This document shows positions 1 to 64,000 of a stretch of DNA of 64,000 nt, in pieces. Under the pieces are notes generated by a model. It was given only the letters and a program-made list of their open reading frames with translations, made no database searches and was not told where the DNA came from. Numbering within the stretch: position 1 is the first letter of the stretch; each line of letters begins with the position of its first letter. Source of the stretch: Scenedesmus sp. PABB004. Taxonomy: Eukaryota. The stretch is taken from assembly GCA_014905635.1 (NCBI GenBank), contig JABVCE010000022.1:1-64000 (forward strand). The letters run 5' to 3'. The position numbers and the translations under genes were made by a program.

Positions 1-1056
1 CCCGCCCCCGCGGCGCTGCGCACCCTGTCGCCGGTGTAGCTGATGTCGAGCTGCTTGTGGGTGTATATGAGCGTGATCGGCGCGTCGCCGCCGCCGCCGC
101 CGGGGGCGGGCTTGACTCGCCGACAAAGCCCCACACCGGCAGGTCGTCCATGAACAGCTCATACCTGGGGCAGGGGCGGCGGCAGGCCGGGGGCGTCGGC
201 GCGCGCGTGCGCGCCCGCCGCCGCCGCCGCCAGCTGCTGCCCCCGCCGCGCCGCGCGGCGCAGCCCTGGCCCGCGCGGCGCGCCCCCGCCGCCGTCGCCA
301 GCTCCGTGGAAGCTGCTGCTGGCCCCGCCCCCGCCCCCGCCGGCGGCGCGTGCGCGATCCCCCCCCCCCCCCCCCCCGGCGCACCAGTAGTGCCGCTCCA
401 CCGCGTATGTGAACTCCTCAATGTCCGACTTGGACGGCGAGATGCTGCACATCACGCTCTTGAGCACCGGCTCTGCGCGCGCGCGCGCCCGCACGCACGC
501 ACGCACGTCGGCCGCGCCGCGGCGCGCCGCGCGCCTCGGCCGCGCACGCCGCCGCGGCGCCGGCCGCGCCGCGCCGGGTTGCGCGTGCCGCCCCGCCGCG
601 CCGGCGGCTGCCGTCGCCGCCGACCCGTGTGCGCGCTGCTGCGCCGGCGCGCTGCGTGCGCGCTGCTGCTGCCACCGATGCTTGCGCGCGCGCCCGCCAC
701 GCCATGCCGCGGCGGCGGCGGCGGCGGCAGGGGGCGGTGCGGGGCGCACCCTTGAACTTGATGTCGAGCTGGCTGTTGATGAGCTCGTTGCCCTGCAGCA
801 CCTCGCCGAGCCCGCCCCAGCTGTGCTCGTCCTTCTCGCCCGGCCGCGGCTTGCAGAAGGGCAGGGCGTAGTAGTTGTAGGTCTCCTGGGGGTTGTTGTA
901 CGGCCCGACCTTGTTCACCCACAGCGGCACGGCCTCGCCGTCCTTGTAGCGGTGGTTGGACTCGCCGCCCGCGACGCCCCGCGCCACCGCCAGCAGCGCC
1001 AGCGCCGCCACCGCGAGGGCGCCGCGCGCCGCGCCCGGCCACCCGCGCCGCCGCAT
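1..1056 (-). CDS. Transmembrane 9 superfamily (EMP70/TM9SF) protein, 5' part; continues beyond window start
   Basis: Signal peptide followed by [35 protein letters not shown]...[12 protein letters not shown], then exons YAVERHYW / [15 protein letters not shown] / [15 protein letters not shown]. Apparent 1-nt frameshift near 117. Confidence 0.93.
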
Positions 1057-1407
1057 GGTCGGCCCGGCGGCGCCGCGCCGCGCCGCTCAACCGCTGCTGC
1101 TGCTGCCGGCGAGCCGCGGGCTGCCCCTGCCGCGCGACGCTCAGCAGCCCACGCTGGCCGCCATCCGCGGCCGGGAGAGGGGGCGGGAGGCGCAGAGCCG
1201 CGGGGCGGACCTGTGCAGCGAGCTGCTGTTGATGGGTGTCTTGCCCGCTGCAGGCGCCGTGCTGCGCGCTGCGAGCTCGTCTGGATCGCGGTCACTGACG
1301 GCCCGGGCGGGCGTGGCGAGGGAGGGCACGGCGGCGGACGGCGGCTCTCGCGCGTGCGCTGAAGCGCCGCGCCGTGCCCGGCCCCTCCCCAGCGGGCCCG
1401 GCGGTCG

Positions 1408-3307
1408 TCACCAGTGTGTGCCGTTGGCTGCGGCGGCGCACCCGCCGCCCGCGTCGCTCGGCGCCACGCTCGCACCGCCGCTCGGCGTGGGCGGCAGCAC
1501 CGACGGCGGCCGCCCCGACAGCGTGCGCCGCTGCCGCGGCTGCAGGTGCCAGTTCCACGGCTCCGGCGCGCTCTGCGCCACGCCCGCGACGCGCTCCGCC
1601 TGCGCAGGGCGGCGAGGTCGGCGAGGTCGGGCGGCGCCCCGCGCGGCGCGCGCGCGCGCGCGCCGGCCTGCGGCCCCGCGCCGCCCGCCGGTCCGCGCAC
1701 CAGCTCGCCGACGCGCTCCCGGTCGTCGAGGATGTGGGCGCTCCACTTGCGCGTGTAGCCCATGGCCGCGAGGCCGAGCACGAGGAACGCGATGGTCAGC
1801 AGCCGTGCGGGCAGGCTGGTGTCAAACTTGATCCACGCCGCGACAGAGAGGTTGGCAAAGAGGCAGGGAATGCCTGCGGCGGCAGCAGCGGCGGGAGCCG
1901 GGCCCCGTTCAGGCGCGTGGTGCTGGGCGCTGGCGGCGGCGGGGCGGGGGCCGCGCGAGCGCGCACGGTGTGGGGGCGCACCCAGGCCGAACAGCAGGAA
2001 CGCGCGCCGCCAGCTCGCCTCGCAGCGCTGCGTCCAGTGCGTCGCGAACGAGCGCGGCGGCGCGGGCGGCCGGTCGCCGGGGCTGCGGCGGCGGGCGCGC
2101 GCGCGCGGCGGGCGGGGCCCCGCTCGACCGCCGCACCCCTCCACCAGCGCGACGCCCCCGCCGCCCTGCCCCCTCCACGCGCCGCACGCAGCGCACAGGC
2201 CCACGGCGCGCAGCGTGCGCAGCGCGCGCAGCAGCGGCGTGCCTATAGTGCTTGATGAAGTCCCGCGCAGCCGCCATGAACTCGGCCTCTTCCTCATCAC
2301 TCATAAAACCCTGGGCGCAGCAGCGGCGGCAAAACCCTGGCGCTGAGTGGCGGCGCCGCACGCACCCCTGGCCGCGCGGCCGGGCGCTGCGCGTGCGCCG
2401 CGCCGGCGCCGGCTGCGCGCGCGCCTGGCCCGTTTTGAACACGCTGACCAGCATCAGCGAGCAGATGATCACGCAGATGGTCTCCAGGCCGACCTGCCGC
2501 GCCGCGGGCGGGCGGGCGCGGTGGGTCGGGGGTCGGGGTCGGGGAGCCGTCCCCCCGATGCGCGGTCGTCGGCGCTGGCGGCGCGGCGCGGCGCGCGGCG
2601 CGGCGCGCGGCGCGGCGCGCGCCGTGAGTGCCATGGTGACGCCGAACAGCGGCAGCACCGCGCCGGTGACGTCGACAAAGTCGCCAAAGTCAAACTGCGC
2701 GGCGCGGCGCAGGCTCTTGCGGCGCCACGCGCCAGCGGCGCCGCGCCCGCCCGCCCGCGTGCGTGAGCGCGCGCGCGCCGGTCGCCGCGCCTGCAGGAAG
2801 GCAGACAGCGCGAAGCCACTGATGAGGGCGGCGAGCGTGCTGATGGCCTTGAGCTGCTCACTCTTCTCCTCGACGTCGCGGCGGTTCTTCTCGACGACGC
2901 GCGCCCTGCGCGCCACCGCCCGACGCGCCCGGGCCGCGGCGGCGCGTGGAGCGGGGGCGCCACCCCGCGCCGCGCGCCCGCGCGCCCGCGCGCCCCGCGC
3001 GCCCCCCACCAGAGCACGCGCGCGTTGTCGACGTGCCGCTGCTCAACGTCGGCCGCGCGCCAGCGCCGCTGCTCGTCGCTGCGCGGCGGCGGCGGCGCGC
3101 GCGCGCGTGGGCGGCGCGTGGGCGGCACGCCGCGCCACCGCCGCCGCGCGCCGCGCGCCGCGCGCCTCACAGGAACGCGGCCTCCCGCGCCCGCCACGCC
3201 ACGTCGTCGCCGCGCCAGCGCCGGTCCTCCTCGCGCCACTGCCGGCTCAGCGCCGTGTCGTAGCCCGTGAGCAGCGCCTGCGCCGCCTCCACCAGGCGCT
3301 CGTCCAT
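1408..3307 (-). CDS. Orai-like (CRAC) calcium channel homologue, about 9 exons
   Basis: Spliced product MDERLVEAAQ...EQLKAISTLAALISGFALSAFLQ|FDF...LFGVTMALT|VGLETICVIICSLML...WRRAFLLFGLG|IPCLFANLSVAAWIKF. Four hydrophobic helices; TM1 matches Orai [12 protein letters not shown] and the TM3 end matches the Orai W-x-K-F motif. Confidence 0.8.
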
Positions 3308-3686
3308 CGCCGCGCCACGGCGGCAGCTGCGGCGGCGGCAGCGGCAGCAGCGGGCGGCCGCGCGGCAGCAGCGGCGCGGCCCGCTCGGCCGGAGCGCGGC
3401 GGCGGCGGCCGCGGCGGCGGCGGTGGCGGCGACGGCGGGCCTGGCGGCGTCGCCGGGCGTGCGGAGCGGCGGGCGCGTCGGTACGGTGCAGAGACCTGGG
3501 CGTGGCGTGTGACTCCGCCGCCTGTTCGCTGTGCGCCGGCCCCGCCCGAGCATTGTGCTTCTGCGCGGCGCGGTGGGCCAGGCAGCAACGGCGCGCGCCG
3601 CACGCCCGCCCGGGCGCCCGCACGCGCGCCCCGATTCCGCGCCGCCCCCGTCCCTGCACGCCCGCGGCGCCGATACCTGGCGCGCC

Positions 3687-4306
3687 ATGTCGCTGGTCGT
3701 GGTGGGCTTCTCGGTGACCTCGTCGGAGGGCCCCCCCAGCCCCGCCAGCCCCGCGTCGAGCAGCGCGAGCACCGCGAGCGCGATGCGGCAGCGCAGCGCG
3801 CTGAGCGCGGCGCTTCGGTGCTGCGGGCGCGGCGACGCGGCGCCGTTCTGGGACGACTTTGAGAGCGACCCGTCGGAGGAGGAGGAGGACGCCGACGGCG
3901 ACGCGGACTGCGACGAGCTCGAGGCCTGGCGCGGCGCGAGCGGCGCGTCCGTGTCCAGCGCGCCCATGCCGGTGCCGCGACCCCGATCCAGGTGCGCGAT
4001 CGGCGCGGCCCGCGAGGTCGCGGCGGGCCGCAATCGCGCGGCCAGCGGGGGGCGAGATCTCGGCGGACGTGGCCCACCCCAGCTGAGCGCGACCCCCGCC
4101 GTGCGCGCAGGGTGTCGGCCGAGTTCGCGTGGGCGCGGCACCAGCTGCAGCTCGCGGCGGCGCAGCGCCTGGAGGGCGGCGGCGCCGGCGGCCAGGCGGC
4201 GGCCGCGCCGCGCCGGCAGCCCAGCCCGCACCCCCAGGCCGACTGCGCCGTGGGCGCGCCGCCCGGCGCAATGACCGAGCTGCCCTGCCCGCGCGCGCGG
4301 CGCTGA
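3687..4306 (+). CDS. Hypothetical protein, 2 exons (3687-3991, 4111-4306)
   Basis: gccATG start, coding-like acidic stretch FWDDFESDPSEEEED, and a GT-AG intron with a ctgag branch point that keeps the reading frame. Confidence 0.6.
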
Positions 4307-4782
4307 GCGCGCTCGAGAGGCCGGCGCGTGCGCAGCGCGGGGCACACGCCGCTGGCAGGTGCGCGCGCGCTGCGGCGGCGCCCGCCGGCCGCGCGGCGCG
4401 ATCTTGGCGGCTGGCGCCCTGCGCGCCGCCGTGGCCTAGGAGCACGTGACCTTCTTTGTGCCCTAGCGGCAGCACCGTCACGGCGAGCGCCGCCCCGCGC
4501 GCGGCGCCCTCGCCGCGGCGCGGGCCGCGGGCGGCGGGGCGGGCGGGCTCCCGCCCGTGCCCCGGCGCCCGCGGCCCGCGCCGCGCCGCACTTGCTGTAC
4601 AGTGGGGGCCGTCGTGGGCGCCCACCTGGAACTGGCTGCCCAGCACTGCTCTTTGCGTGGCCGGGCTGGCAGACGCCGCGCGCACGTGCCGCGCGCGCGG
4701 CCGCGCGTCGCGCCCGCCGCTCACATGGCGCGTGGCCCGCCCGCCCTGCTAGTGTCATTGGTATTCGTATCACATCATAGAC

Positions 4783-4809
<27 letters not shown>
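4783..4809. repeat. (GT)n microsatellite
   Basis: Direct reading. Confidence 0.9.
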
Positions 4810-4817
<8 letters not shown>

Positions 4818-6002
4818 CTCGCAGGATGCGCGCGCTGGACCCCACCCCCGATTGGCGGCGATGTGTGAGCGGGCACGAATTCTTGCCCCGCGATGTATGA
4901 GCCCCCATGTACACCACACGCACGCACCCCTCGGCGCGGGGGGCGGCGGCCCGACAACACCATCTGCAGCAACACAACTGACTGAGCCGCGCGAGAGCGC
5001 ACACCGTGGCGGTGGCGGCATGACTCGTCCACCGCCTGCATGACCTGATCTATGAGGCGGAGGCCGAGGCCGCGCCGCTCGTGTGCGCGCGCGCGCGCCG
5101 CCGAGCCCGGCGGCGCGCTGCGGGGCGCCGGAGCGGGCGCGCGCGTGTTTGTGTTTGTGTTTGCGTTGTCGCCAGCGTCGTTCTTTGCCGCCAGGGCCGC
5201 GCGGCGCGCACCCCGCCCGCCCGCGGGCGTGGGCGGCGCTCGCGCTGCTGCTGCGCTGCCCTCTCTCTGCCTGCAGGCCCGCGTCGTGTGTATTCCCCAA
5301 CCCGTTGGTGGTGCATCCTCACCGCACTTGATGTTGCCGGAGGCGACGACGCATTGCAGAGGCCGCACAACGAGCCTCCCCAAGGCGCCGCGGGCGCGCG
5401 CGTGCGCTTGGGCGCCGCGCGGCGCCGCGGCGCCGCCGCATCCGTGCCCCCCATGCCCCCCATGCCACCCGTGATTCCCGGCGGCGCATGCGTGGGCTGC
5501 ACTTGCTGCATGCTGGCTCGGGGGGCGTGCCACGATCGTGTCTGTCTGTGCGCGCCTGCTTGCCGTGCCTGCCGCTCTGTTGGCTGTGTAGATCTGCTCT
5601 GCGCCGCGAGGAGGAGGAGCTTCGGTGGACCGCCGTGACCGCCACGCCTCAGGCCGTGCTCCTCGGCGGCGCCTGGCCGCCCGTGCCCCCGCCGTGCGGT
5701 GGGGCGCGGCGCTGGCCGCTCGGCAGCGGCGCCGGCGCCACGGGCGCTCCCCCTGCCTGCGCCCGAGCTCGCACGAGCGCCGCCGGCGCGCCGGCGTGGC
5801 GCCGCCGCGCCACGGGCGACCGCGCGGTCGACGCCGCCGCGCTTCCGTGCGCCCACTACTACGCGCCGTCCGGGCGGCCCCGCCTACTCCCGAGCGTTCG
5901 CCCCGCCCCTCGCGCACCGTCCGCGCCCGCGCCGCGCCCCGCCGGCCCGCGCGATCGGCGCCTGCGACGCCATCAGCCCAGCCTTTGCCTTCAGCATGCG
6001 CC

Positions 6003-6861
6003 ATGGCGTGCTCGACAGCCGCGCCGACCCGCGCGCCCCATGAGTGCGCCTTCGGGGCGCACCGCGTGCAGGTTGGCTTCGAGGAGAAGGCCTGCGGCGC
6101 CGATGCCGGCCCCGCCGACGCCGCCCAGGCGGCCGTGAGGTCGCGCTCGCTGCTCAGCGAGCTGCTCAAGGAGGAGATCTGCAGCGGCGCCTTCGAGGTG
6201 GCCAGCGACTGCATGGCATGCAGCGAGGACGAGGCGAGCGTGGAGGGCGGCGGTGATGGCCTCGACTGGGACGGCTCCTGGTTCGAGCGCTGCCCGCCCG
6301 GCCTCGACGCGCCGCCCAGCCGGGCGGCCGAGAGCGACCGCTCCAGCCAGTGCTCCGCGCCCATCCCCATCCCCGCGGCGAGGTGCGGGCGGGGGGCGGG
6401 AAGAAGAGCTGCGCGGCCTCTCTTTTGCGCCCCGCGCGCGCAGCTGGCCGCCCGCGCGTTCTTCGCGCGTGCGCGCCGGCACAACCTGCGCCCGGGCGGC
6501 AGCTCGCGCCACGACGCCGCCGCCGCCCGACCGCCGCCGCCCGCCCGCCGCCGCCCACCCGCCGCCGCCCGCAGCTACTTCAAGGACGAGATGCAGCGCG
6601 CGGCGCTGCAGAAGCTCAACCGCAAGCGCGCGTTCTACCAGCAGCAGGTCGAGACGGAGCGCATGATGGCGCGCAGCATGGCCAAATCCAAGCAGGTGTG
6701 TGCGCGCGCGCGAGCGGCCGCGCCCCGCGCGCGCGCGCGCGCGCGCCGGCGGCCGCCCGCCCCCGCCCACCCCCGCCCGCCGCGCCGCCCGCGCGCCCCG
6801 GCAGGCCGCTGCCGCCGCGAGGGGCAACAGGCCCCCGGGCCGCCCCGGCGCGCCGGCGTGA
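6003..6861 (+). CDS. Hypothetical protein, about 3 exons (6003-6382, 6575-6696, 6805-6861)
   Basis: gccATG start, coding-like codon usage (LLSELLKEEICSGAF; YFKDEMQRAALQKLNRKRAFYQQQ), frame-preserving GT-AG introns. Confidence 0.65.
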
Positions 6862-8408
6862 GCGCGCCCGCGCGCGCGCCCGTGCCGCCGCCAGGCGGCG
6901 AGCCAAGCCGGCGCGCGGCGTGCAGCAATGCACGCGCAGCGCGCGCCGCTTGGCTGGCGCGCTGCTGCCGCAGCAGGCCCGCGGCCATTGCGGCCATTCC
7001 GCCGCGCGGCCTGCGGCGAGCGCACGAGTCGCACTTGTCAGCTCGTTTTGTACCAAAGCTCCCGTGCCTGTGTTGGCGCGGCGCGGGGCGGCCGGCGCGC
7101 CGGCCGCCCCGCGCCGCGCGCAGGCCCCGTGCCTGTCTGCTGGTCCCCCCCATCAACGAGGGGCGTTGTTGCTGCTGCCGTCGCGTGGGGTGCGAGCCGA
7201 CTCGCGCCGGCGGGCCTCGGCCCGCCGCGCGCGCGGGAGGCGCGCCTCGCATGCCAGTGCGAGCCCGCCAGGCGTGCGGCGGGGGCCGGAGCTGTGCCCG
7301 CGGGCACAGCTCCGCCCGCCGCCCGCGCGCGCCGCCCGGCCCCTCTGCGATTCGGCGGGCGCCCTGGTCGGCGCACAGCATTTTGTTTGTTTGTGCGGCG
7401 CGAACCCCGGCACTGCTCCCGCCGCGCGCGCTGCCACGGCGGCGGCGCTCGCTCGCTCTCCCGACCTCCTTGGGGAGCTGCAGAGGAGCTGATTGCTTTG
7501 CGATAGCTACTTACTTGCTGCCGCCGTTGGAGGGTGGGCGCGCTGGCGGGCGGGCGGGAGGGAGGGAGGGCCAGCGAATCAAGCGCTTGCGAGGGGCCTG
7601 CCCCGTCGCGCGCGGCGCGCGCAGGACTGCATTTTAAGGGGGGAGAGGGCGTGCCCGGCGTGACCGCGTGACCGCTGCGCACGACGCGCGCCGCGCTGCT
7701 GCGGACCAGTTTCACAGCGGCGCGCACGCTCCAGGGCTGCGTGTGTGTGGCGCGTCGCCCGGGGGCGCGCTGAACTGACAGCAACAACAACACGCGACGG
7801 GGCGGCCCGGACAGCTGCATCGCATGTGTGTGTGCACAGGCCGGCGCCCCGGCGCCGGCAGCAGCAGCAGGTTTGTGCGTGCGCGTGTGTGAGGGGGTGG
7901 GAGGGGAGGAGGGGGCTGGACTTGGCCAGGCCAGGCTTGTGCAAAGGGGGCGGCCGTGTGCTGCGCCGCCGGGCCGGGCCCGCGGTGGCGGCGCTGCAGG
8001 GGCTGGGGGGCGTGCGTGACGATGCGATGCGATTCATCCCAATGGTGTGCGCGTGCAGAGAGAGGCGCGGCCGTTATGTTTGGCGCGCGCGCGTGTGCAG
8101 CTGGGTGGCAGCCCAATCTCTCCCTTGTTCTTCCTAGACGGCGTGCTCGCTCCACCCTGTATACAGCTGCACGCGACCACCCACCCACCACCAGCGGGGT
8201 GCCCGCGGGCACGCGGCGCGCACGCGGGGCGACTCTCTTCTCTGACCTGGCAGAGCCTCTAGGGCTGGGCTGCACTCGTAGCGTGGGGGGCTGCGGCTCG
8301 GCGCGGCGGCGACGGTGGTTGCGGCCGAACGCGTAACTGCTCTCGTGTCACACGCGCGCGGGGGGCCGTGCCCGCGTGCCGCGCCTGCCCGCGGCGGCGG
8401 CCGCCCGC

Positions 8409-9907
8409 TCAGTCGTCGTCCTCGCGCACGTCGCTCGCCGCGCCGGTCGCGAGCGTGAGCCACACGACGCGCAGGATGAGGCCAAACCAGTAGCAGTGCA
8501 GCAGCAGCAGGCCGAGCAGCAGCGCGTTGAAGGCGCGCAGCCACGCCGGCGCCGGCCCGCCGCCGAGCACGGCCGGCAGCTCAAACAGGCTGCTGCGCAG
8601 GACCATGAGCGGGAACGCGACCAGCCGCAGCGCGAGCCACGCCGCGACAAAGACGGCAAACAGCCCGACCGCCGCGTCCTCGCGCGCCGCATACTTGGCG
8701 AGCTTGGCCGCCTCCATGAGCACGTCACACGCGTCGTGCAGCACCATCACCACCACGCCGACGCGCCAGAAGCTGCGGCGCCGCCGCCGCGCGGGGGGTC
8801 AGCGCGCAGCGGGTAACCGCGCGGCGGGTGAGCGCGCGCGCGCGCGGGGCGCGCCTGCCGCCGCCGCGGCGCGCGCACCCGAGGTGCAGCGACGCGGCGA
8901 TGAGCACCACGGTCGCGACGTGGTGGGCAAACATCGCGGCAAAGTCCCGCCGCCGCACCTCCCAGGCGACGATCATGAACACGCTCGCGATGTAAAAGCC
9001 CAGCTCGAGGCTGTACAGCAGCTGCATGGGCAGCCTGCGGAGGCAGAGCAGCACGCGGCGGCGGCGGCGGCGCGTGGGCGGCCGGGGGGGCGCGGCGGCG
9101 GCGAGCCCGCGGCGGCGGCCGGCCCGCCGCGGCGGGCCCGCGGCGGCGGCGCACGTGAACTCGTGGTGCGGCCAGCCCACCCAAAACTGCCACGTGTCGA
9201 GCAGCCAGGGCTGCTGCCACACCGCGGCCAGGCCCAGGCCAAAGAAGGCAGTGTAGACGCACAGCTGCGGGCGGCGGCCCAGCGGCGGCGGACGCGCCGG
9301 CGGCGGCGCTGCGTGTGCGCGCGGGCGCGCCAGCGCCAGCGCCCCGGCGCGGCCGCGCCGCTGGCGACGGCCGGCGGCCGCGCCGCGGTCGCTGCCGCTG
9401 CGGCTGCTGCCGCCGCTGCCGCTGCCGCCGCCCCTGCCGCTGCTGCTCGGCGCGCCCCGCCCGCCCCTGCGGCGGCGCACCTTCCAGAGCGACTCACAGA
9501 ACTTTTCCACCGCCGAGTGCATGCGCTCCGGCGTGACCTTCCCCTCCCTCGCCGCCCACACCGGCTGCAGCACGGCCAGCGCCAACGGCTGCGCGGCCGC
9601 GGCGGTCGCGGCGCAGCTTGGCGGTCGCGGCGCGGCTGGCGGCCGGGCCGCGCGCGCTGGCGCGCAGGACACCTCACCGCCCCGCGCCCGTGCGCGCGCA
9701 CCTGGAACACGGTGGCGTGCAGCAGCCATCGCAGCAGCGGGAAGCACAGCGCCAGGCCTGGCCGCGGCCGGGCAGGCGGGCGCCGCGATCGATCGCGGCG
9801 GCCGGCCGGCACGCTGCCAGCGGGGCGCCCGCGCGCTGCGCGCCGGGCCGCTGCTCACCCAGGGGCGCCGCCACCTGCGTCCAGCCCATCTCAGTCGCCT
9901 CGGTCAT
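8409..9907 (-). CDS. Ceramide synthase (LAG1/LOH, TLC domain)
   Basis: EKFCESLWK, LELGFY, Lag1 motif RRRDFAAMFAHHVATVVLI...VLHDACDVLME, C-terminal SDVREDDD. Confidence 0.93.
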
Positions 9908-10296
9908 GGCGCCGCCCGGGCGGGCGGCGCCCGCTGGCCGCGCCCCAGCCGCAGCAGCGCCGCCGCGGCGGTTGCGGGAGCAGCAGCGGCCCGGATCGCG
10001 CGTCTGGGGCGGCCTCGATGCGCGGGAGGCTCGGCAGCGTTTCTGGCCACCGGGCCGACAGCGCGGGAGCGGAGTCTGGGAGCAGGCGCGGGCTCAGGCG
10101 AGTGACACGATGGCGCAGGCCGCGCCCAATCACGCGCGCCCCGGCGCCCATTCGCCCACTCCCCGGCCCCCCACCATCACCGAGCTCGCCCCGCCTGCCC
10201 CCGCCAAGCGCGTGCCGCCGCCAGCGCCGGCAGCAGCAGCGGCGGCAGCGCGCGAGCAGCGGCGGCGGCGCCGCCGCGCCGCACGGCGACGCGGCC

Positions 10297-10644
10297 ATGC
10301 CGCCGCGCGTGAAGCTGCCCTACATTCCCTACCCCATCGGCGCCAACAACAACCTCGTGCGCGACCACATGCGCCGCCAGGCGGTCGCGGCGTTCGAGGT
10401 CGACCGTGCGGTGCTCAAGGCGCTCACGACCGACCAGAGCCTGCCCTTTGGCGTGCGGCAGCAGGTGCAGCGCATGTTCGAGACCGAGGTGCCCCGCGAC
10501 AGCGCCGCCGTGCGCGTGCGCAACCGCTGCGCGCTCACGGGGCGCGCGCGGGGCGTGAACAGCTTCTATCGCATCTCCCGCATCCTCTTCCGCACGCTCG
10601 CCGCCGAGGGCCTGCTGCCGGGCGTGAAGAAGCACGTCTGGTGA
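10297..10644 (+). CDS. RPS14: Nucleus-encoded mitochondrial ribosomal protein S14 (uS14m), intronless
   Basis: RDHMRR...PRDSAAVRVRNRCALTGRARGV...RISRILFRTLA.EGLLPGVKK.W is the uS14 signature. Confidence 0.92.
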   Translation: MPPRVKLPYIPYPIGANNNLVRDHMRRQAVAAFEVDRAVLKALTTDQSLPFGVRQQVQRMFETEVPRDSAAVRVRNRCALTGRARGVNSFYRISRILFRTLAAEGLLPGVKKHVW

Positions 10645-10856
10645 GCGGGGGCGCCCGCGGCGCCGGCGGCGGCGGGAGCGGCGGCGGGAGCGGCGGCCGG
10701 CGGCGCCGGTGGCGGCAGGAGGGGCGGCGGCGGCGGCGGCGGGAGGCCGCCGCCGCAGCGCCAGCGGCACGCGCAGCAGCGCGTGGTGCGACCGAGGGTG
10801 AACTCAACCTGTGTGGGGCGCTCGCGGCGACCTGCTGGCAGCTGGCCTGCAGGGAA

Positions 10857-10861
10857 TGTAA
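10857..10861 (+). terminator. TGTAA polyadenylation signal of RPS14
   Basis: Chlorophyte UGUAA signal about 210 nt after the stop. Similar signals occur at 24118 (+), 24170 (-), 46197 (-), 56691 (+) and 58667 (-) downstream of other genes. Confidence 0.6.
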
Positions 10862-10870
10862 GCACGACGC

Positions 10871-11854
10871 GCCCGCCCGCTCTGACGGCCCCGTCGCCTC
10901 GCGCCGGCTGTTCGGCGTCACGCGCACGGCGCTTGCATGCTGCACGCACTGGAGGAGCAGGCGTCGGCGGCAAACAGTGGCGCGCGCCGGCTGCGGCGGG
11001 CCCAGCCCGGGCTGTTCGCTGCAGCTCGCCCGGATCCGACGATCGCGGGCACCCCCCGAGTGCGTGGGCGGCGCGTCGCGCGCCCGCCAGCGCCCCTGCG
11101 CAGCGACGAGCCGCGCCAGCTTGACCGGCAGCCTGTGTTACCCGCGCCTGGCCCGCGCTGCCTGGCCGGGCGGCTGCTCCCGGCGTGCGCCCCAGCGTGG
11201 CCCGGCGGCAGGGGCCGCCGGGCCTGCCCCCAGCGTGCGGCGGGGGGAGAGCGCCGCAGGACGCCGGCGGCGCCAGTGACGCCCACGGCAGGGTCGGCGG
11301 CGAGCGCGCGCCTGCTCTGCTGGCTGGCCCACGCGTGCCTGCGTCTGCTGGTGTGTGGGGCGCCAAGGGCGGCTGCCGCGCACCCGCCAGGCTGGGCGGC
11401 GCCGCGCGCGCGCGCGCGCCGGGCGCGGCGCGGCGCGGGTGCCGACAGTCGCCTTGGCGCGGCGCGGCCCCGCCGGCGCGGCCTGCCCGAGCTGCTCGAG
11501 CGGCGCGCGCGACCGCGTGCGTCGCGCGGCCGCGCCCTGTCGGAGCTGCGCTCCCACGCGTGCAAGCGCAGCGCGGGCGGCGTGCTGGCGCTGCCGAGCC
11601 GATCGGCAGGCGCGCGCGGCCCGCCGCAGGGCTGGGGGACCTGGGCCCGCCGGCAGCCTGGGCCCTGACACCCGGAGCCAGCGCGGTGGGCGGCCTCCTC
11701 TGCGCCGCTCCGCTGCGCCCGACACTCCCCGCGCTCCGGACGCACAAGATCTCGCCGTGCCGCACCCTCTGCGCCCGCGCCGTCCGGCGCCGGCATCGGT
11801 TGCTAAGCCTGTGCTGCCCGGCGCGCCCGCGCGGCCGCGCGCCGCCGCAGCCCG
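10871..11854 (+). repeat. Left arm of ~985-bp inverted repeat
   Basis: Reverse complement of 13783-14770; near-identical internally, more diverged in the outer ~70 bp. Confidence 0.95.
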
Positions 11855-12737
11855 GCAGCCCGGGTGGCGCGCGCTCTCGGGGCTGCGAGCGAGCGCGCTT
11901 TCGCAGGGGAGCAGCAAGCAGGAAGCAGCAGTGTTACCTCGACGACGACGACAGACGACGGACGACTGAAACCACGGGCACTGTTGGGCGTCGCGCCCGC
12001 CGCACATAAACAGGCGAGGAGGAAGCAAAGCAAACGGTTTCGGACGGGCGAAGCAGTTTTATCAAGAGCGGTGCACGGCGTTGCGGCTGCCGCTCAAGCG
12101 CAGCGGCGAAGCACGTGCATGCTCAGTGGTGTGCGACCGTGAGTCCTGTTCGGTGTGTGTGTGTTTTGTTGTCCCTTTCGAGCGCAAGCTTGCATGCAAG
12201 CCGGACGACGCAGCCCAACTCCCGCAATGTAGGAAGCTCGGGCCTCTCGGCGCCAAGCGCCGCGGCCAGCGCGCGGCGCAGCAGGCACGAGCGGCAACGC
12301 GCTCGCGCGTGCGCGCGTGCGCAGCGGGGGGCGCTCGGCGCAGCGGCGGGCGCGGGGCGGCCGCCGCCGACAGATGCTGTTCAGGCGCGCCGGGGCGGCG
12401 GCGCGCTGCCGCCGCCGACACGTGCGCGCCCGCGTGCGTCACTCACTCGGGCGCGCGGGCACTGGGTGCGGGTGCCCGCGCGCGGAGGCAAAGCAAAGGC
12501 TAGCCGCTGGCATCCAAGGGGGGTTCAGCCCTCTCCCAGCTCTCGCATGATGATGAGGGATGGTGGTGTGGCGCGGCCGGCGGCGCGCACGTCGGGGCGT
12601 GCGCGCCGCGCGCCGCACGTGCGTTGCGTCGCGTGTCCAGTCATCGCCGCGCAGTGCCCGACGCCCCGACACGTCCCCTCTCCCCCGCCCTCCGGGGCGG
12701 CGCGGCGCGCCCGCGGGCGGCGCGCCGGCGCCGGCGC

Positions 12738-13749
12738 TCACATGCCAATGACCATCGCGGCCGGCGCCGCGGCGAGCGCGCACGCGCCGTGCTGCAGCGT
12801 GGCGAGCATGGCCTGCAGGCGCGACACCTCGTCCTTGAGCCCCGCGTTCTCGAGCTCCAGCTGCCGCATGTACTCGTTCTTGCGCTGCCGCGAGCGGTGC
12901 GCGCTCTCGCGGCGCTTCTGCTTGATGCGCTCGACCGCCGCCTCGACCTCGGCCGCGCTGCGCTGCCCGCGCGGCCGGCGCACCGCGGCGGAGCCCGTCG
13001 ACGGCGCGGCCGGCGGCGCGGCCGCCATGCCCGCGGGCAGGCCGCACGCAAACGCGTGCGCGGGCAGGCAGGCCGCCGCCGGCGCGGGCGCCAGCATGCC
13101 GCCGGCGGGGGCGCCGCCGCAGACGTACGCGGGCATCGCGCCGGAGCACATCGCCTGCTCCGCCAGCGCGGCCGCCGCCGTGGCCTCCATCGCGGCCGCG
13201 GCCGCCGCCGCCGCGGCCGCGGGGTCGAAGGGCGCAAACGCGCCGTACTGCGGCGCCGCCGCCGCGGGCGCGGCGGGCGCGCGCGCCGCGACCTGGGCCT
13301 GGAACAGCTGCACCAGGTCGTAGCTGGAGGCGTCGCTGAAGCCGCCGCTGGCGCTGGGCTTGTCGTCGCCCGCGGGCGCGCCGGCGGCGGGATCGCCGCC
13401 CGCGGCGCTGCTGTCGCTGTCGCGCGCCGCCAGGCCGGCCGCCAGGGCCTCGCCCGGGGCGGGCAGGAACTCGTCCTCCGGAAGGTCGTCGATGGCGTCA
13501 AACCTGGCCGCCGGGCGGGCGCCGCAAGGGGTCGACAATCGGGTCGGCAGGAGCGGCTGGGCTGGCATGAGCGCCCCCCGCGCCGCGCGCCGCGCCCGCG
13601 GCCGCCCGGCGCAGGCCCCCCTCCGCTGCACGCGACCCGGGGCGTCGGGAACCGCACCAGCTGAAGCCGTCGTCCACCGCCAGCAGCGCGTCGAAGCCCT
13701 CCTCGCCCCCCGCCTGGCGCGGGGGCGCGCTGGTGCTGAAGCGGCACAT
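12738..13749 (-). CDS. bZIP transcription factor, 2 exons (13749-13658, 13503-12738)
   Basis: Basic region ERIKQKRRESAHRSRQRKNEY followed by leucine zipper MRQLELENAGLKDEVSRLQAML. Confidence 0.88.
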
Positions 13750-13782
13750 TTCGGCTGCTCGAGCGGCCGCCGGGCCGGGTGG

Positions 13783-14770
13783 CGGGCTGCGGCGGCGCGC
13801 GGCCGCGCGGGCGCGCGGGGCGGCACAGGCTTAGCAACCGATGCCGGCGCCGGACGGCGCGGGCGCAGAGGGTGCGGCACGGCGAGATCTTGTGCGTCCG
13901 GAGCGCGGGGAGTGTCGGGCGCAGCGGAGCGGCGCAGAGGAGGCCGCCCACCGCGCTGGCTCCGGGTGTCAGGGCCCAGGCTGCCGGCGGGCCCAGGTCC
14001 CCCAGCCCTGCGGCGGGCCGCGCGCGCCTGCCGATCGGCTCGGCAGCGCCAGCACGCCGCCCGCGCTGCGCTTGCACGCGCGGGAGCGCAGCTCCGACAG
14101 GGCGCGGCCGCGCGACGCACGCGGTCGCGCGCGCCGCTCGAGCAGCTCGGGCAGGCCGCGCCGGCGGGGCCGCGCCGCGCCAAGGCGGCTGTCGGCACCC
14201 GCGCCGCGCCGCGCCCGGCGCGCGGCGCGCGCGCGGCGCCGCCCAGCCTGGCGGGTGCGCGGCAGCCGCCCTTGGCGCCCCACACACCAGCAGACGCAGG
14301 CACGCGTGGGCCAGCCAGCAGAGCAGGCGCGCGCTCGCCGCCGACCCTGCCGTGGGCGTCACTGGCGCCGCCGGCGTCCTGCGGCGCTCTCCCCCCGCCG
14401 CACGCTGGGGGGCAGGCCCGGCGGCCCCTGCCGCCGGGCCACGCTGGGGCGCACGCCGGGAGCAGCCGCCCGGCCAGGCAGCGCGGGCCAGGCGCGGGTA
14501 ACACAGGCTGCCGGTCAAGCTGGCGCGGCTCGTCGCTGCGCAGGGGCGCTGGCGGGCGCGCGACGCGCCGCCCACGCACTCGGGGGGTGCCCGCGATCGT
14601 CGGATCCGGGCGAGCTGCAGCGCACAGCCCGGGCTGGGCCCGCCGCAGCCGGCGCGCGCCACTGTTTGCCGCCGACGCCTGCTCCTCCAGTGCGTGCAGC
14701 ATGCGAGTGCCGCGCGCGTGACGCCGCACAGCCGGCGTGAGGCGACGGCGCCGTCGGAGGGCGCGCGGGC
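13783..14770 (-). repeat. Right arm of inverted repeat; covers nearly the whole divergent intergenic (promoter) region between bZIP and the RAP gene
   Basis: Reverse complement of 10871-11854; lies between ATG 13749 (-) and ATG 14793 (+). Confidence 0.95.
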
Positions 14771-14792
14771 CATCGCCCACGCCCCGCGCGCC

Positions 14793-16786
14793 ATGGACGC
14801 GGGCTGCCGCCCAATTGGGGCGCCCACGCGCTCCCTGGCAGCTCAGAGCAGCCGTCACGCCGCGGCGCCGGCGCCAGCGAGGTGCGCACGCGGCGCGCGG
14901 CCCGGCGGCGCTGCTGCTGCTGCTGCCGCTGCTGCCGCGCAGCCCCCCTCACGCCACCTGCCGCAGGAGCCGCGGCCCCGGCAGCACGCATGCGCAGCAG
15001 CAACGTCGCCGGCGCGGCACCTCGACAACGGTGCGCGTGGGGCCGGCTCGGCCGCCGCGGCTCGCCGCCGCCGCGCGTGCCTCCTCCCACCCGCGCCGCG
15101 CGCGCTGCCGCAGGAGCGCCGCGCGGCGGTGGCGCTGCTGTCGGACGCGGACGTGCTGCTGCCGGCGCCGGACGACCCGGCGCTGGACTCGCTGGTCGAC
15201 CGCTGGCTGTCCAACCGGCGCGCGAGCACGTCCGCCCCGGGCGACGCGCCGCTCGGCGCCGCGGCGCGCGCCGAGCCCGGCGGCGGCGCGGTGGCGCCAG
15301 CGGCGGTGGCAGCGGCGTTTGAGTCGCTGCTGGGCCCCGTTTGCATGACGCTCGACTCTCTGTCGACGATGGAGGTGTGCGCTGCTCGCTCGCGCGAGGC
15401 CAGGCCAGGCACCCGCGGCGGCTGCCCGCGTCCGTGCGACGCCGCGGCACGGCCGAGCCGCGCGCCGCCGTTCGCCCGCCGCCCGCCGCCGCTGCTCGCA
15501 GGACGGCGACGAGGCGGACGTGCTGACCGACTCGCTCGTGCACCTCGCCGGCAGCCTGCAGGAGCTCGCTGCGCTGGCGGGCGCGCTCGCGGACGCGCCG
15601 CCCGCGGCCGCAGACGGCGGCGGCGGCGGCGCGCAGGGCGCGTTTGCGGAGCAGCTGGCGGCACTGCTCGACGCCGCGGCGCGGCAGGTGGCGGGGCTGC
15701 AGGACGGCGCGCTGCTCAACCTGCTTGGCATTGCTGCCGTGCTGGCGAGCCCCGCCGCGCCCGACGCCCCGCCGGCTGGGGGCGGGCAGGCCGGCGGCGC
15801 GCCTGCGGTGGCGGTGACCGCCGCGGCGGCGGTGCGCGCGGCGCTCGGCGAGCTGTCGGCGCGGCCCGCCGCCGCGGAGGGCCTCGACGGCGGCCAGCTC
15901 ACGTCGCTGTGCGTCGTGCTGCGCCGCCTGGGGCGCCTGGGGCTGGCGCGCGCGGTGCCGGCGGCGCTGACCGCGTCGGCGTACGAGCAGCTGGCGCAGC
16001 AGGCGCCGGGCCTCGCGGCGCCGCAGCTCGCCGTGTGCGTCTGGTGCCTCAGCAGCGGCGGCGCCGTGCCGCCGGCGGCCACGCTCGCCGCCGTGCTGGC
16101 CGCCGGCAGCGCGGCGCTGGCGGGGGGCGCGCTGGACGGCGTCTCGCTGCGCCGCATGTGCGCCGCGCTGCTGCGCCTGCGCGCCTTCTTGGCGCCTGCG
16201 GCTGCGGCGGGCGCGGCGGGCGCCGCCGCGCCGGGCAGGGTGCAGCAGGCGCTGGCCGACTTTGTTGCGGCGGCGGCGCAGCACGCGGCGGCCGCGCTCG
16301 CCGGGGAGCGCAGCGGCGGCGCTGCCGCCAGCGGGGCCAAGGCCGCAGCAGCGAGCGCGGCGTCGGCCGCAGCCGCCGGCAAGCTGGCGGCGGCGGTGGC
16401 GCAGCTCTGTGCGGCGTACCCGTGCGACGCCGACGCGGCGGCCGCGCTCGCGCGAGGCGTTGCGGGCTGGCTGCTGGCGGCCGCGGCCAGCCCCGGGGAC
16501 GGCGTGTGCGACGCCGCAGCTGCAGCGGGGTACCTGCTGCCGCACTGGCACGTGCTCCCGGCAGCGCAGCAGCAGCAGCTTGCAGCGGCCGTGTACGCCC
16601 CGCTGGGCGAGCAGCAGGTGCAGCAGCAGCAGGAGCCGCAGCAGGAGCGGCTGGGCTGGGCGCCGGCCGTCGCCTGCCTCGGCGCGGCGGCGTTCGGCGC
16701 GTCTGGCCCGGCCGTGCCTGTAGGCGCGGCGGGGAGCGCGGCGGCGCTGGACCTGCTGGCGGAGCAGCAGCTCTGGGCGTTTGAGC

Positions 16787-16825
<39 letters not shown>

Positions 16826-19800
16826 TGCTGCAGCAGGCCCTGGAGGGCCACGCGCTGTTGCTGCGGGCCCTCGCCGCGGCTGGTCACGGCAGCTCGCCGC
16901 ACCTGGCAGCGCTGTGCGCGCAGGCCGGGGCGGGCGGCGCGGCCGGCGGCGCATTCGCCGCCGACGCGGCGCTCGCACTGCTGCAGCTGCGCCCGGGCGG
17001 CTGGGAGGCGGAGCTTGTGCAGCTGGAGTCGGCGGCGCTGGGCGGCGAGGCCGTGGCGCAGCTCCCCCTGCGCACCCTGCTGCGGCTGACCGCTGCAGCG
17101 GCGCCCGCGGGCCAGGCGGCGAGCAGCCTGGCGGCAGCGGTGCGGCAGCAGCTGCTGCGGCCCGGCGCGGTCGCGCCAGGCGCCGCCGGCAGCGCCGCCG
17201 CCGAGCTGCTGGTGCTGCTAGCCGGCGCGGAGCCCGCGCCGGCGCCCGGCGGCGACGCCGCGGCGCAGCAGTGCATGCGCTGCATGGCTGCGCTGGCGCG
17301 CGACCACCGCGCCCTGCTGCCGGCGCAGCTCGCGCCGCTGCTGCGGGCGCTGGGGGCGCTGCACGCGGCGGCGGCCGCGGCTGCCGCGTCCAGCGCAGGC
17401 GGCCGCTGGCAGCTGCTGGACGGCGGCGGCCGTCCGGTCGCGACGCACGCGGCGCTGCACCGCGAGGCGCTGGCCGCGGTCGCGCTGCAGCTGGAGGACG
17501 CCGCGCCCTACCTCAGCCCGGGGCAGCTGAGCGACTGCGTGCGGGGGCTCGCGCGCCTGCGCAGCCGGCCGCCGCTCGCGCTCGCGGCCGTCGTGGGCGT
17601 CGCGTCCAGCCGGCTGCAGCACTTTGCGCCCGGGCAGCTCGTGTGGCTGCTGTGGGGGCTGGCGAAGCTGCGCTTCAGGCCGGAGCCGGCGTTCACGCGC
17701 ATGCTGCGCGCCGCAGTCGAGCGCGCGGCCGCCGGCGACGGCGGCGGCACCGAGAGGCTCGACCGGCTCGTGGCGCTGCTGTGGGTCGCCGCCCAGCGCG
17801 GCCTGCACAGCCCCGACGTGCCGGCGCTGCTGGGCCGGGTGCTGGACCACCCCCAGCGCCCCAGCGCGCCGCAGCTGTCTGGCACGGCCTGGGCGTTCGC
17901 GCACCTCGCCACGGCACCGGGCGCGCAGGCGCAGCTGACCGCGCAGCGCGAGCCGCTGCTGCAGTGGCTGGAGCTGGGCCTCGCGGCCGTGGCTGACGGC
18001 GGCGGGGAGCTGCCCCTGCAGAGCGTGGTCAACGTCACGTGGGCAATGCGCAAACTCGGTGAGTGAGGGCGCGCGCTGGGCCAGCGCGCGCGCGGCGCAC
18101 GACCACCCGCGTGACCCGCGTGCCGCCGCCCCGCCCGCAGGCCACCGCCCGTCGGGGCCCGCGCAGGCGGTGCTGCTACAGGCGGCCCTGGCGCAGCGCG
18201 GCGCGATGACGCCCGCCGAGCTGTCCTGCCTGGTGTTCTGCGCGGCCGGCTGGGGGCGGCCGCTGGAGGGCAGGCAGCTGCAGCAGCTGGAGGCGCAGCT
18301 GGCGGCGGGCCTGGGCGCCGGCGGCGAGCCCGGCGGCGCCGCGGCCTGGGACGGCCCTGCGCTCTGCAGCTGCGTGGCGGGGCTGGTGGCGCTGGGCGCG
18401 CAGCTGGAGCAGGGCACGCTGCAGGCGGCCGAGGCGCGGCTGACGCAGCTCATGCCTGCGGCCGGCGGGCCCGGGGGCGGCGCGCGGCTGCCAGCGGCCG
18501 GCGGCGGCAGGGCGGCGCCGGGCGCGGCGCCGCCGTCGGCGGCGGACCTGGCCATGTTCGGCACGGCCGCCAGCGCGTGCAGCTTCACGCCGCAGCGGCT
18601 GCTGGCGCAGCTGCGCGAGTGGCTGCTGCTGCAGCTCGCGCGGCGCGGGCCCGCGGCGCTGCTGAAGCTGCGCAGCGCGGCGCCGGCCCGCGCCGCCGCC
18701 AGCGACGGCGGCGCCGGCGGCGCCGGCGGCGGCACCGCGGCGCGGCAGCACGCGCACGCCGGCGTGCTGGTCAGCCTGGCGCAGCTGCTGCGCGCGACGC
18801 GCTGCGCCGACGCGCCGCTGCTGCGGCTGCTCGAGGCCGCGGCGCGCTCGTCGGCGGTGGCGCAGCAGCTGTCGGGCCGGGAGCTGGTCATGGTGCTGAC
18901 GAGCTTCCGGCGCCTCGGGCACTTCCCTGCCGACTGGTGGGCGCACGGCCTGCGGCGCCTGCTGGCGCGGCACGCGGCCGGCCTCGCGGCGCGGGACTGC
19001 GTGGAGCTGCTGGAGACGCTGGCGGCGTGGCGCGAGCGGCCGGGCGTGGCTGGCACGCACGTGCGGCAGACGGTGCTGCCGCGCCTGGCGCACGCGCTGC
19101 TCGGCCAGGCGGCCGCGCCGCCGCGGCGCGCGGCGGCCCGAGCGGCCGCCGCCGCCGCCGCTGCTGAGCAGCGCGGCACCGGCAGCGACGACAGCAGCAG
19201 CGGCAGCTGGAGCGACGACGGCAGCGACGCGGCCGCCGGCGCCGCAGACGGCGGCAGCAGCGCGGACGGCGCAGCAGCGACCGCCGCCACGCCGCGGGCG
19301 GCATCCGCTGCGGCCGCTGCCGCAGCAGCAGCAGCATCGTCAGCGGCAGCGGCCGCCGCGCCCGTGGCGGGCCTGGGCGGGGCCCAGGTGCTGAGCCTGC
19401 TGCGCAGCATGGTGCTGCTGGGCCTCGGCGGCAGCGAGCCGCACCAGCAGCTGCAGGCGCAGGCGCTCGCGCGCCTGCAGACGGTGTGGGGCGGGCTGGA
19501 CGCCAGCCAGCGCGTCGCGGCGCTGCACGCGGCCGTGCGGCTGAAGCACGACGTCACGCACCTGCTCGGCGAGGCCCCGCAGCAGGCGGGCGCGAGCGGG
19601 GGCGCGGCGGCGCTCGCGCCGGCGCTGACCAGCGCCAGCGCGGGCGCGCGCGTGCTGTGGGCATTCGGCGCGCTCGGCAAGCACCCCGGCCCGGAGCTGC
19701 TGGCCGCCGCGCTCGGCGCCGTCGCGGCGGCTGGCGGCGGCGATGGCGGCGACAGCGACGGCGGCGCCGCCGCGCAGCCGCTGGCGCTCCGCGAGGCGTC

Positions 19801-20727
19801 CAACGCCCTGTACGCGGCCGCCGTGCTGCAGGAGCTGTCGCACCCCGGCGCGCTGCAGCTGGTGGAGCAGCTGCAGGCGGCCGGCGGCGCGCTGCTGCAG
19901 CACCCGCAGTTCCCGCGGCAGGCCCGGCAGCTGGCGGCCTGCCTGCTCGCGTCGCAGGCGGCGGCGGCGGCGGCCGCGCCGCCCGGCGGCCAGACGGCGC
20001 TGGCGCCGCCGGGCGGCCAGCCCTCCAGCCCCTGGCTGGGGCTCGGCCGCGACGTGCAGCAGCGCCTGCTCGAGGGCTGGCGGCGCGACGTGCTGCTGCG
20101 CAGCCAGCGCAAGCCGCACCGGCTGCAGCAGGAGCTGGTGCTGTGCCTGCGCCAGCTGGGCCTGCGCTGCCGCGCGAGCGCGGTCACGCCGGACGCGGCC
20201 GTCTGCATCGACGTCGCCGCGACGTCGCCGCAAGGCGAGCTGCTGGCGGTGGAGATCCTCGGGCCCCACAACGCTGCGGCCAACACGCAGCGCCCGCTCG
20301 GCCCGCGCGCCTCAAGTGGCGGCTGCTCGCGGCGCGCGGCTACGCGCTCGTCATCATCAACGCCTGGCAGTGGGCCGCGCTCGACGGGCCCACGCCGCGC
20401 CGCGCGAGCCTGGACGAGGCCGACGCCGCGCGCGCGCGCGCGCGGCGCCGGCGCCGGCGCCGCGGCGCAGCTCGCGCCCGACGGCGGCGAGGTGTTCAGC
20501 GAGAAGCTCCTCTTCCTCCAGGCGCGCCTCGCCGGCCCGCTCGCGGCGGGGCTGGTCGCCGCGACGCGGCGCGACTCGGCGGAGCGCGGCGGCGGCGGCG
20601 GGGGCCGCGCAGGCGCGGCGGCGCCGGGGCCCGACGGCCCGGCGGCGGCGGCGGCGGCCGGCCGCCGCGCGCGGGGCTGTGGCAGCTGCAGCGGCCCGCC
20701 GCGCCGCCGCCGCCGCGCGGGGGGTGA
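14793..20727 (+). CDS. Large Ala-rich helical-repeat (OPR-like) protein with C-terminal RAP domain; likely organellar RNA metabolism
   Basis: OPR-like units (FAPGQLVWLLWGLAKLRFRP, MTPAELSCLVF, LSGRELVMVLTSFRRLGHFP) and RAP domain IDVA...LAVEILGPH...RLKWRLLAARGYALVIINAWQW. Apparent frameshifts near 20305 and 20430; the 3' end is uncertain. Confidence 0.75.
16788..16824 (+). repeat. (CAG)n poly-Gln tract within the RAP gene
   Basis: Direct reading. Confidence 0.85.
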
Positions 20728-21482
20728 CGGCGGCGAGCGCTGCGGTGTGTGGAGGGCTCGGTGGGGGCGCGGACCGGGGCTGCGGGAGCAAGGGCGCGCG
20801 GCGCCTCGGCCGGCCCGCGCGTGCGCCCGCGCGTGCGCCCGCGCGTGCCGGCACCTTTCGCGGCCGCGCCGGACAGCCCCCGGTGACCTCAGCTGATGCC
20901 CCCCTGCGCCCGCTCCGGCCGCGCGGCCACCGCCCAGCCGCGCTGCGCCTGCGGCGCCCGGCGGCGCGCACCGGCCCGGCGCGCCGCGCGCCCCGCCTGC
21001 GCGGCCCCGGTGCCGCGTCCGGGCGTCGCAGCTCACAGCGCGGCGCAGCGGCCGCGTCGCAGCGGCCGCGTGCGGATGGGCTGTCGGCGGGTTCGGGCCA
21101 GAATGACCAGGTCCCGGCCCCCGCACCCCGCGCCCCTGCGCCCACAACGCGCCGGTGCCGAGGTCTTGCTAGTGCGCGTCGCGGCTGCCCGCCACGGCCA
21201 CCCCCGCGCAGTCAACAGGGCCAGCGCCCGCGCCCCGCTCTGCCGCACTGCGCCGCGCGAGCCCACACGCCGCGCCGCCCCCTGATCGGCGGCACTGAGG
21301 GCGTGGACGGCCGCGCGAGAGAGGCAGGCGGCGCGGAGGCAGCGCAGTAGCAGACCGGTGCGCGCGGTGGAGGGGGCCAATTGAGCCGCGCCCCTGCCTC
21401 CCAGCGCTCTCACCCTGTTCGGACGCCTCAACGCCGCGCCGCGGCCGCCCCGCGGCGCCCGCAGGCGAGCGCCGGCAGGCCG

Positions 21483-23120
21483 ATGGCGCTCCGCGGCGCC
21501 CTTGCGCGCGCCGGCGGGGCGGCCAGCAGCGCCGCCGGCCCGATGCGCGGCACGCCCTCGGCACGGAGCTCACCGGCCGGCCGCAGCAGCGGCAGCGGCG
21601 CCGGCGCCGCCGGCGCGGCGCGGCGCGCGGGCGCGCTCGCGCCGCCCGTGCGCGTCGCGTACGCCGACGTCGCCGCGGTCGCGGCGGAGCCGTTGGCGGC
21701 GCCGCCGCAGCGCAAGTACGTGCTGGGCGAGCTGCTGGGGTCGGGCACGGCGGCGCACGTGCACGTGGGAACGGACACCCTGACCGGCGCGCAGCACGCG
21801 GTCAAGATCCTGCCCAAGTCAAAGGGCACGCGCGACCGCACCGCGCTCATCAAGGGCGAGGTGCGTGTGTGCGCGCATGTGCTGTGTGCTTGTGCGGTGG
21901 GGTGGAGGGGTACCGCGGCTGGGGAGACGGCTGGGGAGACGGAGACGACCGCGCGCCGCGCGCGCGCTCGTGCGCCTCACACGCCCGCCTGCGCCTCCGC
22001 GCGCAGATTGCGATCAGCAAGCGCCTGCGCAACTGCCGCCACGCGGTGCAGCTGGTGGACACGTTTGAGGACGAGCGCAACATCTACGTCGTGCAGGAGC
22101 TCTGCTGCGGCGGCGACCTGGCAGACCTGATGACGGTGCGCGGGCGGAGCGCACGGGGCGCACGCGCGGGGCGCGCGCGCCGCTCCCCGCCCGGCGCATG
22201 CGCGCGCCGCCGGCCGCCGACCGCGCCGACCGCCCTGACCGCCGCGCGCCCCGCAGGCGCAGGAGGGCCGGCTGAGCCAGCGCGAGGCCGCGACGATCAT
22301 CACGTGCGTGCTGGAGTTCCTCGCCGACTGCCACGCGCGCAGCATCTGCTACGGCGACGTCAAGCCAAACAAGTGAGCCCGCCCGCCTCGGCCGTACGCC
22401 GCGCACGCCGCACCCGCCGCCGCCGGCGCTCACCCGCGCTGCGCCGCGCTGTCGCCCCACGCGCGCGCCGCAGCTTTGTGCTGCGCTCGCTGTACCCTTC
22501 GATCGCGCACCTGCTCGACCCGAGCAAGCCGCGCGGGCTGCTGGAGGTCGTCGCGGTCGACTTTGGCTGCTGCCAGGCCATGGACGACGCGTGCCTGCAG
22601 GACAGCAAGGTCACCGGCACGCCGCTCTACATGGCGCCCGAGAACCTTCGCGGCTGCCACGGCGTCGAGGTCGACGTCTGGGCCGCCGGCGTCATGGTGC
22701 GGCCCGCAGCGCGTCCCGCCGCCGCGCCCGCGCCCGCGCCGCACCCCGCCGCGCGCCCCGCCGCCGCGCGCCGCCGCCGCCGCGCCCGCGCCGCCGCCTC
22801 ACACGCGCCCGCCCGCCGCCGCCGCCGCCGCCGCGCCGCGCCGTGCGTCGCGCGCGCAGCTCTACCAGCTGCTGTCGGACCGCTTCCCGTTCTGGGACGT
22901 CGACCTGCACCAGATGGAGGGCCTCGGCGGGTCGGCGATCCGCGACGGCATCCTGCACGGCCCCGTGCTCTTCCCTTACCAGCCCTGGAGCACCGACATC
23001 CACCCCGCGGCGCAGGACCTCATACGCGCGATGCTCACGCGCGACCCGGCCGCGCGCATCACCGCGGCCGACGCGCTCGCGCACCCGTGGCTCGCGGCCG
23101 CGCGCGCCGGCGAGCAGTGA
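21483..23120 (+). CDS. Ser/Thr protein kinase (CAMK/CDPK-like fold, no EF hands), N-terminal transit-peptide-like extension
   Basis: LGSGTAAHV, AVKIL, ELCCGGDL, YGDVKPNN, DFG, GTPLYMAPE, DVWAAGV, DPAARITAADALAHPW. Confidence 0.9.
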
Positions 23121-23142
23121 GCGGCGGCGGGCGCGAGAGAGG

Positions 23143-23174
<32 letters not shown>

Positions 23175-24474
23175 GCGGCGCCCCAGCGGCAGCGCGCGCG
23201 CGCGCACGCACGCGGCGACGGGCCCGCGCCCGACGCCATCATCGGGCATCAGGCATCAGGAGTAGTGGAGTAGCCACGAGGAGCGCAGTCAGGCCGAGGA
23301 GCGCAACGCAATTGTTCGGCAGCACTGCACGGGGTTGGCCCCACCGACCAGGCGTTGACCGAGCGGGGGGGAAGGGGAGGGGCGGGGGCGGACCCCGGAC
23401 GGGACCAGAGTCTCAGTTGGCAAGGGGTCGGTTGGCGCGCCTGCCTGCGGGCTGCACCGCGCGAGAGTGCGGCATGCCGCTGCGTGCGTCACGAGGCGTC
23501 GAGAGGTGGAGGAGGAGGCTGCCAGTGCAGCCACGGCCGCGGCACCGCCCGCGAGCCCCCTGCTGCGCATGCGAGCGAGGGCCGGAGCGTGCCGGGGTCT
23601 GGTGTGGCCGCCGCGTGGCCGCGTGCGCGCGCGGGCCGAGGTCGACGCAACCGAGGGCGGCGGGGGCGCGGAACGCACGCACGCGCGCGCGGCGCGGGCG
23701 GGGAGCGCGCAGCACACGGGCGCGCGTGCGCCGTGTGCTGCGCAGGGTGCGCGCGGTCGAGCGCACTTGGTCTATTGATTGATTTCGACGGCGGCGCGAG
23801 CGGCCGGCCCCGGGGCACGGGCGCGGCCTCGCCCCGCGCGCGCCTCGGCGTCGCCGGCAGCACTGCCCGGCCGAGTACACTGTCGACTGTGCCGGCGGCC
23901 GCACGCGCGGCGCACAATGCGCCGCGCGCGCGCGCCTCCCGCCCCGGACAAATGGCGAGCGGCGCGCCTTTGGCGGCAGCCGCTGGCCGCATAAGGGGGG
24001 CGCCGCCCCCCAGTTTTTGGCCCCGCACTGCCGTGCCCCGTCCGTCGGCTGACCAACAAGGCCTGGGCTACCAGCCAGGCCGGGCGCGCGCGCGTGCGCG
24101 CGCCATCCCTTTGCCTGTGTAACGTGCTGCCTGTCGCCGCGCGAGGCCGGCCGATCCGCGGCGACGCCGTTACACAACGCCGCCGCCGCCAGCGACAGCA
24201 ACGGCTCTAACCTCGCCGCTCGCTCGCTCGCGCCGCCGCCGCGCGCGCCTGCAGCTGCAGGCCGTGCGGTCGGCTCGCCGTCGCCGCCGCGCCAGCCGCC
24301 GTGCGCCGCCGGCCCGCGCCCCGCCGCCCGGGCCGGGCGAGGGGGCCGCTCGCGCTCAGCGCGCTGAGCGCAGCGCGCCATCAGCGGCGCGCGGTCGCGC
24401 GCGCTGCCGCGCCCAATCTACAGTACAGGGTGGGGACCCGCTGCTGCTGCTCGCCCGCCGCGCCGCGCCGCCGC

Positions 24475-25304
24475 TCACAGGCCGCCGGTCGCGCGCAGGC
24501 CCAGCACGATGCCGGCGCCGGCGATGTGGCCGAGCGCGCCGAACGCCAGGGTGTCCACGACCGTGAAGCCTGCGCGGCGCGCGCGGCGCGGTGGGCGCGG
24601 CGCGCGGCGCCCACTGCGGCCGGCGCGGCGCCGCCTGCCCGCGCCGCCGCGCCGGTGCCGCCTGCCCGCGCCGCCGCGCCGGTGCCGCCTGCCCGCGCGG
24701 CCGCGCCGCGCCGCGCACCGGAGGGGTCGTTGGTGAGCAGGCCAGCGGCGTTGGGGCGGTCAACCAGGCGGCAGCCGGCGTCGGTGCCGCGCTTCACGGT
24801 CGGCGCGAGGCCAAACTTGCCGGCGGCCAGGAAGGTCGCGGTGGAGGCCACCATGATCTGGCGGGGGCGGTGCGGGGGCGCGGCGGACCGGCGGCGCGGC
24901 GGTCGGCCAGCTGCCGGTGGCGGCGGGTGCACCCGCGCGGCGCCGGCCCAGGCCGCCCTGCCCGGCGCAACTGGCAGGCTGCTGCCGGGCTGCTGCCGGG
25001 CTGCTGCGCCACGCGCCGCGGCGGCGATCTGGCGCCGCTGCTGCCGCCCCCGCGCGCCCGCCGCCGCGCTCACGATGTTGGTGGTGGAGCCGATGAAGCC
25101 GTCGGCGCGCACGCGCACGGTGCTGCCGCGGGAGACCTGGGCGCGCGCGCGGGGCAGCAGCAGCGAGCGCGGTGGGCGGGATGCGCGGCACCCGCACCCC
25201 TCGCAGCTCGCCCCGGCCAGCTCGCGGCGCGCCCGGCCGGACGGCCGCACCTTCTGGGGCCGCACGGCGGCCTTCATCGACGCGGACTTGAGGGTCGCCT
25301 GCAT
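24475..25304 (-). CDS. PSAK: Photosystem I subunit K, 4 exons
   Basis: Transit peptide, then [30 protein letters not shown]...[30 protein letters not shown]. Confidence 0.96.
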
Positions 25305-26106
25305 CTTGGCCGGTCTGCTGCTCGTGCGGGCGCGGCGCGGGGCGGGATGGGCGGCGGGGAGGCTGCGGAGGGCGTGTGACGCGTGCGGGGCGGGGCGCGC
25401 ACGGTGCGCGACCAGATCGTCAACAGCTTGGGTTCAGGGTGCAACGCCGTCGAGCTCGGTGCTCGGCCGAGCGCGGGGAGCTCACAGTGACACCGGCAGC
25501 GTGCGCGACGCACGCTGGTGCTCGCGCCGCCGCTGGCGCCGCCGCCGTGCGCGCCCGGGCCGCAGGCGCCCGGTCACGCTCGCTGCCCCCGGGCGCTCTC
25601 GTAGCGCGCGCCGCGCGGGCGGCCTGGCTTCGGCGGGCTGAGACGGAGCCTGCGGCCGCGCTGGCTGCACGCGCCGCGTCCGCGCGTCCGCGTCCGCGCC
25701 GCCGCCGCCCCGCGCGGCCGGGCGGCTCTGTGCGGCTCGGCGTCAGAGCCGACGCGCACGGCTGTGTCGCGCCGATCAACCGAGCTTGTGGCGCTGGGCG
25801 CGCGCGGCCGATCGCTGCGCGCCGCACCAAAGCCCCGGCCCGCCGCTGGCGCCGCCCGGCTGGCACTGCCCGCCCCGCAGCGTGCCAGCCTCCCCACTTT
25901 CCGGCCGCCCGCCCAGAGCACTCCCGCTCCTCGCTGCTGTCCTCGCGCAACCGGCAGCAGCTCCAGCAGCTCCAGCAGCGGCGGGTGCAACAGCAGCAGC
26001 AGCGGCAGCGACCTGCGCGCCAGCCAGCAGCAGACTCGCCGCCCCGCCACCAGCAGTCGACCCCCCCCCCCGCCGCACCACCAGCAGAGCACCCCGCCCG
26101 GCAGCG

Positions 26107-26794
26107 ATGCAGCGCCTGCTGCGCAAGACGGCGATCGTGACCGGCGGCGCGCGCGGCATCGGGCTCGCCGTCGCGCAGGCGCTCGGCGCCGAGGGCGCGG
26201 CGGTCATGCTGGGCGACGTCGACGCCGCCGCCGGCGCGGAGGCGGTCGCGGGGCTGTCCGCGGCGGGCGTGCGCGCGGAGTTTGTGCCGTGCGACGTGAG
26301 CTGCGCCGCGCAGGTCGACGCGCTCGTCGCCGCGACGGTCGAGCGCCTGGGCGGCGTCGACATCCTGGTGGCAAACGCAGGTGGGCAACACGCGCGGCCG
26401 CGGCGCTGCAGCGCGGGCGCGCCGCCCGCCCGCGCCCGAGCCCCCGCGCCGCCGCCGCGTCGGCCGCGTCCGCCGCGCCGGCCAGGCATCGTGCGCGCGG
26501 CGCCGTTCCTGGAGATGAGCGAGGCCGACTTTGACGCCGTGCTGGCGGTGAACCTCAAGGGCGCGTTCCTGGCCTGCCAGGCGGCGGCACGCGCGATGGT
26601 CGCGGCGGGGCGGGGCGGCGCCATCATCACCATGAGCTCGGTGCGTGTGTGGATGTGTGTGGGTGTGTGTGGATGTGTGTGGGTGTGGGTGTGGGTGTGG
26701 GTGGGTGGGTGCGTGTGGCTGGGTGGGGGGGGGGCTGGGGGGCTGGGCGCGGTGGGCTGGGCGCGCTGGGCTGGGCGGTGGGCGTGCGCCGCGC

Positions 26795-26883
<89 letters not shown>

Positions 26884-27608
26884 CGCCCCATCGCCCCCGC
26901 TCCGTTGGTGCGGGCAGGTCAACGGCGTGATGGCCATCCCCACGATCGCCGGCTACAACGCCTCCAAGGGCGGCATCGACAACCTCACGCGCTGCATGGC
27001 CCTCGCGCTCGCGCCGCACGGCATTCGCGTCAACGCGATCGGCCCCGGCAGGCGCGGCGCGCGGGGGGCGGCGCGGCGCGCGGGCGGGGTGCGGGCAGCT
27101 GGGAGCGGGCGGCGCGGGGCGCGGGCGGGGGCGTGCGGCAGCCCGCCGCCGCGGCCGCGCAGCAGAGCTCCGGCGCACGCGCCCCGCCGCCCTGCCGCCT
27201 CGGCGCGCAAGCCCCGTAAACCCCGCCCCCTCAACCCCGCCCGGCCGCCGCGCAGCATCGACACCGACGTGCTCGCGTCGGTCGTGGCCGACAAGGCCGC
27301 CATGGAGCGCGTGCTCAGCCGCACGCCGCTCGGGCGCGTGGGCCAGCCGAGCGAGATCGGCAGCGTCGCCGCGTTCCTCGCCTCGCAGGCGCGGCGCGGC
27401 GCGCGGCGCGCGGCGGCGCGCGGCGGCCGCCGCTGCGCGCCGGGGGCGCCCGCCCGCACACGAGCCCCGCCGCCGCGTTTGGACCACCGCGCCCGCGCTG
27501 CTGCCTCCACAAACGCAGGACGCGAGTTACATGACCGGGCAGATCATCTACGTCGACGGCGGCCGCATGGCGCTCAACTACACGGTGCCTGTGCCGGCGC
27601 GGGAGTGA
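26107..27608 (+). CDS. Classical short-chain dehydrogenase/reductase (FabG/glucose-DH-like)
   Basis: [37 protein letters not shown]. Confidence 0.93.
26641..26882. repeat. Intronic GT-rich tract followed by (GCCCGC)n hexamer array
   Basis: Direct reading; hexamer array at about 26795-26882. Confidence 0.9.
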
Positions 27609-28018
27609 GCGAGCACGGGCTCGTTGCGTGCCGCGCGCCGTGCCCGGCCCGCGGGCTCAGCGCGGGCAGGGCACAGGGCGGAGCAGGGGAGGGAGGGGGC
27701 TGCGGCGACGCGCCGCGCCGCGGGGGTGCGCCGCCGCCCTGTGTGGGGTCGCGCCGGGTTTGAACAAGGCAACAGAGAGCTTGGCAACAACAGCAGCAGC
27801 GCTAGCACGCGTCACAGACGCCCCGAAAGGAATCAAGTGCGGACTTACCCAAACGCAGTGCGGGTCCCGGCGCCGGCCCGCTTGCTCAGCGGCGGCCCGT
27901 GCGTTGGCGGGTCAGCCAACGAATGCGGCAGCCCCTTGCCCACAGCCAGTCCAGAGCCCAGGGTCCAGCCCGCCGCCCACGCCGCGCGCGCGTGCGCGCG
28001 CCGCACACTCTCTCACCC

Positions 28019-31000
28019 CTACGCCGCGGAGCCGCCCGCGGGCGGCTGCGGCAGGTCTGGCCACGCGAGCGCGCCGCCGGGGAGCGGCAGCATGAAGAGC
28101 AGCGAGAGCGGCGTCGCCACGGCGAGCAGCAGCGCGGCGGGGAGCAGCGTGCGCGTGATGATCACGCCCTCCCGCACGTGGCCGAGCCCCATGACCGCCT
28201 TGCAGGCGAGCACGTTGGCCACGCAGACCATCTTGCCCGCGCAGCACCCCGTGTCCTGCAGCGCGAGCATCGCCGTCAGCGGCAGGCCCACGCGCGCCGC
28301 CGCGACGAGCTGCACCGAGCCGAGCATCAGGTTGCCCGCCATCACGCTGCGCGGGGGCGCGCGGTGGGCGGGCAGCAGCGCGTCGGCGGGCGCGCGCCGC
28401 GCGCGCTGCGTGCGCTGCGCGCGCGCCGCAGCAGCGCCCCCGCGCGCGCGGCGCGGCGCGCCTTCCGCCGACGAAGCTGCTGAGCGCGCCGAGCAGGCCC
28501 GCGACGGCGACGTAGCCTTTCCCCAGCCAGGCTGAGAAGTAGTAGCCCAGGATGAACCCTGGGGACGCGGCGCCGCCCGCGCGCATCGCCTCGGCGAGCG
28601 CGAGCGCGCCCGCCATCGCCGCGATCGTGCCTGCCGCGGCGGCGGCGGCGGCGGTCGGCGGCGGTCGGCGGGCGGCGCGGGGCGGCGCGGGGCGGCGCGG
28701 GGGGCGGCGGCGCGCGGGGCGGCGCGCGGGGCGGCGCGCGGGGCGGCGGTCGGGGCGGCGCGCTGTGAGCGCGCGCGGGGCGTCGCGCCACGCACCGACC
28801 ATGCGCGCCCACGCCTCGCGGAAGGGCGTGCGCCACGAGGTCGCGGCGCCGAGGTCGGCGCGGTGCACGAGCAGCGTGACGGCGCTCGCGAGGACGAAGG
28901 GCAGCAGGCAGGGCACGAACAGGGCCTCATACGTGGCGCTCGCGGAGGTGGTGAAGATGCTGCCGACCTGCAGCACCAGCGCCGCGCTGACCGACACGTC
29001 GGCGAGCGTGCCGGCGCGGACCGTAAACGCGGGCCGCCGCGCCGTGACGGCCGCGTGCACCGGCCCCACGCGCGTGAGCAGGAGCGTGAGCACGGTCAGC
29101 CAGATGGGCAGCGTGCGCAGCACGGCCTCGCGCGCGCTGAACGGCGGCAGCTCCAGCACCGCGCTCGCCTGCCGCGCCGCGCTCGGCGCGGGCGACAGCT
29201 TGCCCGCCGAGCGCGCCGACTGCCGCGCCGCGCCCGGCGCGGGCGGCAGCTTGCCCGCCGAGCGCGCGCTCGTCGCGCCAGGCCCGCGCGCCGGGAGCGG
29301 CCCACCGGCCGCCGCGCCGCCGGCGCCGGCCACGCAGGCGAGCAGCACCGGCGCCGGCGCGCCGCCCGCGCCCGGCGAGCCGGCGCCGCTGGCGTCGCAG
29401 CGGCGGCTGGCGGCCGCGCTGGGCGGGTTGAGGGCGAGCGCGCGCGGGCCGCGTCATCGAGGCGCTTTCGATGTCGCCGCGCCGCCACGCCACGTCGGCC
29501 AGGTCGCCCTCCTCCGCGCCCGCCCACCAGTCGCCGCTCGCGGCCGACGCCGCCGGCGCGGCCGACGCGCGCCCCGGCAGCACCGCCACGGCGTCGGCGA
29601 GCAGCACGCGCACGCGCGAGCGCCGCCGGACCGCCGGGCCGTCGGCGTCGCTGCTGTCGGCGTCGCCGTCGCACGCGGCGCCGCCCCGCGCGGCCGCGCC
29701 GCGGGCCTTGCCCACCTCGGCCGCGGCCGCGTCGAGGGCGCGCTGCGCCTCCGCCTCCTCGGCGGCGGCTGCCGCGGCGGCCGCCTCGAGCGCGTCGATC
29801 GCGTCCTGCGCGGCCGCGTTGAGCGTCGCCGCGCGCGCGAGCGAGCCCGTGGCGTCGCAGAGCGGCGGCTTGATGCCGACGCCCCAGTAGATCATCGCGC
29901 CCGTCACGAGCGTGCTCACCGCGCCGCCTGCGGCGCGGCCGCGCGCGCGGCCGGGCGTGAGCGCGCGCGGCGTGCGTCGGTCAGGGCGCGTGGCTGCGCC
30001 GCCGCCTCGCGCGCGGTTTGCTGTGCCCGTGGGCGCACCGACGACAACGGGCATGTCCTGCGAGTATATGGACACCACGAGCGTCGGCGCGACGGCCGAG
30101 AGGATCGACGCAAGCACAAAGACCCAGCTGCGCGCGAGCTCGCGCCAGGGCGCGAGGAACGCCGCCGCAAACGGGACGACCACCAACGCTGCCGCGCCGA
30201 CCATCACTGAGGCCTTGGCGCCGATGAGCAGGATGTTGCCCGGCGAGAGGCCGAGCCTCCCAAAGCCAAACCACACGACCATGCCGACGGAGCCGAGGTG
30301 CGACGCCGCCGAGTTGAGCACGACCAGGGACACCACGCACAGCAGCGGGTCGTGCCCGAGCGACGCGAGCATCGGCGCGGCGAGCGCGACGGGCGCGCCA
30401 AAGCCGCCGATGCCCTACGCGGCGTCCGGGCGGAGGCGGCGGCGGCGGCGTCAGAGGAGAGCGCCGGCGCCGCGGGCTGCTGGAGCCTCCGTTTTGGCGC
30501 CGTGCCGCGCCGGCCGGCGCGCCGCGCTGCGCGCGCTGCGCGCGCGTGCGGCCGCGCGGCGCGCGCGCGCCCGCGCGCCTCGAGCATGCACGCAAATGCC
30601 CAGCCGATGAGCATCACCTCCGCCACGGGGTTGCCGGCGGAGAGGCGCTTGGTGTGGGCCATCATCCATGGCATACACTGGCCGGGGCAGGCAGGCAGGC
30701 AGGCTCGCGGCAGGCTCGCGGCGCAGCGCGCGGCGCGGCGCGCGGCGCGCCGCGCCCGGCGGCTCGGCCGCCGCGGCCGCGGCCGCACCCCCCCCGCAGC
30801 GCGCCGCCGCGCGCGCGCGCGCCGCGCCGCGCACCTTTGTTTGCTCCATGGTCCGGAACAATAAAATCGCGCCGAAGACCACGCTGAGGGGGATGCTGGC
30901 CTCGAGCACGCCCGACGCCAGCGCCGCGAGCGTCGTGAGCGGCGGCGTGCGCAGGTAGCCGAGCGTCACGCACGCCATGAGCCCCGCGGTCACCGGCAGG

Positions 31001-31346
31001 CTCACGCGCGAGGGCAGCGCGATGCGCGGCACGAGCGTGACGGCGAGCAGGAACGCGATGGGCGCAAGGCACAGGAGCACCGCGCCCGCGGGGCCCCTGG
31101 GCGGCGGCGCGCGGGCGGGCGGGTCGCGCGTGGCGGTGGCGCGCAGGCGGGCGGGCGGGTCGTGCGGGTGGGCGGCGCGCGCTGGGCGGCGCGCGCTGGG
31201 CGGCGCGCGCTGGGCGGCGCGCGCTGGGCGGCGCGCGCTGGGCGGCTGTCGCCTGCGGCGGCGGCCACACGGCACGCCCACCGCCACCCAGCTCACCACG
31301 GCGTGTCCGCGGGCACCGTGCTCGCGGTTATCAAGGTCGACGACAT
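28019..31346 (-). CDS. L-lactate permease (LctP/LldP) family transporter with a large central hydrophilic insertion
   Basis: MSSTLITAS...LAPIAFLLAV...VVFGAILLFRTME...MLIGWAFACMLE|GIGGFGAPVALAAPML; C-terminal half LLGALSSFVGG|SVMAGNLML...AGKMVC. Apparent frameshift(s) at about 29430-29470. Confidence 0.85.
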
Positions 31347-31821
31347 TCGCGCCGCTGCCGCTGCCGCCGCGGCGGCGAGGTGCCGGCGGCGCCGCTGGCT
31401 CCCGGGGCAGGGAGCCGCGCCTGAGCTGCGTCCCGCGACCGACAGCACCGCGAGCCCGCCCCCCAGCGAGCCGGGGCGGGGCGACGAAGGCTGCGCCCGC
31501 TCCGGGTGCGCAGCTGCGATCGCGGGCGGCTCTGCAACTGAAGAGAGAGGTGCGGGCTACTTGAGGGCTGCTCGTCGGCTTGCGCAGCGCGCCGGGCGGT
31601 CGCCGCACAAGCGTCTGGCCTCAAATGAGCGGAGGTTCGCGTTGCCCAGCACTCGTTTGGTGTGCACCTGGCCACGAGAGCTCCCCGGAGCGACGGCCGT
31701 GCGTGTGGCGACGCGGCGGCGGGCGCATCAACGCCGGCGGCGGGGCGTCAACGCGGCGCGTGCTGTCACGTTGAGCCCAAGCCCGCGCCGCCGGCCGTCG
31801 CCGACCAGCCCGCGCCCGTGC

Positions 31822-32653
31822 TCAGTAGCCGTGCACCGACGCGGCGGCCTCATGCAGAAGCTTCTGCGGGGCCGGGCAGCGGGCGGGCGGCGGGCGGCGG
31901 TGGGCCGCGCGCTGCGGGCGCCGCGCCGTCGCGCCTTGGTACGGCCGGGCGGCGGCGGCGCGCTGCTGGCGGCGGCGGCATCGGCAGCGCCGCCGCGCCT
32001 TGGTCATCGCGCGCCCCTCCGGCGTGAGCAGCGTCAGCAGCGCCGTCTCGATCAGCCGGAACACGACGAGCACGAACAGCGCGAGGTGCGCGCTGAGCAG
32101 CACAAAGCGCTGCCGCTTCTGCTGCGGCAGCTGCCGGAACGCGTCGGTCGTGTCGACCGTGAGCCCCCGGCCCGCGTGCAGGCGCAGCATGTACGCGAGC
32201 AGCGCCGCGTGCGCGCCGCCGGCGAGCCAGTTGCCACTCAGCACCAGCAGCGCGGCGAGGGCGCCCTGCGCCGCGAGCTCGTGCACCTGCGGCGCCGCGG
32301 CCGGGCGGCGGCGCGCGGTGGGCTGGCCGCCGCCGCGGCGGCGGCCACGCGCGCCTGCGGCCCGCGTCAGCGTGCGCGCCGCGCCCCGGCCGCCGCCGCC
32401 GCCCGCGTGGTGCGCACCACGAAGCGGTTCATCTTCGAGGAGAGGTCGTAAGGGTTTATGAAGTCGTTCTCAAGGTCGGTCAGGCACACCAGCTGCGAGC
32501 GGCGGGCGGGCGGGCGCCGCAGCCTGGGCGCGCCGCACCTCCGCGGGGCCGCGCCGTCCCCCGTGCGCGCGCACGCACCGCATACATGTTGCGCCCTAGC
32601 AGAGTGGACTGCAGGATCATGGCCGCCAGCCACACGAGCAGCTGCGGCGACAT
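31822..32653 (-). CDS. Cornichon/Erv14-family ER cargo receptor
   Basis: LVCLTDLENDFINPYDLSSKMN signature, VDTTDAFRQL, three hydrophobic helices. Confidence 0.92.
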
Positions 32654-33101
32654 CGGGCCCGCCGCCGCGCCGCTGCTGCGGCGCTGCTCGCGCCGGCCCG
32701 GCCGCTGCGCTGGGCGGCGGCACGCGCGCGGCTGTCCACTCTGCGCGCGTCAAGGTCGGCGACGGGCCCGCTCGCGCGGGATGGCGCGCGGCTGCAGCTG
32801 CGGTGCGGGCGGCGGTCGCTGATGGCGGTCGCTGCTCGCGCTCCGCGGCCCCAAGACGTGCTGATCGCGTGACGCTGCAAGCTCGTGTGTGCAAGCTCTG
32901 GTGTGGGCGCAGCGGGGCGCTGCGAGCAGGCACGCGAAAGCGCACAGCGCGGCGGCGTCACGAGCGGTTCAAGGCGCGCCGCTCCCGACACGGCCGCGCG
33001 ATGAGGGGCCGATCACCCCGACCGCCGGGCGCGCGGCACAGAGGGCGCCGCCGCCGCCCCAACACCACTCCCCGCTGCAGTCCCAGCGCGGCCGCAGCCT
33101 C

Positions 33102-33735
33102 TCAGCGGGGCGCGACCGCGGGCAGCGACTGCGGCGGCGGGCCGACCGGCACGCCCTTGGCCTCCTGCGAGCGAGCGAGCGAGCGAGCGCGCGCGGCGGC
33201 GAGTCGGCGGCGCCGCCCCCGCCTCAGCGCGGCGGCGGCCCCCGCGGCCCCCGCGCCGCAGCCCCTGCGCCGCCGCTGGTCGCCGCACCTCTGGCAGCAC
33301 GTGCTGGCCGTGCGGCAGCGCGAGCGCGGCCGCGAGCTGCGCGGCCGGGAACGCGGGCGCGGGGCGCGGCGGGTCCTGCGGCGCGGCGTCCGCGAGCGGC
33401 TCCAGCGCCCACGCGTCGCCCCGGAACAGGCGCGTGTCGCCCGGCGGGCGCGCCCGCTTGTACAGCTCCGCGCCGACCAAGTTGAGCGCCGCGTCGCGCA
33501 GCACGGGCGAGATGTGGGCCGCGGCCCACACGTCGCTGGCGGCCGTCACCGCGTCGGCGCCGCCTGCGGTCCGCGGGCGCGATTGCCCGCCTCGGCGGCG
33601 TGAGCGCAGGAGCAGCAGCAGCAGCAGCGGCGGCCTCCGGCGCCGGCGCCGCGCCGCGTCGCGGCACCCACGCGGCTGCAGCGTGGCGTCCAGCAGGGCC
33701 GTCAGGCTCGCCCGGTCCACCGGCGGCGCCGCCAT
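33102..33735 (-). CDS. Hypothetical protein, about 3 exons
   Basis: gccATG start MAAPPVDRASLTALLDATLQP; coding-like exon HISPVLRDAALNLVGAELYKR; last exon EAKGVPVGPPPQSLPAVAPR*. Confidence 0.55.
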
Positions 33736-34065
33736 GGCGGCGGCGCCGCGGCGGCAGCGGCTGCGCACTGCGCGCCGCAGCGGCGCTCGGCGGGGAGCCG
33801 GCCGCGGGCTGTACCGAGTTGCGCGCGGCGCCGGTGGCCGCTGGCGTGATCCGCAGCCACACGCTGCAGCCGCGCTGCGCTGAAGCATCGCGCGGCGCGC
33901 GCCGCCGTTACGACGCTGAACGCTCAAACCCAGCTGCGCCCCAAACGTCCCCGCCGCCCGCCAGAATGCGCCCCGCGCTCGTGGCGCACTCGTCCGCCCT
34001 CCTCCGCCGCCGGCCCGGGCCGCCGGCCGATCCATTGTTGCGCGGCCTCGGGCCGACCGCCCGCC

Positions 34066-35665
34066 ATGGTCTCGCTGCGCGACGGCAAGACCTACGACCC
34101 CGCGGCCGGCCTGGCCAGCGGCGGGGCGCGGCCGCGGCGCTCCTCCCGCGTTGCGCGGCGCGCGAGCGGCGCGGCGAGCGAGCTCTCCGGCCTGGACAGC
34201 GGCCTGGACAGCCTGGACGGCCCCGAGCCCCCCAGTCCCGGCGGGGAGGCGACCAGCAAGCGCGTGGGCGCGGCGGCAGCGCGCCCCAAGCGCGGGCGCG
34301 CCGCGGCGCCGGTGATGGACGGCCTCTCGCCCATCGCCGAGCCCCCCGGCGCGGCGTCCGACGACACCCAGGACCAGGGCCTCGCCGAGGCGGCCGGCAC
34401 GGAGCTCCCCGACGACTCCGACGGCAGCCCCAGCCCGCTGCCCAAGAAGAAGGCGCGCACGGCGGGCGCCAAGGGCGGCGCCGCTGCGCGCGGGCCGCGC
34501 GGGCGCCGCCGGGGCGGCGCGCGGCCGCCGCGCCGGCGCCGGCGTCGCCGCCGCGGCGGCGGTGGCGGTGGCGCTGCTCGCCGCCGCGGCGGCGGCGCTC
34601 TGGCCGGAGCACGCTGCGGCGGCGCGCGCCGCGGCGAGCGACGCGCTCGCGGCCGGCCGCGCCGCGGCGGGCGACGCGCTCGTGGCGGGCCGCGCGGCCG
34701 CGGGCGACGCGCTTGCGGCGGGCCGCGCGAAGCTCGAGGCGGCAGGCCTGTCGGAGCGCCTGGCCGCGCTCGAGGCGTCGCTCGGCGGCGCGGGCGCGTC
34801 GACGCTGCAGGCGCTGCACGCGGGCGCCGCGGGCGCGCAGGCGCACCTGCACACGGTGCTGCTGCAGCTCCACGTGCGCTACCCCTCGCTCGTCCCCGCC
34901 GGCCTCGCGCGCGGCGCCGCGACCGCGCGCGACCCCGCCGCGTGGGACGCGGGCGTGCTGGAGCGCGTGCTCCCCGGCGGCGCCGCGTGGGCCGAGCTCG
35001 CGCGCGACGCCGCGGAGCGCCTGCGCACGCCGCCCGCGCACCGCGGCCACAAGGCGGTCGCGCTGCTGCTCGCGTGCGGCAGCGCCGCGGACTGCGGCGA
35101 CGCCGCCGCGGCGCTCGCGGTGCTGCCGCCGCGCGGCGAGGCGTGCGCGCTCAGCCTGAGCGCCGCCCGGCTCGGCGCGGGGCCGCAGCCCGCCGCGGTG
35201 CTGCAGGCCACGCTCGCGCCGTTCCTGCGGCGCTGCCCCGCGGGCCTCGTGCTGCTGACGGGCGCCGAGGCGCTGCCGCCGGGCGCACTGCCCGCGCTGA
35301 ACAACGCGCTGAGCGAGCTCGGCGGCTTCCAGCACGACGGCGCCGTGCCCGGCGGCGCGGCGGCGTACGCGCTGCTCGCGCAGCTGCCGGCGCGCGCGGT
35401 CGCCGGCGCCGCGGGCGACGCCGACACGGCCGCCGCGGGCGACGCGATCAAGGACGCGTTCTTCGCGCTGCAGGGCGCGGCGCTCGATGCGGCGCGCGGC
35501 GGCGCGGCCGGCGCGGGCGAGGCCGAGGCCCTGGCCGGCGCGGGGCGGGCGCTGAAGGCGCTGCACCGGCGCATCGACTTTGCCGCGCCGGTGCGGCTCG
35601 GCGCGGAGGCCGAAGACGCGGTCGACGCCAGCGCCGACGAGGCGGCCGCGCCGGCAAAGGCGTGA
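34066..35665 (+). CDS. Membrane protein with degenerate torsin/AAA+-like C-terminal domain (LAP1/LULL1-like)
   Basis: Disordered N-terminus with PKKKAR, one TM helix (VAVALLAAAAAALWP), then FLRRCPAGLVLLTGAEALPPGALPAL and ALKALHRRIDFAAPV. Apparent frameshift at about 34490-34560. Confidence 0.6.
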
Positions 35666-36266
35666 GCGCGCGCGCGGGCGGCGCGCGCGCGTGGGAGAGG
35701 GGGGGGGGGGGGAGCGGCGGCGCCGGCGCGGCGCGGCGGGCGGTCGGGCAGGGCGGGGCGGCGGCAGCCGCCGGTCGGGCTGCCGCGGCGTTTCGACGGC
35801 GGCGGCGCGGCGGCGGGCGGGCGGGTCGGGGCTGGGCTGGGGCAGGCAGGGCGGCGGCGACGGGCCCCCGAACGGCGACGAGGCGGCGACGACGACGCCG
35901 TCGCCGGGCTGGCCGACATAGTCTGGCAATTGAGCGGCCGCGCAATGCCGGCGGGGTGGTGGGCTGACGTCCTGACCGGGGTTGACGACGGGGGGGGGGT
36001 GTACATGCTCACGCAACGCTGCGGAGACGCGTGGGCCATCGCTCCCGCGCGCGGCGGCGCAGCGCCGCTGAGCCCTGGTGCTGCCAGGCTTGCCGGGTCT
36101 GGCCAGCCTCGCTCTCGGGCAGAACCGGACAGGTCTGACTGCGGGCGCCAGCGCAGCAGCCGGCGGCGGCGACCGGACAATCAGCAGCAGCAGCCGGCGG
36201 CGAGCCGGAAGCGCGCGGCGCGTCGCTGCGGATCGCCCGGATCGCGCGCCTGCTCCCTCCCTCGCC

Positions 36267-36668
36267 ATGGACCGGCGGCGGAGCGAGAGCGGGCACAATC
36301 AGCCGCATGTGCAGGTGGTGGGCTTCCGCATCGAGGGCCAGTCGCCCTCGCCGAGCCCCGGCTCCCTTCTGCAGGACTCCCTGCGCACCATCAGCACCGG
36401 GTCACCCACGCCCGTGATCATCCCGCCGCAGTTCCAGGTGCGCGCGCGCCGGCGGCGGCAGCGCCGCTGCTCCTGCTGCCGTGCAGCGCCGGCCGCCTGC
36501 CGCCGCGAGAGCGGGCAAAAGCTCACGCCGCCTCCTCCCGCGCGTCCCCGCACTGCGCAGCGGGAGCCCAGCGGCACGCGCGGCGCGGACTCGGCCGCCA
36601 CGCGCAGCCTGGTGAGCGCGCGGCCGGCGGCAGCAGCGCAGCGACGCGCACCGCCGCTGCCCGCTCAC

Positions 36669-36708
<40 letters not shown>

Positions 36709-37152
36709 GCGCGCAGGCGCCGGAGTTTGCGGCCGGCCAGCCGGGCCCCAGCGTGCTGCGCACGTCGTCGAGCGTCACGCAGGGCACAGTGCAGCTGCAG
36801 GGCCCGCCCAGCGCCGCCGTGCCGCCGCCGGCCGCGCCCGCGGCCGCGGCGCAGCCGCCGCAGCAGCCCGCGGCGTCGGCGCCGCCGCCGGCGGCGGCCG
36901 CGCCGCCGGCGGCCGCGCCTGCAGCGGCAGGCGCGGCGCCCGGCGCCGCGGCCGGCGGCGCGGCGGAGCCTGCAGCGGCAGGAGATGCGGGCGCCGGCGG
37001 CGCCAAGCCGGGCCGCGACGCCAAGCAGAAGGCGCTGCCTGAGGGCGAGAAGCCGCCCCCCAAGGTGCCCAAGCCGGCGTCAAAGGCGGAGCGGCGCGCG
37101 CTGCAGGAGGCGCAGCGCGCGGCCAAGGCGGCGGCCAAGGGCGACGCCGCGC

Positions 37153-37200
<48 letters not shown>

Positions 37201-39414
37201 GCGCGGCCAGCGAAGGCGGCGGCGCGGCGACCGCGCCGCCGAGCCGGGCAACCAAGGCGGCGGGCGCGGCGGCCAGCCAGGGCGGCGCGGCCGGCGGCGG
37301 CGGCGGCAGCGGCAAGACGCCGTTTGCGGCGGCCGCGGGCGACGCCAGCAGCGGCGGCGCCGCGGGCGGCGGCCGGGCCGCGGCGGCCGGCGGCGGCAAG
37401 GCGGCGGCGCCGCCCGGCGCGGCCAAGGGGCGCGGCCCCTGGAGCCAGGCCAACTCCACCGAGCTCTTCGCGCACCTGCAGCAGTACCGCCCCGTGAGTG
37501 TGGAGGGCGTGCTGCGCGGCAAGGAGGGCGCGGGCGTGCACCCCGCCGTGCTCGCGCTCGGGCTGCGCTACGCCGACGGCACCATCACCGGCAGCACCGC
37601 GCGCTGCGTCGCGATGGTGCACGCGCTCTGCCAGGTGCGGCGGCGGCGCGCCGCCGCCCTGCGCCCCCGCCCGGCGCGCCTGCTGCGGCTGCGGCTGCTG
37701 CGCACGCTCCGCCTCCGCCCTCGCCGTTGCACCCCTTGCCTCCACCCCTTGCTGCCCCTCCCTTTTCACCCCCCCCCCCCCCCACACACACACTCTCCCC
37801 CCCCCTCTCACCCACACACACACTCACTCACACACCCCACACACGCCCCCCCCCACCCCCCCACACACACACGCAGGTCATCGCCGACTACCGCACGCCC
37901 GAGGGGCGCAGCCTGCCGCGCGACCTCATGTCAACCATCAATGCCAGCGTCGACTTCCTCGTCCGATGCAGGCGCGCGCCCGCCGGCGCACCCGCACGCG
38001 CCGCCGCCGCCCGCGCGCTCCCCGCTCCCCGCGCCGCGCGCTCCCCGCTCGCCGCCGCTCCCCGCTCGCCGCCGCCCACGCGCACCACGCCTCCCTCCCC
38101 GCCCCCGCCCCTCCCTCGCCCTCCCGCGCCTCCCTCCTCCCGCGCCGCCCGTCCGGCCAGGCCGCTGAGCGTGTCGATGGGCAACGCGATCAAGGCGCTG
38201 AAGCTCGCGCTCAGCAAGGTCGACCCGGGCGCGCCCGAGGAGGCGGCCAAGGCGGAGCTCGAGGCGCTCATGGCCGACTGGCTGCACGAGAAGGTCGCGC
38301 TCGCGGACCGCGTGCTCGTGGAGCACGCGGTCTCAAAGGTCTACGACGGCGACGTCATCCTCACATACGCCTACTCGCAGGCGCGCGCGCGGGCGCGCGG
38401 GCTCAGCGTTTTTGAGGGCTTTTGAATTTTGAATGAGCGTGCCGTTTCGACACGCGATCGCCGGGGGCCGGGGACGGCCCTCCCGCGTGGGGCGGGCGAG
38501 GGAGCCTGACAACGCCTCATATGCGCGCGCGCCGCCGCGGCCGCGCGCAGGTCGTGCTGGAGGTGCTGCTGAGCGCGGCGGCCGCGGGGCGGCGCTTCCG
38601 CGTGATGATCGTGGACAGCCGGCCGGAGCTCGAGGGCCGCCAGCTCATGCGCCGCCTGCTGCAGGCGCGCCCCCGCAGCCAGCGGCGCGGCCGCGGCGCC
38701 GTCTGCCCCGCGGCGCGGCTCGCGCGCCGAGAGAGCGCCCGCGCGCCAGCGCTCACGCGCGCCGCCGCGCCGCGCCGCCTGCTCTGCGCGCCAGGCGGAC
38801 GTGCCGTGCGGCTACGCGCTGCTGTCGGGCCTCTCCTACGCGATGCGCGAGGCGACCAAGGTCCTGCTCGGCGCGGCGGCGGTGCTGAGCAACGGCACCG
38901 TGCTCAGCCGCGCCGGCAGCGCGGCGGTCGCGATGTGCGCGGCCGCGAGCAGCAAGCCGGTGCTCGTCGCGTGCGAGGCGTTCAAGTTCCACGAGCGCGT
39001 GCAGCTCGACTCCATCACGCACAACGAGCTCGGCGACCCCGACGCGCTCGCCGCGCTGCCGCCCTACGCGCCCGCCGCCGCGCGCGCGCCCGGCGGCGCC
39101 GGCACCGGCGGTGCGCGCGCCCGCAGGACTCTGCCGCGCGCGCGCTTGCAGGACGCGCGCTTGCAGGACGCGCGCGCGCGCCGCTCACGCGCGCCCTCGC
39201 CCGCGCGCGCCGCCGCAGACCCGCTGCGCGGCGTGCCGAGCGCGGGCTGGCGGGCTGGCGCGACGTGCCGCGCCTCGCGCTGCTCAACCTCAAGTACGAC
39301 GCGATGCCGGCGGAGTACGTGACCATGGTGGTCACCGAGTTTGGCATGATCCCGCCGAGCAGCGTGCCCGTCATCCTGCGCGAGTACAGCGAGACCGCGG
39401 GCGAGACGGCGTGA
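36267..39414 (+). CDS. Translation initiation factor eIF2B delta subunit
   Basis: [34 protein letters not shown]...[64 protein letters not shown]. Confidence 0.95.
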
Positions 39415-39686
39415 GCGTGAGCGCGCACGGCGGCGGCGGCGGGCGGCGGGCCGCGTCGCCCGGGCGGCGGCGGCGCGGGCGGCGGGGGTGTCGTGCGGGG
39501 CTCGGCTCGCCGGAACCGCCGCGAACAACTCAACCGCCGTCCGCTCGCGAGTGCCGGCAGCGGCCCCCGGGTAGCCAGGGATCGAGCCGCCAGGCCTCGC
39601 CACCGCGCCGCCGATCGCCGCCGATCGCCGCCGATCACCGCCGTTCGAAGCAGCGGCTCGCGGCAGCGCCGCCGCCCGCCGCCACG

Positions 39687-42277
39687 ATGAACGGCCTCGC
39701 CGCGACGCCGGGCGAGGTGATCGCGAGCGCGAGCGAGCAGGTGCTGAAGCAGATACACGCGCTGTACAGCAGCGGCCTCTCGGCGGGCGCGCCGGGCGCC
39801 GTGGGGCTGCTGGGCATCGCGCAGGCGCTGGGCATGGGCAAGGCCATCCGAAAGCCGCGCAAGAAGATCAGGTGCGCCGGAAGATCAGCCGCGCGGGAGC
39901 CGCGCGGCACCGCGGCGGGCGCCGCTGCTGCTGCTGCCCGCCCCCAACCGCCGCCGCGGCTTGCCCGCCGCGCAGCGTGATGCTCGTGGGCAACCACTCG
40001 GCAGGTGCGCGCCGCCCGCGGGCGCGCCGCGCAGCCGCAGCCGGCACGCCCGTGCCGGCGCGCAGCGCGGCGGGCGCCCGACCGGCCGCCGCGCCGCCGC
40101 GCCGCCCTGGGCTGGGCCAGGGAAATCGTCGTTCATCAACTTTTACATCGGCGAGCGCGTGGTCAAGACGGGCGTCGCAATCGAGACGCGCGGCTTCATC
40201 ATGGTCACCAGCGGGCGGTGAGGGCGTGCGGCGCGGCCTGCCGGCGCGACGCCACGCGCGCCGAGCCAGCAGCCGCCGCCGCGCTGCCGGCGCCGCCCGG
40301 GGGCCGGGCCGGCCGGGCGGCCGCGCGCTGCCGACGCCCGCGCGCGCGCGCCGCGGCGCCGCAGCAAGCGCGAGACGCTCACGGGGGACGCGACGGTGCG
40401 TTACTTTGACTACCTGGAGGACCTCGACAGGTGCGGCCGCCCCCGCGCCAGCAGGGGGCGGGGGGCCGCCAGCGTGCGCGTGTGGCCCGCGCGGACGATG
40501 CCGCCTGGGCGGCGCGGCGGCGGCGCGGCGGCGGCGAGCCGCCGCGTCCGCCGCGTCCGCCGGCGCCGCGCAGCCCGGCGTTTGACGGCATCATGTCAAA
40601 CCTCTTCACCGAGGTCTCCACCAGCAAGGAGCGCTCGTTCTCGTGCGTCGACTTTGTCGACACGCCCGGCCTCGTTGACGGCGACATGAAGGCGCGGCGG
40701 CGGCGGCGGTGCCACGCAGCGGCCGGGGGCCGGGGGCCGCGCGGTGCTCGCCGCGCGGCGCCGACGACCTGCCGCCGCGCGCGGCCGGCCGCCCGTGCGC
40801 GCACAGTACCCCTTCCCTGTCAAGGAGAGCATCCTGTGGATGGCCGACCACGTGGACCTCATCCTGGTGCTCTTTGACCCCATCGGTGCGCGCGGGCAGG
40901 GCTGGGCAGGGGCGCGGCGCGGCCGGAGCGCGAACGCGCGCCCCGCCGAGCGCGGCCGCGCCAACGCCGCGCCTGCGGGCGTGCGTGCGCGCAGGCCAGG
41001 CGACATGCAAGCGCACGATGGAGGTGGTGGAGGAGCTCAACCACACGCATCACCTGGAGAAGATCCACTACTTCATGTGAGCGCTGGCGGGGCAGCGGGG
41101 CGGCGCGGGGCGCGGGCCTGGGGCCAGCGCAGGCGCCAGGCAGCCAGCGGCGGGCCTGGGGCGCGGCGGCGGCGGGGGCAGGCCTGGGGCGGCGCGCGGC
41201 GGCGCGCGCGAGCGCGCGCGCGAGCGGGGCGCGTCGCGCGCTGCGCCGCGCAGGTCCAAGGCGGACGAGGTGCTGGACGAGCGCGACCGGCAGCGCGTGC
41301 TCATCCAGATCACCCAAAACCTCGCGACGCGCATCCGCAACAGGCGCGCCGCCGCGCACACTGCCGGCCGCTGGCCGCCGGCTGCCGGCCGCGCGCGCGG
41401 CGGGCGCGCCGCCGCCGCGCGCCGCGCCGCCGCTCGACATGCCGCCGCGCGCCGCGCCATCCGCCCCTCACCGCGTGGCCGCCCAACGCGCGCGCAGCCA
41501 CGCGTTCAACCTGCCAACCTTCTACCTCCCGCACGACGACGACTGCGGCCTGCCGTGCGCCATCCCCAACGCGATTGAGGACGTGTGCGGCGAGATCGAC
41601 AAGGCGCGGCGGCGCACGCGGCGCGCGCGCGCGGCGGGGCAGCAGCGCGGCGCGGCGCCGTCCGCGCCGCCGCAGCTCTCTCGGGCCGTCGGCCGCCGAC
41701 GCCCGCGCCAAGCGGCGCGTCGTCTCCCGCTCACCGCCGGCACGGGCGCCGCGCGGGCGCAGGCGATCAACCAGACGGTGCAGAAGGTGCTGCGGCAGCT
41801 CAAAGCCGACTGCGCGACGCTCACCGCGGCGATCGAGCAGCGGCGGCAGCAGGACGAGGCGGCGCGCGCGGTCAACGCGAGCCGCACCTGGAGCGGCGCG
41901 GCGCTGCTCGCGGGCGGGGTGCTGGTGCTGCTGGCGCTCGCGGGCGCGCTCGCCGCGCGCGCCGTGGGCGCGGTGTGCAGCCTGCCGCGCGCGGCGGCGC
42001 CGGCGCCGGCGCGTGCGCGAGCGACGCGGCCGCGTCGCTGCGGGACTGGGACGACTCGCTCGGCGGCAGCTTCCGCGCGGTCGCGGGCGTGCTTGCGGGC
42101 GCGGCGCTGGTGCTGGGCGGCTCGGCGCGGCTGGTGTGGCGGCACGAGGCGGTGCTGGACGCGCGCGGGCGCAAGCGGCTCGACGAGTTCGCCGCGGTCG
42201 TGGCCCGCGTCGCTGCGGCGGGCGAGGCGCTGTGGGAGGACTTTTTCGCGACGCTCTCGGCCAACGAGGAGCGTTAG
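39687..42277 (+). CDS. Dynamin-superfamily (EHD/sarcalumenin-like) P-loop NTPase with two C-terminal TM helices
   Basis: G1 GNHSAGKSSFIN, G2 ET, G3 DTPG, G4 SKAD; coiled coil followed by two hydrophobic segments. Apparent frameshift near 41995. Confidence 0.85.
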
Positions 42278-42489
42278 GGCGCGCGCGTGCAAGCGGCCGG
42301 GTCGAGACCCCGAGGTCGATGGCGCGAGAGCGGCAAAGCCCCGCTTGACGGCCCGCCCAGCTCCGCCGGCAGGCGCGACAGCTCCCCCGCCGAGCCCAGA
42401 GGTCCGACCGAGCCCGCGCGCACAGCAAGCCGCCGTGCGCGCCCCGGCAGCGACAGCAGCGGCGCAGCAGCCAGCGAGGCTCGGGAACC

Positions 42490-43524
42490 ATGGAGCGCCA
42501 CCCCTGGTGGGCTGAGCTGGACGCCTCCGCGCGCCTGCCGACCTGGGACGGCCGGCCCGTGGGCGTCAAGGCCGACGGCGGCGGCAGCGTGCGCGGCCAG
42601 GGGAAGATCGGGGCCATGGCCCTGCACCGCGCGGCGCACAACCGCCGCCTCGAGGGTGCGGGCGTTGGCCACGCGCTGTGGGCTGCGCGGCAGCGCGCGC
42701 GCGCGCGCGCTCAGGCCGGCTCGCGCCGCCGCCGCAGAGCTCGTGCGCCTGGTGGACCAGGGCGCCGACGTGAACGAGGTCGAAGCGGCCGGCAACACGC
42801 CGCTGCACTCGGCCGCCTTTGAGGGCTGGCGCGAGGGCGCGGAGCTCCTGCTGCAGCTCGGCGCCAAGGCGAGCCGACGCCGCCGCTGCGCCGCACGCGC
42901 GCCCGCTGCGCCGCGCGCCCGCGGGCCCGCGCACCACGCGTTGCGTGCTGCCGCCGCAGGTCAACGCGAGCAACAACGCCGGCGACACGCCCTGGCACTG
43001 GGCCGTGAACATGGGCCACGCCGACGTGGCGGCACTGCTCGAGGCGGTGCGGCGACGCGGGGCGAGGGGGCGCGTCGCACGCCCGTCGCTCGGGCGCCGC
43101 CCTGCGCTGACGCCGCGGCGGCGCACGCAGAACGGCGCCAGCCGCGAGAAGGGCGCCGTGCTGGTGCCGGAGCACGTGCCCAAGGTCAAGGTGCGGCGCG
43201 GCCGGCCGGCCGCCGCGCGCGCCAGCAGCAGCGTTGCGCGCCGCGAGCCACGAGCGTCCGTGGCGCGGAGTCACTCCCCGCCCCGCCCCGCGCGTCTCGC
43301 CTGCCCAGGACTTCTTCGCCAAGGAGTGCTGGTCGCACCACCCCCTCCCCTACGCCGACTTCGTGGCGGTCCGTGGCCGCGCGGCGGCCGCTCCGGCACG
43401 CGGCGCCACACCCCACGCCGCGCGCCGCGCGCCACACCCCCGCCCGCCGCGCCGCGCCGCGCAGTTCAAGAAGAAGGAGCGCGCCGAGCTCGAGGAGGAG
43501 CGCAAGAAGCTGGTCAAGGTGTGA
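42490..43524 (+). CDS. Ankyrin-repeat protein
   Basis: GADVNEVEAAGNTPLHSAA and VNASNNAGDTPWHWAVNMGHADVAALL. Confidence 0.88.
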
Positions 43525-44326
43525 GACGCGGCGTGGCTCGTGGGGCGCGGCGGCCGCAGCAGCAGCGGCGCCGCTCGGTGACGCCTTGGTTGACGAGCTC
43601 GTCCTGCCTCCAGCGCGCAGCAGTTCGCCACCCTTAGCAGCCCTAGCACGCTGGAGAGGGCGCCGACCCGGGCGCCCCGCTCCGTGCGCCGGGCGCGGCG
43701 GCAGTCGGACTTGGCGCCTCGCGTCGGTCCACGCCCCCGGCGCACCGAGCCGCCGCGCCGCGCGCCGCTCCCCGCCACAGACGCCCCACCAGGCCCCGAA
43801 ACAACACCTCGCCGCGACCCTGCGAGCGCCCCAGCGTGCGGAGTGACCCCAATTTTTTGCGCGCCGCCCAGGCAGCCGACAAAACACCGCGCGCCGCCGC
43901 CTGCGCCATTTTCTCAGAGCTGTAGACCCGCGTGCATCGCCAGCGGCAAGGTCGCGCCGCCCAGGGGTGAGCAGCAGCAGTTTTTTGTGCGCCGCGCGCT
44001 GCGGCCGCCCCAGGGCCCGCCGCAGCCCCCGTCGAGCGCACCAGACCGCTGCGGGCCCGCCACCCTGGCGCGCGCCGCTCTCCCGCCGGCCCAGCAGCGC
44101 GCCTGGCGGGCGCCGGCGGGCGCTGGCGCGCCGCGCCGGCGCCGGGCGCCCGTCAGCGACGGCGCAGCGGGTGTACCCGCCCGCCAGCACCGCGCTGGCA
44201 GCGGGCCGGCGAGCGCGGCGCCAGCGGCCGGCGGCCGCGCGCGCTCCCGCCGACGCCGTGCCGCGCCCCCGCCGCCGCCGCCGCAGCCGCCCCCGCAGCG
44301 CCCACGGACCCGCGGGAGAGCGCGCC

Positions 44327-45543
44327 ATGCGCGTGAGCAGCAGCACCCGGGGCGCCGGCGCCAGCAGCCGCGCGGCCGGTGGCGCAGCGGCGCTGCTCGT
44401 CGGCCTCGCGCTGCTCGCGTGCGCCGCGCGCCCGGCGGCGGGGCATGCGGTGATGATCAGCCCCAAGTCGCGCCCGTGGTACGACTACCTGCTGCACTAC
44501 AACTACAACCCCCACGCCGTGTTTGCCGGCGGTGAGGCGCCGCGCGCGTGGAAGCGCTCGCCGGCGAGCCCGGGGCTGGCCGCGGCGGCGGTGACGACGA
44601 CGCGCCGCGCCGCGCCGGCGCTCACGCCCCCCCCCCCCCCCCTCCCGCAGGCGTGGCCAAGGTCAGCGACGGCGGCAAGCTGCAGTGGCCGGCGCGCAAG
44701 GTCAGCGGCATCTGCGGCGACGCGTACGGCGAGGACAAGTGGGACAAGCCCGGCCCGCTCGGCGGGACGTACAAGGCGGGCAGCACGATCAAGACCGACA
44801 TCATCTTTGCGCAGAACCACCTCGGCCGCGTGCACATGCGGCTCTGCCCGCTCTCCGCCAAGACCGAGGCGGAGTGCGTCAGCCTGCAGCGGTGAGCGCG
44901 GCGCGGGCAGCACGGCCGCGCGCCGGCGGCGCCCGCCGCCGCCGCCGCGCGCCGGCAGCGCCTGCCGGCCCCGCGGCGGCCCACCGACGTCCGCCCCGCC
45001 GTCCCCCGCGCCGCGTGCCGCGCAGCGCCGACGGCAAGGGCAGCGTGTTTGACCTGCCCTGGACGAAGGGCTGGTGGGGCGTGACCGACGGCTTCACGCC
45101 GCCCGTCGACACCGCGGGGCTGCCGTTTGACATGTACAAGATGCCGCTCGTGGGCAAGGCCGAGGGCTGCGCCGCGTGGAGCTGCGACCAGTTCCGGGGC
45201 ATGTTTGTCTATTCGTTTGCCTGGGCGCTGCCAAAGGGCTACACCTGCGAGGCGTGCAAGCTGCAGATGTTCTACCTCACCGCGAGCCGCTGCTGGCCGC
45301 CCTGCGTCGGCGGCGGGCCGTGCACCAAGCCCGTCGACTACGCGTTCTGCGGCACGCCCGGCGCGACCTACCCGGAGGAGTGAGCGGCGCGGCGCGGCGG
45401 CGGCGCAGCACGCACAGCGCGCGGCACGCACAGCGCGCACGTGCGGCTCCCGCCCACCCGCCGCGCCCCCCGCCTTACGCCGCCGCGCCACACGCTCGCT
45501 CCTCAGGTTTTGGGGCTGCGCGGACGTAAAGATCACGGCGTGA
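44327..45543 (+). CDS. Secreted lytic polysaccharide monooxygenase, AA15-like
   Basis: Signal peptide ending AAG|H (His1), GICGD, AQNHLG (second His), CKLQMFY, PEE|FWGCADVKI. Confidence 0.85.
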
Positions 45544-46220
45544 GCGCCGCGGCGGCGGCGTGCGGCGCGGGCGCCGCGCGCGCAGCAGATGCGCGCCGGC
45601 CGCCGGCCGCGCGAGTCGGGCCGGGCGCGGGGGGCGCGGGCTGTTGCTGATGCCGGCCAGCGATCCAACGACCAAGCGACGCCTTGGCGCGGCGCGGCGA
45701 CGGCACGACACTGCTGACGGGCGGGCGGCGGGCGCGCGCGCCAGCGCCGCCTGCGACAGGGTGCGAGCGCGTGTGGGCATGCATACGAGCGTGGCTGGCT
45801 GACACCGCCGCGCCCAACGCACGCGCGCGTGGCTGGGCGGCGCGAGGAGCGTGCTGGGAGGAGGGGGCGGGGGGCAAGCAACGGACGTTGACGCGGGGGC
45901 TGCAACAAGCCCCCTGGGGACCTGGGCGGCGGCGGGGGACCGCGGGCAAAGCCCAGCCTGCGCGCGCGCGCGATCTCACAGGATCGCCCGCGGCAGCCGC
46001 TGCGGCGACTGTAGAGCTGCATGCATATAAGCGCCTCCTGCACAGGGCCTGACCAGTTGTGTGTGTGCGCGCGTGTTGGCCGCTGCGGCCGCGGGGGGCG
46101 GCAAGACTTGACTCTGTTCTTTGCCGGCGGCGGCGTGAGCGACGGGCGGTAATCGTTGCTGCCCCTGCACCGCCGACGCCGCACCGCCGCGAGCGCTTAC
46201 AAAGCCGCCCGCACGCCCGC

Positions 46221-48036
46221 CTAGGCCGCCGCCGGCCCCGGCGCGCCGCCGCCGGCGCCGGCGCCGGCCGCCGCGAGGCCCGCGACCTGCGCGAGCTTTG
46301 CCTCGATGCTGCCCAGGCGCGCGCGCGCGTCGTCGGCCTGGGCCTGCACCTCTGCGATGTACTCGGGGCTCGCCTTCTCCACGAACTTGGGGTTGCCCAG
46401 GCGGCCCATGATGCCGCCGAGCTCCTTCTCCACCTGGGGTTTAGGGCGCGCGGGCAGGGCGGGGGCGGCCGGCGGCGCGGCGCGGCGCGGTCGCGGGCGC
46501 GGTCGGGCATGGCGGCGCGGCGGCAGCCTCGGGGACGCGCGCGGGAGAGAGAGAGCGAAGAGAGGGGGAGAGAGCAGCCCCCGGCGGCCCTTGGCCGCAC
46601 CTTGGCCTTTTGCTTGGCCAGGCGGGCGAGCTCCTTGTCGACGTCAAACAGCCCCGCCAGCGGCAGCAGCAGCTGCAGGCCCTCCGTCACTACCACGCTC
46701 ACGCTGCCGCCCGGCGGCGCGGCGGCGGCCGCCTCTGCGGCGCTGCCCACGACCGACACCTGCGCGGCGGCGCGGCGCGGGGCGCGGCACCGCGGTGGGG
46801 CGGCGGCATGGGAGGCGAGGGCGGCGCGGCAGCACGCGGCGGGCAATGTGGCACCGCGGCGGGCGCTCGGCGCCCGCCCCGCCCAGTCTCCCCCTCTTGC
46901 GTACCTTGCTGGGCTCCAGCTTGGCGAGCAGGCAGATCACAGGCAGCTCCTGCGACAGCACGCCCCGCAGCTCGGGGTCGCTCACCACCAGCACCGCGGC
47001 GACCTGGGCGGCGGCGGCGGCGTCAACGGCACCGTCGGCGGCGTCGTCGGCGGCGCGGCGGCTCGGGGCTCGCGCCGCGAGCGGGCCCGGCCCAGCCTGG
47101 TCCCCAGCTCAGCCCCTCCCCACACGCGCGGCGCGCGGACACGCACAACCTCACACACGCCCACGCGCGCGCACCTTGCGGGCCTGCTCCAGGCCGTACT
47201 CTGTGCGCGCGTTGCGCACGCCGCGGACGAGCTCTTTCAGCAGCTCAAACTGCGCCACCGCGCCCGCGTCCACGCCGCCGCCCGACGGCCAGGCCGCCTT
47301 CATCAGCGACGCGCCGCGGTGCGGCAGCGCCTGCGGCGGCGGCGCGGCGGCGGCGGCGCAGCGGCGGCGTGTCGGCGCGCCGGCGCCGCGGCCCCCGGGC
47401 GCGCTGCCGGCGCGCGGCGGCGCGCCCCCACGGCCACGCGCCCCCGCGCCCGACCGCCACCGCGCCGCCGCGCTGCACACGCAGCCGCCGCGCTGCACAC
47501 ACGCCGCCGCCGCGCTGCACACACGCTGCACGCCGCCGCCGCGCTGCACACGCGTCCGCCGCGCCCGCCCGCCCCCCCCCCCCCCCCGCCACGTCCGCCG
47601 CGCCTGCCAGAGCTCCTCGGTGATGTAAGGCATGAACGGGTGGGACAGGCGCAGCAGCGCGTCAAAGGCGTACACCAGCACGCGCCGCGCGCCGCCCGCG
47701 GCGCCGCCGTCGCCGCTGTTGCCGGCGTAGAGGCGCGCCTTGGAGGCCTCCACGTACCTGCGGCGGCGCGCGTTCGCGCGCAGGCTGCGACCACCCCGGC
47801 GGCGCGCCGGCGGCGGCGCGGCGCGGCGGCGCGGGGCCGCACCAGTCGGCAAACTCGCCCCACGCCCAGGCGTAGATCGCCTGGCCGGCCTCATTGAAGT
47901 CGTAGCGCTCCTGGCAGGCGGTGACCTGGGCCACCAGCTGCGCGCGCGCGGGCGGGCGTGGGCGGGCGGCGCGGCGCCACGGACGCGCGCGGGCGCGGGC
48001 GCAGGCGCGTCCGAGCGCGCCGGCGGCCGCGAGAAG

Positions 48037-48069
<33 letters not shown>

Positions 48070-51000
48070 AGCGGCGGTCACGGGGCGCCCGCGGCCCGCC
48101 CGCACCTGGTGGAGGCTGCTGAGGATCCAGCGCTCGCTCAGGCCCAGCCCCGCCCACGACTCCTGCGCGCTGAGGTCGACGCCAGCGAGCGCCGCCCACT
48201 CCTCGTCCGGCACGCCCTGCGCGCCGGGCGCGGGGTGCGCGCGCGGTGTCGGCCGGCCGCCCGCCCCGCGCCGCCTGGCCGGGCTGGGCTCCTCCAGCAG
48301 AGCAACCCCGCGGCGCCCCCCCCCCCTGCCACGCGCCACACGCGCTCCACACGCACACGCAGCACGCACGCAGCACGCGCACAGCACGCGCACAGCACGC
48401 ACGCAGCACGCACGCAGCACGCACACAGCACGCACAGCACGCGCACAGCACAGCACGCACAGCACACGCGCACCTCGAGCTGGAAGGCCACGTACTTGCC
48501 CGCGTTCCAGAGCTTGTTGGTGAAGTTGCGGTTGGCGTTGACGCGGTCGAGGGAGAGGTTGAGGTCCTGCCCCGTGGTCGTGCCTGCGAGGGCGGCAGGG
48601 CCGGGAGCCGGAGGCAGGGACGGACGGAGGCGGACGCAGCGCGCGCGCGCAGTGAGGGCGCGGGGGGAGGGGGGCGTGGGAAGCGCGCGCGCGTGCGCCC
48701 TGTGCGCGGCGGGGCGCACCCGTGGCCATGGTGAAGCGCAGCGCGTCGGTGCCGTAGTCACGCAGCACCTGGGGGGGGGGGGGGCCGAGCGGGGGCGTGT
48801 GGGCGCCGGCACGCGCGCGGCGCGGCGCGGCGGCGCGCACGCAGGACGCCCCCGCCCGCTGCGCTGTGCGGCGCTGTGCGGCGTGGCACGCGGCGGCGGC
48901 GCGCGTCGACGCCTGCTCCGCCCCTCAGCCTTGACCCTAAACCCTGGGGCCCTGTGGGGCCCTGTAAAACCCTGCTCGCCTCGAGCGGGTCGACCACGTT
49001 GCCGAGGCTCTTGCTCATCTTGCGCCCCCGCTCGTCGCGCACGAGGCCGTGCAGGTACACCGTGGAGAAGGGCGCCTCGCCTGGCGGGCGCGCGCGCGGT
49101 GGCGTGCGGGGCGGAGGCGGCGTGGGGCGGGGCGCAGGCGGCATGGGGCGGAGGGTGTGGGCGGGCGGGGGGCGGGGGCAGGCGTGCCGCGCGGCACAGC
49201 GGCGTGCAGCGCGGCACAGCGGCGTGCGGCACGCGCAGCGCACATAGCGTGCGTGCGTGCGCACCGGTGAGGGCGAGGCCCATCATGATCATGCGGGCGA
49301 CCCAAAAGAAGAGGATGTCGTGCCCAGTCTCAAGCACCTGGCCGGCCAGTCCAACAACAGCGTTCGAGTGATGCGGCAACGCGGCGGCGACGCGGGCGCG
49401 CGTGCGGGCGTGCGTGGGTGCAGAGCACGCGGCGGCGCGCGGCGCGCGGCGCGGCGGCGGCGGCGCGCGGAGCGGAGCGGAGAGGCCCGCCGCGCCGGCC
49501 ACGCGGCGCCGCGCCTGCGTGGGATAGAAGGTGGCGAGGTCGGGCGTGGCCTGGGGCCAGCCGAGCGTGGAGAAGGGCCACAGCCCGCTGCTGAACCAGG
49601 TGTCCAGCACGTCCGGCTCCTGCACCAGCACCAGCCCCGCGCCCCACTGCGCCGCCGCCTTGTCGGCAGCCTCGGCCGCGTTGCGCGCGACGACGTAGCT
49701 GCGCGGCGGCCGCGGCGGCGGCGTGGGCGCGGCGGCGACGGCGGCGGCGGCGGCGCGCTGCGCAGTCCGCCCCGCTGGGCGCGGGCGCGCGCGGCGCCGC
49801 ACCGGTCGCTGCGGCCCTCCTCGGCCGCGTCGGCGTCGGCCTGGCTCGCGTGGGCGTACCATACCGGGATGCGGTGCCCCCACCACAGCTGCCGGCTCAC
49901 GCACCAGTCCTGCGCGGCGGGAGGCGGGTTTAGGTGCGGTCGGCCAGTCAAAACACGCAGTCAAAAACAGTCAAAGTCAAAGTAACAAGGTAACAACGCA
50001 GCGCCGCCCCGCGCCTTGATGTTCTCCAGCCAGCCGTTGTAGATGCGCTCGAAGCGCTCCGGCATGATGGTCACCCGCCCGTCCGCGACCGCGGCGAGCG
50101 CGGGCGCCGCGAGCGGGGCCATGCGCACAAACCACTGCTCACTCACGAGCGGCTCCACCACCTCGCCGCCGCGCTGCGACCGCGGGACGCTGGCGCGCGC
50201 GTGCGGCGTCGGGCGGCGGGGTTGAGAGCGCGGGCGGCCGGGGCGGGCGCGCAGGCGGGCGAGGGCGGCCGGGGCAGGCGCGCGGGCGACGGCGGCGGCG
50301 CGGCGCGGGGGCGTCGCCCTCACCGCGTGGTGTAGGGCTCCTTTTTGATCACCAGGCCGGCGGCCTCCATGTCGGCCCACAGCCGCGCGCGCGCATCAAA
50401 GCGGTCCAGCCCCGCGTACGCGCCTGCGCGCGGCGCGACGCGTGGCGCGGCCGGTGAGCTCGCGGCGGCGCCGCGCGGCGGGCTCCGCGGCGCCGCGCCG
50501 CTGCTGCCGGAGCCCCGCCGCCGCCGCGCCGGCCGCACCCGCAGCGGCGTTGAGTGAGCCGTCCTTGTTCATTATGTTGATGGTCGGCAGCCCCACGCGC
50601 GCGCCGATCTCATAGTCGTTCGGGTCGTGCCCTGCGCGTGTGTGGTGTAAACGCCCCCGCGGCGGCGCGGCGGGGTTTAGGGTCGTGCACAGGGGCGCGC
50701 GCGGGCGAACGCGCGGCGCCGATGTTGAGGGCGGCGCGCAGGAGTCGCCGCCCCGAGCCACGCGCGTGCGAGGCGCACCGGGCGTGATCTTGAGCGCGCC
50801 CGTGCCAAACTCCATGTCCACGTAGGCGTCGGCGATGACGGGCACGGTGCGGCCGCCGCCCATGGGCACGGACACCTCGCGCCCCACAAACGCCTTGTAC
50901 CTGCGCGCGGCGCGGCGGGGAGAGGGTGGCGAAGAGGGTGGGTGGACGTGCCGGCGCGCGCGCGCCCCGCGCGGGCCGGAGTGGGCGCGCGCGCGCCCTC

Positions 51001-52979
51001 CCGCTCGCCCCGCGCCGCGCCGCGCCGCGCCGCCGCGCGCCGCGCGCCGCGCACCGCTCGTCGTCCGGGTGCACCGCGACGGCGGTGTCGCCGAGGATGG
51101 TCTCCGGCCGCGTCGTCGCGACGGGCAGGAACTCGCTGCCGTCGCCGCCGGCGAGCGGGTACCTGGCGGATGGGGCAGGCGCGGCGGGGCAGGCGCGGCG
51201 GCGTCGGCGGCGGCGTCAGCGCGACCGGCGGGGGCGCTGCAGCCGGCCGCCGGCGGCGCGGTTTGACGGTCGCATCGACGCCACACACGCACGCGGCGCA
51301 CAGCGCACAGCACACATCCGACACACCCCACCCAGCCCACGCAGCGCACAGCGCACAGCGCACAGCGCGCACAGCGCACACCGAGCAGCGCACAGCGCGC
51401 ACAGCGCACGCGGCGCAGCGCGCGCGCCTGAAGTAGTAGAGGTGCCCCGGCTCCTCCGCGTACTCGACCTCCAGGTCGCTCACCGCCGTGCCGAGGCGGG
51501 GCGACCAGTTGACCATGTAGGCGCCGCGGTACACCAGGCCTGGGGGGGGGGGGGGCGCGGGCGTGCGGCGGTGTGGGCGCATGCGGCGGCGCGGGCGTGC
51601 GGCCGTGCAGCGGCGTGGGCGTGCGACGGTGCGGGTGCGTGGTGGGGCCAAGCGGGGCGCAGCGGGGCGCGCCAGGCGGGGCGGCGCGGCGCACCCTGGT
51701 CGGCGAGGCGCACAAACGCCTCTGCCACGGCCTCGCTGAGCCCCGCGTCGAGTGTGAAGCGCTCGCGCCCCCAGTCGCAGCTCGCGCCGAGGCGGCGCAG
51801 CTGGTTGGTGATCGCGCCGCCGTACTCCTCGCGCCACGCCCACACGCGTGCCTCAAACGCGGCCCGCCCGAGCGCCGCGCGCGAGCCGCCCTCCGCCTCG
51901 AGCTGCTTTTCGACCACGTTCTGCGCGGCGCGTGGCGGGTGGGTGTGCGGTGTGGATGTGGTGGGCGGTGGTGTGCGGTGTGCGGTGGTGTGTGGTGTGC
52001 GGTGGGCGCGGCGGCTGTGGCAGGGAGAGGGGCGCGCGGCGGGCGCGGCGCCGGCCGGCCGCGCCCGCGCGCGCGCGCGCGCGCCTGCGTGGCGATGCCG
52101 GCGTGGTCGGTGCCGGGCAGCCAGAGGGTCTTGCGCCCAGACATGCGCGCGTAGCTGCGGCGCGGCGGGGGCGCGCGCGTCGTCAGCCAGGCCCCGCCGC
52201 GGTGCGCTCCGGCGGGCCGGCCAGGCCCCCGCCCTCGCGGGCCGCCGCGCCCGGCCAGCCACTGCCACCCGCGCCGCCGCGCCGCGCCCCGCGCCACTGC
52301 CGCCCGCGCCGCCGCGCCGCGCACCGCGCCATGACGTCCTGCAGCGTCACAAACATGGCGTGGCCCATGTGCAGCTTGCCGGTCACGTTTGGCGGCGGCA
52401 TCGGCAGCGTGAACGCCGGCCCCGGTGCGGCGGGGTCAGGCGCGAAAAACCCGCTCTCCTCCCACCTGCGCAGGCGTGCGCGCGGGCCGCCGTGAGCGCG
52501 ACGGCGGCGCGCGTGCGGGCGGCGCGGCGCGGCCGGCAGTGCGCGCCGCCTGGGCGCCGGCCGCCGGAGCCGCGCGCGGTCGCACCAGCGATACAGCTCC
52601 TGCTCGCGCGCCGCGGGGTCAAAGTTCTTGGGCAGCTCCTTGCCGGGCCGCGGCGCGGCCGCCGCCGGCGCCGCAGCGTCGCCCGCGGCGGCCGTCGCCT
52701 CTGCGCGGGGCGGGGCAGGCGGGGGCGTGGGCCGCGGCACGCGGCCGGCCGCCCGCCGCGCGCCGCCGGGGCAGCCGCCCGCCCAATTGGCGCGGCGGCG
52801 GCCCGCCCTCGCGCTGCTGCGCCAGCTGCTGCGCCCGCGCGGGCGGGGTGCGCCGCCTCACCTCGCACGGCCGCCGCCGCCGGCGGCAGCAGCGGCGCGC
52901 CGCGCCGCGGCGCGCCAGGCGCCGCGCCCCGCAGGCCGGCGGTGCGCGGGGCGGTCCCGAATGCCGCGCTGCTGACCAT
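46221..52979 (-). CDS. Valyl-tRNA synthetase, organellar type, many introns (start codon uncertain; alternative ATG at 53135)
   Basis: [73 protein letters not shown]-terminal coiled coil. Confidence 0.96.
48350..48470. repeat. Intronic (CAGCACG/CACAG)-type simple repeat; a similar tract lies at 51290-51420
   Basis: Direct reading. Confidence 0.8.
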
Positions 52980-53487
52980 GCCGTGCGTGCGCGCCAGGCC
53001 GGTGCCCCGGCAGCGCGGGGTGCCTGCTGCTGCGCGCATCGTGGTCGCTGTGCCGGCCGGGAGCGCGGCGCTGCCGAGTGCGGTGGTCAGCCGTGCGGCG
53101 CTGCCGAGTGCCAGCACGTGGAGGCCCCTTCGCATAGATTGCTGGCCTGCTCCCCCCGTCCCGGGTGTGGCTGGCCGCGTGCTGCCGCCTGCACCACGGC
53201 CTGGGCGCAGCGGCGCTGTCAGCGGGTCGCGTTCGATCAGAGCGGCGGTCCGCACCGCTCCTGCGCCCGGCCATTGACTCGCGCGCGGCGCGCCGCGCGC
53301 GGCGGCGGTGCAGCGCCGGCGGCTTGCGCGGCGGCGGCGGCGCGTGGCCCCCCTCTCCGCCGGCTCGCAAACCACACCCGTCCCCCCGCCCGCCCACGCT
53401 CCCTGCGTCCAGCCACGCCCCCTGCACGCACCTGCAGCACACGCGGCGGCGCGCAGCGCGTCGGCAGCGGTCGCGGCGGCGGCGGCG

Positions 53488-54620
53488 ATGCTGCGCTCCC
53501 TGCTGCCCGCGCTGGCGCGGGCGCTGGCGGGCGGTGAGGCGGCGGCCTGCGCGTCCCGGGCGGCCAGCGCAGCGGGCGGCCGGCGAGCGGGGGCCGCGGC
53601 GTTCCACGCCAGCGCCGCGCACCGCCACGGCGGCAGCAGCAGCGACGAGGAGGGCGCCGAAACGTGAGTCCGTCATGCGCGGCACCATGCCGGCGCGCGC
53701 CCGGGCGGAGCGGCGGGCCCGATCGGCGCCTGGCGCGGCCGGGGCGGCCCCGAGATGGCCGGTGGTGATGCTGCCGCGCCCCGCCCCGCAGCATCGCGGT
53801 CACGTTTGTGTGCGAGAAGGACGGCAGCGAGGTCACGGTGGCGGCGCCCATCGGCAAGAACCTGCTGGAGGTGGCCCACGCCAACGACGTGGAGCTGGAG
53901 GGTGCGGCGCTGCTGCTGCCGCTGCTGTCGCCCCAGCGGCGCCCGCGCGCCCACCACGCCGCCCCGCGCCCCGACCCACACGCAGGGGCCTGCGAAGCGT
54001 CGCTGGCGTGCTCCACCTGCCACGTGGTCGTGGAGGTGCGGCCGCGGTCGCGGCCGCGGCCCCCGCGGCAGTGAGCGGCGGCGGCGGCCCCGCGGCAGCG
54101 GCGCCGCCGCTGACGTGCGCATGCGCGCGCCCGCAGGACGAGGAGGCGTTCCACAAAATCCCCGAGCCCACCGAGGACGAGCTCGACATGCTGGACCTGG
54201 CGTTCGGCCTCACAGAAACGTGCGCGCCGCGCCCGGCGGCGGGGCGCCGCGCCACGCGCAGGCGGGGCCGCCGCGCGCGGGCGCCGAGTGCCGGCGCCCA
54301 CGCGCACCGCGCGCGCCGCGCGCACCGCCCGCAGGTCGCGGCTGGGGTGTCAGGTGATCGCCGCAAAGGAGCTGGACGGGCTGCGCGTGCGGATACCCGC
54401 GGCGACGCGCAACTTTTACGTGAGTGAGGAGGACAAGGCGGCGCAGGAGCAGCAGCAGGCGAGCCAGCCGCGGTAGCAGCGGGCCAGGCGGCTGCCGGCG
54501 GGCGCGGCAGCGGCCTGACGCCATCGCGGCCGGCGTGGCCGCGGCCATCGTCGAGCCCCGCGCGCCCGCGCGCCGCCTGCCGCCGCGCAGGTGGACGGCC
54601 ACGTGCCCAAGCCGCACTAG
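53488..54620 (+). CDS. Mitochondrial [2Fe-2S] ferredoxin (adrenodoxin/Yah1-like)
   Basis: Presequence, LEG|ACEASLACSTCHV, DMLDLAFGLTET|SRLGCQ, ATRNFY|VDGHVPKPH*. Confidence 0.95.
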
Positions 54621-54978
54621 CGCGGCGGCAGCGGTGGCAGCAGCGGCAGCGGCAGCGGCAGTGTGGGGAACTCAACCAGGGGGGTGCACGAGGGTGTTGC
54701 CAGCCAGCGCGCGGCGGCCAGGCGGGGCCGCCCGCACCACGCACGCGCATGCGCGCGGCCGGCGGCGGTTGCGGGCGGTAACTGCCGACTGTGCAAAGCA
54801 GGAGCTTGCGCCGCGGGCGGGGCTCAAGCGTTCAGCGCCGCCGCTGCCGCGCGCTCGCTCGCTCGCCGCAGCCCGCGTGGCCTTCGAGCAGTGCATCCAC
54901 CCCAGACGAGCCGACGTGTGCGGGCGCCAGGCCGTGCAGTGCTCGACAGCTCGTGGACGCGCGAACGTGTGGGCGCCG

Positions 54979-56682
54979 ATGCAGCTCGCTCCACGAAGCG
55001 CCTGCGTGGGCCGGCCGGCCGGCAGCAGGTCGGCGCCGTGGCCACGCAGCCAACGCGCCGCTGCAGCGGGCGCCGCGGGCTCCCCGCGGCCGGCGCCGGG
55101 CGCCGCCGCCGCTGCCGCGCCCGGGGCCACAGCAGTCGAGACGCCCACGCCGTGGCCCGGCGTCGTTGAAGGGTGAGTCCGGCGTGAGCCATCGACGACG
55201 TCGCGCCCGGCAGCGGCGCGGGGCGCTGCCGGCGACGGGGGCGCTGCCTGGCCGCCCTGGCGCCAGGCGTCCCACGTGCCGCCGTCGCCGCCGCCGCCGC
55301 CGCTGCCGCCACAGCTACTGGACGTGGCGCGGGCACCGCATCCGATACCAGCGCTGCGGCGACGCCGGCGAGCCGGTGCTGCTGGTCCATGGCTTTGGTG
55401 GCAACGCGGACCACTGGCGCAAGAACACGCCGGTGCTGGGCAAGCAGTTCAGGCGCGCCGGGGCGCGGCGGGCGGACACGCTCGCGCGAGCTGGGCGCGC
55501 GCGAGCTAGCCGGCCAGCCCGCCGCCACCGTGCGCGCGCTGCAGGGCGTACGCCATCGACCTGCTGGGCTACGGCTTCAGCGATAAGCCCGACCCCCGCG
55601 CCGCGCCGCGCAACTCGCTGTACAACTTTGACACCTGGGGCGACCAGCTCACTGACTTTACGGAGCAGGTCATCGGCGGCCCCGCCTGGCTCAGCTGCAA
55701 CTCGGTCGGCGGCCTGGCGGGCCTGACCGCGGGCATCCGGCGGCCCGACCTCGTGCGCGGCGTGCAGCTGCTCAACATCAGCCTGCGCGGGCTGCACGTG
55801 GAGCGCCAGGCGCCGTGGCAGCGGCCGCTCGTGGCCGCGTTCCAGCGCTTGCTGCAGTGAGCGCGACGGCGGCCGGGCCGGGCCGCGCCGGCGGCGCGGG
55901 CGCGCCTGCCAGCCAGCCGCCCAACGCCCGCCGCCTCGCCCGCGCTCGCGCCCGCAGGGAGACGCCGCTGGGCGCGGCGTTCTTCGGCAGCGTCGCCACG
56001 CCCGCGACCGTGCGCAGCATCCTGCGCCAGGCCTACGCCGACGGCGCCGCGGTGACCGACGAGCTCGTCGACGTCATCCTCCGCCCCGGGCTCACCGTGC
56101 GCGCCGCGCCGCGCCGCGGCCAGCGCCGGCGCCAGCCCGCCGCGCGCCGGGCGCCGCGACAGGGGCGCCGCGCCGCGCGCGTGAGCGCTGGGCGCCCGCC
56201 GCCGCGCGAGCGCCTCTGCCGCCGCCGCCGCTGCCCCGCCGCGGCGCAGCCGGGCGCGGTGGCCGTCTTCCTTGACTTCATTGGCTTCAGCGGCGGCCCC
56301 CTGCCGGAGCAGCTCCTCGCGGCGACGCCGGCGGGCGTGCCGGTCAGCATCCTCTGGGGCGCGGCCGACCCGTGGGAGGACATGGCCGAGGGGCGGCGCC
56401 TCTTCGCGTCGCAGCCGTGCGTGACGGAGTTTGTCGAGCTGCCGGGCGTCGGCCACTGGTGCGGCGCGCGGGCGGGGCGGGGCGGGGCGGGGGCGGCCCC
56501 GCCGGCGTCGTGCGCCCTGCGCCCTGCGCGCGGCGCCCCGACGGCTGCGTGCCGCCGCCGCCGCGCGCAGCCCTATGGACGAGGCGCCCGACTTGGTGAA
56601 CCCCCTGATTGCGGCCTTCATTGCAAACACCAGCCCCGCCAGCAGCGGCGACGGCGGCGGCGGTGCGGCGCGGCTGAGCTGA
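54979..56682 (+). CDS. Alpha/beta hydrolase (pheophytinase-like clade), probably plastid-targeted
   Basis: WTWRGHRIRYQ, LVHGFGGNADHWRKN, AIDLLGYGFSDKP, nucleophile CNSVGG, LWGAADPWE, GVGH.P.DEAP. Confidence 0.9.
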
Positions 56683-57173
56683 GCGCGGGGTGTAACGCAT
56701 GACCGTCGCTTTACCGCCGCGCGGGAAACAGGCGCCGCCGCTCGCTCGAGCCTTGCCGCAAAGCCAGGACGCCCCCGAGCAGGTTATTCACAGCAGGTTA
56801 TTCACAGCAGCACGCGCGAGACCCCACGTCAGGAAAAAGGAGAAAGGAAAAGGCCCAACCATGCGGGGGCGCTCCTGACATCTCAAGTGCGACTGTGCGC
56901 CAGACTGCGCCACGTGGCGGAGCCGAGCACAGCCGTTGTGCACGACCCTCAAAAGCTCACAGTGCGACGCTGACCCCCGCGTGCTGACCCTCAGCAGCCG
57001 GGACTGCGCAGACCCCGCAGTGCTGACCAGCCAGCCGCCGCCAGTGCCGCCGCCAATACACGATGACACAAGCTACACACACAAGCGGCAGCAGCGAGGT
57101 ACAGCGAGGTACCCAGTGGATGCAGTGCGCGACAGAGATGCGGCTCACCCGCCCGTTCCCGACTGGGCGTAGC

Positions 57174-58301
57174 TCAGCGCCGCCGGGCGCCGCCGTCGCT
57201 CGCGCCCATCTCGCCCTTGAAGTCGGTCACGGCGGCCTTCACGCTGGAGAGGTCGGCATCAGTGGCGTCGCCGTTGGCGACGGCGTCCGACACGTCCGAC
57301 GCAGCAGCGCCCAGCAGCGCGCGCCGCCGCCGGGCGCCGCCGTCGCTCGCGCCCATCTCGCCCTTGAAGTCGGTCACGGCGCTCTGCACGCTGGAGAGGT
57401 CGGCGTCGGTGGCGTCGCCGTTGGCGACGGCGTCCGACACGTCCGACGCAGCAGCGCCCAGCAGCGCGCGCCGCCGCCGGGCGCCGCCGTCGCTCGCGCC
57501 CATCTCGCCCTTGAAGTCGGTCACGGCGCTCTGCACGCTGGAGAGGTCGGCGTCGGTGGCGTCGCCGTTGGCGACGGCGTCCGACACGTCCGACGCAGCA
57601 GCGCCCAGGAGCCGACGGCGGTTGCTGTTGGCCATGGAGGCCTTGGCCGCGGCGATCTCGGCCTTCAGCCCAGCCACCGACGGCGCGTTGTCCTCGTCGT
57701 CGGCGCCAGCGTCGGCGGCCAGCAGGCGGCGGTTGCTGTTGGCCATGGAGGCCTTGGCCGCGGCGATCTCGGCCTTCAGCCCAGCCACCGACGGCGCGTT
57801 GTCCTCGTCGTCGGCGCCAGCGTCGGCGGCCAGCAGGCGGCGGTTGCTGTTGGCCATGGAGGCCTTGGCCGCAGCGATCTCGGCCTTCAGCCCAGCCACC
57901 GACGGCGCGTTGTCGTCGTCGTCGGCGCCAGCGTCGGCGGCCAGCAGGCGGCGGTTGCTGTTGGCCATGGAGGCCTTGGCCGCAGCGATCTCGGCCTTCA
58001 GCCCAGCCACCGACGGCGCGTTGTCGTCGGCGGCGGCGCCCGCGTCGGCGGCGCGCAGCGCGCGGCCTGCGCGCAGGAGAGCGAGCGCGCGGCAGCAGCG
58101 GCGGCGGCGGCGAGTGAGTGAGGGTGCCTGGGCGAGATCCATCCGCGCTCAGGGGCCGAGCGCCGCCGGCTGCTGGCCGCAGGCCGCCGCGCTGACCGCC
58201 AGCCTGGCTGCCAGCCGCGCACCTTGCGCGCTGCCGCAAGCGGCCAGGAGGAGCAGCAGGCTCATCGCCAGGGCGGTGGGGGCCTTGCGGAGGGGAGCCA
58301 T
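57174..58301 (-). CDS. Secreted tandem-repeat polyprotein (signal peptide + 4 A cassettes + 3 B cassettes separated by RxLL sites); 2 exons (58301-58223, 58066-57174), about 323 aa
   Basis: MAPLRKAPTALAMSLLLLLAACGSAQG then repeats; GT-AG intron with a ctcac branch point keeps the frame. Confidence 0.85.
57177..58052 (-). repeat. Coding tandem repeats: 4 x 111 bp (58052-57606) and about 3 x 147 bp (57605-57177)
   Basis: Near-identical units read directly. Confidence 0.95.
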
Positions 58302-58791
58302 GGTCGCTGGCGGCGGGTAGGTCGACGACTCCGGCTTGGGGGCTCGAGCTCGCTCGGCGGTGTGTGGCCGGGGAGCGCGCCGGCCGCGTTTATCAGGCGC
58401 TGGCGGTGGAGTGAGGTTGGAGAGTTAGCAGAGGCTTTGAGAGGCGCGGGCGTGTGAGACCGTCGCCGAGCACTTGCTCCACTCTTCCTGCCCCGCGCCG
58501 CCCGCCGCCGACGCGGCGACCGCCCAGCCTGATCGGAAGCGGCGCGTCGGCGGCCGGTGAGCGGGCGGCTGGGGCGAGCGATGTCACCGGCCGCCGCGCT
58601 GCTGTGATGGGTGAGGGGGCGAGCCGCCGCCGCCATCATCAAAGGCCGTGCTAAGCGCCAACGACGTTACACGGGACGTCCCCGCAGCAAACCAACAGCA
58701 ACTCTGCCTGACTCACCCGCGCGCGGCGCGCGGTCGCTGCTGCACGCAAACCACGCACGCCGCGCGCGCAGCTGCCCCGCGCACGCGCAGC

Positions 58792-61220
58792 TCACAGCTC
58801 CATGGCGGCGGCGGCGTCGCCGCCCCCGCCGCCCTCGGCCGCCGCCGCGGCAGCGGCCGGCGCCGCGGGCGCCGCGGGCGCCGCGTCGGCGTCGACGGGC
58901 ATGGGCGCCTCGCCGCCGCCGCTGGGCGGCACGCCCGGCGCCGCGGGCTCCGCCTGCGAGCCGCCGGCCGCCGCGGCCGCCGCGGACGACGACGGCCCCG
59001 CCGCCGCGGCCGCGGCCGCCGCCGTGGCCGCGGCCGCCGCGGCCGCCTGGCCCGCCGCGGCCGCGGCCGCGGCCGCCGCCGCGCGCGCGGGCGCGGGCGG
59101 CCCCGCGCGGGGGCTGCAGTTGAAGAGCAGCGCCTTGATGACCTGCCAGCCGCGGCGGCGGCGGCGGTGGCGGCGAGTGAGGCAGGGCGGGTGCCCGAGG
59201 GCCGACGGCCGCGGGAACCGCGCCCGCTGGCTGGCGGCGCGGGCGGCTCGGCGGCGGCGCGCCGCCGGCGCGGCCGCCCGGCAGCTGGCTGGCCCAGCCA
59301 GCGCGTCGTCACCTGGCTGCTGAGGCCCTTGATCTGCTCCGCCGACAGCTTGGTCGTGTCGCGGCAGATCTTGAGCAGCGGCCCCTCCTCACCCTTCTTG
59401 CGCTCGCCGCCAAAGCGCCCGAGCCGCGCGCCCTGCGCGAGCTGGCCGTCGGCCTGCGCACGCGGCCGCGCGGCGCCCACCCGTCAGCGCCGCGCCCCTC
59501 CGCCGCGTCCCCGCACGCGCCCGCCGCCCTCGCCCGAGCGCCCACCCGTCCCAGCCCCGCCCCGCCCCGCTCCCCGGCGCACGCCGCCGACCTGCTCCAG
59601 CTTCTCCGCGATGTCGACGATCTGCCCCGCCGCAAACTCGCGGTTTGCGAGCAGCGGGCTCGCGGAGAGCGTGTTGACCCAGTACTTGTTCCACAGCAGG
59701 TCCAGCAGGTGGCCGTCCAGGCCCGACTTGAAGAACGACACGTCCAGGCTGTAGTACTGTGGGCGCGTGTGCGTGTGTGTGTGGGTGTGGGTGTGAGTGT
59801 GTGTGGGACGAGGGGAGCGGGCGGGCTGGTGCGGGTGGGCGGTGGTGGCGTTTGGGGGGGTCGCCGCGCCGTGCCTCCTCCCCGCCGCCTCCGCGCCGCC
59901 GCCTCCGCGCCGCCGCCTCCCCGCGCCGCCGCCCGCTCGCGCCTGCTTGGCGTGGACGCCAAAGTCCTCGATCTTGGACAGCGGGATGGTCTGGTACTCG
60001 CTCGGGCCCTCGTCGGGCGGCTTGTAGCCCTCCGGGTAGGTCCGGAACGCGCCGACCTCGACCTTGCCGCTCGCCATCGTGCGCACCGGGTCGACGACGA
60101 CCGCGAGGAACGGCTCCTGCGCGCGGGGCGGGGGGTGCGAGTGCGCGTGAGCGCGAGCGGGCGCGCGTGAGTGCGCGGGCAGGCGTGGCGAGGAGGGCCG
60201 GCGGCGGCGGGGGCGGCGGGGGCGGCGACGCGCCTGGTACTGCTGGTTGAGCATCTGCGTGGAGCAGTCGATGCCCGAGAGCCAGCAGCCGTACCCGGGG
60301 TGGCTGTGGTACCAGCCGACGATGTTCTCAAGCCGCCCCACGTCCTGCGGAGCGCCGCCGCGCAGGACGGCGGCGCGGCGCGCGCTCCCTCGGGCGCGCC
60401 GCGCGCGCCGCGCCGCGCCGCGCGCCGGCGGCCGCCGCGCTCCCTCGGGCGCGCCGCGCGCCGGCTGCCGCGCCGCGCTCCCTCGGGCGCGCGCACGCAG
60501 GCGCGCGCGCGCAGCGCCACGCGCGCGCGCGCGCGTTCCCACCTTTGTGGTGCCCTGGAAGTCAACCATGTACTCGTAGGCCTCCGCCTGCGCGTTGACG
60601 CGCGTCTCGGTCCCCTCCACCGGCAGCGCGAAGCTGTCGATCACGATGAACGTCCCGCCCTGCACCTTGCCCTGCAGCAGGCCCATCACCTGGCGCGCGC
60701 GGCGCGCGGCGGGCGCGCGGTGGGCGCAGCGCGGTGGGCGCGGTGGGCGCGGCGGGCGCGTGCGGCGGCGGCGGGCCGGCGGCAGCAGCAGCGGCCGCTG
60801 CAGACGCGGCGGGGCGGCGTGGCGCGGCGGGGACGGGGCGGGGACGGGGGTGGCGATGGGGGCGGGGCGACGGGCGCGCCGCGCCGCGCACCTCCAGGTT
60901 GCCGCCGCTGCGCGCGTGCATCGCGATCTTGAGCAGCGCGAGCGCCGACATGCGCACGCTGCGGCGGCCGCAGCGGCGGCGGCGGCGGGGCGGCGGCGGG
61001 GTGGGCCGCGCGCTGCGAGGGGGCGGCGGCGTGCGGCGGCGGAGCGCGGCGGCGGCGCGCACTGCTTGAAGTAGTGCGGGTCCTTGGTCCACGGCTTCTG
61101 CGCCTGGATGGCCTTCTGCTCGGCGTCGTCATACTTGTACAGCGCGTCCGTGGGGGCGTTTTGCACGCCGTTCTCCAGCTCCCAGCGCAGCCGCGCGGTG
61201 GCCGTGTCGGGCGCCGCCAT
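58792..61220 (-). CDS. CSN5: COP9 signalosome subunit 5 (JAMM deneddylase)
   Basis: [77 protein letters not shown]. Confidence 0.97.
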
Positions 61221-61705
61221 CTCGCAGCGCTGCTGCGGCGCGCGCGGCGCGCAGCCGCGACGGCGCTGCGGGCGCGGCGCGCGGGGCCGCTAGCGGGCGG
61301 TGCCGGGAGAGGCCTGACGCTGCGGACGCGGCCGTCCAGGCGGCGAGGAGGCGGTTGCGGCCGGTGGCGCGCGCTGCTGCTGCTGCTCCCGAGGGGCGCG
61401 CGCGTGGGCTGCCTGAACCGGGCGTCGAGGACGGCGCGCAGTCGCACTGCGTGCGGCAGGGACTTCGCTGTCGGCAAAGGGGCGCGCCAGGCGGAGCTGG
61501 TTTTGGCACTTACGGCAGCTTGCACAGCGCGCGGGCGGCGACGCCCGGCCGCAGAGCGGTCACTAGACGCGATCTGAGCCGATCCAGAACGCCGCACGCC
61601 CACCACGCCAGAGCCGCACAGAGCAGCAGCAGCAGCAGCAGCAGCGGCGAAGCAGCGGCGCAGCGTGTGCCCCGCGCACTCACAGCAGCAGCCGGCACGC
61701 TCGCC

Positions 61706-62850
61706 ATGGCGGCCGCGCCAGACGCGCCGCCGCCGGCGGACTTCAGCTGGAAGAAGCTCTTCGCGGAGCAGCTCGCCGACAAGAAGGCGGGCGGCGCCGC
61801 GGCGCTCATCGACGTGGACGCCGCGCTCAAGGGCAAGCACGTCGCCGTCTACTTCTCGGCCCACTGGTGCGTGCCTCAGCGACAGCAGGCGGCGGCTGCG
61901 CCGGCAGCAGCCGGCGCGGCGGCGCCGGCGGCCGCCGACCGCGCGCCGCCGCCGCGGCGCAGGTGCCCGCCGTGCCGCGCGTTCACGCCGCAGCTGGCCA
62001 ACACCTACGCCAAGCTCAAGAAGGACGGCAAGGACTTTGAGGCGCGGCCGCGGCGCCGTGCGCGACCACAAAAACACGCCCAGCCGCGCGCGGCCGCTGG
62101 CTGGCTCACGCGCACCGCCGCCGCCGCGCCCCGCCGGCAGGTCGTCTTTGTGAGCATGGACCGCAACCAGGAGCAGTTTGACGTGAGCGGCACCGCGTCC
62201 CAGCGCCCGCGCCGCGCCGCGCCCGCGCCCAAGCCGCGCCTGCGCCCACGCCGCGCCGCGCCGCGCCGCCCGCCCGGCCACGTCTGCCCGCGTGACCCTC
62301 TGCCTTTGCAGGACTACTTCAGCTCGATGCCCTGGCTCGCGGTGCCGTTCCAGGACGACCAGCTGCGCAGCGTGCTCACGCGCAAGTTCAACGTGCGCCG
62401 CGCCGCGCCGCGCCGCGCCGCGCCCGCCAGCGGGGCCGGCGCCGCCGCCGGGGGGGGGGGGGGGGCGCCGCGCCGCGCCGACGCCCGCCCGCCCGGCGCG
62501 CGGCGCGGCGCGGGGCGGGCTGCCGCGCAGGTGCAGGGCATCCCGCAGCTGGTCATGCTGGCGCCGGACAGCACGGTGCTGTCGGCCAACGCGCGCGGCG
62601 CCGTCGCCATCGACCCCAGCGGCGAGAAGTTCCCGTGGGCCGGCGCGACCGAACCCAAGTGGGCGCCGGCCGCAGCGCAGCTGGCGCGCCCGCGCCCTGC
62701 GCCCCGCGCGGCCCGCGCCTGCGCCACCGGCACGCGGGCGCTCACGGCAGCGCGCCGCGCAGGGCCTTCCCCATGCCCTGGCTGCTGCTGGTGTTCCTGG
62801 TGTTCTGGCTGGTCAACACCTTCCTCTTCCCGCCCAGCAAGAAGGGCTGA
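61706..62850 (+). CDS. Single-domain nucleoredoxin/tryparedoxin-like thioredoxin with C-terminal TM tail
   Basis: YFSAHW|CPPCRAFTPQL, VFVSMDR, MPWLAVPF, VQGIPQLV, FPW; tail WLLLVFLVFWLVNTFLFPPSKKG*. Confidence 0.9.
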
Positions 62851-63361
62851 CGATGACTGAGCAGCCAGCTGGCGCGCACGGTGTGCGGTCGAGCCGCCGC
62901 GGGCGTGCGGGGTGTCGCGCGCGTGCAACGCTGCTTCGAATCCGGTCACCAGCGGGCACGGCGGCCCCGCCGCCCGAGCGCTCTCACACGCAGACTCGGC
63001 GCGCGCGCTCTCGCAGCGCAAGCTCTCCTCCCTCCCTCCTCCCCCCTCTCCCCCTCCTCTGCGCGAGCCTCGGGCCCTCGCAACACGCCAATGGGCCTGC
63101 GCGCGGGCATGCGCCGGCGCGGGCGGCCTGCGGGATGGACGGGCGGCGCGCCGCGCGCCGCCGCCAACGCGTCCCGACTGCTACACCTTCACAGGGCGCG
63201 CGGTGGGGTGCGGCGCGCGCAATGCACAGGGACGATTGCAAGGCGATATAGATGGACGACTGCATCGCATGGCATCATAGTACAGACAGAGCGCGCGCGG
63301 TGCCTGCGAGGCGGGCCAAAACAGCCGCTGGCGGCGGCGGCGCGCGCGGCCAGGCCCGTCG

Positions 63362-64000
63362 TCAGCCCCAGTGCGCCTGGATGCGCTCCTGCAGGCGCGC
63401 CTTGTCCTGCTCGTTCAGCCCCGCCCACGCGTCCTGGGGGAGGTGGTCAAACGCCTCAAAGGGGCGGTCGTCGAGCACGTCAAACGTCGCGCCGCGGATG
63501 GCATCGCGCTTGGGGCCGCACGGCCGGATCGACGTGAGCGCGCCATACGCGCCGTCGAGGGAGAGGTGGGGGCCGTACCAGTACAGCCACGCGATGCACA
63601 CCGCGGGCGCGCGGCCGAGCCCGGCGGTGCAGTGCACGTACACGCTGCGCGGCGCGCGAGGGCGCACGGGCGCGCGGGCGTTGGCGTCGGCGCGGCGGCG
63701 CGCCACGCCGCGCGCGCTGCCGCCGGGAGCCGCGCGCCGGGAGCCGCGCGGCGGGCGCAGCGCTGCCGCCAGCGGCGCGCACCGCTTGCCCTCGCGCAGC
63801 CGCGCCGCGACCTCTTTGACCGCGCCCGGCAGCATCTTGCGCAGGCTGTGGGGGTCAAAGTCGACCGCCTGCGCGCGGTGGGGCGGCGCGGCGCGGGGCA
63901 GGCGCTGTGTCGCCGCCAGCCTGCCGCCGCGCCCAGGCGCTGCCGCCGCGCCCGGGCGCTGGTGGGTGCGAGCGCCCGCGCGCGGCCGCGGCCGCGGCCG
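63362..64000 (-). CDS. LSF2: Phosphoglucan phosphatase LSF2-like dual-specificity phosphatase, 3' part
   Basis: DFDPHSLR, VYVHCTAGLGRAPAV, RPCGP..DAIRGATFD, short C-terminal domain with no CBM48. Confidence 0.82.
   Translation of the reverse strand, partial: RPRPRPRAGARTHQRPGAAAAPGRGGRLAATQRLPRAAPPHRAQAVDFDPHSLRKMLPGAVKEVAARLREGKRCAPLAAALRPPRGSRRAAPGGSARGVARRRADANARAPVRPRAPRSVYVHCTAGLGRAPAVCIAWLYWYGPHLSLDGAYGALTSIRPCGPKRDAIRGATFDVLDDRPFEAFDHLPQDAWAGLNEQDKARLQERIQAHWG

Follow-up and report, generated by a model that had tools for sequence, protein, structure and literature searches.

The question raised by this locus is whether a two-exon gene on the minus strand (positions 57174-58301) of a 64-kb stretch of DNA, hereafter the window, encodes a secreted precursor of several peptides, a secreted protein that stays intact, or nothing at all. 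The combination of a signal peptide with seven acidic units bounded by Arg clusters suggests that the product may be a multi-peptide precursor. Our main reading, to which we assign a probability of about 0.4, is that of a lineage-restricted secreted pre-pro-protein that would be cut at the Arg clusters by subtilases of an S1P-like and/or a kexin-like type. The window is nuclear DNA of a eukaryote, probably a green alga, with a very GC-rich genome, and its genes are ordinary eukaryotic housekeeping genes (28 ORFs scanned); the upstream neighbor of the locus is a CSN5/JAB gene, and the downstream ORF matches no family. The features of the locus are compiled in Table 1.

Table 1. Coordinates of the predicted gene, its repeat units and its 3' flank in the 64-kb window
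Feature	Position	Strand	Description
Exon 1	58223-58301	minus	79 nt; 26 codons + 1 base, encodes MAPLRKAPTALAMSLLLLLAACGSAQ
Predicted intron	58067-58222	minus	156 nt, GT-AG; AAG/GTGCGC ... TCCTGCGCGCAG/G (also given as GCGCAG/G)
Exon 2	57174-58066	minus	pro-piece, repeats and stop TGA (57176-57174); product 296 aa
RALR, first basic boundary	58053-58064	minus	immediately precedes A unit 1; residues 28-31 of the spliced product
A unit 1	57942-58052	minus	33 aa + RRLL; AA instead of DD at unit residues 7-8
A unit 2	57831-57941	minus	33 aa + RRLL
A unit 3	57720-57830	minus	33 aa + RRLL
A unit 4	57606-57719	minus	33 aa + RRRLL; extra Arg codon at the A/B junction
B unit 1	57459-57605	minus	42 aa + RRRRALL
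B unit 2	57312-57458	minus	42 aa + RRRRALL; same DNA sequence as B unit 1
B unit 3	57177-57311	minus	42 aa, KA replacing QS, + RRR, then stop
Probable 3' UTR candidate	56800-57173	minus	lower GC, 0.54-0.76 in 50-nt windows

At a GC content of 79% (74-84%), open frames occur everywhere, with 276 ORFs of at least 150 aa in 64 kb and long ORFs in every frame, so coding potential was tested. Under one rival explanation of the locus, it would be a GC-rich minisatellite with an accidental frame, ATG and GT-AG, stop codons being rare in such DNA, or else a young, unexpressed or decaying ORF. The abundance of long ORFs fits this explanation, as do the open antisense strand, the failure to find either a homolog or a Pfam family, and the stop codon without a downstream TGTAA (no canonical TGTAA follows the stop codon in the inspected segment 56800-57173, whereas both neighboring genes have one). 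The codon statistics argue otherwise. Log-odds trained on 891 codons of the Pfam-supported exons of the window are positive in only one of the six frames for an A unit (unit 2, +21.8 bits), a B unit (unit 1, +28.3 bits) and exon 1 (+6.6 bits), whereas the intron is below zero in all six. The GC content by codon position is 0.74/0.58/0.94 in exon 2, to be compared with 0.70/0.52/0.95 in the conserved exons of the window. The repeat periods (111, 114 and 147) are each divisible by 3, and the frame is likewise kept by the extra codon where the A and B arrays meet and by a 3-nt deletion in a relative. The antisense ORF (57067-58320, 417 aa, GC3 0.89) was dismissed because its log-odds are negative and it has no ATG before the repeats.

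The predicted intron is one of three frame-preserving GT-AG models. The other two were rejected on account of negative codon log-odds and of a net 5-nt gap at 58088-58105 in the relatives described below; the same gap, with log-odds of -12.9, disqualifies an unspliced start at ATG 58142. The retained model starts with an ATG at 58301-58299 in the context ACCATGG (minus strand). Codon log-odds, related contigs and the comparison of GT-AG models uphold the two-exon structure with an intron that had been proposed in an earlier reading of the sequence alone (hereafter the sequence-only reading). Thus, the spliced gene model, with its strand, frame, predicted intron and signal-peptide-like exon 1, is supported by these sequence features, with the 156-nt intron presumably removed by splicing, and the two-exon gene is very probably real.

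The locus is present in related organisms. The sequencing runs listed as matching it, each with a small share, were four DNA runs and no RNA run, and contigs of the locus come from three freshwater-metagenome runs of two studies; run X1 ("fungus metagenome") was discarded as a carrier because it matches the GC-rich low-complexity segment 58018-58131 alone. The comparison covered positions 57942-58500, that is, one A unit, the intron, exon 1 and the 5' flank. In the closest contig (X2 record 15, spanning 58131-58500), both listed substitutions in exon 1 are synonymous, and the poly-Leu run carries the in-frame 3-nt deletion. Among the changes listed for the related contigs, none affects the ATG, and none affects RALR, which is covered by records 13 and 28. 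By contrast, the non-coding parts show frame-breaking differences: indels of 1, 2 and 5 nt occur in the intron and 5' flank, and the intron contains five 1-nt gaps at 58088-58105. The intron also has a 3-nt insertion at 58172-58173. This contrast between exon 1 and the non-coding flanks also counts against a non-functional sequence, which we consider improbable. One X3 contig links position 58052 back to 57942, which implies that this relative, too, has tandem A units. In the first unit of the closest relative, likeness above 80% is lost directly after RALR (a loose end at 58052), suggesting that the peptide bodies evolve fast.

The exon 1 product has the three-part layout of a signal peptide, with an n-region containing R5 and K6, a 12-residue hydrophobic core (A10-A21) and the c-region CGSAQ. 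Hydropathy in 9-residue windows is 2.6-2.9 over residues 10-15, with a peak of 2.86, and neither inspection nor hydropathy reveals a further hydrophobic segment in the 296-aa product of exon 2. The signal peptide was called by these two means, and the N-terminus depends on the predicted intron; with these qualifications, the product is probably secreted. A lipobox-like LAAC in exon 1 was dismissed because the organism is a eukaryote and the Cys is replaced by Ser in two related contigs.

Exon 2 encodes G-RALR, four A units and three B units, in this order. Tandem Repeats Finder describes the A array as 3.9 copies of 111 bp (57616-58052, 98% matches, no indels) and the B array as 3.0 copies of 147 bp (57178-57612, 97%, no indels); these two arrays alone exceed a score of 200 in the window, where 12 rows reach a score of at least 150. 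All 22 Arg residues of the exon 2 product lie within RALR or the linkers, and no Lys/Arg pair occurs inside any unit body; given an Arg frequency of 9.1% (from 891 residues of the conserved exons of the window), the probability that the 33+42 unit-body residues contain no Arg is about 8e-4. Seven Arg runs (RR three times, RRR twice and RRRR twice) each close one unit and are preceded by Asn in the A units and by Ala in the B units. The layout set out in the sequence-only reading, from the signal peptide through RALR, the four A units, the three B units and their linkers to the terminal RRR, agrees exactly with the sequence of the minus strand, and the concentration of Arg in the linkers is confirmed. 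The A and B units had been taken for related types; this kinship was not upheld, as a BLASTP comparison of the two, with one unit of each, yields no alignment at E<=100. Yet units of either type close in the same manner, with (A)LL after a run of Arg.

The weight of this regularity is limited by the recent origin of the repeats. Since the units were copied recently and are almost identical, only about four boundary contexts (pro/A, A/A, A/B and B/B), and not seven, count as independent, and the apparent conservation of the linkers among copies is mostly shared ancestry, the units being 97-98% identical in DNA. Of the codon differences between copies, 4 are synonymous and 5 change the residue, numbers that do not suffice for demonstrating selection.

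The position of the first boundary brings to mind a different kind of secreted protein. In oomycete RxLR-dEER proteins, an RxLR motif soon after the signal peptide is followed by an acidic stretch; here, RALR (residues 28-31) lies four residues past the predicted end of the signal peptide and is followed by a D/E-rich segment. A translocated effector of this type is nevertheless extremely improbable, given that a like motif marks each unit boundary, a recurrence that is not known from effectors, and that there is no sign of an oomycete or pathogen: the genes of the window are housekeeping genes, and the relatives come from freshwater metagenomes.

The boundaries resemble sites that are cut in known proteins. 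RRLL is described as the autoprocessing site C of S1P and as the Lassa GPC site (PMC3497046), and plant SBT6.1 as cleaving GLV1 after RRLR and RRRAL, with RXXL/RXLX as the canonical motif (PMC4983112); the S1P motif cited in the sequence-only reading is accordingly a published one. RALR, RRLL, RRRLL and the RALL within RRRRALL conform to R-x-x-L or R-x-L-x as do the sites of S1P/SBT6.1 substrates (S1P site C, Lassa GPC, Arabidopsis GLV1 and RALF23; PMC3497046, PMC4983112), and RRLL and RRRAL (in RRRRALL) are identical or nearly so to experimentally cut sites. In the known substrates, just one domain or peptide is released by one or two such sites, whereas the predicted sites are repeated here. 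A search of the open-access literature turned up no multi-copy precursor whose units are spaced by S1P-type sites, and none is known to have been described.

The closest parallel in layout is provided by the fungal KEPs, including yeast alpha-factor (PMC6339444, PMC7329392, PMC9769878), which share with the present protein a signal peptide, a short pro-piece, near-identical tandem units, dibasic sites at each boundary (RR to RRRR in the present case) and the lack of a recognized domain. PMC6339444 defines KEPs operationally by a signal peptide without a membrane anchor, near-identical internal repeats, and KR/RR (or KK) sites between the repeats that yield at least four fragments. All three features are found here, the first by inspection and hydropathy of the exon 1 product, the second in the 111-bp (98%) and 147-bp (97%) arrays, and the third in the seven Arg runs, with more than four fragments obtained by in silico cutting at RR; in this respect, the KEP-like layout discerned previously was borne out. 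There are also differences. There is no sequence relation, the host is not a fungus, and the boundary cleavage is predicted; fungal KEP cores, as described in these sources, are mostly short, compared with 33 and 42 aa here, and KR is followed by EA/DA spacers, where here an Arg run followed by (A)LL produces R-x-L-L. Two unrelated unit types within one precursor set the present protein further apart from them.

The same fungal layout of signal peptide, repeated core and basic site is reported for RiPP precursors (PMC6339444, PMC7329392), and a RiPP-like nature had been mooted for this locus, with the cores freed at basic sites and then cyclized or modified by dedicated enzymes, as in ustiloxin-type KEPs. 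Among the 28 ORFs scanned of the 276 in the window, none encodes an oxidase, a methyltransferase or a DUF3328-type or BURP-type protein; with no modifying enzyme found adjoining the gene, this suggestion gained no support. The cores are also long (33 and 42 aa) and free of Cys, Tyr and Trp, the residues that are commonly cross-linked in such RiPPs. We regard this possibility as very improbable.

Green algae offer further points of comparison. The neuropeptide-like and amidated chemotactic precursors of Chlamydomonas (PMC6313938, PMC6919629, PMC9351486) are secreted proteins of the green lineage that combine a signal peptide with paired-basic or furin-like sites and lack recognized domains. Some of these precursors are predicted to yield several peptide copies, and the processing enzymes are present in this green alga (PMC6313938). 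The Chlamydomonas candidates, however, had been chosen by their Gly-(K/R)(K/R) amidation sites (same source). They have no sequence relation to the present protein, in which the residue ahead of each basic run is Asn or Ala instead of Gly, and amidation by that route is not predicted. The open-access literature on algae was also searched for KEP-like precursors and for polyproteins that give rise to peptides, and nothing relevant was returned.

Algal wall proteins are a poorer match. The hydroxyproline-rich wall glycoproteins of algae (pherophorin/GP type) are built of Pro/Hyp-rich (Ser-Pro)n modules. The exon 2 product, by contrast, is acidic (net charge -12), Ala-rich and devoid of Cys, Trp, Tyr and His; its 296 residues include only 4 Pro, each A unit contributing one, and no N-x-S/T sequon was seen in the protein when read by eye.

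Homology searches point to a gene of narrow distribution. Of 8000 scored candidates, none is a homolog of near length at E<=0.01, with the same outcome for shorter ones, and phmmer against 1.84 billion representatives gives 7 matches at E<=1e-3, of which none reaches 1e-10; the 7 were dismissed as homologs because every one is a repeat or low-complexity protein. The ESM Atlas contains no usable match to the protein, a single scan of JGI metagenome contigs produced 596 pattern matches of which none was confirmed, and tblastn within the window finds no paralog, with 550 bits for the gene itself and at most 41 bits, attributable to GC-rich noise, for the rest. Six Pfam families are listed at E<=10, the best at 18.1 bits against a cut-off of 27. 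None of these searches recovered a homolog long enough for a comparison of the linkers. A lineage-restricted gene is the best reading of these results.

The best match of the B unit among the 1.84 billion representatives is to the bacterial proteins P0003/P0009 (E 2.2e-08 over the whole protein), in which a repeat of about 50 residues has an NG-(T/D)-ATD-(A/S)-DL core followed by a helix, as in the B units, but without the Arg-cluster boundaries. This score is inflated because repeats are aligned to repeats: one B unit against P0003 gives 22 bits, which is not significant across 1.84 billion proteins. The P0003/P0009 repeats match Pfam EAD10 (PF19954), a family that is absent among the six listed at E<=10 for the present protein. 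We treat the likeness as an apparently shared short helix-capping motif and not as homology.

This motif bears on the main rival of the precursor reading, namely, that the protein is secreted but remains intact. It would then consist of some ten amphipathic helices linked by turns that are acidic or rich in Gly, and would be either a helical repeat protein, soluble or associated with the surface, or a partly disordered acidic one with, for example, a matrix, cation-binding or surface-coating role; the Arg clusters and LL would be parts of helices and not cutting sites. The B core NG-x-ATD-A/S-DL resembles a helix-turn-helix, and its occurrence in P0003/P0009 is a hint of a motif that serves folding, as opposed to a peptide that is set free, even though the likeness to P0003 amounts to 22 bits per unit. 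In the single-sequence AlphaFold2 model (mean pLDDT 67, pTM 0.26), helices traverse the RRLL and RRRRALL linkers at pLDDT of about 70-80 (for example, residues 19-45 and 192-214), so that the linkers are not in exposed loops. The helices are interrupted instead at GADDEDNAP, NGDAT and GASDGG, which are acidic or rich in Gly. A heptad-like hydrophobic seam, traced by eye (V19-L22-I26-A29-M33-S36-L40-A43), includes the linker Leu and so passes through RRLL. These modeled helices and the seam fit an intact helical repeat protein, as does the acidic, low-complexity composition. Nevertheless, a pTM of 0.26 gives no confidence in a tertiary packing, and helix is the default call for sequence rich in Ala; moreover, nothing in such a structure requires that all 22 Arg residues lie at boundaries, that dibasic pairs be absent from the unit bodies, or that the units be preceded by RALR and followed by RRR. 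We consider an intact protein somewhat less likely than a precursor.

The precursor reading put forward from the sequence alone survives in part: the gene model, layout and motifs speak for it, the kinship of A and B and the RiPP idea gained no support, and AlphaFold2 places the linkers inside helices, which counts against it, as do the recent copying of the units, the fast divergence of their bodies, the absence of Gly before the basic runs and that of TGTAA after the stop codon. Taking the sequence features together, we put cutting at the linkers somewhat below an even chance. In the pathway that we infer, including secretion, every cleavage step and any activity of the products, the protein would enter the secretory pathway via a cleavable N-terminal signal peptide, and subtilisin-like convertases of the Golgi or post-Golgi compartments would cut each Arg-cluster boundary, either after R-x-L-L/R in the manner of S1P/SBT6.1 (RALR, RRLL, RRRLL and RALL), or after RR-RRRR in the manner of kexin/furin, or both. 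A carboxypeptidase would then remove the basic residues, leaving a 33-aa peptide in four copies and an unrelated 42-aa one in three, both anionic and helix-prone, whose role may lie in signaling, in defense or in the matrix. The presence of RALR ahead of the first unit and of an RRR terminus directly after the last one is in line with such a precursor. As for the enzymes, S1P-like subtilases (SBT7) are reported across Archaeplastida (PMC6713707), and prohormone-convertase-like and carboxypeptidase-B-like enzymes, along with multi-copy peptide precursors, are reported in Chlamydomonas (PMC6313938).

A more specific and quite tentative version, drawn from the same sequence, is that a freshwater green microalga possesses a cassette in which S1P-type R-x-L-L and multibasic motifs would serve as repeated spacers, so that two unrelated anionic helical peptides would be released from one transcript at a fixed 4:3 ratio to act outside the cell as cell-to-cell signals or in defense or allelopathy, with fast duplication of units and retention of the boundaries. 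If true, no multi-copy peptide precursor delimited by S1P sites would have preceded it, and it would take the KEP-like arrangement beyond fungi and animals. Should the protein remain intact, the gene would encode an orphan acidic repeat protein of modest interest.

Very few cases of peptide signaling in green algae are known. The best-studied one is a single amidated chemotactic peptide of Chlamydomonas (PMC9351486). Against this background, the present locus provides a short, domain-free candidate precursor with seven predicted products whose exact predicted termini make it easily testable. Provided that cutting does occur, the combination of a signal peptide with repeats and basic sites, on which fungal KEPs and animal neuropeptides rely, would extend to a green alga, the gene would show whether S1P-type sites serve as serial spacers, and it would become a template for mining other algal genomes.

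The window is eukaryotic nuclear DNA with a uniformly very high GC content (0.74 to 0.84 in every 2-kb bin). Fragments of eukaryotic protein families (EMP70, Orai-1, Cornichon, eIF-2B, CSN5/JAB, class-I aminoacyl-tRNA synthetase, ribosomal S14, bZIP and others), split up as expected of exons, were identified in 13 of 28 long open reading frames (ORFs) picked by hand out of 276 of at least 150 aa; the third-position GC of the conserved exons is about 95%. Because there are 276 such stop-free ORFs in 64 kb at this GC content, ORF length is worthless as gene evidence in the window.

Features of the repeat gene, the candidate peptide precursor, and of its surroundings
Feature	Position	Strand	Details
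Convergent neighbor ORF	55656-56702	plus	End near 56680; TGTAA at 56691, about 10 nt past the stop
Perfect 14-bp tandem repeat	56778-56810		AGCAGGTTATTCAC x 2.4; in the AT-richer stretch common to two convergent 3' ends
Exon 2	58066-57174	minus	Stop TGA at 57176-57174
Predicted intron	58222-58067	minus	GT-AG, 156 nt; AAG/GTGCGC ... TCCTGCGCGCAG/G
Exon 1	58301-58223	minus	26 codons + 1 base; MAPLRKAPTALAMSLLLLLAACGSAQ
Start ATG	58301-58299	minus	Context ACCATGG
CSN5 (COP9 signalosome subunit 5) gene	58792-61289	minus	Same strand as the repeat gene, upstream; JAB domain (E 7e-23) and CSN5_C

The motif TGTAA occurs 12 times in the window, both strands together, against about 6 expected. No canonical TGTAA was found after the stop of the repeat gene, whereas each of the neighbors carries the motif where it would be expected (56691, plus; 58671, minus). 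The latter lies about 120 nt past the apparent CSN5 stop, and the approximately 370 nt that separate it from the repeat-gene ATG are all the room available for a promoter and 5' UTR. The convergent neighbor's C-terminal part presumably resembles an alpha/beta-hydrolase; the ORF has no Pfam match at 1e-4. With a CSN5 gene and an ORF lacking a family assignment as neighbors, a RiPP precursor is a highly improbable identity for the product.

Open frames run across the locus on either strand, and an open frame is uninformative at this GC content; therefore, coding was tested in four ways. The GC values by codon position in the repeat-gene frame (0.74/0.58/0.94) are close to those of the reference exons (0.70/0.52/0.95). 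Codon log-odds, trained on 891 codons of the Pfam-supported exon pieces of the window versus their five off-frames, are positive in the proposed frame only (+21.8 bits for one A unit, +28.3 for one B unit and +6.6 for exon 1), negative for the predicted intron in each of the six frames and between -0.6 and -16.1 in the antisense frames. The repeat periods (111, 114 and 147) are all multiples of 3, and the A/B junction equals the A/A junction plus exactly one Arg codon. The differences between copies within the window (4 synonymous versus 5 residue-changing codons) are too few to bear on selection. An unspliced alternative that begins at ATG 58142 was rejected (-12.9 bits), as was the 417-aa antisense ORF (57067-58320, plus strand; GC3 0.89), which has no ATG ahead of the repeats and negative log-odds; it also reads as a Ser/Pro/Ala-rich repeat protein, a mirror artefact that gene finders are liable to call.

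The comparison of region 57942-58500 (one A unit, the intron, exon 1 and the 5' flank) with four metagenome runs identified true contigs of the locus in three freshwater metagenomes from two studies (X2, X3 and X4). The fourth run (X1, labelled as a fungus metagenome) was rejected as a source because its matches are confined to GC-rich low-complexity stretches. Short stretches of this kind at 58018-58131 draw very deep but unrelated contig matches (summed word depth of up to about 2600 in X1), so that the X1 share of words, 0.12, is misleading. The closest relative, an X2 contig (record 15) spanning 58131-58500, differs by 17 substitutions and 9 gap letters. The two substitutions listed for exon 1 leave the encoded residue unchanged (58257 Leu, 58281 Ala), and the poly-Leu run carries one in-frame 3-nt deletion. 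In these relatives, indels of +3, -2 and +1 occur in the intron and the 5' flank. Five single-nucleotide gaps fall at 58088-58105 in two further contigs (records 13 and 28); the net loss of 5 nt is harmless within the predicted intron and would break frames that read through this segment, which disfavors two alternative gene models. The more distant X3 contigs show mostly hydrophobic swaps in exon 1 (A to V, L to V, T to V, A to L), and the ATG is unchanged among the changes listed for the relatives. The end of the hydrophobic core (58236-58247, minus strand) reads L-A-A-C, resembling a bacterial lipobox; as a conserved feature, this resemblance was rejected, given that related X3 and X4 contigs have Ser in place of the Cys. 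One X3 contig links 58052 back to 57942, so tandem A units exist in that organism too. The unit bodies evolve fast, considering that likeness drops below 80% directly after RALR in X2 and X4; a 30-letter loose end past RALR in a relative reads DSSDAGAGTN (hand translation), versus AADAGAAADDN in the window. Taken together, the coding signals indicate that the repeat gene is very probably real, its splicing and expression being predicted. The sequencing runs listed for the sequence include none of RNA.

The exon-2 product (P0001, 296 aa) consists of RALR, four A units of 33 aa and three B units of 42 aa, with RRLL (three times) and RRRLL (once) as A-unit linkers, and RRRRALL (twice) and the terminal RRR as B-unit ends, exactly the layout of the sequence-only reading. 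Tandem Repeats Finder reports the A array (111 bp x 3.9 copies, 98% matches) and the B array (147 bp x 3.0 copies, 97% matches), both without indels, as the only repeats in the window that score above 200. An unexpressed ORF or minisatellite is an unlikely account of the locus. The product is rich in Ala (28%), Asp (12.5%), Ser (10%) and Gly (9%), has a net charge of -12, lacks Cys, Trp, Tyr and His, and contains only 4 Pro, a composition unlike that of algal hydroxyproline-rich wall proteins.

All 22 Arg residues lie in RALR or the seven Arg runs; each of the 12 Lys stands alone, and the units contain no internal dibasic pair. At the window Arg frequency of 9.1%, the chance of zero Arg across 75 unit-body residues is about 8e-4, and the chance that the four Arg of a 49-aa B unit stand side by side is about 2e-4 by our own arithmetic. 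Because the copies are recent duplicates, only four boundary contexts are independent (G-RALR/AADAG, N-RRLL/AADAG, N-RRRLL/GAAAS and the B/B junction), plus the terminal RRR. The two peptide types had been considered related, but one A unit and one B unit yield no BLASTP alignment at E<=100; that two unrelated bodies have one boundary style in common is the best internal reason to regard the boundary itself as important.

The product is most readily interpreted as a predicted multi-peptide precursor, with a probability of roughly 0.4; what has been shown goes no further than the layout of the sequence and the frame in which it codes. For mining fungal KEX2-processed repeat proteins, PMC6339444 lists a signal peptide, internal repeats, and KR/RR/KK between repeats that yields at least four fragments; the repeat-gene product matches on all three of these operational points, in line with the layout originally suggested. 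The boundaries also fit S1P-type recognition, as proposed: RRLL is the autoprocessing site C of S1P and the Lassa GPC site (PMC3497046), and in Arabidopsis the GLV1 propeptide is cut by SBT6.1 behind RRLR and RRRAL, the canonical motifs being RXXL and RXLX (PMC4983112). Reports place S1P-like subtilases throughout Archaeplastida (PMC6713707), and prohormone-convertase-like and carboxypeptidase-B-like enzymes along with predicted multi-copy peptide precursors in Chlamydomonas (PMC6313938). Cleavage of the S1P type behind R-x-L-L/R would leave the four A peptides with one common N-terminus and the three B peptides with one of their own, and kexin-type cleavage behind the Arg runs, with trimming by a carboxypeptidase, would take off the basic tails, which fits the RRR directly behind the last unit. 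Amidation by the route known from Chlamydomonas is not predicted here, since none of the basic runs has a Gly in front of it.

Somewhat less probably, the protein is secreted and stays intact as a chain of amphipathic helices, with structural roles for Arg and Leu. AlphaFold2 (single sequence, mean pLDDT 67, pTM 0.26) predicts ten helices that span the linkers (e.g. 19-45, 56-83, 93-119, 130-165 and 192-214) and break at acidic or Gly-rich segments, and V19, L22, I26, A29, M33, S36, L40 and A43 form a heptad-like seam by eye that includes one linker Leu; this evidence is weakened, since the pTM is low and Ala-rich sequence is biased toward helix. An RxLR-type effector is the least probable of all the alternatives.

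Judged by its sequence, the product is an orphan. Pfam yields nothing above the cut-off (best 18.1 bits versus 27), a protein index of 5.8 billion no match among 8000 scored candidates of near or shorter lengths, ESM Atlas no usable match, JGI metagenome contigs 596 pattern matches with 0 confirmed as relatives, and the window no paralogue. A phmmer search of 1.84 billion representatives gave 7 matches at E<=1e-3 and 0 at 1e-10, all repeat proteins. The best, P0003 (E 2.2e-08), and the similar P0009 are bacterial-looking proteins with repeats of about 50 aa (F-(L/M)-D-K-(L/V)-x-N/S-G-T-A-T-(D/E)-(A/S)-D-(L/M)) that match Pfam EAD10 at 39-45 bits (cut-off 24.1). The central nine residues of this motif recur in the B unit, the common form being NG-(T/D)-ATD-(A/S)-DL with a helix next. 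Homology was rejected: against P0003, a single B unit reaches no more than 22 bits, so we read the match as a shared short helix-capping motif with repeat-versus-repeat inflation.

Searches of the open-access literature found nothing relevant on algal precursors of the KEP-like or polyprotein peptide kind. In kind, the product belongs to a known class, secreted multi-copy peptide-precursor-like proteins; the precursor claim is easily testable, and what would be unusual within the class is the R-x-L-L style at every boundary, two unrelated unit types per precursor, and the host.
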